Source: Lepidodermella squamata
Taxonomy: Eukaryota; Animalia; Gastrotricha
Direction of reading: 5' to 3'
Length of the DNA: 64,000 nucleotides
NCBI GenBank assembly: GCA_047495785.1
Contig: JBLDXI010000002.1
Coordinates: 1,798,001-1,862,000 of the forward strand
Below are positions 1 to 64,000 of the stretch, one piece after another (position 1 is the stretch's first letter; each line of letters opens with the position of its first letter). The notes beneath the pieces were generated by a model. The model was not told the origin of the DNA, did no database searches, and saw only the letters and a list, made by a program, of their open reading frames with translations. Both the position numbers and the translations under genes were made by a program.

Positions 1-1399
1 CGTATGACCCTTTGCCGAACTAATATCGACTTCGGAATTACTCGATATCCACGGCCACCGAGTGCCTCATGAAGTTCCCTAATTTGCTAACATTCAGCCA
101 AACTTGGCTTCGAGTAACAACTTTTGTCGGATGTTTCAAGCCACAGTTTAGGTTGTCGGATGAAATAAAACATTAGTCTGATAAAAGAAGACACATCCCT
201 TAATTTCAGCTACCTCTTACCACAGATATGCATATATATTGGCATTCATGACTGTGGAAATCTGAAAAAAAATCACTGATTAAAAATCGATAAAAGAAAT
301 CGATATCAGTTATGCTGTTCAAGTCGCAAAGTGGTTAGGCCATGAACATAAAAAGATTGAGATTCGAAGGACAATGTACAGCTCGAAAAAAGAACAATTG
401 CTGAACCTTGAATTTAAGCTGGCATGTCATGGTCCAATTTTTTTCAGCCAAGGAAAAACATCGAGAATTTTCAGGCAAATGAAGGAATAATCGAATAATC
501 GGAATATTCGGATAATCGAGATCCTTATGCTACACTTGGCACTCAGGCGGATAGCCGCTTTCAGATTCTAGTAGGCAACATCCAGAAGTAGTATTCTACG
601 AACGGGCATACAAAAATTCGACGAATTGGCCGAGCTGTGAACTTGCGAAATCAGAATTCCAAAATCGTCCTTATGGCCGTGAAAGGGTTAACAGATCATG
701 TTTGGAATACCTGTCCCAACAATTATTATATCTCGATTTTTTCCACTTGGAAATTTCCGGAAAATGTTGATTCCGTTGGTGGAAAATTGCGAGTGACTCC
801 ATCTTTTGAAATGAAGGAAGTCTCTCGAACGTTTTGATGTACGTTTTATTTTAATTTTTTCCTTTGAAGTATAACGACTGTTTTTACACACCTGAATAAG
901 CTCACCGTGCTTGCACCCGTGTTAGCCGTCACGGTTCGTTTCTGGCTGTTGGTAGCGCGCGGCAAAGGCTGTCACGTTGTAGCACGCAGTCTACACCCTT
1001 AACATAGTCATCTGCCGGCGCTTTTTCTTCACTCTCCTCATCACTTCAACACATGATAAAGTTGTATAACTTTAATACCGCCGTGTCCAGATGATGACGA
1101 GTATGTGTGTGTTTTTTATGTGTTCTATAACTAGTTATAATATTAATGAATAAATAATAACAAATTCACGCAGTTTTTGACCGCAACTATAATTTTTATA
1201 ATATTAAAGCAAAAGTTTAACGAAGCCTCACGAGTAGTGGGTTCGCAGTTAGGGTGAAACGTTGACGGTCATTCTAATACAGGAATTGCTTTTAGCCATG
1301 TTTAATTCCCCTAAAAGTATTACTAAATTACCCGAGGATGCAATTAAATTCCTGTCCTGTTAATACCCGATTGCATAGGTTGACTTATCGAAGAAAAAA

Positions 1400-2244
1400 A
1401 TGAGGCAACTTTTGGTGCTGGCCTGCTTGGTCGCAATGGCTGCTGCCCAGCAAGTAACCACTAGAGCCGGCCCTACAACAGCTAGAGCAGCTACTACAAC
1501 AGCTAGACCAGCCGCCGCGACTACCGCTAGGGCAGCAACCACAGCAGCCAGAGCTGTTACCACTGCAGCAGCCGCTACTACAACAAGAGCCGCCGTAGTA
1601 ACAACGGCTGCGGCTACCACTGCCCGAGCTGCCACAGCAGCTGCAGCAACTACCGCCAGGGTGGTCGCGACTACAGCAGCGGCAGCGGCTACAGTTAAGG
1701 CTGCTGCAGCAACCACTGCTGCCGGGGCAACCACAGTCAAAGCCGGGGCAACCACTGCAGCTGGTAGCACAGTTGCCGCTGGAACTACCGCGGCAGCGTA
1801 AGAAATTGAATTTAGCTATAATTCCGCCAAATTATTCTTTCCCTAGTGTTACAAGGGCGATTGCGAGCTTGGCCGGTGACACCAACGCCACGGCTGTTAG
1901 CGGCAATGATACTGCTGCTAGCAACAATGCTACTGCCTCCGGAAACAAAACCATATCGAGAAGTGAGGCGGATCCGTTTGATAGGCTCGACTCGCGTACT
2001 TGGGAATTGGTTGTTCGCCGGTTAACCAACGAAGACGAGACAGGTTGGGACTTGGAGGCCATCGACGCGTACCGCAAGGAAGGACCCAAGTACACCCCAA
2101 CTCAGTCGGCTGCTTCGAACGTCCAATGCTCTGGTAATTGATTCGAACCCAGCTTATAATTTGATTCACATATTTGATTTCACAGGCTTGATCCTGCTCG
2201 CTACCGCGCTCGCTGTTTTGAGGCTTGAAGTGGTTTTTAATTAA
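1400..2244 (+). CDS. Ala/Thr-rich mucin-like surface glycoprotein, probably GPI-anchored (3 exons: 1400-1797, 1847-2133, 2186-2244)
   Basis: Signal peptide MRQLLVLACLVAMAAA; about 115 aa of TTAR/TAA-type repeats; GT-AG introns 1798-1846 and 2134-2185 keep the frame; N-glycosylation sequons NAT/NDT/NAT/NKT; hydrophobic C-terminus SGLILLATALAVLRLEVVFN*. Confidence 0.8.
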
Positions 2245-2435
2245 AGTTAACTCGAACTAAAGCTAATGTATCAAAGCCGCGCCAAATTTGTACAGCTTCA
2301 ATATAATAATATTTACTTGCGTGGAGCTAATTAGAAATTAGACGTTTGCTATCTCATTTTACTGCTTGCAATTTTTAACATCAATAAAGCGATGATGACA
2401 GGATTTCCATGCTTCCGTTTTAGAATTTTTTAAAA

Positions 2436-2994
2436 ATGACTCGTCTCGCTGTGCCTGGTTTTGTTCTGGTGATTTTCGCTATTGAAGTAGCGTCTCAAGG
2501 TCGTTCGTTCGCGGAAGTCGCGGCTGGTGTTACTACTGCAAGGCAAGTTCATTCTTGGAGTTGATTTTGTTAAGGAACCTCAAAAACTTCAAAATAGGCC
2601 GACAACAGTACAAGCCGCCACTACCCAGAAGGCCGGTACTACGTTGAGGCCTACAACCGTTGCTCTGGCTGTTACCACGAGAGCTCTTGCCGTTAACGCG
2701 ACAACTGTGGCTGTTGCTGTGACGACCGCTTCTTCTAACGTCACTGCTGCTAAGCAGTTGTCTGGCAATAGTACTGTAACTGTCGCACCTACCAAAGGAA
2801 ACAGGACCAGAATAGTGGAAAACACCTTGGTCGCGAATGCGAAAAAATCTCATGGTCATAAAACCGTGGCAGGTTTGTTATACCGCCTCCGAATGGTATA
2901 TGGAAAGGTCGATGTAATTTTACTTTCAGGTCTGATGGAAATCGTCCTCCCCGTCTTGCTACTATTGGTGCCCGCAACGCTTTTCATTTCATAA
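2436..2994 (+). CDS. Second Thr/Ala/Val-rich mucin-like GPI-type protein, paralog of the previous gene (exons 2436-2542, 2598-2872, 2930-2994)
   Basis: ATG 2436 gives signal-like MTRLAVPGFVLVIFAIEVAS; first intron 2543-2597 has an AG|GCAAGT donor (GC-AG); second intron 2873-2929 precedes the hydrophobic tail GLMEIVLPVLLLLVPATLFIS*; same intron phases (2, then 1) as 1400-2244. Confidence 0.7.
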
Positions 2995-3688
2995 AAACCC
3001 GTACCCTATGATTTACACGTTTTTTAAGTGCTCATTATTTGCTTTATTTGATATGCCGAATTGTTCGCACAAAATATTTCCGTGAAATAAATTATATTAA
3101 AACCATGCAAACTATCAAGTCTTGTTTGTCAATTGATTTTATAGTCAGGAACCGTCCATCATTTGTTTTACCGTTTTGCAAGGAGATCAGATTCAGACCA
3201 CCAAGATAAAATACTGGGATTGAATGCATTCGGACTCAGGGTTTTCGTGTATTTACAGTCGATCGAGAACTAAGCCCCGTTTATCAAGCCGGTTTACAAA
3301 GCCGTTTTACCAAGTCCAAGGTCGTTGAACCAATTCAAAGGTTAAGAGGGCAAGGGTCAAGGACTTGACGTATAACTCTTCCAATATAATATTCCTGGAA
3401 TCGGCGATAGAGATAGGTTTTTGAAGTTTTGAAATTCGAAAATTGGAAATAATCCATGGTTTCTGCCCATTAGGCGGGTGAATTCTAAATTTTTTTACAT
3501 TAGTATTTCATTTTTTTCAAATGTTTATAATTCTCTACTTCTTGACACACATTCTCGCCTTGCTAGCGATTATTGTCCCGCCCCGTATCCGCCGATTCCT
3601 GCCCGAATATATGTGCCAAAAACGTGTTTGCGGCCGCGAACGTGTCTAGAAAGCCGAACCCGGTCCAACCAGCGTATCTGGAGTTGAG

Positions 3689-3880
3689 GCGATGAGTCAC
3701 CGATAACAGAAGTCTTGTAAAAAATCATCCCATGTTTTTTTCATGTGGACAAAATTCCGAATGGACAGTAGTGATTGTCAACTCATGGCACGAGTCCAGA
3801 AACGCCTCTTAATCACACGTTATTGATAAAAAAGTGTCAACAAGTGCTATTATTTTTTATGACAGACGAGACCTAAATGT
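3689..3880 (+). promoter_or_regulatory. Upstream block of the PPxY gene, duplicated in pieces at 5375-5450 and 6224-6262; contains an AP-1-like TGAGTCA
   Basis: GCCTCTTAATCACRCGYTATTGATAAAAAA at 3804 and 5387; GCGATGAGTCAC at 3689 and 6224; extra TGAGTCA at 6194. Confidence 0.45.
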
Positions 3881-3906
3881 GGATGAAATAGCAAGCAAAA
3901 CAGTAG

Positions 3907-4491
3907 ATGGCTTCGGGCAGTAATCCTCATTATCTCCTACCCGGAAAGTATGGCGTTTTTAACAATATTTATTTATGTTCCAAAAAATTCGATTTTATTA
4001 GAAATGGAGCGAATTTCGAAGTGATTCCGTTACCCAGCGCACCGCCGATGATTGCGACCAGCTACTATCAGCCGCCTCCTTACAGCATCCACGACCCATC
4101 ATCGGCCAGTCAAGCATATTATCAACAGCCCCCAGCACCAAGTAATGTTCAACCTGTTTTACAAGCGCCCAAGCCTGACGAAATCATCTTGCCCGCCGTG
4201 ACGCGGACTGTGACAACGCAGCGACAAGATCGGCGTAGAAAAATTTGCAAAAAAGTGTGTTACTTCATATTAGGAGCTCTCGTCGGGATTCTTCTATTTG
4301 TCATCGTACTGTTCATTGTTTTCAATGTCGACTCCGATTCATCATCTGCTGAGGCTGCCACGAAATTTCCGAGACCCACAACGATGATAACGACACCGTC
4401 AAACAATATTGGCTCATTTCAGATAAACAAATACGGCCAAGCGAATTATCTTCTAACGACGAAAGCCAAGCGGTATTACTGGGAAGATTGA
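3907..4491 (+). CDS. Proline-rich PPxY-motif single-pass membrane protein (probable in-frame 54-nt intron 3948-4001)
   Basis: YYQPPPYS motif in a Pro/Gln-rich N-terminus, basic/Cys stretch RRRKICKKVC, TM helix YFILGALVGILLFVIVLFIVF, Ser/Thr-rich C-terminus; AA|gtatgg...attag intron. Confidence 0.7.
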   Translation: MASGSNPHYLLPGKYGVFNNIYLCSKKFDFIRNGANFEVIPLPSAPPMIATSYYQPPPYSIHDPSSASQAYYQQPPAPSNVQPVLQAPKPDEIILPAVTRTVTTQRQDRRRKICKKVCYFILGALVGILLFVIVLFIVFNVDSDSSSAEAATKFPRPTTMITTPSNNIGSFQINKYGQANYLLTTKAKRYYWED

Positions 4492-5485
4492 TCGACAAAT
4501 CGCTATGCAGCGTTTGTTATATTCTGAAAAATTGATAATAATCGAGAATAAAGAATTACATTCCGGAGTTTGTCTTAGAAATAAAAAAAACCTGAGCGAA
4601 GCCTAATTTTTCCTTTAAAAACAAGTTTTAAAATTATCTAGAATTTTTTTAATATTGATCAGAATTCCAAAAAATGACGATAAACAGCAGAATCGTGGAT
4701 TGGCAACATTAATCGCCTAATAGCTTGACGCTAATAATTTTCTTAATTTAGTCCCGCTAAAAAAATATTGTTATTTTTTCAATACGCAAAAGGAATATTT
4801 TACCATAAAAAAAATTACACGGTATCTTCAGAACTCAGAATTTCACGGGCAAGCCGAAGGTATCAAAAATCGAAAATAAAAAAATACTTTACTTGGCGAA
4901 AATTGATGTGTCTGAAACGAGGTCATCTCCACCTATCTGATCAGCCGGGTGGGCTGGGTCGGCGAAAGTAGAGTCCAAAAGTCCAGAAGGAGTTTTGAGA
5001 GTCGCTACCTAATTAACTTGGGGTCTTACTTTTACTGAAACCAAATTTGCTTGCTAGAGGCTCCCCAACAGGCAAATTTTGCAAAAGATATTCTGATTAA
5101 TTTGCAGGCTTAATATCTGGTACTGTTGGTAAGCTGATGTTCCAGGCTACCATATGTGGTTGTAAAGCAGAATTTTTTAAGCCTTCCAAGATGAGCGCAG
5201 GAAGGGTGATGAGACGGAATTTTACCAGCGCTACTTAAATTCTGCGCGAGTTAAATCTGAAATTTCGACCGTTAGAAATGTATTTTCTTCCAGCGCTAGA
5301 CTTTAAGCTGGCTGCATCCGCCTGAAACTTATAAGCGTGTTGAACGGAAAGGAGGAATGATCAGTTCTTGGCGAGATTCCAAAAAGGCCTCTTAATCACG
5401 CGCTATTGATAAAAAAATAGTTTTTTATTTTTCTGACAAATAATCTAGAAAATCTGTCATTTTAATTTTAGAAAATATCAAATCC

Positions 5486-6049
5486 ATGTCCAAGATATTA
5501 GAACATCTGTATTTGGGCAACTACGACGATGCCCACGATCCTCAATTTTTGCATGATATGGACATCAAACATATCGTATCGATTCTCGACAGGCGATCTC
5601 GCTATTCTTTCAATTACATCAACTATCTTCATCTGGAACTGCACGACTTACCCAACTCGGACATAGCAAAATTCTTTCCTGATGCTATTCGATTCATTCA
5701 CCGAGCGAGGTTGAAAAATGAAGCCGTCCTTGTTCATTGGTATAATTGGCGTTGAATAATATTAACCGTAAAACCTCGATATCAATTTAGTGCCCTCGGG
5801 AAGTCACGAAGCGTTACCCTAGTTGGAAGTTATCTAATAGCAATCTCGGGTTTGCCGTCTAATCAAGTGCTCAGTGCGATTCGAACATGCCGCTGGATCG
5901 CTTCACCGAATGCCGGGTTCGAACGGCAGTTGCAGTTATTTTACGAAGGGCAACGTAACAATTACAAGCAACTGCGCCAGTACAAGGGCAATCAGCGGGA
6001 TGTCGAGCACATTCGATCTCATGTCAGGCTTAGAAGGTTATTCATTTAA
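5486..6049 (+). CDS. Atypical small dual-specificity protein phosphatase (DUSP22/15-like); exons 5486-5739, 5791-6049
   Basis: MSKILEHLYLGN start, general-acid region ELHDLPNSDI, splicing restores the catalytic motif VHCALGKSRS, and the later motif R..ASPNAGFERQL. Confidence 0.9.
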
Positions 6050-6431
6050 TTTAGCAATAATGATCAAAAACTGGACATTAATTAAAAATAATGTCCCAAT
6101 TTTGCTTGATTGATGTTCACTTCTAGCAGTAAATTATTACTCTCATCAAGTGATTTCTTCCAGCACGTGACCCAAAAAAGCAAAAAATCGTGATGAGTCA
6201 TCTCGGCACACTTAAGTGCGCTTGCGATGAGTCACGATCGAAAAACCATTGCGTTTTTTCATCAAAAATCACCACTAAATTATCACAGCTTTTCTCAAAT
6301 TTGGGTGAAATAACAAGCAAAAAATCTTTGAGCGGAAAGTTATAGTAATTTCAACAGTATGATTTTATGGTCCCAACATTTTCAAAAAAATGCGATACTA
6401 ATATTATAGAAATGGAGCTGATTTCGAAGCG

Positions 6432-6734
6432 ATGCCGATACCGAGCCCACCGCCGTTGATTACGACCAGCTACTATCCGCCAACTCCTTACAGCCTCCAC
6501 GACCCTTCGACCAGTCAAACGTATTATCAAAAACAGCCGGCACCATGCGGTGTTCACCGTGTTTCACAAGCGCCCAAGTCCAATGAAAACATCTTGCCCG
6601 TCGTGACAGCCCAGCGACAAGATCGGAGCTGGACAACTTGCAAACTCGCGTGTTACAGCGTGATAGTACCTACCGTCGGGATTCTTCTCTTACTTGTTTT
6701 CTCAATGTTCGTTCACCACCTTTTCCGAAACTAG
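6432..6734 (+). CDS. Truncated paralog of the 3907-4491 PPxY membrane gene (possibly a pseudogene)
   Basis: Clear similarity to 4002-4430 (PSPPPLITTSYYPPTPYSLHDPS vs PSAPPMIATSYYQPPPYSIHDPS). The upstream exon has an in-frame stop and no ATG; PPPY is changed to PTPY; it stops just after the TM while homologous DNA continues to about 6775. Confidence 0.55.
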   Translation: MPIPSPPPLITTSYYPPTPYSLHDPSTSQTYYQKQPAPCGVHRVSQAPKSNENILPVVTAQRQDRSWTTCKLACYSVIVPTVGILLLLVFSMFVHHLFRN

Positions 6735-9700
6735 CAACGATGGCGACACCGTCAAACAGGATTCGCTCATTCCAGACGAAAAAAAAATTCAAACGATATT
6801 TCGCCTATTGAAAAAAGCCAGGTACTACTAGAAAGATTTATCAAAAATTCTAAAATCTGTGTCCGCTTTTTCTGTAAAGTTGATAAAAGATCGAAAATAA
6901 AATAATTAATTGTCTTTCTTTTATTTATAGCGGAACCAAATTTTGGCCCAATAACCGTGTTTTTTTTAATATTGGGAATTTTCTGATTAATTATCAGAAT
7001 TTTGAATAAATTACGAATTGGCAAAATTATTCGCTAAATAGTTCGATGGGCAAGTTTCGCAATTTTTTTCAACTTCATTACCTGAACAGGTAAATTTGGC
7101 ACATTGCATGCAGACAGACGGCACTAGGAAATTTCATCCGCCAGTTAGTGAGTTAGCCATCTGGTTATTTCAGGGTCATGAGACGGCAGAGACTGTATAT
7201 TTTTCCATGTCACGCACTGAGTTTCATACCGGACCAAGAAACTCTACAACACGCGACAACAAGTTCTAGAAAACCAATTTAGAAGCCGTGTTGCTACCAG
7301 TGACTTTTGAGTCATTTTCGCGATTCACACCTCAAGTAGTTTGTCCTCGAAAAATTATTAAAAAATAATTGTTTTTTTCCATCTCGCTTTTAATTAATAT
7401 TTTTCGAGTAAAAAGCGAGACACTGTTTGAGTTTTCATACCTGTAAAAACCGAGTTGCAATGTGAGCGCGCGGTGCATGTTGCACTCGCCGATATTCGAT
7501 CAAATGCCCAGCGGGGCCCTAAAATAACACGCCACGCGCGTGTTATTGCAACGTCATCACGTCGAAAACTGCATTACGTTATGTAGTTATACCCGCATGC
7601 ATTACAAAGCTGCCAAAACATTTTATACCGCGTATATATATATTTATTACGCACGAAATATACGTTCACTCTGTTATCATCACCCGCTTTCAATTTCATC
7701 GGGGCGGTTTTTTTCGACGTCGGAGAACAAAAAAAACCCGCGCTCAAAGAGCCCACGCGCCGCCTTAATATTATTGCTACACTAATGTTATATTACGCGC
7801 AAAAACGGGCGCGATTATTATATTTAGAAAATGCCAAGAAATCAGATCGTTCATTCGCGTGCTGTCCAACATCGCTCAACAGAAATAACAAAAAAACTAA
7901 CCGCCGTCCTTTTTTCGACGGATCCACTCTTGTGTCATTATTTATACCGCTAATAATAGTTTGTTGTTTTCTGTTTTCCTGCTCCGAATAGCATCCCGCC
8001 AGCAGCAAAACAACTCGAGCAATACGGACAACAAAATTTCTCTGGTACATGGAAATTAACATGAATTTTAAGAACTCGAAGTGCCGGTCTCTTCTCGATT
8101 ATTTTTTTTTGTCGCCCTTGTTTACTCTAAAAGACGCGCGTGATAATAATAATATCCATCCATCTTAACTTTGCCGCGGATAATCAGTTTTTTATTGCGG
8201 AAAATTTAATTTACATAATTTAAACATGCAAGTATGTGTGAAAATGGGATTTTATTTAGATGTTTTGACTTTATACTCAGTACAAAGTATTATAATATAG
8301 AACAAAGCGCGCAAAAAATCTGAATGGTAATGTCTTTTACAACTTCGCACTACGATGATGAGCGCGCAGTTTTTTGTGTGTGCGATGTATAAGCGACATG
8401 AGAGGTTAGGACTAATTTCAGAACTCAATAACCAAACACCTTGGGTGTTTGCTCGCACCCAGAACTCGTAAAATCGAATTTTTTTTACAAGTCATATCCT
8501 CACTTCGGTCTCTATTCCCCAAAGTAAACAGGCTTTAAATTCAACTTCGTTTCATAGAGATTAATTTTTATTATTTTACCTGGTTCGGTATAACCTGGTG
8601 CGGAGGCGTTTCATATACGGCTATTAGGGGTATAATATTTTGGCAGGAATGTATCGTGGTTATGAACAAAACAAAATGCTAGATCATACGCGAGCAAGTA
8701 AATATTAATATAGTAAAAGACACTTGGCGGAACGAGAGGCGCGGCCACCTTAAGAAAAGGCACTAAAAATGCGATATATTATATGAAGCGCACCTTTTTA
8801 CGCCTGCACATGAATAAGTGGGCGCACACGTGCGCGCTCGCCTCTTGTCACTCTGCCGGGTATTGTCAATGTTTTAGGGAAGTATAGAGCGGGTGCATCG
8901 TCACAAATAATCAGCCTGGTATTTGCCTCCGTTGTGTCTCTATTATTATTTAATGCTATAAAAAAAGAATTATTTAAAACACATCGCTTATATATAAGAA
9001 AATTCGATAGAAACCTACAAACAATAAATATACTCATAATATTAGACCTATAATAATTACACTGCGGTATTGTCTGTTTATTTGAGTGGTCATAGCTCTC
9101 CTTATTTTATTGACGATTTTTCTACAAAAATTATTGCATTAAATAATTCCACAGAATGTAATCCATTGAACAAATCTTAGCAATATAATAACAAAAATAT
9201 TGCCGTTGTTTGTTTGTTCGGCTGTTTTAGCCGAAAAATCAGGCCCTTCGCTTTTTGCGTGTCTCTATCATCGCAGAGCGCGACGGGCCGTGACGCGCAC
9301 GCACGCGCATTTTTCGGCGACCAGTGCGCGCGCGGTTTTATTTACTAAAATAATAAAATACGCTAATCATGATATAATTTATTACTATGATTATTATATT
9401 TTATAATGCATACCGCAACAAAAGGCAAGAAAAGTCGCGTATTTGCTTGTATTAACAAACACACATCTCGTGCTATCATCGCATTACTTCGCCGGTTCTT
9501 TGTTCTCGAGCCGTGACGAAATTTACTTGTATTTCCCTCTCGATTTCGTCGTACTATCTCGCTGTTAGATTTTGGCAGCGGCGTGGTACCGTTGTTGTTT
9601 TTGTTGACGCTTACATACTATTATCACTAGCTCGTTTAAATTTCATCATCGCGCTCAACGACTATGTGATACTCTATTATTTATCTAAAACGCGCATCTT

Positions 9701-10967
9701 TATCTATCGCATTCGTTACACATCGCTTGTTGCCTTTCAGCGACGAAGAAAATAACTCTTGGAAACAGGGCCATGATTATTATTACTGTACACTTTGATT
9801 AGCCAGCAGCGCTAGGTCGTCGCCGCCGCCTATGATACTGGTATATTAAGCTGTCACGGCGAGCAGTCCCCCGAGGCGCCAAAAATGTTGTCTCGCGGCC
9901 TGCTGAACAGCGCAAAAACTGCTGTAAGTTCAATTTTCAAATTTAGAAAAATTGACGACGCCAGCAGCAGCAGCAGCGCGGCGCCGAGAGGGGCCTACTG
10001 TCTGTCCACGGCTATTATAATAACTAGAGAACGGCGACCAACCTAATTTTCTCATTTGCTGCCAAACGCCACGCGTGTTCGGGATGCGACGACGATGATG
10101 ACGATGAGCAAAGATAATAACGGCGACCCACAATAATATAAACTCGCCTTTATTATTTTGCGCGAGCCTAAAAAAATCGCCTTAAATTATTTTCAGCCGC
10201 GTTTTTCTTTCAGATTATTTAGACTCGATTTGGTACTGACGTGATAAGCCGGTGATTCAATTTTCATATTCTCGCACCAACGAATTTTTCGAAAATTTAT
10301 TTCGAGGTTAAATTCGTGAAAATTTCCTTTCTTATTATGAACTTCTTATACCGAGAATTTCGAAATAATTTTAGCCCATCTCGAATAATAGCCCGGGATA
10401 TCCCGTAACTTGCGCGAGCGCTTTTTGCCTCACCGCGCCATATTTAATAATTATTTTTCTTCAATTTTTTTATAATGTTAGGCGGGCGTGCAAGGCTAGC
10501 CCATAGAGGCCCATTTTCACCCATTTTTGGACATGAAAATTTACAAGCCCGGGCTATATTTCAAAATTTACGTTAGTATGCTAAAAAGCTGTACTCAAAA
10601 CTGTTTAATTGCACTTTTTTGTTTTGCGCCCGCCCCTTCATCAACATTGCTGTAAGGTGAGACCTATCGCTAATGACATTTGGTCACCTTGCGCAAAAAG
10701 CTTTTTCGCCTGCGTTTCCGCCGTGAAGTTCACATTCGATCTTATATAGCTCTCGACTTCCTATTGACTTCCTACTTTTATCGCCGAGTAGTCCTTACCT
10801 CTTAAAAATTTCGCTATATTGTTATTCAAAGCATTATTTTATTTAATATTTATAATTAAATTCAAGAAATTTTAAATAATTTGTTGCTGAAAAAGTGGGG
10901 AAATATGCTCATCAGGAAATGTCAACGTTTCAAGTGAAATGTGATGGCTGAATCGTAGATCATCGCC

Positions 10968-13900
10968 ATGTCTTGGTTCTCAGAAAGCGCCAAGTTGGTA
11001 CTGCTCGCCAACGCCGTCGTTCAGTTTCTGCTGTTTTTCGACGGCGTACTGTCGTTCGGCGCCAAGGTGCGCCAACTCGAGCCGCCTCAGCGCGGCGTCG
11101 GCGTGCTGGTCGCCTCGGATGAGACGGACGCAGCTGCCGGTGGTGCTACTTCGATTTCGTTCAATTTAGAGTTTGCCAAAACAAGCCGTTCGGCTGAGAT
11201 TTACCTCATCGATAACATTGGCCGCGTGCCGGGCTTCTACGACCAGACTTACAAGCAGAAAGTTGGCGTGCAGATCCGCCGAATTTTTCGCAGCGGCCCT
11301 AACAGCAATGCTACAATAAACGCATATTATCAATGGCCTGCAGGTAAATAAATAAATTTTCGCTGAAATTTATTTAAATTAAGGAGGAATTTTTCTCGTT
11401 TTTTTCTGAATTTTCGGGTAAAATTCTAATTTTTAATTCAGCCACGAAATTTGAATTCCCAATCAGTAACGGCGGGAAAGGAATTAATCTCAATTTCTCA
11501 TGTCAGTTTTTACTTTTTACCTCCTAATGGACTAATGGACGAATAAATTTGAATTTAGAATTTAGAACCTTATTTAGCAGCTTTTGGATAGCTTTAGACC
11601 TGAATTTAGAAGCTTTGGATAGGAAAATGAAAATATTTGGTGCTCATTTTTAGTGGAAAAAAATTAAGCTGAATCTAAGGTTGAACCAATTTTTCAAAAG
11701 CTAAAATAATTCAATTTTTCATACTTTTTTATTATTTTTTGTCGTAAAAAAGATTCGTAAAAAATTTGAAAAAATGTGCAACATAATTTGGGCTCTCTGA
11801 ATTGAAAACCTGGACCTTACCCAGCTTAATGGGATTTTCTAGAATAGAGACATATTTATAATAGTTGATTTTCTCTGTTTAGTCATTACCGTAACGTGGT
11901 CTTATTTCGGACAAAAACCTGTTTTTCGGGCTTAATTCTGTGAGGTGAACGAATTTTTTGACGTACTTTGCGCCAACAGATGCACCTTGAAAAACTGCAT
12001 ATCCTAGTGTTAATCGCGGTTAAAATATACCTTCTCCAGCACAGGTATTCACAGGTATTCACGGGTAACTGACTCGGCTAATTTCGGACACAACTGGGGT
12101 AATTTCGGACAGCTGAGTGTGAATATTTAGATTAGGGCCAAAGTTCACAATAAAGCGAGATAAAATTTGTGAGCAGATTTAAAAAGAAAAAAATAAATTG
12201 CATGTTGAGGGATTTGAACCCTCGATAGCGAATTGGTGCTCTCAACGCAGTTCAGTGCTATTCTCACTAAAATATTAAAGTTTAAAAACTGTCAAGGTCG
12301 ATTGAATTCTCTGTAGTTGGAGGCTGTCCGAAATTAGACGGGGGTTATCGGTTTTTCTGGCGGAATTTCAGGAAAAATGTCCCGTTGAAATTTCTTCCAA
12401 ACATGCCAGCCTAACTGAATTCGATGGGCTCTTTCTTTCGCGCTTCTATCCGGCAAAAAATACTGCCATTTGAAAAAGTTTTCAATTTTTTACCTCGGCG
12501 CTCACCTGCGAATAAGTACAACCGTTCTTCGAAAACAAATCCGTTTTTCATGTTTCAGGCGCCATTTGAAAGACAAGACTCTAGGCTATCTCCTGCATTT
12601 TGAACAGTATTTTTATCTACCAGGGTTGTGGAGAAACTCACGCTCAAAGCCAAAAGTGTCCGAAATTACCCTGTCCGAAAAAGGACTGCGTTACAGTATG
12701 GGATTTTTATTGGCTTCGAGTTTCTTGAATGACAGGATTTCAGTGGGTTAAATCATTTTTTCCTGCAATTATTTGATAGCTGGTATTCGAGGTTGGAGTG
12801 AGGATTTGATATCCGCCGATGCGATATTCGGCAATTCGATATGGATCGATATCGCGATCGATCGGCAGGTGTTCAAGAACCCCGTCATTCAAATCTTCGA
12901 CTCGGGCCGGCAGAAGGCCCTGTTCACGAGCAACTTCAACGGCCGGACCGACTACTCACTGCGGCCCAAGGTCGAGTACCGAGTGATATCCGATATGCCA
13001 TTTTCCGTTCTATCTGTTCTTTCATTCATCGGCCACGATACGGCTCAGAAGTGGAGCGAGGAGTATGCCGCCAACTTTTCAACCCCATCACCGTCGGTTC
13101 CAACTATTCGCATCGATGAGAATGAATTAACTTCAACAGCTCTACCAATAACTACCCTGGCTTCAACAATAAGTTCGTTCAATGGAAAAATTTAGTGCGC
13201 ACCTTAAAGTTCAGGTTCCAGCTTTTCCCAAAATAAGGTTCAGGATTAGAAATTTAGAGCTGGAACCTCAATTTTAGTGTTGCGAATAATTATACCCAAA
13301 AATGGATCCTCCTTAAATTATTTTTTTCTCAATTTCTAGACGCTGGACAGCCGATTATTATTCAGTTTCCTGATTATAATAATGAAGGAAATCAGGGTGA
13401 TATGAACAAGGCTCCTCAGGCGATAGTTTCCACGACCGCGGCGTCGGGTACCACGGTGAAACCGGCTCACAACCCTCACGGGGGTGGCCACGGCAGTGCG
13501 ACGACGCCGGCTACGTCACGTGCTATCTACGAAAGCTGGCTGCCACCGCCGACATGGCTACTCATCACCTCCGGCTGTCTACTCTTCTTCCTATTCATCG
13601 TTTTCACCGGAACCGTTCTCTACCTATGCTCACGCCGGCCGGGTTTCATATTCGTGACCGAAGAAGACGCGACTTTGAACCACCTGCACGGCAAAGACGG
13701 GCGAAAACTGCCGGACAGGGCGTTGTACAGCGGCTCGTCGTCCGCCTCGCCGACCATGTCGCCGCACCCGATGACTGCCGCCGGCACCCTACGGTACCCG
13801 CACCACCACCACAACGCGGCGACGAGCGGCAGCGAAGACGGCGCGCATGGCTCAACGTCGCCGATGATGCCGGACAGCCCGGACGAGGCTGATGTGACGT

Positions 13901-14106
13901 CTGGCCAGCAGCAGAAAATGATGCCGAGCGGCGTAGTCTTTCGCTATACGCAGTCCATGTCGCACGGCGGTGCTGCCCAGGCTCAGCGAGCTGGCCTCGT
14001 CGTGACCTACTCTGATGTGACGAATGACGAAGACGAAGATGTTTACAACACTGAGACGCTGCCCAGACGGCAACAAGTGCTATTCGCGCCATCTACAAAG
14101 CGATGA
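10968..14106 (+). CDS. Orphan type-I single-pass membrane protein (exons 10968-11343, 12780-13172, 13340-14106)
   Basis: N-terminal hydrophobic signal, about 250-aa ectodomain, Ser/Thr stalk, TM WLLITSGCLLFFLFIVFTGTVLYLC, cytoplasmic tail with poly-His, SP sites and acidic DEDVY; phase-1 GT-AG junctions are consistent. Confidence 0.75.
11889..12696. mobile_element. Non-autonomous TIR DNA transposon (Tc1/mariner/pogo-like) in intron 1 of the membrane gene
   Basis: Imperfect TIRs CCGTAACGTGGTCTTATTTCGGACA ... TGTCCGAAAAAGGACTGCGTTACAG flanked by TA on both sides; internal AATTTCGGACA / TGTCCGAAATT subterminal repeats near 12080, 12101, 12325, 12657; no transposase ORF. Confidence 0.7.
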
Positions 14107-14416
14107 ATTCAGCCTAAAACTCCCATGTAAAAAATGACCGTTAACAAGTGAAATGTGGGCTTTGGCGCATTTTCTGAATTTTCAACCAAATGGCAAAACG
14201 TTTGTTGGCTTGAAGATGGGTGCTTCTTGGATTCGGAGATCTCCTAGCTCAGTTTTTCTTGAGGATTTTGAATTTTTAAAATTCAGACCTCCAGGAGGCT
14301 CCCATCCACCTCAACAGAAGGGAAAAGGCTTATCGATTTAGGATGACATGGAAGCACTAGCTTGATTCCATCGAAACTTCTGAAAATCTTGCAATATTCC
14401 TCACCTCAGATTGGTA

Positions 14417-14597
14417 CGGCGACAAAACAGCAACTTCGCAGAACAGCAAACGCGACAAAACAGCAAATTTTAACTTCGCGACAAAACAGCGAAAACATAC
14501 GATGCAAAAGATGCACCGTGTTTCTGTTGTTATGTCGCAAAATAACAAATTTGCTCTTTTGTCGCCTTTGCTGTTTTGGGTATTTGCTGTTATGACG
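14417..14597. mobile_element. Palindromic MITE-like repeat, family copy 1
   Basis: Arms of GACAAAACAGCAA / TTGCTGTTTTGTC units; essentially the reverse complement of 54797-54952 and similar to 41432-41699. Confidence 0.75.
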
Positions 14598-16572
14598 ATT
14601 ACCTAAAAAATCTCGACTGCGCATAGGGAAATAACGTCAGAATTTATTTGTATTATTATCTAATTATTATTGCGTCTAATTATTAATTGATGCAATAAAA
14701 ACTCAATTTTTTAAGCGCGCACTTCCGAAATTAGCAATTTGCACCCCGTAAACTTTGAAGCCCATTTTCTCAGCAACCGTGATGACTATCAACCTCTTTT
14801 TGATATCGTTCGACTCCTCGTTCATTGATCTTGAAAGCGGCATCAAAATCTCACAAATGTCGCTAAACCCCGCTTTTCACTTGTTAACGGTCAAATAGGC
14901 TCAAGGATCGATAATTCAACCCTTAAAAAATCACAATCGCAATAAAATTCAACTTTATTTTTTAATTGTTTCAAAAAGGACCATATACTATAAGATTGTA
15001 CGAGGTTCCCCAACAATTATCTCGTTCTATTTTTGTAAAGAAAATGTAATTTCTAGCTTTATGGAAATTTGCACCTGAACGTGAGAAATTTAAGCAACAC
15101 CTCTCAATACACCTTCATTATTGCAAGTTATGTGAAAAGCTTGTGTCGCTATATTTATTGTCTCTCGTTGTTTCTCTCCCGAAAAATGACAATATTATAT
15201 AAACAAAAGCTGTAAATTGAAAATCCTTTGAATATTTTTACCAAACATTGTTATCGTTCTGTTATTATTTATATAAAACATACATTTTTTGATCTGGAAT
15301 GAAATAAAAATCTATTGAATGAGTATTGAACATGAAGGCATTTTTGGGATAAACACAATAATCTTTGATCACGCGGTTGTTTTTCACACAAATTTAAAAC
15401 GTGTATTGATATATTTTGAGAATTTCTCATCTAAAAATAATTATTTTTTTCGGGGCCCGGGCCTTTATGAGAGTGTTGACAAAGTTTTAATTTCGAGAGC
15501 GCTAACGAGCGTATTTTTTGTTGGCGCGCGCGAGCTGCGCGTGATAACGCAATTCGTGACACTTTGCGCTGCACCGAGCTGTCAAGTTTAAGGTTATAGG
15601 AAAAAGATTACCATAAGCTTCAAGCTTTTTTACCTGGAAGCTTTAATCAAATAATAGTATTTTCTCAATTTCCAGTAAAACACAACTATAATTAACTGTC
15701 ACTCGTTTTATGGTAATAGAGCTTTTAGCTGATGAACTTGATTTTACTAGAAGATATGCAGCAGCCGGATGCACTCTTTCACTGCCGTAGCTACTGTAGT
15801 CTGAAATTAAGAGTAAATCTAGCCCGTTGATGAAGCGAGACTTTGACGTGCGGCATTGGCTTTAACACTCAATATTTATTTAAATTTACAGCTACGTTCA
15901 TTGCAACAACGTTGTCAAAATATTTACGAAACAAAGATAGCAACAGTTGTAATTTTACCATTTTTGGGCACCTTCGCGATGGCTTTCTCGAGGCGCTGTG
16001 TGATAATATCATTAGTGAAAACCTTTGAGTAAATATTAGCGCCTAATTCATAGACACATTAAAGCGGCGACCATTTTTATTCATTTTTTTTCAATAATCG
16101 CAAGCGGTAGCATTTTTCGTAAAATAAATGATATAAATGCTCGAAATCTAACGATCCATCACAGCGGTCGAAACGCTTGATTGTTTTTCGTACATAATAT
16201 TTCGGCGCCATTTTATGTTTTCATTAAGCAGTTACGCGCGTCGTTAATGTTTTTTACGCGCTTTTTGTTGGTTAATAATACGCTCGTCACATGTATAAGC
16301 GGAAGATAATAGATAGACTACCTGTATAGACCCGCAGCGTGGTATTGGTTTTATAGTCGAGCGAATCCCCGCATGGCTGAAACCTGCCTCGCTGCGACCA
16401 CATGCTGCCTTAAGAGGCCAAATTTTTATAGCGACAGTCTTATTACTAGGCTATTGTAGCCGATGTTTATCTCCATTATTTTTATTGTAAAATTTATTTA
16501 AGCCTGAAATTATTTTTCTTTCATGAAGATATTTAGCCTTGATATGAAACGCGCTTTAACCTGCAATTTAGG

Positions 16573-18236
16573 ATGTTTTTAAGGCGGTTGAAGCCGCCTA
16601 ATGTGCGGCGAATTTTGACAATTTTAAGCTGGATTTTTTTAATTTTTACTCAACAATCAACCTCAGCGCGCGTTATCGATGTTTACTCTGTTCAGCCTCT
16701 CAGCAATAAAGCTGCGCTGGAGAGTGGCGGGAGTCAGCTATGCAACGCCATCAATTCGTCGCGGTTTTTTAGGTCCATCATATTCTGCTGCCGTGATCAG
16801 CTTTACAAAAAATCTGACTCGCAGCTGAGCCCGCAATTTTTCCGATGTTGCCAAGGGTCTGGGCTGTTCACGGATTCGGAAAGCGCGAAATGTTGCGGTC
16901 AGATGTTGTATGAGCCCGAAATTGAATACTGCCATCAGGACAGCTTCGTCCTACCGATTCGGCCTGATTTACCGCAAATCCCATGGCCACATCCTGTTGA
17001 ATCGATTTCAACGCAGCAAATCGAAATTAAGCCCGAATTCACTTTCAACCACGCCGCTGAACATGAACGGCGAGTTAAGGCTGGTCCATCGCAATGGGAC
17101 TCGGCAATCTGGTTAAATTGCAGCGGCCGGCTGGTCTACAACCCCGAGGGTCGGCAGGCGTCAAAGCTAGACTGCTGCGGCCAGATGCCATTCAAGCGTG
17201 ACCGATTTCACTGCGTCAACGGCGCGCTACTCGAAATCGAATACACAAACGGGCAATGGCTGCCGCATGAAGATGAGGATAAAGATTCAACGCAAGTATT
17301 ACCCTTCGCCGATGCTAATGGCCTGTTATCGGCCAATCAAAGATCGGCATTGCTGCGATGCTCCGGCGTGTGGTATTCGATTTCCTTCACGAAAATGTTC
17401 ATGCATGGGTATAACTCGGTTAACCAACGCTACTCGTGCTGTGGCCAGCAAATCTACGACGTCTACGACAGCCACTGCACCGAGCAAAATACCGTTAAAT
17501 ACCGATCTGTACCGGACTTCACTTACTCCGGACCAATTCGGCATACAATGTGAGTTATCTAAATTAAGGCGGATTTTCCTTGTTGAAAAAAAGTTTTAGG
17601 ATTATGTGCGGAGATTTTAATGCGATCGGTTGGCGACCTGACCTTGGCATAACGCCAGCGATAACTTATCTCGTCGATAATTCGCTGCCTGTTGAACGGC
17701 AGCCAGATGCGTGCTGCGGTCTGCAGCTGTACAATAAAGCTCGTTACGGTTGTTCCGTAAATGGCATCTACCCTTTGAACAACAAAGCGTCTAGGCTGAA
17801 TGATGATTTTAAGCCGCCACGGTGTGTGAACGGCCGCATCGTTTTCCCGCGAGATGGAGGCGGGCTATCGCGGTATTGGCAGTGCTGCGGAACAAGGTCC
17901 TACAACACCTTGGACTCGAATTGTTGCGGCTCCACTGTGGTCTCGCGGTATTTGCAATAAACAAATTAATCTTTTAATTTTTAAAATTAAAATTAAATTA
18001 ATTAAAATTTCAATCAATTTTCTTAACTTAAAATTTCAGTTTCAAATTTTTCAAATTTTAAATTTAATTTTTTAAACAGGAAAGCCAGTTATCTTTGCTG
18101 TCAGGGTGTCTACTACAGCGTTGCGAGTCAACATGGCGAAAAGTTCGAATGTTGCGGCCGAAATCGCATCGACAGCCGATTTTATTACTGCTTCAACGGC
18201 GAAATTCGTCACGGTCATAGGCTTCAAGCGGAGTAG
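16573..18236 (+). CDS. Galaxin-like secreted cysteine-rich protein (exons approx. 16573-17549, 17600-17947, 18080-18236)
   Basis: Signal peptide; many di-cysteine repeats (CCG..Y....CC, C.G..Y) such as KCCGQMLYEPEIEYC, DCCGQMPF, SCCGQQIYD, ACCGLQLYN, QCCGTRSYNTLDSNCCG, ECCGRNRID; splice sites restore the frame. Confidence 0.75.
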
Positions 18237-18780
18237 TGAAATTTGGCCACCAGCGCGATGATATACGAGCGAAGAATCAAGTTCCTTATATGTATTATTT
18301 TACCAAATGCTTTCTGTCTGTACATATTTGTAGAAACTTTAGCTTGGAAACATCATCATATCGTCTGTACATTTTTTGTAGTGTTTTCAAAAAACTGCTG
18401 TATATTCCAATTATGCGATCAATATTTTTTGAAAAAGAACAAAAGTAAAATGAGCTGATTTTCGAGATGTCTATTAAACGATTATTAAGCCTACTAGGTT
18501 AGCCCCCAGACTGAGGCCAAAAAGGCTGGACGGCTCCACTTGGGGATATTTTGTCGCATAGGGATGTAGCAAATCTCGTATGATTCAACCTTTTTGTTTT
18601 AGCAAAATTTACCCAACTGACTTTGAAGCTGTGAAATTGAAATTAAAGTGATGTCCCATGACGTTTCATTCGAGTTTAAAATTTTTGTATTTACGGCGCT
18701 CGATGGATCGATTTTGCGAGAATGATCTCTTAGGTCATTCAGGACAACTTTTACGAGGTTAAAAGCAATAAAATTTAAAA

Positions 18781-18810
18781 TTAAATTAAATTAAATTAAA
18801 TTAAATTAAA
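18781..18810 (+). repeat. (TTAAA)6 microsatellite
   Basis: Perfect pentamer repeat read directly from the sequence. Confidence 0.9.
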
Positions 18811-18937
18811 AACCGCAATAATTTTTGTTGCTTGTTCATCACATTACAAACAATGGGAAATTTTACTCTTGATTTCCGGATAATATAAAAATTTCTAAAA
18901 AAATTATAAAGCACAGGGTATCGTTTAATTTTGAAAT

Positions 18938-20125
18938 TTAAACGTAGAAAACAAGGGGAACAGTTCCAGTAATGATGATACCGATAATAAAGCAGATAAC
19001 GTCAACCCTCGCCATAATTTCGTGCCGTTTCTTTTCAGTCATCACCTCCTTGTACTTGGCCGACGTGAAGGAAGGGCACAACAGGGTCCCATCCAGCCAT
19101 TTTAGGGCAGCAATTGATTGCGCGATATAGGCTACGCAAACACCTGATAAATAACCGATGACCACAATAATTCCACATCGCTCCGAGGAAGCTGGCAGAA
19201 CCGATGTGACAGACGATTGAATGACCCAGAATGACAGCAATATGACAAGGAAAAAACTCGGCCTCTCCGGGGTGTGTGGGTGCAGTAGACCGATGAGGAG
19301 TAACAGGGTGACTACAGCGCATGGCAATATGATTGTAACCGAAAAATATTGCCGATTTCGGACGCAGGTGAACGAGTACTTCGCGCCACTGAAATTTGTA
19401 GGCGACGTTACATTTTCCCATGTCACATCAATCATAGTCCAAACGTCGCTTTCTTTGCTTGAAAATTTGTTTAGAAACAACACACCCTTTGTACTAGTGG
19501 GCGGGGCGTAGAATTTCACCTTTGTATCACCCTCAGGCGCGGCTACTACGGTGGTGCAGATGTGGGGAGGGTCGAATGGGAAGTTTCTCAAGTCCAGTTG
19601 GCACTTGATATCGAAATTGCCGAGGACCAGCCACACAATTTTACTGCTCGGGTTCTTATCGGTAGGCCAGATGATCTCAAGCTCGAGGTCTTCACGCGTC
19701 TTTAAACTCCACAAAGTTTTCGCCTCGTCGACAGCGTCTGAGAAGAAGACAATCGGCGCCCAGATCATCGAGGCCGGTACGAACTGGTTTTTCATCCGTC
19801 GCGTTCGATTTGAGGATCGGAAAATCTGCGTTACGTAATCGTCACTCCACGACAGCTGAACCGCGCCTGCGAATGTCCCGGCCTGAATTGTATCGGTAAT
19901 TCCGTTGAATTTTTTCACCTCCAGTCGGATTTCGATCGGAACTGGGCGCTGGCCGTTGCTCATTGGCGGGACAAGACCTCGGTAGGGGTAGTTTTTTTCG
20001 AGCTGTATGACCAGGTCGCCCTCCTCGTCCGACAAGAGGCTTTCATCAGCAGCAGGCTCAGCTCCATAGCCAGAGCATATCTCTGATGTCAAAATTCCAA
20101 AAATCAGGATTAATCGTTTTGGCAT
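18938..20125 (-). CDS. Atypical nAChR-like pentameric ligand-gated ion channel subunit 1 (intronless)
   Basis: Signal peptide, W.DD and IWAP motifs, Cys-loop CQLDLRNFPFDPPHIC, pre-M1 R, four TM helices with M2 ERPSFFLVILLSFWVIQSSVTSVLP, very short M3-M4 loop. Confidence 0.9.
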   Translation of the reverse strand: MPKRLILIFGILTSEICSGYGAEPAADESLLSDEEGDLVIQLEKNYPYRGLVPPMSNGQRPVPIEIRLEVKKFNGITDTIQAGTFAGAVQLSWSDDYVTQIFRSSNRTRRMKNQFVPASMIWAPIVFFSDAVDEAKTLWSLKTREDLELEIIWPTDKNPSSKIVWLVLGNFDIKCQLDLRNFPFDPPHICTTVVAAPEGDTKVKFYAPPTSTKGVLFLNKFSSKESDVWTMIDVTWENVTSPTNFSGAKYSFTCVRNRQYFSVTIILPCAVVTLLLLIGLLHPHTPERPSFFLVILLSFWVIQSSVTSVLPASSERCGIIVVIGYLSGVCVAYIAQSIAALKWLDGTLLCPSFTSAKYKEVMTEKKRHEIMARVDVICFIIGIIITGTVPLVFYV

Positions 20126-20384
20126 GGAAGTTTCGAGAAAGGCAGCATTAATAGTTTTTTAGCTAGCTAATGATATCTATTGCATATAGTCCCAATTGTC
20201 AACAGTCAATTAAAGTGAGTCATTGTTATTCTAATTATCTTGAGAATTACCTTTTATTATATCGGCTACAAGTGCGTTGATTTTTTGCTTTCCGATTTTC
20301 ATCGTTGTTACCACCATTTAATAGCGCGAAAAAGTCTATCAAATCGATCGTTCCGATATGTTTATTTCATGAGTTTGAGTGCAA

Positions 20385-21614
20385 TTAAAAGTAATAAAAA
20401 ACAATCGGTATCGTTCCGGTAATAACCAGGCCAATTACGAAGCAGCCAATGTCAACTTTAGACAGAATCGCCAATTTTTCTTCTCTCGTTATATGCCGCT
20501 TGCTGTCTTCACCGAAAAAGAGCGGTACCGCCCAGGCACCATCCAGCCATTTGAGGATGCAAACAGATTGGGCAATGTAGAGTATTGAAACGCATGATAA
20601 GTACCCGATACAATTCAAAATTCCACATCGGTCTGAAGATTTAGGTAGGACCGACGTGACAGACGATTGGATGACCCAGAAGGAGAGGAGAATTACAAGG
20701 AAAAAACCCGACCTTTCCGGGGTGTGGGGGTGGAATAGGCCGGCCTGTAGCAACAGGGTGACTACAACGCAGGGCAAGATAATGGTAACCACAAAGTACT
20801 GCCGGTCTCTCGTGCAGATGAATCTGAACATCGCGACCGATAGATTGGTTGGCGAAGACTTGTTCTGCCACTCAACCTCATCGATAGTCCAGACATCCCC
20901 CAAACGACTTTTATCGCCGCGTAAAAACACAACGCCTTGTCCATTCTGGGGCGTAGTATGAAACCTAACTTTACCAGGGCCTTCAGGCGCAACAATTGTC
21001 ATGCTACAGGCGTGAGATGGGTCAAATGGGAAGAGGCTCAAATCCATTCGACAGCGAATGTCAAAAGTTCCGGAAACTAGCCATGTGATTTTGCTGTAGG
21101 AGTTCTTATCAGATGGCCAGGTAATCTCCAGCGATAGGTCCTTTCGAGTTTTCAAATTCCAAAGTATGCCTGACTTTTCCATCGCATTTCCGAAGAAGAC
21201 AATTGGCGCCCAAATCATCGATGCTGGGACGAATTGGCTAGTATTTGCCAAGGTTTTATTCCTGCGGAATGTTTGGAAAATCTCTGTTACGTAATCGTCG
21301 CTCCATTGCAGTTTGACGCCTCCAATGAACGATCCTATCTGTTCGGCATCTTCAATTCCGGTGAATTGTTTAAATTCCAGCGTGACTAGGACAGGAATGG
21401 GACGCTCGCCTCGACTTGATGGCGGAACCAAGGCATCGAATGGATAATGGTCTTTGAGCAATTTCAGCAACTCGCCTTCATCATCTGCTAAAGTATTCTC
21501 AGCATCTAAGGCTTGAAAGGAAACCGTAATAAGGAATATGAAACTTTTTAAGGTGACCATTAAACCAGCTGAGATACGAGTACTCTTTGCTTGCAAGAAG
21601 ATGTTACTCTTCAT
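20385..21614 (-). CDS. Atypical pLGIC subunit 2 (intronless; true start possibly ATG 21560)
   Basis: Paralog of the neighbours; Cys-loop CRMDLSLFPFDPSHAC; M2 ERSGFFLVILLSFWVIQSS. Confidence 0.9.
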   Translation of the reverse strand: MKSNIFLQAKSTRISAGLMVTLKSFIFLITVSFQALDAENTLADDEGELLKLLKDHYPFDALVPPSSRGERPIPVLVTLEFKQFTGIEDAEQIGSFIGGVKLQWSDDYVTEIFQTFRRNKTLANTSQFVPASMIWAPIVFFGNAMEKSGILWNLKTRKDLSLEITWPSDKNSYSKITWLVSGTFDIRCRMDLSLFPFDPSHACSMTIVAPEGPGKVRFHTTPQNGQGVVFLRGDKSRLGDVWTIDEVEWQNKSSPTNLSVAMFRFICTRDRQYFVVTIILPCVVVTLLLQAGLFHPHTPERSGFFLVILLSFWVIQSSVTSVLPKSSDRCGILNCIGYLSCVSILYIAQSVCILKWLDGAWAVPLFFGEDSKRHITREEKLAILSKVDIGCFVIGLVITGTIPIVFYYF

Positions 21615-21710
21615 GGAGTTATCTTGAAATGTTTAAACAGCTGCTCATCGATCAGGAAGAAAAACATGAGTTCAGGTTGATTCACATTTTATTTACTCAT
21701 CACCGAAAAT

Positions 21711-22925
21711 TCAAAGGTAGAAAACTATTGGTACTGTTGCCGTGATGATAAGGCCTACACAAAAGCAGACAATATCAACCACCGCAAGAATAGCTAGTCT
21801 TTCCTCACGCGTTTTCTTCGGCTTGTTCGAGGCAAGGAATTTCGGAATGACGTAGCTACCATCCAGCCATTTTAGGGCGTAAATCGACTGGGCTATGTAA
21901 AGCACGCTAACACAGGATAAATAGCCGATGCAGTTCAGAATTCCACAGCGTTCTGAAGATTTAGGCAAAACCGATGTGACAGATGACTGGATAACCCAGA
22001 AAGAGAGCAAAATGACCAGGAAAAAACTTGGCCGTTCAGGAGAATGTGGATGCAGCAACCCGGTCAGTAAAAGCAGGGTTACAACGAGACAGGGTAGTAT
22101 GATTGTAATGATAAAATATTGCCGATCTCGAGAGCAGATGAATGAATAAATCGCCGCTGACGTATTAGTGGGGGACGTAGTATTCCGCCATGTGACGCTG
22201 TCAATAGTCCAAACATCTCCTCCTTTACTCCTATCACCGTGAAGGAAGAGGATTCCTGTCTGCGAGGCAGGCGGGGCGTGAAACCTGACCTTGTCACTAC
22301 CCTCGGGGGAAGATACGATCAAATCGCAAGAATGGGATGAATCGAAAGGGAATAAGCGAAGATCCAATCGGCAACGAAAATCATAAGTTCCAAAGACTAG
22401 CCAGATCACCTTGCTGTACGGGTTACCCTCTGTCGGCCAAACGATTTCCAATTCGAGATCCCTTCGTGTCTTCAGGTTCCACACGGCATCCTCCTTATCA
22501 ACAGCATTCGAGAAGAAGACTAACGGTGCCCAAATCATGGACGCAGGTACAAACTGGCTCTGCATTCGCCGGGTGTTGTTGAATTTTGAGGATTGATAAA
22601 TTTGGGTTACGTAGTCATCGCTCCATGTAAGTTGGATCCCTCCGATGATAGAACCAGACTGAATGGCGTCTTCTATGCCGCTGAACTGTTTCACTTCAAT
22701 GGTGACTACAACCGGCACAGGGCGTTGGCCTTGGCTCATTGGCGTTACCAATCCATCATATGGGTACTTTTCCTTCAGGAGTGTCACCAACTCTCCTTCC
22801 TCATCAGCCAGTGATTTTCCGGGGGCCTCAATTGCCGCTGCTATAGAAGCGGCCATCAGGAAGAAAAAAGCGTAGGATAGGATCATGACTTGCCCATGAA
22901 GACTGAGATTGAGATCAAAATGCAT
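21711..22925 (-). CDS. Atypical pLGIC subunit 3 (intronless; true start possibly ATG 22886)
   Basis: Cys-loop CRLDLRLFPFDSSHSC; same four-TM region. Confidence 0.9.
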   Translation of the reverse strand: MHFDLNLSLHGQVMILSYAFFFLMAASIAAAIEAPGKSLADEEGELVTLLKEKYPYDGLVTPMSQGQRPVPVVVTIEVKQFSGIEDAIQSGSIIGGIQLTWSDDYVTQIYQSSKFNNTRRMQSQFVPASMIWAPLVFFSNAVDKEDAVWNLKTRRDLELEIVWPTEGNPYSKVIWLVFGTYDFRCRLDLRLFPFDSSHSCDLIVSSPEGSDKVRFHAPPASQTGILFLHGDRSKGGDVWTIDSVTWRNTTSPTNTSAAIYSFICSRDRQYFIITIILPCLVVTLLLLTGLLHPHSPERPSFFLVILLSFWVIQSSVTSVLPKSSERCGILNCIGYLSCVSVLYIAQSIYALKWLDGSYVIPKFLASNKPKKTREERLAILAVVDIVCFCVGLIITATVPIVFYL

Positions 22926-23501
22926 GTCTTGTTTTCACAGATTGGAATTCGCTCGCGTATGATAGTAGAATCAGCTGCTCATAAAATGCCGTAGTAATGA
23001 ATGCCAAAGCCAAACTATCATGGATATGCTCGAAAGTGAGCCTGCATGTAGATATCGAGTAATACGGTATCATTCATTATTAGATACTAGAAGTATGAAA
23101 GCTTACATTTTGCAGTATAAAACTTCCTCATGCTATTGTTATACGGCGTTTGTGTAGTCTGAAAGGTTTCGCTTGTATTGTCAATGATCTTCTATCTTCT
23201 TTTATGGGACCATGTTTCATTACAGAGTGTGAAAAAGGTATGGGCCTGAAATAGGAAAGCTGAAAGATCCTCGGCGCTAGGATACAAGCCGTCCGTAGTT
23301 GGCCTTGTTAAGCAGCATTCTCGCAATACTGGAATCCATAGATACCGCCCACTGGTAATCAAAATAATAGTAGAACGGTGAATTTCTGGTTAATAATTGG
23401 AGGCTTGTGTCATTTATTTACTTACAATCAAATGTTCGCTAAAAAGACTCAAATAGGTACTGAGTGAACTTATAGCAGCTAAGAAACCGGAAATTGCCTT
23501 T

Positions 23502-24680
23502 TCAAACGTAAAAAACAACAGGAATCATAGCGGTTAAAAGAACTCCCACGACGAAACTAACGGCATCGACTTTTTCTAAGAGCACTAGTTTCTCTTCTCG
23601 AGACTTCCTCTCCTTTTTCGAGCCCATGAGACCAGGCAAAGACTGACCGCCATCGAGCCATTTCAGGGCAAAGATCGATTGGATAATGTATAGCACGCAA
23701 ATGCTAGACAGGTAACCAACACAGTTCAGGATTCCGCATCGATCTGACGACATCGGTAGAATCGAAGTAACAGATGATTGAATGACCCAGAAGGAGAGGA
23801 GGATGACCAGGAAAAAACTTGGCCGTTCCGGTGAGTGTGGATGCCAAAGGCCTACTAACAAGAGTAACGTAACTGCAACGCAGGGCAGAATGATCGTGAT
23901 GTAGAAGTATTGCTTATTTCTCGAGCAGGTGAAGAAATAAGCTGCTTCCGTGAAATTGGTTGGTGACATTCCAGTTTGCCACACCACTTGGTCCACGATC
24001 CATACATCACCCTTGCGGCTTTGATCACCACTCAGGAAGAGAACACCCCGCGACGACATAGGCGGTGCGAAAAATTGAACTTTGCTCGCACCCTCTGGTG
24101 AAGCGATAACAATAGCGCAGGTTTGAGGTGGGTCGAAGGGGAATAACTGGAGATCCATAGTCTTGCATCGAATATCGTAAGTACCGAAAACCAACCAAGT
24201 AATTAAGCTGTAAGGATTCTCTTCAGTCGGCCAGGAGATGTCTAGCATGAGTTCATTTCTCGATTTCAAACTCCACAGCGTCCTTGCTTCCTCAACAGCA
24301 TCAGCGAAGAAAACAATCGGCGCCCAAATTAATGAAGCAGGGACGAATTGATTACGTAATCCATAAGTTTTATTCTCCCTAGAGTTGTAGATTTCAGTGA
24401 CGAAATCATCGCTCCATGTTAGCTTAACTGCCCCTGTGAATGAGCCAGCTTGAATGGCGTCCTCGATTCCGTGGAACTTTTTCACTTCAAGCGTTACTTC
24501 CACTGGAACTGGGCGGAGGCCGCGGCTTGTCGGTGGAACCCTGCCTTTGTAAGGGTAATTCTTCTCCAGTAATTCCAAGAGCTGACCTTCCTCCTCAGCT
24601 AACGCCTGATCTAGAATACCTGGTAAGAGGCGTTTGGCGGAGACCAATTCGGCGAAAAGAAGTAAGCTACATAGCAACAT
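23502..24680 (-). CDS. Atypical pLGIC subunit 4 (intronless)
   Basis: Signal peptide MLLCSLLLFAELVSA; Cys-loop CKTMDLQLFPFDPPQTC; same four-TM region. Confidence 0.9.
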   Translation of the reverse strand: MLLCSLLLFAELVSAKRLLPGILDQALAEEEGQLLELLEKNYPYKGRVPPTSRGLRPVPVEVTLEVKKFHGIEDAIQAGSFTGAVKLTWSDDFVTEIYNSRENKTYGLRNQFVPASLIWAPIVFFADAVEEARTLWSLKSRNELMLDISWPTEENPYSLITWLVFGTYDIRCKTMDLQLFPFDPPQTCAIVIASPEGASKVQFFAPPMSSRGVLFLSGDQSRKGDVWIVDQVVWQTGMSPTNFTEAAYFFTCSRNKQYFYITIILPCVAVTLLLLVGLWHPHSPERPSFFLVILLSFWVIQSSVTSILPMSSDRCGILNCVGYLSSICVLYIIQSIFALKWLDGGQSLPGLMGSKKERKSREEKLVLLEKVDAVSFVVGVLLTAMIPVVFYV

Positions 24681-25106
24681 TTTGACTCGATGACCGAGGA
24701 CGACATTTTATTAACTCACGATTCGCACTTCGCGTTATTACTTTACATATGTTTTCAGCTGTTCACGTGCGACGTAGAGTCGCAGGTTCGGTAAACACTG
24801 GGGGATTGATTGCGCGTTAGGCAAAGATTGGATGGCACGAAGCGCAAAATGTCCCTAGTTTAATTACTATCGACATTATGAACAAACACGTATCTTTTTA
24901 CAATCAGCGATTGGTAACCTCAAATTGTTGTACCTATATATTTGGCGAGAATATCCCCCGAGCCTGCGTTGACAAATCAAGTTACCAGAAAATTCAGACA
25001 TCTCACAATATTGAAAATTGAATCAGCGGTCTCAAGGATATTCATTTCAATCAACTAATGTTTTAAATTATTAAAAAAGCAGTCGAAAAAGCAATTGAAT
25101 GCTTTT

Positions 25107-28100
25107 CTATGCAGTTTCCATTGGGGTAACAATTGCCTGTCCCGCCTTGCTGTCGATGAAAATCTCATCACCTGATAAGTGCAAATATGAGGATTATCAT
25201 CCAAGATACACGGGTTATTCAATACTTAATACTTACCTGTTTTAACGATTTTGGTGGCTTGCTTACACCCAATAACACATGGCAAACCATATTCTCGGGC
25301 TACGACGGCTCCTAAATGAAATCCATTGGTGGAATATACAACTTTGAACGAAGAAAGTCTACCGTGTGACACAAGTCCGCCCACTTCAGTGATGAGCCCG
25401 GATATAAGTGGGAAAAATGGAGTCCAGCCAACATCTGTGAAAGGAACCACCATGATTTCTCCATTCTAAAGAGAAACTCGTTGTAATAGAAAGAAAGGTC
25501 ATTTGAATCCTAACCTGGATAGTATTAGCCTCCGCTAGGGATGTAACAACTCTTGCTTTCGCAGTAACAGTGCCCTGCCCGACTGGGGTACCTTTAAGAA
25601 CAATTTTCGAGCCGGAGTCCGATGCAGAAGAAGCCTGGAAGCTGCCAATCTAACACACACAGGAATGGCTCTCAACACATGGCAGACCTAAAAAATCATG
25701 GGTCATACTGGTTTCGGATATCCGGGAAATATTTCTTCGAATTCCATTGCCGCGAATTTGGGCATGAGTTTTCTTCTCCGGATGGCCCTGCGTGCAAGAA
25801 TCACGTTAAGAATACAAGCTATTGATAACAAAGAATCTAAACCTTGCGACAATACGCGGTGACCTGCGGCGTACAAGGTGACCAATTTCACGGACAGACA
25901 TGAAGTAAATTAAATCAGTGTCAGGCAGGTAACCCTTTGAATTAAGGAAAGATGGAATAAATTGGACTTTAGAATAACCCGTTTAACAGTCCTTACCTTT
26001 TCAGCAAGAAGTTGAGACAGGTGCACATATGCTGATTTTTGGATGTCAACGACTTTGATCATCAAGTTCTTGGCCCATTCGCGACGGCCAACAGCGTTTC
26101 GAACTCTCGGCAGCAACCATTTCAAAATTTGCCTGAAAGGACGATGAGGAAATGTGTAAGAGGTAAGAACCACTTGAGATCAAGTTACTTCTGAATCGCT
26201 GTCAGCGGCGTTTCGAGTTTATCGATAGCTTCCTCTACAGTCAGCGTTTGCTTGTTTAGATTCATGGCCGTCGTTGCACCAGCTTTAAGGATCGTTTGCA
26301 GGGCATCAACCAACTTCTCCGGCTCTTGTCGCCAAGACCTTTCTCTCAATTCAGTCTAAATTGAAAAGAAGTCGTCGACTCAGCTATGATTATGGCTATA
26401 TAAATTTACGTCTCTGACACATCGGTGACCGTGCTTGTCGAGAAAAGCTGCAAACAATTTACCGGTTTTGCCAGACATTTCGCTATTGGTTATCCACTTC
26501 GCAGCTTCGTGGCGGCTCATCGACAGGAACAACTGACGCCTCTCCTCTGGTTCACTCAGTGAAGCAGCGAGGTCGTGGAGAGTGGTCGGAATGTCGGCCG
26601 AAAACACATCGTTACATGTGGACAGCATCATGGCAACATCAGAGTAATGGGTGGCGGTCCATTCTTTACATCAGGTTATTTAAGCGTGGTGATTATATGC
26701 AAGCAATTCGAACTCACTGTCGCTATCAGACTCCATCACATTCAGCATGATAGAGTTGCCAATAGTCGGCAGGGATGAAACGAAGATATGGGCATCGGCC
26801 GTCACGATTGCCAGCGGTTCGGTTTCTTTGATTTCCGAATACAGCTCCACGGGATCGTTAATAGTTGCCAATGGCTTATAGCCCATAATTATTGGTTCCA
26901 ACTTTTCCATTCTTGCGTAGGGACGTGATCTATGCTAGATGGTTTTGAATATACAAGGGTATAGACAATAATAAGCGTGGAGCGAACAAGTCACGAACAA
27001 TCCACTGCATAATTTCCGACCATTTTCTGTACCAGTAACTGCTTGTATCATTTAGCTCGAATAATTTCTCTGTCGAAACTTCATCCATCGGTTTGCCGAG
27101 CAGGCCAGTATCTGCGGCTTTCTTCGCGTAATCACCGCTCAGAGCGGAAAGCATATGCTAAACGATATTAAATGAAATTAGAACATCATAAGGGAGCGGT
27201 GTAAACCAACCACATAGTTGAGGAAAGGATGTTGAAGTTTCACGCAGACTGCTCGCGGCATCGGATACCTCCTCTTTGGCTTCGCAAACAGTCGTACAGC
27301 TTCAAGCTATTTACAGATAATTTTATAATTGTGAAGTGAATTATTACTGTCTTCTGCTCATACCTCGAGACCTATTGCAGAAGAGCCAGACCAATAAGAG
27401 GCGGTCAGAGGGGATACAGCGCCGGGCAGAACTTCCCTGAAAAAAGTCCCATTCTAATCATTCTAAAAACTTTAAGGCTGTTTGATATACTGGACGTTTG
27501 CTGTTGTCAGCCATTCTTGGTCTCCGGCTATCGGCGCGTCGAATTCTTGCAGCAGCTCCCATTCTTGCTCCATATCGGTTGTTGTAATCGGACGAGCTTG
27601 CAAGATGACGATCTTAGGCACCATCTCATGATTGCGACAAATAGCGAATTCAATGTCTCGAGGTGAACCGAAAATCCGTTCAAGCTTCGTTCCGACGTCA
27701 ACCAATCGCCTGATTTCTTCCTTGGTCAAACAACAGCGCACATCATCGCTATCATTTTCGTGGTGGACAAGGCCTTTCTCGGTAACTTTCAGGGCGCTCT
27801 TCTTCTCGCCAAGATTATCATAGCGAATTTGTAGTTCATCGCCAAGTTTAATGACTGTGATTGTATCTATATCCACCGTGCCGGACACAACCGATTCGCC
27901 TATTCCATAGCTAGCGTTGATAACCACTCTTGAGGTCGACCCAGTATCTGGATGGCGGGTGAATAGCACTCCAGCTACGTCAGCGTGGGCAAGTTTCTGT
28001 ACCAGGACAGCCATGGGCGAGTCTATTTTAGCACACATCTGACGCCGGTATTCGATAGCTCTGAAAGCATAGTGAGATGCCCAGCATTTCCTGATCGATT

Positions 28101-30682
28101 CGATCATTTGATCCTTGCCAGAAACTCCAAGAAAAGTCTCCATTTGACCTGCTCCAGAAGATTCAGCGCTGTCCTCGCCGACAGCCGACGACCTCACAGC
28201 GAGGAGCACTTTGTCATTGTCGCCAAACATTGCGTCGAATTGCGATGATATTGCGTTGTAAACATCATCAACCAATGGTTCCTCGCAAAAGCGTTTTGCC
28301 AACTCGTCACATGCCTCCTGCAAAGACTTCTGAAGCTGCACGGTCACGTTAGAGTCTTCAATCGAATTCGTCGTCAAGGCGACTGTTGCCTTCCGAACTC
28401 TATCGACGCCAAGTTTCAGCTCTGGGCTTTTGGCAACTTGCCGGTTATAAGCTTCGACTGATACCACAAAACCGTTCGGAATTTCGAAATCATCATCTTC
28501 TCGCAAAGAGTTTATCAGGGCCGCTAACGGAGCCGCTTTCCCACCAGTAAACGAGCTGTAGGTTATTATAGGGAATAACATAGTACTCTGAACTCTTCAA
28601 GAACTTCTCACCTGTTAAAGCACGTTTCTGCGTCTAGCCTAACGCAGAGCGATAGATCCTTGTCTCCATGTTGAACATGCTTCCGCTCTGCGTCATCATC
28701 GAGCCAAGGCACAGCTGGTGCTTTCGTACGGCTATCAGCGCTACGCCAGAACTCAATTTGGCCGTAGCCCACACAAGCATCATTCAGCTGGAATTTCGCA
28801 ACGTGACGTTGGAGAACTCCAATTTTATCCGGGGAAATAGCGCTCGAATGCAAAACATCAACTTGCAAGTTGTAGATTTTTCCACCTTATATAAAATAAA
28901 GGTGCCATTTAGTAGTTCTAGAGAAATAATCGCCGACTTATACCTGCGGAAAAACTGACGCTGTAACCTCGCGGCAGAGTTCCTTCGTCTGGGAAGTTGG
29001 CCAGATGCATATCTGACCAGCTTACGGCGTAGGTAAAAGCATTCGGATGGTGCAAGAAGCCTTCAATCGAATGCGATAATGTTTGCCCATGATTTGCTGT
29101 CAGGGAAAGGACAAGGCCGTTTTCAAACCGAACTCTATGACTGATCGAAGTTTGGACTCTATCAAGCTGAGACGGGAAGCCAATCAACCGTTGCCTCGTT
29201 CCGTACAAGTCAAGTTCAATCGTCTCGGTAGTTTCTTCAAGGGCAGCATTGAAATCAGTGATTTCTACCCGACCACGGATTTCGGAAAATTGGTCGAATC
29301 GATCGAAGTATCCAAGTTCTTCGGCCAGTTTTTTGAGAAAGCCGTAAGACCACGGCTCAGCTGATATCGGTTCACTTAAAGCATCTGTGCGAAATAGCTA
29401 AATCATTGTCATGTCGAAATATACACAAGAAAAAAAATGGTCCGAATTCGGGGGATGCATAATTGATCTTTACAAGCAATTCTATCATCCGAATTCATAC
29501 CCCTGGGGCCTGCTAATTCGGGGGGTTAACTATGTAAGGTCCGAATTTAGGGGTTCAAAATTAATTATTCTCATAGGCATAAATTCGGACCTTGGCAATT
29601 AATTAATGCAATTTTTGAAAAAAATCTGTCAATATTCAGCGAATATTTTATAGTTTTAAAATGATATTTATTTTTCAAAATTCAAGTATACCTGGTTGTA
29701 CCAGGCAACAAAGTAACTGATGGCTCCGAGACCCTATAAGGTAACCGGGGACATGGGTCAGAGATTCTCCACCCAGGACTACCCGGCAACCAGTGATACT
29801 ACCAACCAACACTATTACCAAGTTCCGAAAAAACATAACTTTGCAACCCCCTGATTTTAGGGCCCTGAATTCAGATGGAGCACCCCCTGATTTCGGACCA
29901 TATTTTTTCTAGTGTAGGAATTGAACTAACATGGATGGAAATCAATGTTGTAATTCGCCGGGTCCGATAGCGATCGACACCAAAATCTGAGACTGACTTC
30001 CTTAACTTCCGCATCGCTAAGCGATTGCATAGGGCCCGAATAGATGACTCTGTATGTATACATTGGCGAAATGTTGTAGATTCGAAGTCCATCAGCTGCG
30101 ATCAAGTTGCTTGAATCGAAATCGTCTGAAGGTCCTGGGGTCTGGAAATGTAAGCTTGTGAAACGTCGAGATATTGACAACCAGTTAACTTACTTCGTCG
30201 CACACATGCGCATCATGCGTAAAAACACGTCCATCAGCAAGCCTCAAGATCATATATACATCAGCTTTGCATTTACTTTTTCGCGATAATCGTATAGACA
30301 GGGAATTTCCCAATTTGTCGTTACCATAGAATGCGATCTGATAAGATTGCAAATCGTGAAGCAAAGACAATTTATACGGATTATGTCCTGCGCATACCGA
30401 ATTTTCCGTTTCCGTTCGAAGGCTATCTGATGACGTTTCTTGCTCCGGATTCTTTCTGCGCCGATAACGTCTTAGCAAGCTATAGATTGTCAGGGCTACA
30501 ACTGCGATAAGCCGTTTTGTCTGGTAAATTGGACCAACGCTCTGGGAGTACTTTCCCTTTAACTTTGGATAGGCAGTTTTGTAGTCTTTGTAGATGTAAT
30601 AAGCTGCGAAGACGATTGGAACAATCCAGGCTTTCGATACGCCCAGATAGCTCAGAATAAGGAAAACCAGCCACAAAACCAT
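25107..30682 (-). CDS. PEP-synthase / rifampin-phosphotransferase-like dikinase, copy A (multi-exon, N-terminal membrane anchor)
   Basis: ATP-grasp (PPDK_N) motifs [64 protein letters not shown]; middle domain with FLDKHGHRC and AVGRRE; C-terminal swivel TDVGWTPFF...[23 protein letters not shown] with the catalytic His; ATG 30682, TAG 25107. Confidence 0.88.
29424..29914. mobile_element. Non-autonomous TIR element with CAC termini and TA flanks, inserted in an intron of dikinase copy A
   Basis: About 35-bp TIRs CACAAGAAAAAAAATGGTCCGAATTCGGGGGATGC / GCACCCCCTGATTTCGGACCATATTTTTTCTAGTG; the homologous intron of copy B (about 36040-36092) is short and lacks it. Confidence 0.75.
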
Positions 30683-31571
30683 TTCGACAAAGAAAAGAGA
30701 AGTCGCAGAATGATTTATCAATTCATGCAAAACCCACAGTGCGTTATCATCTATGTCAACTTTTGACTGAAATTATCGCGCAGATAGCGGAACAAGATAG
30801 CGGAACAAGGCCATTTTATAGTTTATTACAAATGTTATAAAAGGATACTGAAATTAGTTAGCAGTTGATTATTGCACGGTGTTGCTTTATAAGCCTCTCT
30901 TGGTGTTTATCATTGAGCTACAACTTGGTCCAAAATGATCGAAATTCGTCTTGATTCTTGATTGCTATCGAAATGACCAGGAAGTTTGCCTCATTGGGGT
31001 TCAAACTGACACGGAGAAGCGGAACTCGAAGAAAGGCTTAGAAATCTGGTACGCCTCAGAAGGAAACTTTTCTTCCACGATGGACTGAAAGGTGACTGAA
31101 CTAACCGAGGTTGCGTTGTTTCAACGAAAGAAAGATGCAAACTAATTTCAAATAGGGTTTACACGTTATCATTTGCATCAATCGGTTCAGAATCTCATCA
31201 TAAAAAAGCTTCGACAGCGTATTTTTAGCTTGAATGGTCGCAAATTACAAGGCAAGCTAGGATATTCATACACGGGGAATCGATGTTATGCTGGAATCGT
31301 TCTGCTAACTTCTATACACATTGAATTATTAGATCTATCATGTCATTAGGTGGTATAGATTATAGAAAAAGATTAGCGGTTGGAATAACACTATTTCAAT
31401 TTGATTTCAAGCGATCACTTTGTCTGAGCTGTCCTCATCCGGGCGTTATGGCTCCTGAAATAAATAAATCAACAGCACTATTCACGTATCTCAATCATTT
31501 ACTAGCAAATATTCCATCAGCTTTTGGATTAATCAAAATTACAATAGTCATCTGACTTTGTTGTAGGTAGT

Positions 31572-34500
31572 CTATGGAGTTTCCATTGGTGTAACGAAAG
31601 CCTGTCCCGCTTTGCTGTCGATGAAAATCTCATCACCTATTCATAGAAAAAATTACGATTATCAAAGCTCCACGGGATATTCAATACCTGTTTTCACGAT
31701 TTTGGTGGCATGCTTACACCCGATAACACAAGGTAAGCCGTATTCTCGTGCAACAACAGCTCCTACGAGGGACGAAGGTTGAAATGTGAGATGTTACACA
31801 TAAAATGTTCACCGTGGGACACAAGTCCACCGACTTCGGTGATAAGCCCAGATATGAGTGGGAAAAATGGAGTCCAGCCAACATCTGTGTAGGGAACAAC
31901 CATGATTTCTCCATTCTGTTAAGAGAAAGTCGAATTTTAATAGAAAGGCAAGTCATTTACAATCCAAACCTGGATAGTATTAGCCTCCGCTAGAGACGTA
32001 ACAACTCTTGCTTTCGCAGTAACAGTGCCCTGTCCAACTGGGGTACCTTTAAGAACAATTTTCGAGCTGGACTCCATAGGAGGAGAAGTTGCTGGGGAGC
32101 TGCCAATCTAACAGGCATGATTATTTCCATCGACACGTAACAGAAATATAAACAGGTCTCATACTGGTTTCGGATATCCGGGAAATATTTCCTCAAACTC
32201 CATAGCCGCGAATTTGGGCATCAGCTTTCTTCTCCGGATGGCCCTGTATAAAATTTCGTCAATTAATGGAAGCTACTGTTCACAGCCCATATAAACCTTG
32301 CAATAATACGAGGTGATCTACGGTGTACAAGGTGACCGATTTCGCGCTTTGACATGAAGTAAATTAAATCAGTGTCAGGCAGGTAACCCTTTAAATTAAT
32401 GATAGATGGAATAAATATCATGGGAATTTGGGATTACAATGTCCTTACCTTCTCAGCAAGAAGTCGAGACAGGTGCCCATAAGCTGACTTTTGAATGTCA
32501 GAGACCTTGATCATCAAGTTCTTTGACCATTCGCGACGGCCAACTGCGTTCCTAACTCTCGGCAGCAACCATTGCAAAATTTGCCTAAATTAGTGATGAG
32601 AAACAGTATTCGCCCCAATCGGATATATCTTACTTCTGAATTGCATTCAGCGGCGTTTCGAGTTTATCGATAGCTTCCTCTACAGTCAGTGATTGCTTAC
32701 TCAGATTCATGGCCGTCGTTGCACCAGCTCTTAGTATCGTTTGCAGGGCATCAACCAATTTTTCCGGCTCTTGCCGCCAAGACTTTTCTCTCAATTCGGG
32801 CTAAATTCACAAGAAGTCGTCAATTGTTTGCTACATTGAATGAGTTGGAACATGGCTGCAACGTAAGGGATCTAGTTCGACAGTATACTTCATTGGTTTT
32901 GGTAATCTAATTCTGGTAGCAACTACTTAAAAAAGTATCCTTTATCCCCGGTAATAGCATCGATATATTCTCAGATAAATAGGCAGTGCCCGGGTGATTT
33001 GAAGACAATTTCAACTCAAGCGTCGCAACTCATCCGATATTAAGGTTACTTTATTTGAAATTACCTCTTTGACACATCGATGGCCGTGCTTGTCGAGAAA
33101 AGCCGCAAACAATTCACCGGTTTTTCCTGATTTCTCGCGATCAGTTAGCCATTTAGCTGCGTCGTGGCGGCTCATTGACAAGAACAACTGACGCCTCTCC
33201 TCTGGTTCACTCAGCGAAGCAGCGAGGCCATGGAGAGTGGTCGGAATGTCGGCCGAAAACACATCGGTGCAAGTGGACAGCATCATGGCAACATCAGCGT
33301 AATGGGTCGTGGTCCATTCTTAAGGCACATCAGATAATGCAATTTTGATTTATTCTTTCGGCAAAAAGCTTAGAACTCACTGTCGCTATCAGCCTCCATC
33401 AACTTAAGCATGATAGAATTGCCAATTGTCGGCACTGATGATATGAAGATGTGGGCGTCATCAGTAACGATTGCGAGCGGTTCGGTTTCTTTGATTGCCG
33501 AATAGAGCTCCACGGGGTCGTTGATATTTACCAACGACTTATAGCCCATAATTATGGGTTCTAACTTTTCCATTCTTGCATAAGGACGTGATCTGTGCTG
33601 TTTGGAATATTAAAAATATTAAGGACATGCGCAATGTGAGCAAGTCACTAACAATCCATAGGACGATTGCAGAGAAGGTTCTGTACCAGTAATTGCCAGT
33701 ATCATTTAGTTCGAACAACCTATCGCAGGAAACATCTTCCAGCAGTTTGCCGAGCAAGGCAATATCTGCAGCTTTCTTCTCGACGTCATTGTTCATAACG
33801 GCAAGCAAATGCTAAAATAAGTTAAAGAATTTAAGCACGACAATGTAAGCGAGTGGAGTATAAACCAACCACGTAGCCGATGAAAGAATGCTGAAGCTTC
33901 ACACAAATTGATCGCGGAATCGGATACCTCCTCTTCGGCTTCGCAAACAGTCGCACGCATTCAAGCTTTTTTAAGAAGGCTTTCTTTCGAAGTTATCATT
34001 AGGGTATCTCAGCTCTTACCTCGAAACCTGTCGCTGAAGAGCTAGACCAATGCGAGGCTGTTAGTGGCGTCATGGCACCCGGCATGACTTCCCTGAAAAA
34101 TTTCCAATTCTTATCATTAGAATTTTAAGACATTTTGATATACTGGACGTTAGCTGTTGTCAGCCATTCTTGGTCTCCGGCTATCGGCGCGTCGAATTCT
34201 TGCAGCAGTTCCCACTCTTGCTCCATATCGGTTGTTGTAATCGGACGAGCTTGCAAGATGACAATCTTAGGCACCATCTCATGATTGCGACAAATAGCGA
34301 ATTCAATGTCTCGAGGCGAACCGAAAATCCGTTCAAGCTTCGTTCCGACGTCAACCAATCGCCTGATTTCTTCCTTGGTCAAACAACAGCGTACATCATC
34401 GTTGTCGTTTTCGTGATGAACAAGGCCCTTCTCAGTAACTTTCAGGGAGCTCTTCTTCTCGCCAAGGTTATCATAGCGAATTTGTAGTTCATCGCCAAGT

Positions 34501-36846
34501 TTAATGACGGTGATTGTGTCTATATCCACCGTTCCTGATACAACCGATTCCCCTATCCCATAGCTAGCGTTGATAACCACTCTTGAGGTCGACCCAGTAT
34601 CTGGATGGCGGGTGAATAGGACTCCAGCTACGTCAGCATGGGCAAGCTTCTGAACTAGGACAGCCATGGGCGAGTCTATTTTAGCACACATCTGACGCCG
34701 GTATTCAATAGCTCTGAACGCATAGTGAGATGCCCAGCATTTCTTTATCGATTCGATGATCTGTTCCTTGCCTGAAATTCCGAGAAAAGTCTCCATCTGG
34801 CCTGCCCCAGATGATTCAGCGCTGTCCTCGCCTACAGCTGACGACCTCACAGCGAGAAGCACTTTGTCATTATCGCCAAACATTTCATCAAAATGAGATG
34901 ATATTGCGTTGTAAACATCATCAACCAAGGGTTCGTCGCAAAAGCGTTTTGCCAACTCTTCACATGCCTCTTGCAAAGCCTTCTGAAGCTGCACGGTCAA
35001 CTTAGAGTCTTCAAACGAATTCGTCGTCAGAGCAGCTGCTGCTTTCCGAACTCTATCAACGCCAAGTCTTAGCTCTGGGCTTTTAGCTACTTGCCGGTTA
35101 TAAGCTTCGACTGATACCACAAAACCATTCGGAATTTCAAAATCATCATCTTCTCGTAAGGAGCTTATCAGGGCCGCTAACGGAGCCGCTTTCCCACCAG
35201 TAAACGAGCTGTAAATCATTAATAGGGGATAAAATAGAACTCAGAACTCTTCAACGACTCCTCACCTGTTAAAGCACGTTTCTTCGTCTAGCCTAACGCA
35301 GAGCGATAGGTCCTTGTCAACATGTTGAACATGCTTTCTCTCCGCGTCATCATCGAGCCAAGGCACAGCTGATGCTTTCGTACGGCTATCGGCGCTACGC
35401 CAGAACTCAATTTGGCCGTAGCCCACACAAGAATCATTCAACTGGAATTTCGCAACGTGACGTTGGAGAACTCCGATTTTATCCGGGGAAATAGCGCTCG
35501 AATGTAAAACATCAACTTGCAAATTGTAGATTTTTCCACCTAATATAAAATTAAGGTCACATTTAGTAGATCTGGAGTAAATACTCGCCAACTTATACCT
35601 GCGGAAAAACTGACGCTGTAACCTCGCGGCAGAGTTCCTTCGTCTGGGAAGTTGGCCAGATGCATATCTGACCAGCTTACGGCGTAGGTAAAAGCATTCG
35701 GATGGTGCAAGAAGCCTTCAATCGAATGCGACAACGTTCGTCCATGATTTGCAGTAAGAGAAAGGACAAGGCCGTTTTCAAAGCGAACTCTGTGGCTGAT
35801 TGACGTCTGGATTCTATCGAGTTGAGACGGGAAGCCAATCAACCGTTGCCTCGTTCCATGTAGATCAAGCTCAAGGGTTTCGGTCGTTTCTTCAAGAGCC
35901 GCATTGAAATCGGTGATTTCTACCCGGCCACGGATTTCAGAGAATTGGTCGAAGCGGTTGAAGTATCCAAGCTCTTCAGCCAACTTTTTCAGAAAGCCGT
36001 AAGACCACGGCTCAGCTGATATCGCTTCACTCAAAGCATCTTTGTTAAATAGCAGAAAATCATTCTCTGATCCAAATAAATGCAAAAGACAAACATGGAT
36101 GGAAATCGATGGTGTAATTCGCCGGGTCTGATAGTGACCGACACCAGAATCTGAGACTGACTTCCTTAACTTCCGCATCGCTAAGCGATTGCATTGGACC
36201 TGAGTAGATGACTCTGTAAGTGTACATTGGCAAAATGGTGTATATTCGAAGCCCATCAGCTGCGATCAAGTTGCTTGAATCGAAATCGTCTGAAGGTCCT
36301 GGGGTCTTGACATGTAAGCTAGTAATACGTCGATTGTGAAGATTACTTGTAACTTACTTCGTCGCACACATGCGCATCATGCGTAAAAACACGTCCATCA
36401 GTAAGCCTCAAGATCATATATAGATCAGCTTTCGATTTACTTTTTCTGGACAATCGTATAGACAGAGAATTTCCGAGTTTGTCGTTGCCGTAGAGAGCAA
36501 TCTGATTAGATTGGAAGTGAAGATATAAAATAATTTTTTACCGAATTTTCCGAATTAATACCGAATTTTCGCCTTCGGTTCGAAGGCTATCTGAGGACGT
36601 TTCTTGCTCCGGATCCTTTCTTCGGCGATAGCGTCTCAGCAAGCTGTAGACTGTCATAACTACGACCGCGATAACCCTTTTTGTCTGGTAAATTGGGCCA
36701 ACCCTCTGAGAGTACTTTCCCTTGAGTTTTGGATAGGCAGTTTTGTAGTCTTTGTAGATGTAATAAGCTGCGAAGACGATTGGAACAATCCAGGCTTTCG
36801 ATACGCCTAGATAGCTCAAAATAAGGAAAATTAGCCACAAAACCAT
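31572..36846 (-). CDS. PEP-synthase / rifampin-phosphotransferase-like dikinase, copy B (tandem duplicate)
   Basis: Exon-by-exon match to copy A, near-identical ATP-grasp exon (34125-35219), EVGGLVSHG swivel motif; ATG 36846, TAG 31572. Not every junction was checked for integrity. Confidence 0.85.
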
Positions 36847-37147
36847 TTCGACAAAGAAAAGAGAAGTCGCAGAATGACCCAAAATTTTATCAATTCACGT
36901 AAGACATAAGGCGCTTTATCAACCTGTTATTTCAACCTGTTCAAATTGCCCTCAGATAGCGGAACAAGATAGATAAAAGTAAACAAAGCCATTTTTATAG
37001 TTTATTATTATAATGCTATGAAAGACCAATGAAGCAGTGGAATAGGGCACGTCGTGGCTTCACAAGCCTCTCTTCTTCGGGGAAATCATTCTCATACAAA
37101 AAGCACCGGCATGCTCGATCATCGGGAGATTCGGCGATTAATTCGTC

Positions 37148-38131
37148 TCATAAAAACCATGCTGCAGAAACCATGATTGACAAAGTTATATGGTAATTTC
37201 GAGGCTTGAAAGAATTTGCTTTCGAGTCGACGGTCTGGCAAGAATTCTGAATACGAGCATCCCTGTACGGTGCTAGGGTTATAGGGAAGTCGCATATTGC
37301 TTGTTGTTTTTTCGTTGCCAGATACGATAGTGCCAATGGTTGAAAAAATTTAACCCTGCGAAGTTAGAGGCGCTTACACAGTTTCTATGATTAAAAATTC
37401 ATCATTTTTTACGCAGTCAGTTGAGCAGAGCTTGTACAGGATTGAAAAATTTTGATGAGGGCTGCCTGTGAGGAAATAATGTTCGGAAATGCGTCAACTT
37501 CAGGTTCTTTTGCTACTTACAAGTTTGGCGAATCCTTCAGAGCAAGTTTTCGGCCTTATATTGACGCATTTTCGCGCCTGCGCTGCAGCGTCCGATCTCC
37601 ATGCTTCCCGCAAACAATCTGATGCTCGCCTCAAATCTCGAATAAGGGCGGCGTTGCATATGGTGGACATTAGACCCAGAACTGCATTGATAGAGTCCAT
37701 GTCTGCCCCGATTTTGTTCAAAATCGGGAATTTGGCTAGGTCGTCGTTGTTCAAACACTTCCAGCTGTTGTCGAGGCCGTAGATCCCCTTCAAACACTGC
37801 ATAACATCGCGGAACGATGCGCAGCGGTCGTCGTAACTTTCGTCGATCCACTGCTTTGTTTCTTCGATACTGGCTTTATCAAAAATTACTGATGGAGTTG
37901 TGTTGCCAAATCTAACAAATAAAACGTAGGTAATACTGAATGTAAGCCAGTCATGCCGTACCTGTACAATCCACCCCAGTCAACTAGGGTAAAGCTGGGT
38001 AAACACGCCAGGGCGTCTGTAGCTTGTGCTTGGCATACGTCAGCAGCGGTGAGTTTTTCAACTAATACCATAAGCAGTACCATGAATATGTTGATAATTT
38101 GTTTTTGAATGTGAGCGATCGATTTTCGCAT
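37148..38131 (-). CDS. Secreted or GPI-type Cys-rich helical-module protein (one module, 4 exons)
   Basis: Signal peptide, C..ALACL...VDWGGLY|...RCASFRDVMQC...WKCLNNDDL...ICN...DCL...KC...TC; hydrophobic tail ITLSIMVSAAWFL*; GT-AG introns keep the frame. Confidence 0.7.
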
Positions 38132-38796
38132 ATCGTTTTATCACTGGGCAGCTTTCTCTCCCGAAGGTGTGTCGAGAAAGATGCCCTAGAAGGCAAATAT
38201 AGAAATCTACGCAATGTTTGTCGCCCTGTATGGAGAAACGTTCAAAGCTCTTGGATTAACATGCGTCACGCAATTGTCAAGTCGTGTCGGCTTAACATAT
38301 ACACATGGCGTAAGAAAAAATCTCAAGCACCCGCACTCAAACAATACTGCACATCCACGGCAACCTCAGGGTATACAGGCTTGTATGGAAATAATAACGA
38401 AAATAGTGAAAACAATGACGGCATTGTTTTAGCCAAACTGAACTCGGTTGAAAACCTGAAAACAAACAGTTCACGCGAATAGGTTCAATTCGAATAGTGC
38501 ATGAATCAGGAAACGAAGATTCTATTGTTAATTTTGTATTTTTTTCTATAACAGGCTCTTTTGAAACTTGATTTTGGTTCGAGATGCTCGTTTTTGCCAG
38601 TTAGAACTGGCCTCTGCTCAGACCCGTAGACGTGTATTCTTTGTTACTTGTGAGAAGAGACAATATATGTAGGCTCATGCACGTTTTTTTGGCATCCATG
38701 AGTGCACACCCCCTGGTAATCATTATTACATCTTCAGTGCAATTTATTTGCTGCAAGCCTAGCTGAAGTAAAAGAATCCTCGGCGTTAGATGACGC

Positions 38797-41048
38797 CTAT
38801 TTGTCGAGACCTGTTAATGCGTCCAGAGAGCCATCGAGTAGCAAACGTGAAAAGTAGCTAACATCGCATGACTCAGCCATTCTGCCATTCACAGCGAGCG
38901 GTTGTAGCACCTTGGCGATATTCAAAGAGTTCTCAGTTGGCTGTTTGCGCAGCATTGCGTTGACAATGTCTTCCACATTTTCAAGGGCTGAATCTTCGTT
39001 AGGATCTGCCAGTGATGCGATAGTTTCTAGATCTAGGGATTGCGACTTGCTGCGCCCACTACAGTCGAGTGCTGATAACGAACTGGCGCCCCTTTCATAG
39101 CCGTAATGCATTGTTGGAGACATCCATAACACGCTTCGGAGCATGAGAAACCTTTTGAGAGAAAAAGAGCAAATATTTTAAGGAGGACTCTACAAATGCG
39201 TTTCATCAAGCAAATTTCTCACGCAGTTTTAGCAGCTGGAACTCCACAACGGGCACCAATCCAAAATGTCACAGCTCCCTTCAAAAATTGAACAAGCTTA
39301 TGAATTCATAAATTGTAATCCAGTGTTACCAAGTAAGATTGAAGGCCTTGACACGTGAAGTTGTAACAACCAGTTTGCAGGGCCGAATCTATGGCCTTGA
39401 GTTGCTGCCTCAGTTTTATCGCAACTAAATCCCCAGCTTTCTCCATAACCGGAGCGAAACAGGTGTGATGCCTGTTGAAGGCGGCATCGAGGCCGGTCGT
39501 GCACAAATCAGCCAGGGCGTCCATGCGATAGCGAAACATGACCGGGTCATCCCACGCCGAGTCGAAAAACTTCTTCCCAGCCAGCAGGAAATACTGCCGT
39601 TTCACCAACTCGTCATCGTCAACTAGATGCCACCAACGGCGATTCGCTTCAGTTTTAACCGTGCATTCTTGGACCTGGCGGAAGTTGGCACAGTTCTCCG
39701 ATACTTCCTCCAACCATTCGTTAAGCTTCAACTTTGACCAGGTCAGTAGCAGAAACGCAGGTTTCGCCGTGTTTTGGAGCCATAAGAAACGAGCCCAGTC
39801 AACTTGTTGGTACAAATGCATGCATTGGTAATTCCGAACTACGCAGGAATCTTTGTTTGGGGTGACTAACAGAGCGGCTACCGGTGGGTATTTCGACGGC
39901 TCACGAAGGAAGGGAGTGTTGTCCTCTAATGTTAAGACTTGGTAACCAGGTGGTCCCAATGGCACAGCCGTGGGATTCAGGTCTCTTATCCGATTTATCA
40001 GGCTATCGAGGTAATAAGCTTGCGAAGACCGGTTCGAGGTGCAAAACAGGTCTGACTCGCCAAGCTCAGATAAAAGTTGCATTCGGGCAATGTTAGAAAG
40101 AAGTCGAACCCTGAAAGTAAAAATTTAGCCTGCAGAAACTGTTTTTAACTTAGAAACTCACGCTGCTTTTCCAGCTGTAGGTCCACAGGATGTACCCAGC
40201 CAATAGCCAAAAGAATTCTATCAAAAATGATGAAATTTCAATCTGAATTTGAAGGGCTTCAAGTTACCAGGAAGAAAAGATGAGAATAGCAATCAGCCAC
40301 GAAGCACCCAGTCTCAAGAGCCGCATAAAAGTGGTCGATTTTCATGCGATAGTCGACCGAAACAGTGCCTGTATCGTTGACGATTGTCTTCCGCATACAT
40401 TCAGCATTCAGCCGAAATTCTGACATGTTCATCGAGCAAATGTCGGTTAGCAGTTCCAGGTAAAGCCGAGCATCGCCGATAACTGGCACCAGAGGAGCTC
40501 CGATTTGTAACGGGTTCATAACACCAGCTCCGTCGTCAGGCAACGTTTGGCTCATCAATTTATTACGACGAATGTTGGTGAACCATGATTGGTCAATATA
40601 TCTAGATGTAAAGTATAGGATAACATTAAGGCGATTTCGGCGGGTTAATCCAGACCTGAATAAGATGTCGTCATTGTAACAACGCCACCACCTCGCTTGA
40701 CTGCCCGAAGAGATCATGCATTTTGCTACGGCGTTGAAAGGCTGGCAAGTTTTAGTGAGTTGGACCCGCCAGGCTGTTTGAAGGTCCCATCGCCAGGTGA
40801 GCACTGCCGACATCGGCAGCCATGTGTCATCGAAAATTCTAGAAAATTCAAATGAATCCGGTTTATTTCAGCGTTTTTCTCCAATTTTTGACAAACGCGT
40901 ATAGATCTTCCCATGTGACGTTTTTGTAACCTATTAAGCACAGCAGCGATTCGTTCGGCGGTGGGCATTTTGTTGATTGTGCGGTGACTAGCTCAGTTAA
41001 TACTAATATCAGCGACAAAATAGTAGTTGCAATAGCACTGAATTTCAT
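38797..41048 (-). CDS. Secreted protein with two tandem copies of the same Cys-rich module (6 exons)
   Basis: Signal MKFSAIATTILSLILVLTELVTA; module 1 LLCL...VTWEDLY|...TCQPFNAVAKC...WWRCYNDDIL; module 2 YQCM...VDWARFL...NCANFRQVQEC...WWHLVDDDEL; each module is followed by a small phase-0/phase-2 exon (W.G..CG..A.K.A). Confidence 0.7.
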
Positions 41049-41431
41049 CTTTTTGGATCCACCTGAAATTTGCCGGTCTGAAAAACGGCAGTTGAATAAA
41101 CCTTGCGGTTACACATGGCGAAACATGCTGTTGCTTTTCTTTGTTTGCCATCCTCAAGAAAAACAATTATGCATATTTTCACGCTGGTTTTTTTTATTGT
41201 TGTTGATGTCTTGCGCGGCTGAAAACAAAACAGAGCAACAAGAACGGTGGTTGATATGAAATAAGAACAAGAGGACGTGCCTCAATCGCATTTTATTCAC
41301 CAAAAGGAATCCCGCACGTACAAATTACATCTCAGAGGTCGAGATTATCTCGTTTTTTTTCAAAATTGAAATGATGAATCCAAACAAGCAAACATCAGCA
41401 AACATACTTATGCGCATATTATATGAAATCG

Positions 41432-41699
41432 TGTTTCTGCTGTTATGTCGCAAAAGTTGAAAAGCTGCTGTTTTGTCGCGTTTCCTGCTTTGGGTAAAAT
41501 GGATAGGTCTGACACTATTTGATTTGTCAGAACGTCATAACAAAACCCAAAACAGCAATTGCGACAAAACAGCAACTTTTTCAACTTTTGCGACATAACA
41601 GCAGTAACACTACATTGTAAGTTTTCGCTATTTTTTTGCAAGATAAAAATTACCTGTTTTGTCACATTCGCTGTTCTGCGAAGTTGCTGTTTTGTCGCA
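41432..41699. mobile_element. Palindromic MITE-like repeat, family copy 2 (partial plus full copy)
   Basis: Same GACAAAACAGCAA / CATAACAGCAG units as 14417-14597 and 54797-54952. Confidence 0.7.
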
Positions 41700-42486
41700 T
41701 TACCCAAATGATTAAACTCAATTTCTTCATAAAAAAAATCGAAGTTTTATATCCAAAACATTGAATAAAAATGAAAAAAATTGAAAAAAATGAATCATGC
41801 GTTCAATGAGATAAATTAACTGCGCTATTGCCAAAATATGGGAAATGCTCATAAAAAAACAAAAAATGATTAATATTAGGAATATAATTTATTACAAAAA
41901 CGAAAGAAATCAGCCTAAAAATACCGGCGAATTTTTAAATTGTGAAATATAATTCGAAAACGTTGGAGGTTCTCTGCGCCCATGCTCTATCGAGTAAACA
42001 CCGCCGTTCAACAACCTATCATTGTGATCTAGAGGCGAGACACCCTGGTAATCCCCACGGTGATATCTCGCCACAACAGCATAGCATCTTGTGCGATGCG
42101 ATGCGCTAAACCTCGCATTAGGACCGCGTGCGCGCGCATCACGCGACAAAGTATACAGATAGATGGCATATCGAGATAAGGTGCAAATCGAACGCGAGCA
42201 TCGAACGCGCCTTCAATTTGCTAAATTAAAAGGTCGAAAGCGCGAGCGAGCAGGGGCGCCGCGCAGGGATTTGTCGCGTTTAATACCTTCAGTGCCAGCG
42301 CGCGCGCGCTCGCTCGCCCGCTTCGGGTTGCGCCGCGCCGCCGACCGGATTATCATCGATCGAACATACAACACACGCGCGCATCTTAGCATGCTGACAC
42401 CGGATATAACATCAGCAGTGGCGAGAAGACGAAATCTATCGTCGTAAACGCACCCTGCGATTTACTTCTTGTTATAACTTTCCGCC

Positions 42487-44155
42487 ATGTCGTCCGAGTT
42501 GGAACAGCAACAACAACCGCCTGCTGTTGAAGCGCCGCAACAGCCGACGAGCGTCATCGTCGACGCGGCTACCATGGTGATGATGTACGAGCACCAGCAG
42601 AATGTCGACGTTGTCGAGTCGCATCAAACGTGGCATGGCCTCACGCCGTTGGACGATGTTGACGCCGCGTCGAAAATGATGGGCGGCAGCGGCTCGGCGT
42701 TTGAACACCTTGGCGCCGACCGTTCGTCAACAGCTATTGACAGCGCGTCCTTACCGACTTGCTGCTACTGCGGTAAGGCGATAGCTGATGAGTATATTTT
42801 ACGTGTTTGCGGCCTGCCTTGGCATGCCAACTGTCTGCGATGCGCTGATTGCGGCGAACAACTTCACGAGCGGTGTTTCGTCCTATCACCCGTGCCTGAT
42901 TCGAACGAAATGCCGCCGAATATTTTACCGCCGCTACTCTGCAGGAGAGATTACATGAAGTAAGCTTGTTAATTAAAATCAAAATTTTCTAAAAATTCGA
43001 TTTTTTTCAAGGAGGTCATCTTCATGCTGCCCGAGATGCAATCAAGTATTAGGAGAGGGTGATATGGTTAGGAAAGCGCAAGATTTCACGTTTCATGTAA
43101 TTTGCGAATATTTCTTCGCCAATTTTTGTTAACGATTTCTGGTTTTTCTCAGGCTCATTGCTTCGCTTGTGTCGCCTGTCAAAGAGAACTAATGACAGGT
43201 CAACTGTTCTACGTACTCAATGACTCAACTCTGCTGTGCAAATTTCACTTTGAAACTGCTAAGGAAAGGCGTAAGTTGGAAATTGCAGGCCTTAACTTTA
43301 CGAGAACCGAATTCGGATAAAAATACTTTTTCAAAATTTCTGAGAAATTTTTAAAAAATCCGAAAAAATTACTATAAAATTATGCTCGATTTTCTGTGAA
43401 ATCGTGATTGAAATTATTAAGTTTCGTAATTTTGTACCGCTAAAAAAATCCAGGAAAATTCAGAAAAATATGGACAGTTAATTTTCCACCTTAAATGTCT
43501 TAAAATTTATTAAACAATTATTTATTATTTTATTTTCCAGAAAATCGAATATTAGCTGAAGGAGCTGCGTTAGCGGCGAATTCTCCAAGCGAAGCAGCGG
43601 CATTTTTCAGTCAGTTGAACAGCCAATGTAGCGGCGGAGGTTGGGGCGAGGCCGCTCTGCAACTCCTCCGCGGCCCTATCGGTCTCGGCCTTTGTGGCGG
43701 TGGGTTAGGCGGCAGTGGTTCAGTCAATGGACCTGATGGCCCGAAACGGCCTCGAACCACCATAAATTCGCTACAACTCGAACTGTTACGACGGGCCTAT
43801 GAAACTAGTTCGAAACCGCCGAGACATGTTCGTGAGCAGTTATCACAAGAAACAGGGCTTGACATGCGAGTGGTTCAAGTCTGGTTTCAAAACAAGTAAA
43901 ATTTCAAAGAAATTCTGAATATATTTAAATTAAGGCGGATTATTTTTTAGACGCGCTAAAGAGAAGAGAATGCGAAAAGATCCGTCGTCATCAGCTGGTG
44001 GCCATTCGGCTTCGCTGTTCGGTCACGGCAACGGCGATGGTTCGTCGAATTCGTCGGCGAATTTCGGCCGGCGTCGCCGCGGCCACGACGACTCGGACTC
44101 GGACGACTCGATGACATTTGACGACGACGCGCCTGATGACTACGTTGATGATTGA
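42487..44155 (+). CDS. Lhx3: LIM-homeodomain transcription factor of the Lhx3/4 (Lim3) class, 5 exons
   Basis: Two LIM domains ([22 protein letters not shown]; [22 protein letters not shown]) and homeodomain PKRPRTTI...[40 protein letters not shown]. Confidence 0.93.
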
Positions 44156-44271
44156 AAATTCATATTTATTGTCATTATAATGATCGCAAAAAAATGTATA
44201 ATTTTATTGTTGTGCCTCTATATAACACGAGAGTTATAAAATATATTGTGCAATTAAAATGAACAGGTTTT

Positions 44272-46051
44272 TCAGCCGAAAAACCATGTTAAATTGAGAA
44301 AAATGTCTTCTCGAGGCCCGGTCGGGAATATAGTAGCATAAGGCGTAGTCGTCTCAGTTGTGGTGGTAGGTGGGGTCGTTGTAGTTGTAGTAGTAGTAGT
44401 AGACGTACTACTAGTCTCTGTTGACTGCGAGGTTTCGGTAATGAAAGCCTGAGTTGTTCGCCGAGTTGGTCGCGTCGTAGTTAGGGTGCGTAATTGCTCA
44501 GGGTACATGCGTCGATTTTCATCGGCGCCGACGCCATATGTCCATTTTTGATCGGTCAACTGAACGTAGCCACGACCATCCAACACAGCCAACATCCAAT
44601 AGTAAATCGTATCGCCGGGCGCAATTGGAATATCACTCGTGAAACGAAATGTTGGCGGGGACATGTACCCATCTGAAACAATTAGTAAAATCGGTAACTA
44701 AGGGTGTTGTCACAAATTTGATACCCAAGGTCCTCGCTTCCAGCATAACATTGAACTCGCCAGCTCGAATACCGTATAATGGCTTGTTTATATTGAAGTG
44801 GAGGGTCAAAATACTGAGGTCAGGGTCATCTGAATTAAAAAAATTAATTATTTTCAAAATTTATAATTTTTTTATTTAATTTAATAAAAATTAATAAAAA
44901 ATAAAAATATTTAAATTAATTAATAATTTATTTTTACCTTTCAAGTATTCGAACCGTAAAATATTTTGCCGAGGTTCGACATGGAAGTCGGGCGTGCTAA
45001 AGACGTAGCGACTCGCGCAGCATCCACATTGCGACGCCATCACATTGAGCGGCGCCATGGTGTACCCGGTAACCGCGTACTGGCCAACAGCAACATCATG
45101 CAGTAATTTCGCAACTTCCGGCTGCAAACTTCTCGTCTCCTGAGCTATTTGCAACGGCGTTCGACCCGTGCAGTCCGTCGCGTAGTAGTGAGCCCCGTAA
45201 TCTATCAACGACTGAACGATATCAACCCCGGAAAATAGGGTGACTGCAACGTAAAGCGGGGCATTACACCCGTTCATGTCTAAATTAGGATTCGCGCCCC
45301 GGTGAAGTAGTAGCCTAACTAAATTCACGTCCTTGTATCTAATCGCGTAATACAGCGGAGTTCGACCGATCTTATCCGCCGCATTTATATCAGCGCCTTT
45401 GTTCATCAAAGCCACGATAATTCGGTGGGAAATATTTGAGATACTAGCCGCGTAGTAGAGATCCCGTTTCGGGTCGACATAGGCCTGTCTGCCGAGTACG
45501 ATTAGGACCATTTCAACATTACCAAGACCTATGGCGTAGTGAAGAGGCGAGTTGCCGTTCGAATCTGTCTTATTGATATCGCCGCCGAAATCCAACAGCA
45601 ATCGAAGCGCGTCGACTGAATTCGACATAACCGCCGAAATTATTGGAGTTAACCCGCTTGTAGTCGAGGCGATATTGACCCCAGCGCCGTATCGAATCAG
45701 CAAATGGATCAAGTCGGCATTGGCGTTTTCAGCCGCGTGGTGTAGCGGTACCTTCCCGCCGTCTCTTGTATCGATCGCGTTCGGGTCAGATCCGTGGTCT
45801 AACATATACTGGACTATGTTAGCCTTTTCGAGCTGAACCGCCAAGTTGATAGCTACATCTTCTAACGTTGAGCCGTTTATCAGGGGCATGAAAGACCGAA
45901 CTACGTCGAGATTGCCGTTTCTTATCGCGTCGAATAGCGAGTTGCCGAATTTTTGCGGCGGATCATCGGCTGATATTAAATTCAACACATCGGATAGAAG
46001 TAGGGCTGAAAAAGCTGCGAAAATGCATGATTCAATCTTGAAAATATTCAT
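44272..46051 (-). CDS. Secreted ankyrin-repeat + CBM39 (beta-1,3-glucan recognition) + Thr-rich stalk protein (exons 46051-44938, 44829-44725, 44672-44272)
   Basis: Signal peptide, about 8-9 ankyrin repeats (G.TPL..A...L...GAD.N); splicing gives YVFSTPDFHV...DDPDLSILTLHFNINKPLYGIRAGEF...IAPGDTIYYWMLAVLDGRGY...DQKWT, matching the GNBP/betaGRP N-terminal pattern; then poly-Thr. Confidence 0.8.
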
Positions 46052-46275
46052 TTCTCTGGCTATCGTCTACAGCGACCGCAAAAGAGCCAACTTGAAATAT
46101 ATTGCGTGCACCCGTTTCCAAACAGGAAGGACATTTGTTGCATGACATTTTTTTTAAGCTGGGTGAAAAAATAATAACAAAAATGTTGTTTTAATTAGGT
46201 GCGCCTTTTCAAGAAAAATGTCCCTTTCAGTGAGGCTTTATTTTTTGGATATAATAAGCTTCTATTTTCTTTTTA

Positions 46276-48027
46276 TCAAGCCCGAGTAAAAATATAAGTT
46301 CTCGACCAAAGCCACTTTTGGTGCAGTTGAAAATGTATCTCTGTAAAAGAGAAGAAGGTTAGGGCAAAACTGTAAAATTTGAGAAAAATTACCGCATAAA
46401 CACCTTCCTCAGAGTATGATACGCGAAAGACTGTGTGTGAGCTGTTTTTCAAGGTATTGACAAGTTGATACTCCAGGCAGTTGAGACCATCGAAGTGCAT
46501 GCGGGAGAGGCTGCTCGAATGCAGGCGATAGCTGAAAAATATGATCGGTCGCAATCGAAGATGAAGATATATTCATTCATACTTGTCGAAGTGCATTGGA
46601 TTTCCAGCATCTGGCTTAGGTAGTCCGGCATGTTTGAAGCCTCTGAACGGCGCGGTGGCTGGCAATCGGTCGATTTTGTATTTACCCCAGTGGAACCCTC
46701 TGTCAATCGAATATTTCAACTAGTCTTGCTCTTAGCGGAACCAAAAATTACGAAATTAATTTACCCAAATCATTTTTTCCCATAATTTTGGGATTTAAAA
46801 ATTCTAAATTACCCTGAAATTGGCGCTAAATTCAAATAAAAATTCAAAAATGGCACCTTTTGCATTTGGTGCCAAATTTCGAAATTCGGTTCCGCTATAG
46901 CATATTCTGATAAATTTCTCACCTGAAAACAATTTCATCATCCTCCCCGAAATAACCTAGAGAGGGAATTTTAAATCTGAGAGATAAAAAGAGCAGGTTG
47001 AAAATGTACCAAAATACAGGTTTGAATAGCCGTTTACAAATGCAAAGTCTTCCATTCGAACAATACCAACCCCTCCGAAATTATACGTAGCCGCGGGCCT
47101 AAAATCAAACAACTCAGCTTTCTCATTTTTTTATAACGAAAAAGAGGAAATTACCACATCCATAAATGGTACATGATTGATCTCTCAGGACATTTGAAAG
47201 GCATTCGATCGTCTTGAACGATTCTACAAGGATTTTAATGAAGCAATGAATAGATCGAAAACGGACTAACTTGTCTACGTCGTAAATTGCCACGCAATCC
47301 CAGGGTGGGCGGCCATTTTCTTCCGTATAGCGCCTCGCAGCCAGAAAACCAACATTCAACAATAGCGCTTTATTGAATCTGGGAGGTGAGCCACTTATTA
47401 AAGCTATGGGGTGAAAAATAACAAATAAATTCAACCAATTCCATAATTTCTCACCTTGTTCGACGACAAATAGCTGGAACGCTATTTTCTGACGTTTTAA
47501 GGTGGGTATTAGCGATGGCAGTAGCTCTTTCAAATGCGCTTCTCGGTCTCTGAATGGAATAAGGAAAGCTATCCGCCATATAGGATTGCAATCTGGGGGC
47601 TCGTAATAACCGTCTTCCGCCGTTGGATGAATAATAAAACGCTGTTCTATGGAAATTTCTTCCAGAGTTCTGTTGACAATTTCCTCCTGTGTAGTCGCAT
47701 TCAAAACTCCAACTGCGAAAAATCGAATAAGGAAAAGAAATTCAGGTTTTAAGACGCGTTACCTAGATCTTTCACCGGGTCTATTAAACACGTTGTTAGA
47801 TTAGTTATGTTGGTATTTTTCCATGGAATTTGAGTCGGACGCTCGAGAGGTAGTGCCATGAAACGTCTCGATTGATTAACTGCGACAAATTTTCTGTTAA
47901 AAAAGTTGGTGAATTCGCCGAAATACTTACTCCCATTTTGATAGATGTTCCAAATAAATGCTACAAAGAATCCTAAGATGGTTAATGTCAACAAAGCGTA
48001 ACTTATTAACCTGCTGCCCGCATTCAT
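46276..48027 (-). CDS. Glycosyltransferase family 7 (beta-1,4-Gal/GalNAc-transferase-like), type II Golgi protein, multi-exon
   Basis: N-terminal TM; IAFLIPFRDREAHL, FVVEQ, FNKALLLNVGF, DVD, FGGV, NGYSN, GEDDE, FKH and DGLN motifs. Confidence 0.88.
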
Positions 48028-48462
48028 TTCTTGGCTATATACTATTCTTAGGTAAGTGATATAAAGCGGATATGGCGTGCCAATCCTTTTTATTCTGCAG
48101 TGAAGTGAACGAGTTTTAAGACAGCCATTTTTCACCTGTTATTAATTGGGATCGGTGTGTCACACATAGGCCACCTTAAAATAAATCCGATACCTAAATG
48201 AATCATTATTTTAGGGCAAAATTTAGGGTCAAAAATAGAGACCAAATATTTTACCGCGATTAGACCTGTTGTCTCAAACCCCACAGGTTGCTATTAGCGT
48301 GGCTTAGCGGCTCACAAGACCATTGCATCCCTTATAATATTCGTTTTTATTTAAAAAATTGCTTATACATAGGCCGTTTTAGACCTGCAAAAATAATTGT
48401 GGATCGTCAGTATTTATTTCAGGCCTGGTCGATGGTTCGAACTGAGCGGCCGCCAATATATT

Positions 48463-50818
48463 TTAAGTGTCAGTGAAAAGAATAGATGCGTTCGTTATTC
48501 GCTGTTTAGCAGAATCAGATTTTCCAAGCTTTGTGATATTGGTTAAGCCATCAAAAACATCGCCGACCAAAGGCTCCCCAGACCATTTTCCAGAGTTTGA
48601 TTCCTGCAAATATGTTAATTTTTATGACTGAGTGTTCAATTTGATATATAACTCACAATGTATCTCAGCGCTTCTGAAGCCGAAAATCGCTTATCGACTG
48701 ATAACTCGGTTTTCGTTTCAGAATCAAAGCCGACCAAGCCCGCAGTCAAGCCTTTCATCGCCGACGAAAATTGGTTCCCTTCAGCAAAGATTTTCTCGAA
48801 TAGACCAGCATTGATTTGATTCGCCAAATTTTCGTCGCCAGTTAGGAGAAGGATGAGCAGCACGCCCACAGAGAATACGTCACATTTCGCGGTAATTTGT
48901 CTAAAATTGATAGATAGAAGCTAAAATAAATTGACGAAAATATTTGAAATACGAACTCATTTGAATCGAGGATTTCAGGCGCAGAATAAAAGGCTATCGA
49001 GTTGAGTAACAACTTGCGAGATTCCTCGGTTTTTACGCTTCGAAGGTGGTCAATGGAAGAAGCTTTATGGTATGATCCGAGTTTGACCATTCCGTCGTCC
49101 GTTATCTTTGAATTATACCAAAAAATAAGAATCAAGAATTGAAAATCAGCAATAAAATACTTACCATAATTGTATCATGATTTACGTTGAAATGAACCGT
49201 TTTCATCTCGTCATGCAAATAATGAAGACCTCCAAGCAATTGATCCAAAATAGCGATGATTTTCAATTCAGAATATCTGGTGTCCTCAGTTATTCCATCG
49301 AATAACTTATAAGCAGGCGTGGCTTCCAACACAACGAAAGCTACTTCAGGAGCGAAAAATACTTGATCTACGGCGTGAACGAGGTTGGGATGGTCTAATT
49401 TTTGAATGAGTGCTAGTTCCTGGTCAAATTTCGACGGGCGAGTCCTCGTTTCAATAACTTTAACCATCAACTCAGTTGATTTCCCGGCCTGCTTCGATTG
49501 GCATATGTGAGTGGTAGAAGCACGTGACTGAGAGCATAGCTCTCCAAGTTGATAAGATTGCCAAAAGCCTGAAACAACTTCAGCCTTTTGGAGGTCTGGT
49601 GGCGGGAACTCCAATGAATCCCGTCTAGCGACATCTACTCCCGCGGCATCGTTTACCTCATCCTTCTCTGGGCCTTCATCTAAAGCGCTGATTTGCCGCC
49701 CTTTTATAACCGTCTTCGCGGTTAAGGCTCTTCGCTTCGCTGATGCTACGGCAGAAATATGGAATATTTGGCGAGGTTTGTGAGAGACCCATTTTCTCTC
49801 CACAACGTCCAGCTCGAAGTCGCCTGGTATCGGATTTTCTGGTCCATAAACGATGAAAGTCATCACGTCTTCTTTGAAAAAATCTGCCAATGTATGAACT
49901 TGGACACCGTCAATTCCGAAAACTTTCTTGATAGTTCCAGGTTCAGACCTCACGGCATCGCCCATATCGTCCAATACCTGACGATGAAATGTCAAGCAAG
50001 CGCTGAATTTTTAGCACACAAGCGAACCTTATCATATGACCGCGCAGTTTGCTGATTGAGCAAGAATCGAACAATGCGCCGTGGTTTGCAACCATTTCGA
50101 ATCACAACAACCGTCCTCGGTACGAACGGCGGAGGTGGCGAAGTATTGCCCAAATATGAGTGCTGATTCAAGTCGTTGTCGGTCGTATCTGAAACCACTT
50201 TGGACAAATCCCTGTCTCTGTCACGAGCTATGTCACAGAATACAAATTTAAATATCAAGTCATCTCAAAAAGTGACATCAACTAACAGACAAGAGACAGT
50301 TTTGTTGCCGCGGTTGATAGTCTGTTATTTGCGTAATCTGGGTCTGACTCTGACCCAAAGTTGGAGAAGAACTCCTTATTAGCCAAAAAATGACTTCCGC
50401 TGCCCTTCAGGTTTTCCATTGAATTCAAAACGGCGGTATTAGTAAAACTGAACTTTTCGTTGGGAATTGCGTCTTCACTTTTTGGTGAGTTATTCACGAG
50501 CCTTACGAGCGTCGATTCGAAATTCAAGAATTTATGAGGTGACACACCCGAAACGGAGCCTTTAAAATATCTGTCTCCATTTTTGAAAAACTGAATGCGT
50601 CGAATAGTTTCTCCATGAGATGAAAGCTCGATAGGCTTCCCGGGATCCAAAACTTGCATGTGTATAGTTTGATTTGGCGTCGACGGGGCCTGAAGCTCGA
50701 CTTCCGGTTGCTCTGAGATAATATTCTCCATATTATTCTCCATTTCCTTGTTTGACTCCGCGCTCGCTGGTGGTATTTGCTCCTCTTGCGCCCCCTTCTC
50801 TTCTGCGACGGTTGACAT
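48463..50818 (-). CDS. Doublecortin-like kinase family protein with two DCX domains and a degenerate kinase domain
   Basis: DCX1 RRIQFFKNGDRYFKG, DCX2 PRTVVVIRNGCKPRRIVRFLLN; kinase-fold remnants MVKVI, LDHPNLV, GLHYLH, YSAPE, SLWACCS-type region, KRFSASEAL. Confidence 0.85.
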
Positions 50819-51930
50819 TTTATATTTGCGATTTTAATTAACCTACAGCAATTATTGCATATTCATTTCGAACGAGTTTTGTCGCACCTCCGACTCCGTA
50901 AATTGAGAAAAGAAGTATTTTCAAACCAGAAGTGATGTACAAAATGGAGATCCGTAGGAACCGAGACACATAGACACATAGAGCATAGGGAGTCTGAGCC
51001 TTCAAAAAGCGTTCCCAAAAACGATGTTCCCGGTATGTGACGTTCACTATACCGATAAATGTTGCACATTAAATAGGTAATTTCGAGCGATAGGTTACTG
51101 TGAACGGCTATGAATATTGCGATCATCTACTATACTCAGGTTGTAAATTCTCAAGTCTCTCTAAAAAAGTCTCTAGTTCTTGAGTGATCAAGAAATAAAG
51201 TGCCATTGCAAATAATGGAATGCCACGTAAAATACTGAAGAAAGTAAACGGAGTCTCCAGAGTAAATTGATCCTTGTAATCATTATTAATTCCATCTAAT
51301 CGACATATTGACATGAGCTGCGCAGTTAAGTACCCAGCTCACTTCACCTTTATTCAGGACGTAAGAGACACGATTGGCCCACCCGGTCTAGGAGGCATTT
51401 CGGTTTCGGCAAGCTACCCTGGCTTTGGCGAGAACGACAGCCCGCGTATCTATGTACGCTAAAAACCAAATACACTGTAATAATACTATTTAAATAATAA
51501 AAATAATTAATTAGAGAAAATAAAAAAATTACATGAAGAATGCGCGGTAATTTTTTAAACGTGCGATATCCAGATGTTTTTTGAACTTCTTGTTGAATCT
51601 TGTGTTTTCTGGCAGCTTTTGGAGACTAGAATGAGCGCTGACCCACTGCCATCTGCCACTTGACAAGGACATCAAAGGATGTAACCTTGCTGTATAGTTT
51701 TGCTGCATGCCTATTTCATTTTTTGAAAGCTATTTCTGCGGAGAGGTTCATGAGCTCATGAATCTCGACGACTCGAATTCGAAACCATCAACCGTAGAAG
51801 TTCGATCGACCCCGAAAAATGACTAGTATAACACTGCATTGCAACATTAACATTGTAGCATTAGCATTTAACATGCTCCAAACGGAACTCTGAAATCTTA
51901 AAAGTTCATGTTGATCATCTAAACATTAGG

Positions 51931-53260
51931 ATGTCTAAAAAGTTTCTGGAAAACAGAAGTCTCTTCGTGCGACTGATTCGGAAGATAATCCCGACGAGTT
52001 CGCCTGATTTTCATAAAGGGTTATGCGGCCGCATCGGTATTTGTTTCCGTGAAATATTCCGCACTGTCATTTGTCATTTCTCTCTTTGTTTGTAGGTGTA
52101 ATTGGAGGCTCTTTTGAATACACTGGCGCGCCTTATTTCTCTGGAATTTCGTCATTAAGAACAGTTAGTTACTCCTACTTTTGAAGCTGAGTTCTAAAAT
52201 GTTATTTTCCCAGGGCGCTGACTTGTCTTACATTATTTGCGCATCAGAAGCTGCTATACCAATCAAATCTTACAGCCCGGAACTAATTGTACTGCCGTTA
52301 CTGTAACTCTTCAGCTATTAATTGTTGCAGCAGGTTGCAATTTTGAATGTTGTTTCAAGGGATTCGGCAAGTCCACTTGGTGAAATATCCAATGTTTTGA
52401 AACGGCTACATGCAGTCGTTCTCGGACCTGGGCTGGGTCGCAATCCGAAGTTGACCGAAAACATCAAGGTGCAAACCTGCGCACATTCGCGTTTCAGTGG
52501 TGATATGATTTTTTATTTTATTCAGGCAATCGTAGATGAAGTCAAGAAAAACAATATCCCCCTCGTCGTCGATGCTGTAAGTCAACCAGGCATCAAATTT
52601 ATTTGTTAAATTATTCCGTTGTTAAGGATGGTCTCCATTTCGTAAATGAAAACCTCAGTTTGGTTGAAGGTTATTCGCGAGCTGTATTAACACCGAACGC
52701 CATCGAATTCTCGCGGTTGTATGAAAAACTGGTATGTCAATGATTAGGGATCTATTTCATTTCGTCCATTATCTGCTTACTATATGCAGAAGCACGAGCC
52801 GCTGTCTTGTGGGAAGAGCGATGTTGACGCCCTGGCCGAAGCAGTCAAGACTGTTGCAAAAATCATGGGTTGCACCATCGTTCGGAAAGGAAAAGAGGAT
52901 CTTATCTGTGACGGGCAAAATGGTAATTTCTTTTCATCTCGCAATTTACCTCGAATAAATAGCTCTATAATTCATATTCAAGTCATAGTTTGTGACCTAC
53001 AAGGAAGCGTGCGTCGGTGTGGCGGCCAGGGCGATCTTTTGTCTGGCAGCCTGGGAACTTTCATCGCATGGTCGTTTACTAATGGAACAGAAGTCGATGC
53101 ATACCCATCGCAAACGGTCGCAGCCTTGGCAGCTTGTCTACTCACCCGTCAGTGCAACGGGCTGTCTTACTCGAAACACGGACAATCTATGATAACTACT
53201 GACATGATTACAGAAATCGGAAACGCTTTTTCAATGTTATTCTTAAACAAGGAATGTTAA
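51931..53260 (+). CDS. NAXD: ATP-dependent NAD(P)H-hydrate dehydratase (carbohydrate kinase domain), multi-exon
   Basis: [82 protein letters not shown]. Confidence 0.93.
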
Positions 53261-53450
53261 TATTGTTTTCACACGGATTAAAATTATGTCTGATGAGAAT
53301 TAAAAGCTTATTGCCGATATGTGATACAGAGCAATTAAACCCTCGTAATTACGTCCGGAACGTGCCGCTCAATAATTTTATTACACGGTATAAAATAAAG
53401 ATATAAATTAAGGAGGGGAGGCAAAATTGAGTTTTTCTGTAACTATAAAA

Positions 53451-54455
53451 ATGAGATTCACATTTCAACTTATTATCGCTGCTGTTTTGTGCGCATCAGC
53501 ACTCTGCTTTCGGCGAAGAGCTGATCGGTCAGGTTGGTGAAATCCCGCAAGTTCCTGTTTATAGTTGAGGTCCTGTTTAGATTGCCCGGTGAGTTTGAGA
53601 GATGGGTCAAAGGTTAAGTGCTATTTTCCCAACTACGCGGGAAACAACTGGGAAAACGATCGCAGAATTTGCAAAATGTTCTCGGCTGAGAATGGCAATC
53701 TCGCCCTGCTCAACACGAAGGAGAAAATGGATTCGATTGTAGCCAACGCTGGTATAACAATCAGCATCTAATTAATTAATAGTTATTATTTTTGAAATGA
53801 CACAGACTACTTTTTGGGTGGAGATGTTGGCATGTCGTTCTGGATCGGCCTGAAATACGTTCACAAATACAAGAAATTCGTGTGGCTGGACGGAACAGAG
53901 CTGAACGAGAAGGAAGCTCCGTGGTCTCAAGCGCTTCGCGGTGAGGTCAAGCCGAACATCGAGAACTGCGTGGCTTTGAATATCTACACGGCTATTGCGA
54001 AAAATGCAACGCTTGACGTGAGAATATTTTACATATTTTTATTCAATTAAATTACAAATAAGCGATTATAGCATGGCAAATGGAATATTGATGATTGCGC
54101 TGCTCCGCGGGCTTCACTTTGCGAAACAGTTATTCCGAAGGAGCTGCCGCAGCCAAGGTTAAGCGAGATGGTTGGTCTGTACCCCCAGAAGGCCGCTATA
54201 TATTTTGAGGAACAGCCGAAGGGACATTCTTGCACCCATGGAATCGATCTTTTCCGATCTGAGGTGGCTTGATTTATTCTATCAATTAATACTTTAAAAT
54301 TCCCTATGTTTCTAGAAATTGGCTGCATGTCAGCAATATTGTCTTGTAAATACGGATTGTGCCGGATATATAATCCCGCACAATTCAAATGCGTGCATTC
54401 TCAAGAGCAAAACTTGTCGCACGACATTTGCCGACCACTCGAACACCTATTATAA
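53451..54455 (+). CDS. Secreted C-type lectin domain protein with a Cys-rich C-terminal extension
   Basis: Signal MRFTFQLIIAAVLCASALC; KCY..., W....IC....GNLA, FWIGL, FVWLDG, ENCV, GKWNIDDC...LCE; last exon ends ...HDICRPLEHLL* at 54455. Confidence 0.82.
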
Positions 54456-54796
54456 GAAACAAATTTCAACCTGAGAATGATAATTTGTAACACAGCTATT
54501 GTGGTATGGAATCATTGTGCGATCATGAATATCCGGATTTTTCCGAATCGGTGTTGCATTACGCGCTAGAATAAAATGACTAAAATTAAAAAATGAGCTT
54601 TTGGATACAGAATTCATCTCATTACATTGTTCGATTGAGATGCCAGAATGACGTTGAAATAGCTTCAGTAGCATTTTATTCAGTAGGTTCATTTTAAGGA
54701 GGAGTTTTCAATTTTGATCATTGGTTCGAAATTTGTCTTATCAGTGAGGTTCAGAATAAAGTACGTTATAAATGGGCGACACGCCGTTCGGGCAGA

Positions 54797-54952
54797 CCGT
54801 CATAACAGCAAACACTCAAAACAGCAAACGTGACAAAACAGCAAAATTTTCAACTTGCGACATAACAGCAGAAACAAGATGCATCTTTTACTTTGTAAGT
54901 TTTTGCTGTTTTGTCGCATTTGCTGTTTTGCGAAGTTGCTGTTTTATCGCCG
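54797..54952. mobile_element. Palindromic MITE-like repeat, family copy 3
   Basis: Reverse-complement match to 14417-14597; explains the spurious ORF 54772-55278. Confidence 0.75.
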
Positions 54953-55494
54953 TACCGCCGTTCGACGAAAATAATGTATTTTTGTGGACATTTTTGCTAA
55001 TTTTTTCAGCTAGGCTTGGCTGTTGCAGAAAATATTTACCCGCCCTGTCGCGTTTTGAAGTTGAAGACCACGTCCCAGGTCTATTTACTACCTATGGAAG
55101 TACAGCCGAAGAAAAATTCTCCCAGAGATTGGCAGACTTGTGCGGGAAAAGTGCGCTAAAAAACGTGACAAATTGCAGCTTGAAGAAAACCGTTTTAACC
55201 AATTTTCCAAGGTTCCAGCGCGAGTTTCGAAGTGGCTGTTTGCACGAGCTTAGCTGGGCTGGTTTTCTTTTTTCTTAGGCGAAAGCAACGCGCTTGGATC
55301 TTACAAGCTGTTTCTCGATCGCTGAACCGTTGACCGAAACTTTTTTGCTTCGCCGAACTTTTCTCCAAAGCCGAGTGGCCGAAGGGCCCGATGAACGTAT
55401 GACCAGGTCAACCCGATTTTTTTTTATAACTCTCTATTTTGGCTCTCTATTTTTCATTTCATTTATTTGTAAGAACATTAAAAAAAGTAGTATC

Positions 55495-58400
55495 TTATGG
55501 CTGTATTGTCACTGTTTTCGGAGGTTTTCGCTGTTTCAAGACATTTTCAGCATCGCTAGGCTGGAGTGAAATACTTTTCCGGGCAGCTAATTTCGGCCTG
55601 TATCTGTGAATGTAATTCTCATTCGTCGGCGACAGGGCACCCCTCATTTCTTTGATAGCCCTGAAATGCCGCCAGCGCCTTTGAATCGTTTTCGCGGCTA
55701 CGTCTTGCTTCTTGCGCCATTTCGTCGTCATGACAAGTTCAGCTTTCACGCGCGTCGGGAAGTTGTTTTTAAACACCGACTCCAGCTGAACTTTCACCAT
55801 TCTGAACTCCTCAGTCTCATCGATAGAGCCGAGCGCTTTTCGAACTAGGCCCATTAGAATGTCGACGCAGTGAACGACTTCATCGCCGGTTGCGTTGTCG
55901 CGCAGGATCGGAAAGTCGAGTAGGGTGATTGCCGAGTCGTTCGGCTTTGGGCAGCCGAGAGGCGGCGTCAGATCGGCTATGAAATTGGCGAGGTCTTCGT
56001 ATTTCATGAACTGCGTTGCCAGAGAGTCATAGCGTTCCCACACCGTGTAGAAACGCTCGATATCTTCGTCAGTTACGCCGATTTCGTCTTGGTTTGTCGC
56101 GTCTTGATAAAAGTCCAAAATTACGGCAGCAAACATGTTCCTATTTATGTGAAAATTGGAAAAAATGTTTTCAAATCGAATTGAAAATGAAATAAAAATT
56201 GGAAAATAATCGCCGTATCAAGGGATAACTTTGGACGAAGCCGTGGTTCCGAAGGGAAACTCAGCTTTCGTTAAAAAAAATGGAAAAAATTGGGCAGACT
56301 GATTCCTAATTGTTCTGCGAATTTTGAGATCTTGTTTATTTCAACACAATTCGGGAAATATGAATTTAAATTAATATTTAAAAGGATGTAAAAATATTTC
56401 GCGGTATTCGAAATTTTGGTCCATTTCCAAGGCCAAATTAAAATCAATCAAATCGAAGTTCGATCCACCCTAAATCAACCATTTTCATTCGTAATAAGGG
56501 AAAAGAGAAGTATAATTCAAATAAAACCTAAAGCCCAACCCTGAAAAGTTGAAAATCTACAAAGCCTAAAATTTCCAAGTTTACTCTGCCCGTTTTAGTA
56601 CAGTAATTAGTACATTTTTTATAAACTTGTATAAAATTAAAATAATAGGAAAAAAACTAGAAAATATTCCACTTACACGATGATGAAATAGGAAAATAGC
56701 AGGTAAGAAATGACGTAAACTGTCGCGAGCTGGAAAATACGACAACATAAATATCAGCAGTCATCATTTATAAAATTTTCCCTTACCGAAAAATTTCCGC
56801 AATTTCCCCACCCGCCATCGTCGGCAACAATCTCCCCATTGGGTCGCATCCAAGCAGTTCGGTTACAACACGGGTTCGACTGCGAGTAAGCCGGGTCGCC
56901 GAGAATCACCTTCGGGTTGCAACCTGAAGCTGGGTCATCCGTGAAACTTAACCCCTGGTGGACATTGTCCCAACCCGCGATTGTCGTCAGCCGGAATAGG
57001 GTGAGAAGAGCGTAGGGAAACGTGTGAAAATTGGCGACATCGTCCAGATTGCCGCCGAAATGGCCGACGTGGCCGAACAAATTCATGCCGATAATTGCGT
57101 AGATGAAAATGATGAGAAATAGCAAGCAGCCGATGTTGAAGAGCCCGGGAAGGGACATTACAAGCGAATACATGAGCTTGCGGACGCCTTTCGAGACGCG
57201 AATAATGCGAATCACTCGCCCGACTCGCAGAACTCGGAGAACTCTAAGCATTGATGGCGAAACTCCGATAGATTGGAACAAATCGGCTAGAGCGATACCT
57301 TAAAGAAAAAATTAGGGAAATATACAAATAGGTGGAAATTGAGTTAATTCAAGATTTCGATCCAAACTATCTTAATTTCAAACAAAATTCGACAGCGGTA
57401 TTTACGTGCCCTTTCTCGCTCTGAAATCGAAGAAAAAACTTAATTGGGAAATAAATAAAAAAAAAATATTTTAATTTTTAAATTTTAAATTTAAATTGTA
57501 AAAAATGTATTTTTGCATAGGCAAGTGAGGCCTAAATGACCCGCTATTTTCCCCAATTACGCAAAAACTTTCTAAATTGCCAAAAATCAGAAAAAGTGAA
57601 CAATTCTGAAATTTTTAAAGACAACCAACCGTTTTTCGAATTTTTGAATTTTTTCAGAATTTTGAAGGTCAATCTGAATTTTAACCCTCAAGACATTTCC
57701 AAAGTTGCTTATCTCTAGAGGAATGCCGTAAAAATGCATATATAATTGCTTACTCAAAACAGAAACTATGACGATGGAGATATCAAACATATTCCAGGCA
57801 CTGCGAAAGTAATGAACGCCGAGTCCAATTATTTTGAAAATCGCCTCCAGCGCAAAAGTGACCGTAAACGTGACATTGAACACCTCTTGAAGGACGGAGA
57901 ACGTGATAGGCTGGTCGAAATGCTCCGTTGCCATGATGACAACATTCGCACCAATAACACCGGCGATGCAGAACTCAAAGCGCGTGCTAATCGAAATTTC
58001 GTAGAAAAACAAACTGAACGCATTCGACGGCCGAACGGTTGTCCGCCTCGGCTTTTTCAACCCCAGTTTTTTGATGGTTGAAAAGAAATTTTTCTGCGAG
58101 TCAGTCGTGAATAAATCGAGAATTCGGCCGCCTTCATAACGCTTTTTCAAGCTATTAAAATCATCGATGATGACACCGACGAATAAATTTAGCAGGAAAA
58201 ACGAGCACAGAACGATGAAAATGATGAAGTAAACGTAATAGTAGATGTTGCTCTCTGGGTATGGCTGGTCGCCTTTATTAGCCGGGGCATCAACAGCGTA
58301 CTGAATCACGGTAGTCCATCCCTCGAATGTCCCGACTTGAAACAAAGCCAAGTAGGCATAAGCAACATTATCGAAATTGATCGCATAATTCGCCCTAAAA

Positions 58401-61400
58401 TTCGAAAAAATTCAATTAAATCAAGAAATAATTAAGGTGGATTTTTTTTACCATTTCCACTGGGAATTTGCGTCGCACTGTGTTTTGTTGGCGACCAAGG
58501 CGATAGGCAGACGATTGCCAGTCGCGACATCGACGCACATGTAAAATTTGCCGGCGAAAAATTGAACACCCATTATAGCGAAAATGAGCCAAATTATCAT
58601 GACAACAAGTAGGACATTGATGATTCCGGGAATTGCGGTTATCAGCGCGTTAACAACTATTTTCATCCCTTGCCATCTCGAAATCTGCGAAAGGGTATGA
58701 ATAATTAAATTAATTTTTTATTAATTTTTATACATTTTCCAATTATTTAAAAAAAATGATTAAAAAAATCTTAAAAATTACCGCTCTAAGAGGTCTGAGA
58801 GCTCTCAGTGTTCGCAAAGCTCTGAGGGCCGATAGGTTGGCACTGGTGCCCAGCTCTCCAACTATGATGTCGAGATAGCCGGTCAACACGATAACAAAAT
58901 CGAGAAGGGTCCAAAAGGATGTGAAATAAACGCGAACCCCAAGGCTGAACAGTTTCATGAACATCTCAATCGTAAAAATGCCGAGGTAAACGTAGTCCAT
59001 GTAAGACAGAACCACAGCCAAGGGAGCATCATCGGGCAGTGACGCATCTTGAAGGCACTAAATAAAACTTAAAATTAAAAAAGAAATTCTTGAAATTTTC
59101 AGACCAACCAAAGTTATCGAGCTGATGAAAATGAAAGCTAATATCGTGAATTCAAACGCTTTATGCTCGGTTATCCTCAAAGCGACGGCACGCGCTTCGA
59201 GCAGCTTAAGTCCTTTCGGCGACTCGGGCGAGTAGGATTTCATGAAATTCGGAAAATTAACCGAACAACACTGGGCGCAACAATCTTGAACTTTTGACGT
59301 GTCGATTGTTGAGCTCGGGCCAGATTTCGTAGTTTCAGGTCTCGATTTGCTTTCAGTATCGTCAAAGTCTAAACATTTAGGTTAAATTTTCCAGAAATTC
59401 AGGCTATAACTTTTTACCATCCGCTGTTTCTGTCGTATCTTGGACTGTTGTCACATCCCATTCTGATTCTCGCTCTCGGGAAGTATCTTCAGCCGGAGTT
59501 ACAGTTTCATTTTTCTTACTACATCTGACCTTCAAGGCGCGAAATTGCTTCCTCAACCAGTGGCCAATAGCGCGAAACCGGCGTTTCAGCTTCGAGTCCT
59601 CATCATCAGCTGATTTTTTCTTCAAATCATCACCGCTGAATGCGTTTAGCAATACGGCTAAAAATAGGTTGAGTACAACGTAGCTGCCGATGAATAGGGT
59701 GACCAGATAAATCGGGGTGCAGATAGCGAAACCGCCATTAGCTACAGCGCAGTCGAACATGGGCTGGTAGGTTTCGCGGCACAGCACGCGGAAGACCATC
59801 ATGAACGAGTGGAAAAAATCGTTCCAATTCCACTCGGGCACGCCGGTGAAGCCTGGAAATGGCGTGAATGTTCCAACGCCATCTGGCGGGGTAAATTTAT
59901 CGACCGTATAAGAAGTGCTGAATAGTTGCATGCCAATGACGGCGAATATGAACATGACAATAAGCAGCTGAAAAAATTAAAAAATAGAATGAATTGCTAA
60001 AACATTACTTATAGCATTTTAACAGTAAACTTTCCGATTTTTTTAATTTAAATTTCTTGATTGATGGGTGTGGCCTCGATAATATCATCTTGGGCAAAAA
60101 AAATTCAACTCACTCAAAAATTTTTATGGCGAAGGTTATGCGATTTTCGAGATCCCCTTGACCATTACTTTCCATCGATATAATTTGTGTGCTGATCATG
60201 TGATATTGATCAGGTTATCGATCGATAATCGATTTTTCTGATTTCAGCGATACATCATTATTGTTATGCGATGAACTTAAAAATCACCACAAAATTTGAC
60301 CGATCATCGCCAGAATCGAAGAAATCAATCACCGATAATCGATAATCGATAACAATCCCAATTGCTATGATTCATGACCGTTTCTAGGGATATTTTAGTG
60401 CGCTGATTCGATTGCGTGCGTCGATATTCCGCTATCAATAATGATTCACTCTATAATCCTAGGATTTTTATTGGGAAAATGAAGCGCTGTAGCCTAAAAT
60501 TTAGTTCTGGTACCTAATCGGCACATCCATTGAAAAATATTTTAAATTATTGAATTAGAAAAATCCTCCCTAAATATAACTAATTAATCAATTATTTTTT
60601 CATTACTTACCACTAGCATTAAATTTGCTATAGCTCCGATAGTTCCAAAAATAATTTCCAATAGCTGAAAAAAGTTGAATTTTCAAGAGATTTTTTTCAA
60701 AAAATTTGAAAGCTATTACAGTTCGCATAGTTTTCCAAGATTGAGCCAATTTTAGAATTCGTAGCTGAACAAAATATGTAATTTTTTGTTAACGATGGCT
60801 CAATTATTCCGCTGAAATTTACCAATCTCAGAAGACGAATAATGCTGGTATTGAAGCCAAGGGATCCGACATTGATGTTGCTAAGGACAATGTCAAGTAT
60901 GGAACCGACGACGACGAGGAGATCAAGCCAATTCCATTTGTTATCAAAATACTCCCCGCACATGGCCGTCAATTTAAGAACAGCCTCCGTAATGAAAATA
61001 TAGGTACACGCGTTGTCGACCTGGTCCAGCACGGCATCGACATCATCCGGCATCCCATCGTAGCGAGACGCCATTGAAATAGTATTGACAACAATAGAAG
61101 TTATGATCAACAGGTCGAAAAACGGGTCGGTTACAACGAGAAAAAGGCCGTGTTGAAACCTCAACCAGTTCCAATAGCCGATACAACACCGGAAACAACA
61201 CGCCGGGTTCCGGTCCCAGAACCCGACCTCGGAAATTTCGTCCTCTGAGACAATGCTAGGCGGGCGAGATTTAACGCGGTACCGCAACGCGTTTTCAAAC
61301 CCCGGCCACTGCATCGCCGCCTTAATTTCAGCGACCGAGTCCGTTCCGGCTAATGGGTTCGGGGTATTGAAGGCTGAGTAGGCATTAGGCGATGGGCCAT

Positions 61401-63761
61401 AGCTGTTTCCGCCAACCTGCGGCCGAACAACCGCAACTGGTTTGCCGTGATTCGCATTTTCCGTTGCCGGTGCGACGTTTTCTTCGTTGTCATTCAAAGT
61501 TAAGGCAGGCGCGTGAATTGCTTCAAGGTGGGCCAAGTGCCGCTCAGTCGCGCTTTTCACGCTCTGTAAGCTTCTGGTCCTAACATTAGGCCCCAATTTG
61601 ATGATTCGAAGCCGCCATGGGTCGAATACAAATCGCCTCCCATTTTTCTTCGCTGCCGCAATGATTTCGCTTGCCTGTAAATTAATTTTCAATTTTTTTG
61701 AAGACATTTTTTAATTAATTACATCGTCATCATCCTCGTCCTCTTCGTCGATTTGATAGGACATAACGACGACGGCTTGTACCAAGTTGGCCAGGTAATA
61801 ATTGAGAAAAAGCAGGGCAAAGACGAAGAACATGAAAGCGGATGGGCCATTCGCGGCATTCACTGCATGGTACAAATAATCCCAATAATCGGTGTTGAAA
61901 ATTTGCAGAGCTCTGGATTATTATTTCAAATAGCCGATTTTCGAATTTAACAATAAGAGAAACTCACACTAGGAAAGCTCCGATGAAGTCATCAAATCGA
62001 GTAAAACTCAGATTTCTAGAAATTAATTCCGATTATTAATTTTAATTAAAGTTGAATAATGGAAACTAACGGATTCGGAGATCCTTTGACCAAAAGGCAA
62101 GTGTAATTTTTAGGGCATGACCTAAAAATTAAGCATTGTTTCAAATATTTCAAATAGTTATCAAATTTAACTGAGCCATGGAATAATTTCCGCAAACATA
62201 GTACTCCCAGCCGTCGTCCTGATAACCCCAGTTGCCTGAAATTGCTCATTTTCTTGTAAAATCAAATAATTTGAAATATAGGAAAACTTTGATTTTTCAC
62301 CCAGTCTCCCCAACGAGTTCCATTCGGGCTACTATCGGGCGCCAATGTAACACCTGCGAAACTCGCATCCATGACGCATTTCGTCTGCAACATTCCAGCA
62401 AACAGTTGAACCCCGAATAGTGCCATTATTGTGAAGAAAAACAAGGTCCTGATTGAAATATAGGTAAAAAATGTAGATTTTTCCAGAAATAATTAAGCTT
62501 GCATTATTAAGACATCGCCGAGATTTCTGAACGCTCTGAGCAAGGCTTCGATAATTGTTTTCAAGCCTGGTATGATGGCGACTGATTTCAAAACTCGAAA
62601 GACGCGGAAAGTTCGCAACGCTTGTACATTGACCTTGGCGCCGGCCGTCACGTTCGTCGCGATAATTGTCGCGTACGCGGTTAGAATTACGATGAAATCG
62701 AGCCAGTTCCACGGGTCTCGCAAATACGTGTACTTGTCCAGTATCACGCCGCGGGCTATTGCTTTGATGATTGCTTCCAGGGTATAAATTGCCAAAAAAG
62801 TATACTCGGGTGTCGACTCGTCGACGTTCATCGCCATAAAAAGCTACAAAAAAATTAGATAAAAATGTTAGAAAAAGAAATCAGCTTTCAGCTTTCAATT
62901 TTCGAAAAATCAATAAAATTTTTGGATTTTTTTGGATTTTTTGGAAAATTCGTTAAATTCAACTTTTAAAAATGAATTTAATTGAACTAACCGCGTTGGC
63001 TAAAATTGTGAAGACGATCAACAAGTCGAACAACGGATGAGTATAGATATAAATCGCCAATTTTCGGATAGGATTCCAAGGCGCGAAAATGTACATAGCC
63101 CTCGAGGCTGAAAATCGAAAAATCGTCCTATCTCTACCGAGCCGCCGACTGATCAGCATGAAAGTCTGTAAAATTCGGTCATTAAATTTGGAAAAAAAAA
63201 TCTTTAAAAAAATTCTACCTCGTCGTATTCACGGTGACGAGGGTCGATATCTTCGATAGGAACGCCGAGGAGATGCTTCGGGAAGTTAGTTGCTATCGCC
63301 CTGGGTAGATTTCTGCCCTCGACCAATTTCGGGTCGTGTTCTACTTTTTCCGTGTGCTCCAGGATCAGATTACCATCAACGAGTTTCGCCTCGCCCAGCT
63401 CGTAGCGGGCCTGCGATTTTTCGTCGCGATATTTACGGTCGGCGATCCTCGCTTTCAGGGCGTTGTAGCTTTTTTCATCGAATGGCCGCGTCAGCTTAGC
63501 CAACATGCCGGCCTGGCCTGGGGTCATGTACACATTTTCTGCGTTAGGATCAGCCGTAGCTGGTGTGGCAAAGTTGAAAATGCCATCGCTTGTCAACAAA
63601 TTTGAACTTCGGCGGCTGCTGTGGTGATGCGAGGAATTGTTCCCGCCCGGGCTCGGCGCGACGACCCCGACACTCGAGGCCGATGAAAGACGTTCCACAT
63701 TTGCGTGACCGCTAACCGGAACGGTCAGCGAAGGACCGATGCGACTGTGAGGGCGGTTCAT
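55495..63761 (-). CDS. Nav2: Four-domain voltage-gated channel of the Nav2 (DSC1/BSC1, DEEA filter) class, apparently complete, many exons
   Basis: N-terminal PIEDIDP, TIFRFSA; four S4 helices ([10 protein letters not shown]; RLLRL/LRILK; [13 protein letters not shown]; [13 protein letters not shown]); pore loops [28 protein letters not shown]; III-IV linker [10 protein letters not shown]; EF-hand-like FYTVWERYD and IQ motif [10 protein letters not shown]. Confidence 0.92.
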
Positions 63762-64000
63762 CTGTCAAGCTAGGACAGAGACCAAAATTTCGCTCGCGAA
63801 AACCCTGATCAAGTCAGAAAAACTATGTTAATGCGGTTGATAAAAAAAAGTTGTATTATATGGACCATGGAAAAATTTGTCAGCCCTTTCATGCACTATA
63901 ACAACGTTTGTTTTGAGATAAATGGCTTTTCTCGTGTCATTGATGGCTACGTTTCAATCAAAGAATTATTGCGACGCCATGGGAATGCACACTCAAACGG

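Follow-up and report, generated by a model that had tools for sequence, protein, structure and literature searches.

A gastrotrich gene whose predicted product joins an ankyrin-repeat array to a CBM39-fold domain, with an architecture not found outside its lineage

The minus strand of the window (the whole 64,000-nucleotide stretch of Lepidodermella squamata DNA that was analysed) carries, from position 46051 to position 44272, one three-exon gene of 539 codons, the two split codons being counted. Its predicted product combines a signal-like N-terminal segment, an array of ankyrin (ANK) repeats, a short linker with a CGCC motif, a domain with the CBM39 fold and a threonine-rich tail. CBM39 is the glucan-sensing head of the arthropod betaGRP/GNBP receptors. 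We consider it almost certain that the ANK and CBM39 parts belong to a single real gene, and the reading that we favour, by a modest preference, is that of a modular protein of the secretory pathway with an extracellular bridging (adaptor) role. Neither a description nor a further example of the ANK+CBM39 architecture was found outside this lineage in the databases and the literature that were searched.

The coding region (44272-46051, minus strand) was delimited from the open reading frames and the sequence, from its colinearity with the ORFs of an orthologue and from variants that are mostly synonymous. Exon 1 (46051-44938), exon 2 (44829-44725) and exon 3 (44672-44272, which ends with the stop codon at 44272-44274) are separated by two phase-1 introns with GT..AG borders, the first of 108 nt with a GC content of 4% (44937-44830) and the second of 52 nt (44724-44673). 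An in-frame TAG is found six codons 5' of the ATG. The translations of all three exons are colinear with a single unbroken ORF (L001:6154-6954) of an orthologue from a metagenome. This ORF carries the last ANK repeats, the linker and the CBM39 domain without interruption, which confirms the splice model; intron 1 has no counterpart in the orthologue, whose frame continues across this point ('RFEY..DDPD'). The preliminary description, which had spliced three ORF fragments into one gene through these two introns, is borne out, and all the parts of the architecture that it had proposed, from the signal-like N-terminus to the Thr tail, were located where it had placed them.

The exonic haplotype variants are synonymous in 18 cases out of 19. 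Intron 2 differs between haplotypes by 10 SNPs and one indel over 52 nt, compared to 4 SNPs in 100 nt of flanking exon sequence in the same contig pair. Judging from these patterns, the gene is evidently intact and under purifying selection. RNA reads over either splice junction were sought in sequencing run X1 and none was found; this run is thin on exons 1 and 3 and empty from 44656 to 45075. It does behave as RNA, since one of its contigs joins 43895 to 43951, the 55-nt GT..AG intron of the neighbour gene being gone. Run X2, according to the search of sequencing runs, is DNA. The homology searches described below were performed either with the window exons one by one or, by reference, with the unbroken ORF of the orthologue.

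The gene is conserved in a second species. The orthologue is syntenic: it adjoins the equivalent of an Lhx3-type gene, followed by three more colinear genes, as established by tblastn of the genes of the orthologous locus against the window. In the window, this neighbour is a separate, convergent Lhx3/Lim3-type LIM-homeobox gene (42751-44155, plus strand, from tblastn and from Pfam LIM and Homeodomain matches on the genes of the relative), which serves as synteny anchor and whose stop (44155) lies 117 nt from that of the ANK-CBM39 gene (44272). Two divergent ANK-CBM39-like paralogues are present elsewhere in the L. squamata genome (G000:C7:2752320 and 2756303). Like the gene described here, they run from the last two ANK repeats through a linker to a CBM39-like domain (BLASTP E 2e-9, 225 columns), and they share its two hairpin cysteines and the 'LRF.Y..DDP' start of the domain. 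Both exceed it in length, the open frames at the match having 851 and 955 residues, and contain additional ANK repeats and internal Thr-rich tracts; unlike the ANK-CBM39 gene, they are devoid of the CxCC motif, and their CBM39-like part is too divergent to be detected by Pfam. The fact that the paralogues have the ANK-linker-CBM39 order in common implies that the fusion is old.

This observation bears on the origin of the ANK part, for which the absence of introns had been taken as a sign of exon capture or of a foreign or retroposed source. In this scenario, an ANK exon of bacterial, viral or retroposed origin was fused to a resident CBM39 gene. The ANK part does lie within one exon in L. squamata, and many of the matches among the best 120 of 978 are bacterial or metagenomic. 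However, exon 1 extends past the repeats over the linker and covers the 23 initial codons of the CBM39 domain; in the orthologue, a 54-nt intron interrupts the ANK block, and the CBM39 part contains none. The GC content of the exons (46-49%) is in line with that of the region, and the strongest non-orthologous matches among the best 120 of 978 are generic (24-36% identity) and indicate no donor. Since the positions of introns differ between the orthologues and do not mark the borders of domains, we find nothing that points to capture or to a foreign source of the ANK exon, and together with the age of the fusion this makes such an origin extremely improbable.

The CBM39-fold domain (44533-45007, minus strand) begins at residue 349, C-terminal to the ANK array and the linker, and three exons contribute to it: exon 1 with its end, exon 2 in full and exon 3 with its first part. 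It was recognised by Pfam in the orthologue, by a profile made of canonical domains and by a fold model. Pfam CBM39 (PF15886) scores 32.3 bits on the unbroken ORF of the orthologue, against a cut-off of 25; the lower score of window exon 3 alone (18.1 bits, E 0.0023) is explained by the introns, which split the domain. A canonical-only profile, for which eight canonical CBM39 domains were used and which was run on the 1604 open pieces of the window, matches exon 2 with its positions 25-61 (E 7.6e-7) and exon 3 with its positions 70-109 (E 1e-9), the next best piece having an E value of 1.1. A reciprocal search with phmmer, which covered 1.84 billion protein representatives, gave 8 matches, and six of the seven that are not the query itself are canonical CBM39 proteins. 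The match to P0124, a 2637-residue protein with Ig repeats, was rejected as spurious. When the domain alone was compared by sequence to the PDB, four of the five matches at E <=10, including the top three, were CBM39 domains.

The model built for the domain of the orthologue (pLDDT 86.3, pTM 0.78) points in the same direction, although it is important to note that the alignment used for the model contained canonical CBM39 rows, which favours the CBM39 fold. A Foldseek search of the PDB with this model returns N-terminal CBM39 domains of betaGRP/GNBP3 at all of ranks 1-9, with E values from 9e-6 to 3e-4 and TM scores, normalised by target, of 0.69-0.84. The best shape match in the ESM Atlas is an arthropod CBM39+GH16 cluster. 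The assignment to CBM39 made in the preliminary description is thus supported by profile and by fold, and on the grounds of sequence and model the C-terminal domain has a genuine CBM39-family fold, an Ig-like beta-sandwich.

Whether the domain senses glucan is a separate question. Tyr78, Gly83, Gly85 and Arg87 are described as residues in contact with beta-1,3-glucan (PMC6678557), and a review singles out Asp49 as contacting two glucan chains (PMC7915573). With the 3AQX alignment used to set the numbering offset from Gly83, Gly85 and Arg87, positions 49/78/83/85/87 are occupied by Met, Leu, Gly, Gly and Val in the window and by Leu, Leu, Lys, Gly and Thr in the orthologue. The equivalents of Asp49, Tyr78 and Arg87 are replaced in both, which leaves beta-1,3-glucan sensing unproven. 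As for the retained family residues on which a role of glucan sensor or opsonin had been based, the 'GDT.YYW' core is kept, and the His of 'LHFNIN' and G.GY stand in the window; the orthologue has Asn and KRGF instead, so that this claim holds in part, and the function drawn from it is weakened by the loss of the three contact side chains. A further motif, 'TDQ.WT', is also kept.

A genuine beta-1,3-glucan receptor or opsonin, in which CBM39 would sense fungal or oomycete glucan and the ANK repeats would recruit an immune effector or a protease cascade, has in its favour the membership of the family by profile and fold, the motifs just mentioned and the presence of Gly83 and Gly85 in the window. 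Other animal CBM39 domains, such as that of the Dreissena CBM39+GH16 protein P0127, are likewise devoid of Tyr78 and Arg87. Against it, the position of Asp49 is Asp in all eight aligned canonical CBM39 domains, and the genome already contains, elsewhere, a canonical CBM39+GH16 gene (C28). We regard such a receptor as quite unlikely. Taken separately, the chance that the protein binds some glycan is only a little short of even, specific binding of beta-1,3-glucan would be a good deal less likely, and the domain could also be a non-lectin beta-sandwich.

The ANK array (45092-45946, minus strand) consists of an N-cap and eight repeats, defined by Pfam (Ank_2, E 1e-44; Ank, E 1.6e-37) and by repeat anchors; the eight anchors, placed at a spacing of 28-35 residues, agree with tandem ANK repeats of 33 residues. 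When the second ORF of the orthologue was compared in full to PDB sequences, designed ankyrin proteins dominated the matches. The array has N-glycosylation sequons at residues 59, 160 and 206, with equivalents at 53, 155 and 201 in the orthologue, and its two hairpin cysteines are kept in the orthologue; the pair is also present in a paralogue. The inter-domain linker (45008-45091, minus strand), defined from the sequence and the alignment with the orthologue, includes the CGCC motif at 45028-45017, which is CSCC at the same place in the orthologue. The model of the orthologue's linker is disordered (pLDDT 30-35), and in a two-module model of ANK and CBM39 (pTM 0.60) no confident packing was seen between the two domains. 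Downstream of the CBM39 domain, a mucin-like tract of 48 residues was identified by composition (44344-44487, minus strand; 58% Thr, 10% Ser, 6% Pro). It is rich in Ser, Thr and Pro in the manner of mucin-like proteins, and nine of its 10 variants are synonymous. The orthologue has a tail with a Thr content of just 20%, which does not align with that of the window.

The N-terminal signal-like segment (45968-46051, minus strand) is some 20-28 residues long, its hydrophobic core occupying residues 9-19, and an equivalent segment exists in the orthologue. The Kyte-Doolittle value of the core is 2.60 over 11 residues in the window and 2.19 in the orthologue, and in both a short basic stretch precedes the hydrophobic core, which is followed by small residues. 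No later segment resembles a membrane span (the maximum is 1.54 over 19 residues on the same scale). A GPI anchor or a membrane tail was considered and rejected: the final ten residues or so are just moderately hydrophobic, and the tail of the orthologue is polar.

Ankyrin repeats are textbook intracellular scaffolds and are overwhelmingly found inside the cell, and CxCC clusters are typical of cytosolic palmitoylation or acylation sites. It may be that the protein is not secreted, that its hydrophobic N-terminus is not cleaved and that it is cytosolic or tethered to a membrane with a palmitoylated CxCC motif. We consider this very improbable, given that both orthologues have N-termini with the same basic, hydrophobic and small-residue layout, that three sequons are conserved within the ANK array and that the tail is rich in Thr. 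Canonical CBM39 proteins, moreover, are extracellular, betaGRP/GNBP3 being a soluble haemolymph receptor (PMC7915573). Based on the signal-like N-terminus, the three conserved sequons, the conserved pair of cysteines, the mucin-like tail and the location of canonical CBM39 proteins, the ANK-CBM39 protein is probably secreted.

In the bridging mechanism that we propose, the signal peptide would lead into eight ANK repeats that form a rigid array, then a flexible CxCC linker of about 25 residues, the CBM39 beta-sandwich and a Ser/Thr-rich tail, the latter being probably O-glycosylated. The CBM39-like module would dock on a polymeric surface, most likely a carbohydrate, and the groove of the ANK array would hold a conserved protein partner. 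The flexibility of the linkage is suggested by the pLDDT of the linker and the pTM of the two-module model. The conserved partner is proposed because the two orthologues agree at 66% of the positions of the ANK binding face and at 60% of the remaining positions, in a comparison of two sequences (Fisher p 0.51).

The protein may otherwise have nothing to do with immunity and belong to mucus, adhesive, cuticle or the gut lumen, where it would be held in a glycan matrix or on food particles by its mucin tail and its CBM39-like fold. The Thr content of the tail and an ANK face that is conserved, not diversifying, are consistent with this idea. The GH16 ORF of C28 retains an E-x-D-x-x-E motif, which we take to be the catalytic motif and which hints at glucan digestion. 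However, the orthologue does not share the mucin tail, and nothing ties the protein specifically to the cuticle or to adhesive glands, and we give this explanation a low probability. To return to the adaptor that we favour, a role of it in immunity is doubtful. It is improbable, but conceivable, that secreted ANK arrays are used as extracellular binding modules in gastrotrichs, the gene and its paralogues being part of an undescribed humoral recognition and protease system in which ANK repeats would fill the role that leucine-rich repeats or lectins have in other animals.

The gene is one of few molecular leads into the extracellular and defence biology of Gastrotricha. Outside arthropods, the CBM39 lectin fold has been adopted in a new setting, and in at least one animal lineage ankyrin repeats appear to be employed extracellularly. 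An expressible protein of about 540 residues offers a test of natural ANK arrays in an oxidising and glycosylating environment, and also of what a CBM39 fold binds once the side chains that contact glucan are gone.

The novelty of the architecture, which the preliminary description had put forward, holds in all the resources that we searched, the orthologue and the two paralogues being the other proteins in which it is present. A word-indexed search with exon 1 gave one close relative among the best 120 of 978 ANK matches, and PF15886 was found in none of these 120. The region of the orthologue comprising the linker and CBM39 matched nothing besides itself, and no ankyrin fusion was among the 8 matches of the exhaustive phmmer search of 1.84 billion representatives. 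A scan of JGI metagenomes for ANK+CBM39 gave nothing, and searches of the ESM Atlas by features and by shape gave no ANK+CBM39 cluster. A literature search on CBM39 together with ankyrin returned no relevant paper, and the results of that on secreted or extracellular ankyrin were limited to effectors of bacteria and oomycetes and to latrotoxin.

Among known proteins, the nearest clusters by language-model features are of the FANK1 type (fibronectin type III and ANK), at 0.84, below the 0.9 threshold for a lead; they likewise combine a beta-sandwich with ANK repeats, in the reverse order, and the likeness is one of features only. Outside the lineage, the most similar CBM39 sequence is that of the Branchiostoma protein P0122 (36% identity, E 2.4e-6), a stand-alone domain of 116 residues without ankyrin repeats, in which the Asp49 position is kept. 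In betaGRP/GNBP3 (Bombyx and Plodia betaGRP, Drosophila GNBP3; PDB 3AQX, 3AQY/3AQZ, 3IE4), CBM39 directly follows the signal peptide and a GH16 or GH16-like domain is C-terminal to it, whereas here CBM39 is C-terminal to the ANK array and there is no GH16 domain (Pfam detects Ank families and CBM39 only, and the ORF ends at 44272). The contact residues Asp49, Tyr78 and Arg87 of these receptors are those that are replaced in the ANK-CBM39 protein. The two have in common the CBM39 beta-sandwich and the motifs of the family, and betaGRP/GNBP3 are secreted, as the ANK-CBM39 protein probably is.

The window is eukaryotic, its GC content is about 39-48%, and its introns are short and AT-rich. On its minus strand, an open reading frame starts with an ATG at 46051, six codons downstream of an in-frame TAG, and continues for 371 codons (exon 1) up to a GT at 44937. 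It is followed by a first intron of 108 nt (44937-44830, GT..AG, phase 1, 4% GC), by an exon 2 of 105 nt in which the frame stays open, by a second intron of 52 nt (44724-44673, GT..AG, phase 1) and by an exon 3 of 401 nt, which ends at the stop codon 44272-44274. The product of this ANK-CBM39 gene is 539 codons long.

One close relative of exon 1 stands among the best 120 of 978 matches in a word-indexed protein search: P0001 (59% identity), encoded on an ENA metagenome scaffold (L001). Its ankyrin ORF (L001:5371-6096) is followed by a 54-nt intron (L001:6093-6146, GT..AG, phase 2) and by a second, continuous ORF (L001:6154-6954), in which the final pair of ankyrin repeats is joined through a CSCC linker to a CBM39 domain and a Ser/Thr-containing tail. 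The products of the three window exons are colinear with this second ORF: residues 249-369 of exon 1 align with its residues 1-121, exon 2 with residues 125-154 and exon 3 from residue 168 onward, and the two split codons of the window coincide with the read-through 'RFEY..DDPD' of the orthologue. The splicing proposed in the preliminary description is thus confirmed by alignment to a single uninterrupted ORF.

The synteny with L001 includes a convergent Lhx3-type LIM-homeobox gene, and then three further colinear genes. In the window this Lhx3/Lim3-type gene occupies 42751-44155 on the plus strand; only 117 nt separate the stop codons of the two genes, so that their 3' UTRs probably overlap. 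CUB-domain and tyrosine-kinase ORFs lie upstream of the orthologue (L001:1752-4290, minus strand) and have no counterpart anywhere in the 64-kb window, which makes the synteny one-sided. Another window gene (39222-40717, minus strand) is 41-51% identical to a 430-residue product of the L001 locus; this product has no Pfam match on record.

A second haplotype is present in the contigs of the DNA run X2. Its exonic differences from the window gene are synonymous third-position changes in 18 cases out of 19, the last one being a Thr to Pro substitution in the tail, while the 52 nt of intron 2 carry 10 SNPs and one indel. Together with the colinearity and the synteny, these synonymous variants show that the three exons form one gene, which is under purifying selection in this frame, including the Thr-rich tail. 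The X2 haplotype or strain is 7-9% divergent over short contigs matching 44344-44765 and 45464-45533 (13 of 187 nt and 14 of 152 nt differ), which reflects an unusually high heterozygosity, or possibly a mixed culture. A contig of another run, X1, joins 43895 to 43951, from which the 55-nt intron of the neighbour gene (43896-43950, GT..AG) is spliced out; X1 therefore behaves as RNA. Cover of the ANK-CBM39 gene by X1 is thin, limited to short fragments of exon 1 and of exon 3, with nothing between 44656 and 45075.

The two introns of the window gene are both phase 1 and both in the CBM39 part, and its ankyrin part has none; the single intron of the orthologue is phase 2 and in the ankyrin part, and its CBM39 part has none. 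At about 59% protein identity the two genes share no intron position, so intron turnover (window 44673-44937 versus L001:6093-6146) is complete, and an exon border between the ankyrin and CBM39 modules exists in neither species. In the genome from which the window comes, a profile search detected two further loci on contig C7 (L006 and L007, G000:C7:2750820-2758102), neighbouring long ORFs whose ankyrin repeats are interrupted by internal Thr-rich tracts and followed by a CBM39-like stretch unrecognised by Pfam. One of them aligns colinearly to the orthologue from the last two repeats through the linker to the domain (E 2e-9). Since these paralogues have the same fusion, the latter is old and has been duplicated. 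Downstream of these long ORFs, ORF fragments with an 'ICLPN'-type motif hint at a protease-like domain. The idea that the ankyrin exon, intronless in the window, is foreign or retroposed is very improbable, because no exon border marks the module junction, the ankyrin part of the orthologue has an intron, the C7 paralogues share the fusion, and the other ankyrin matches of exon 1 (among the best 120 of 978) are generic, with 24-36% identity.

The exons of the window were searched singly, and the whole-domain work was done with the uninterrupted ORF of the orthologue, which scores 32.3 bits against Pfam CBM39 (cut-off 25). A profile made from eight canonical CBM39 domains only, run on the 1604 open pieces of the window, matches exon 2 (E 7.6e-7, profile positions 25-61) and exon 3 (E 1e-9, positions 70-109), in the correct order; the best other piece is no better than E 1.1. 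Exhaustive phmmer with the orthologue's domain against 1.84 billion representatives returned the domain itself and seven proteins, six of which are canonical CBM39 (amphioxus, cockroach, beetle, zebra mussel, marine transcriptomes). Sequence comparison with the PDB gave five matches at E up to 10; four of them, among which the top three, are CBM39 domains, although with weak E-values (0.16-1.3). The domain was modelled (pLDDT 86, pTM 0.78) from an alignment that included canonical CBM39 rows, and the nine best Foldseek matches of this model in the PDB are all the solved betaGRP/GNBP3 N-terminal domains, CBM56 coming next; the best match by shape in the ESM Atlas is an arthropod CBM39+GH16 cluster. 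The Pfam score, the canonical-only profile and the Foldseek ranking all support the initial assignment to CBM39.

The ankyrin array (Pfam Ank_2 1e-44, Ank 1.6e-37) consists of an N-terminal cap and eight repeats, placed by anchors, at 28-35-residue spacing. In a comparison limited to the two orthologues, its binding-face positions are as conserved as the remaining ones (66% versus 60% identity), which speaks more for a constant partner than for a recognition surface that diversifies. The linker is predicted to be disordered, and the two-module model has no confident ankyrin-CBM39 packing. In the tail, Thr makes up 58% of a 48-residue stretch in the window, but only 20% in the orthologue.

Both orthologues begin with one or two basic residues, a hydrophobic core (Kyte-Doolittle 2.6 in the window, 2.2 in the orthologue) and small residues. 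Hydropathy detects no membrane-like stretch after the N-terminus in either, and the protein has no GPI-like or membrane tail. Three N-glycosylation sequons occupy homologous positions inside both arrays, and a cysteine pair at adjacent hairpin tips (repeats 7 and 8), also found in the orthologue and one paralogue, may form a disulfide. On this indirect evidence the protein is probably secreted; that it is not is quite improbable.

No other ANK+CBM39 protein was found in two protein collections (in the word-indexed one, among the best 120 of 978 matches), a metagenome scan, the ESM Atlas or the literature, the divergent domain reaching as a query only its closest CBM39 relatives. The architecture, an unusual one, is well supported; its function is putative. 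We propose a secreted bridging protein, whose CBM39-fold module would dock onto a polymeric, probably glycan, surface, and would be joined by a flexible tether to an ankyrin array holding a conserved protein partner. A less likely alternative, a little behind the glucan receptor discussed below, would be a component of matrix, mucus or gut with no immune role.

In Bombyx betaGRP-N, Asp49 touches two of the three glucan chains (PMC7915573), and Tyr78, Gly83, Gly85 and Arg87 are listed as glucan contacts in the Plodia protein (PMC6678557). We mapped these residues using the 3AQX alignment and A1, an alignment that includes the eight canonical domains, with the numbering offset set by Gly83, Gly85 and Arg87. 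Asp49 is Met in the window and Leu in the orthologue, Tyr78 is Leu in both, and Arg87 is Val and Thr, respectively; only glycines survive, Gly85 in both proteins and Gly83 in the window (Lys in the orthologue). The His first described as retained is Asn in the orthologue. The replacements in both orthologues weaken the initial reading as a glucan sensor. Elsewhere in the window's genome, a different contig carries a canonical CBM39+GH16 gene (L002, G000:C28:1195210-1198431). In L002, the canonical CBM39 exon precedes GH16 exons whose E-I-D-L-M-E resembles the catalytic motif of a glucanase and seems intact, and a second GH16-like copy adjoins it, which suggests tandem active beta-1,3-glucanase or GNBP genes. 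A true glucan receptor or opsonin is unlikely, considering this separate gene and the loss of Asp49, the one contact position that is invariant (8/8) in the aligned canonical domains; yet glucan binding may still be possible, since Tyr78 and Arg87 are missing from some of the canonical CBM39 domains of animals as well.
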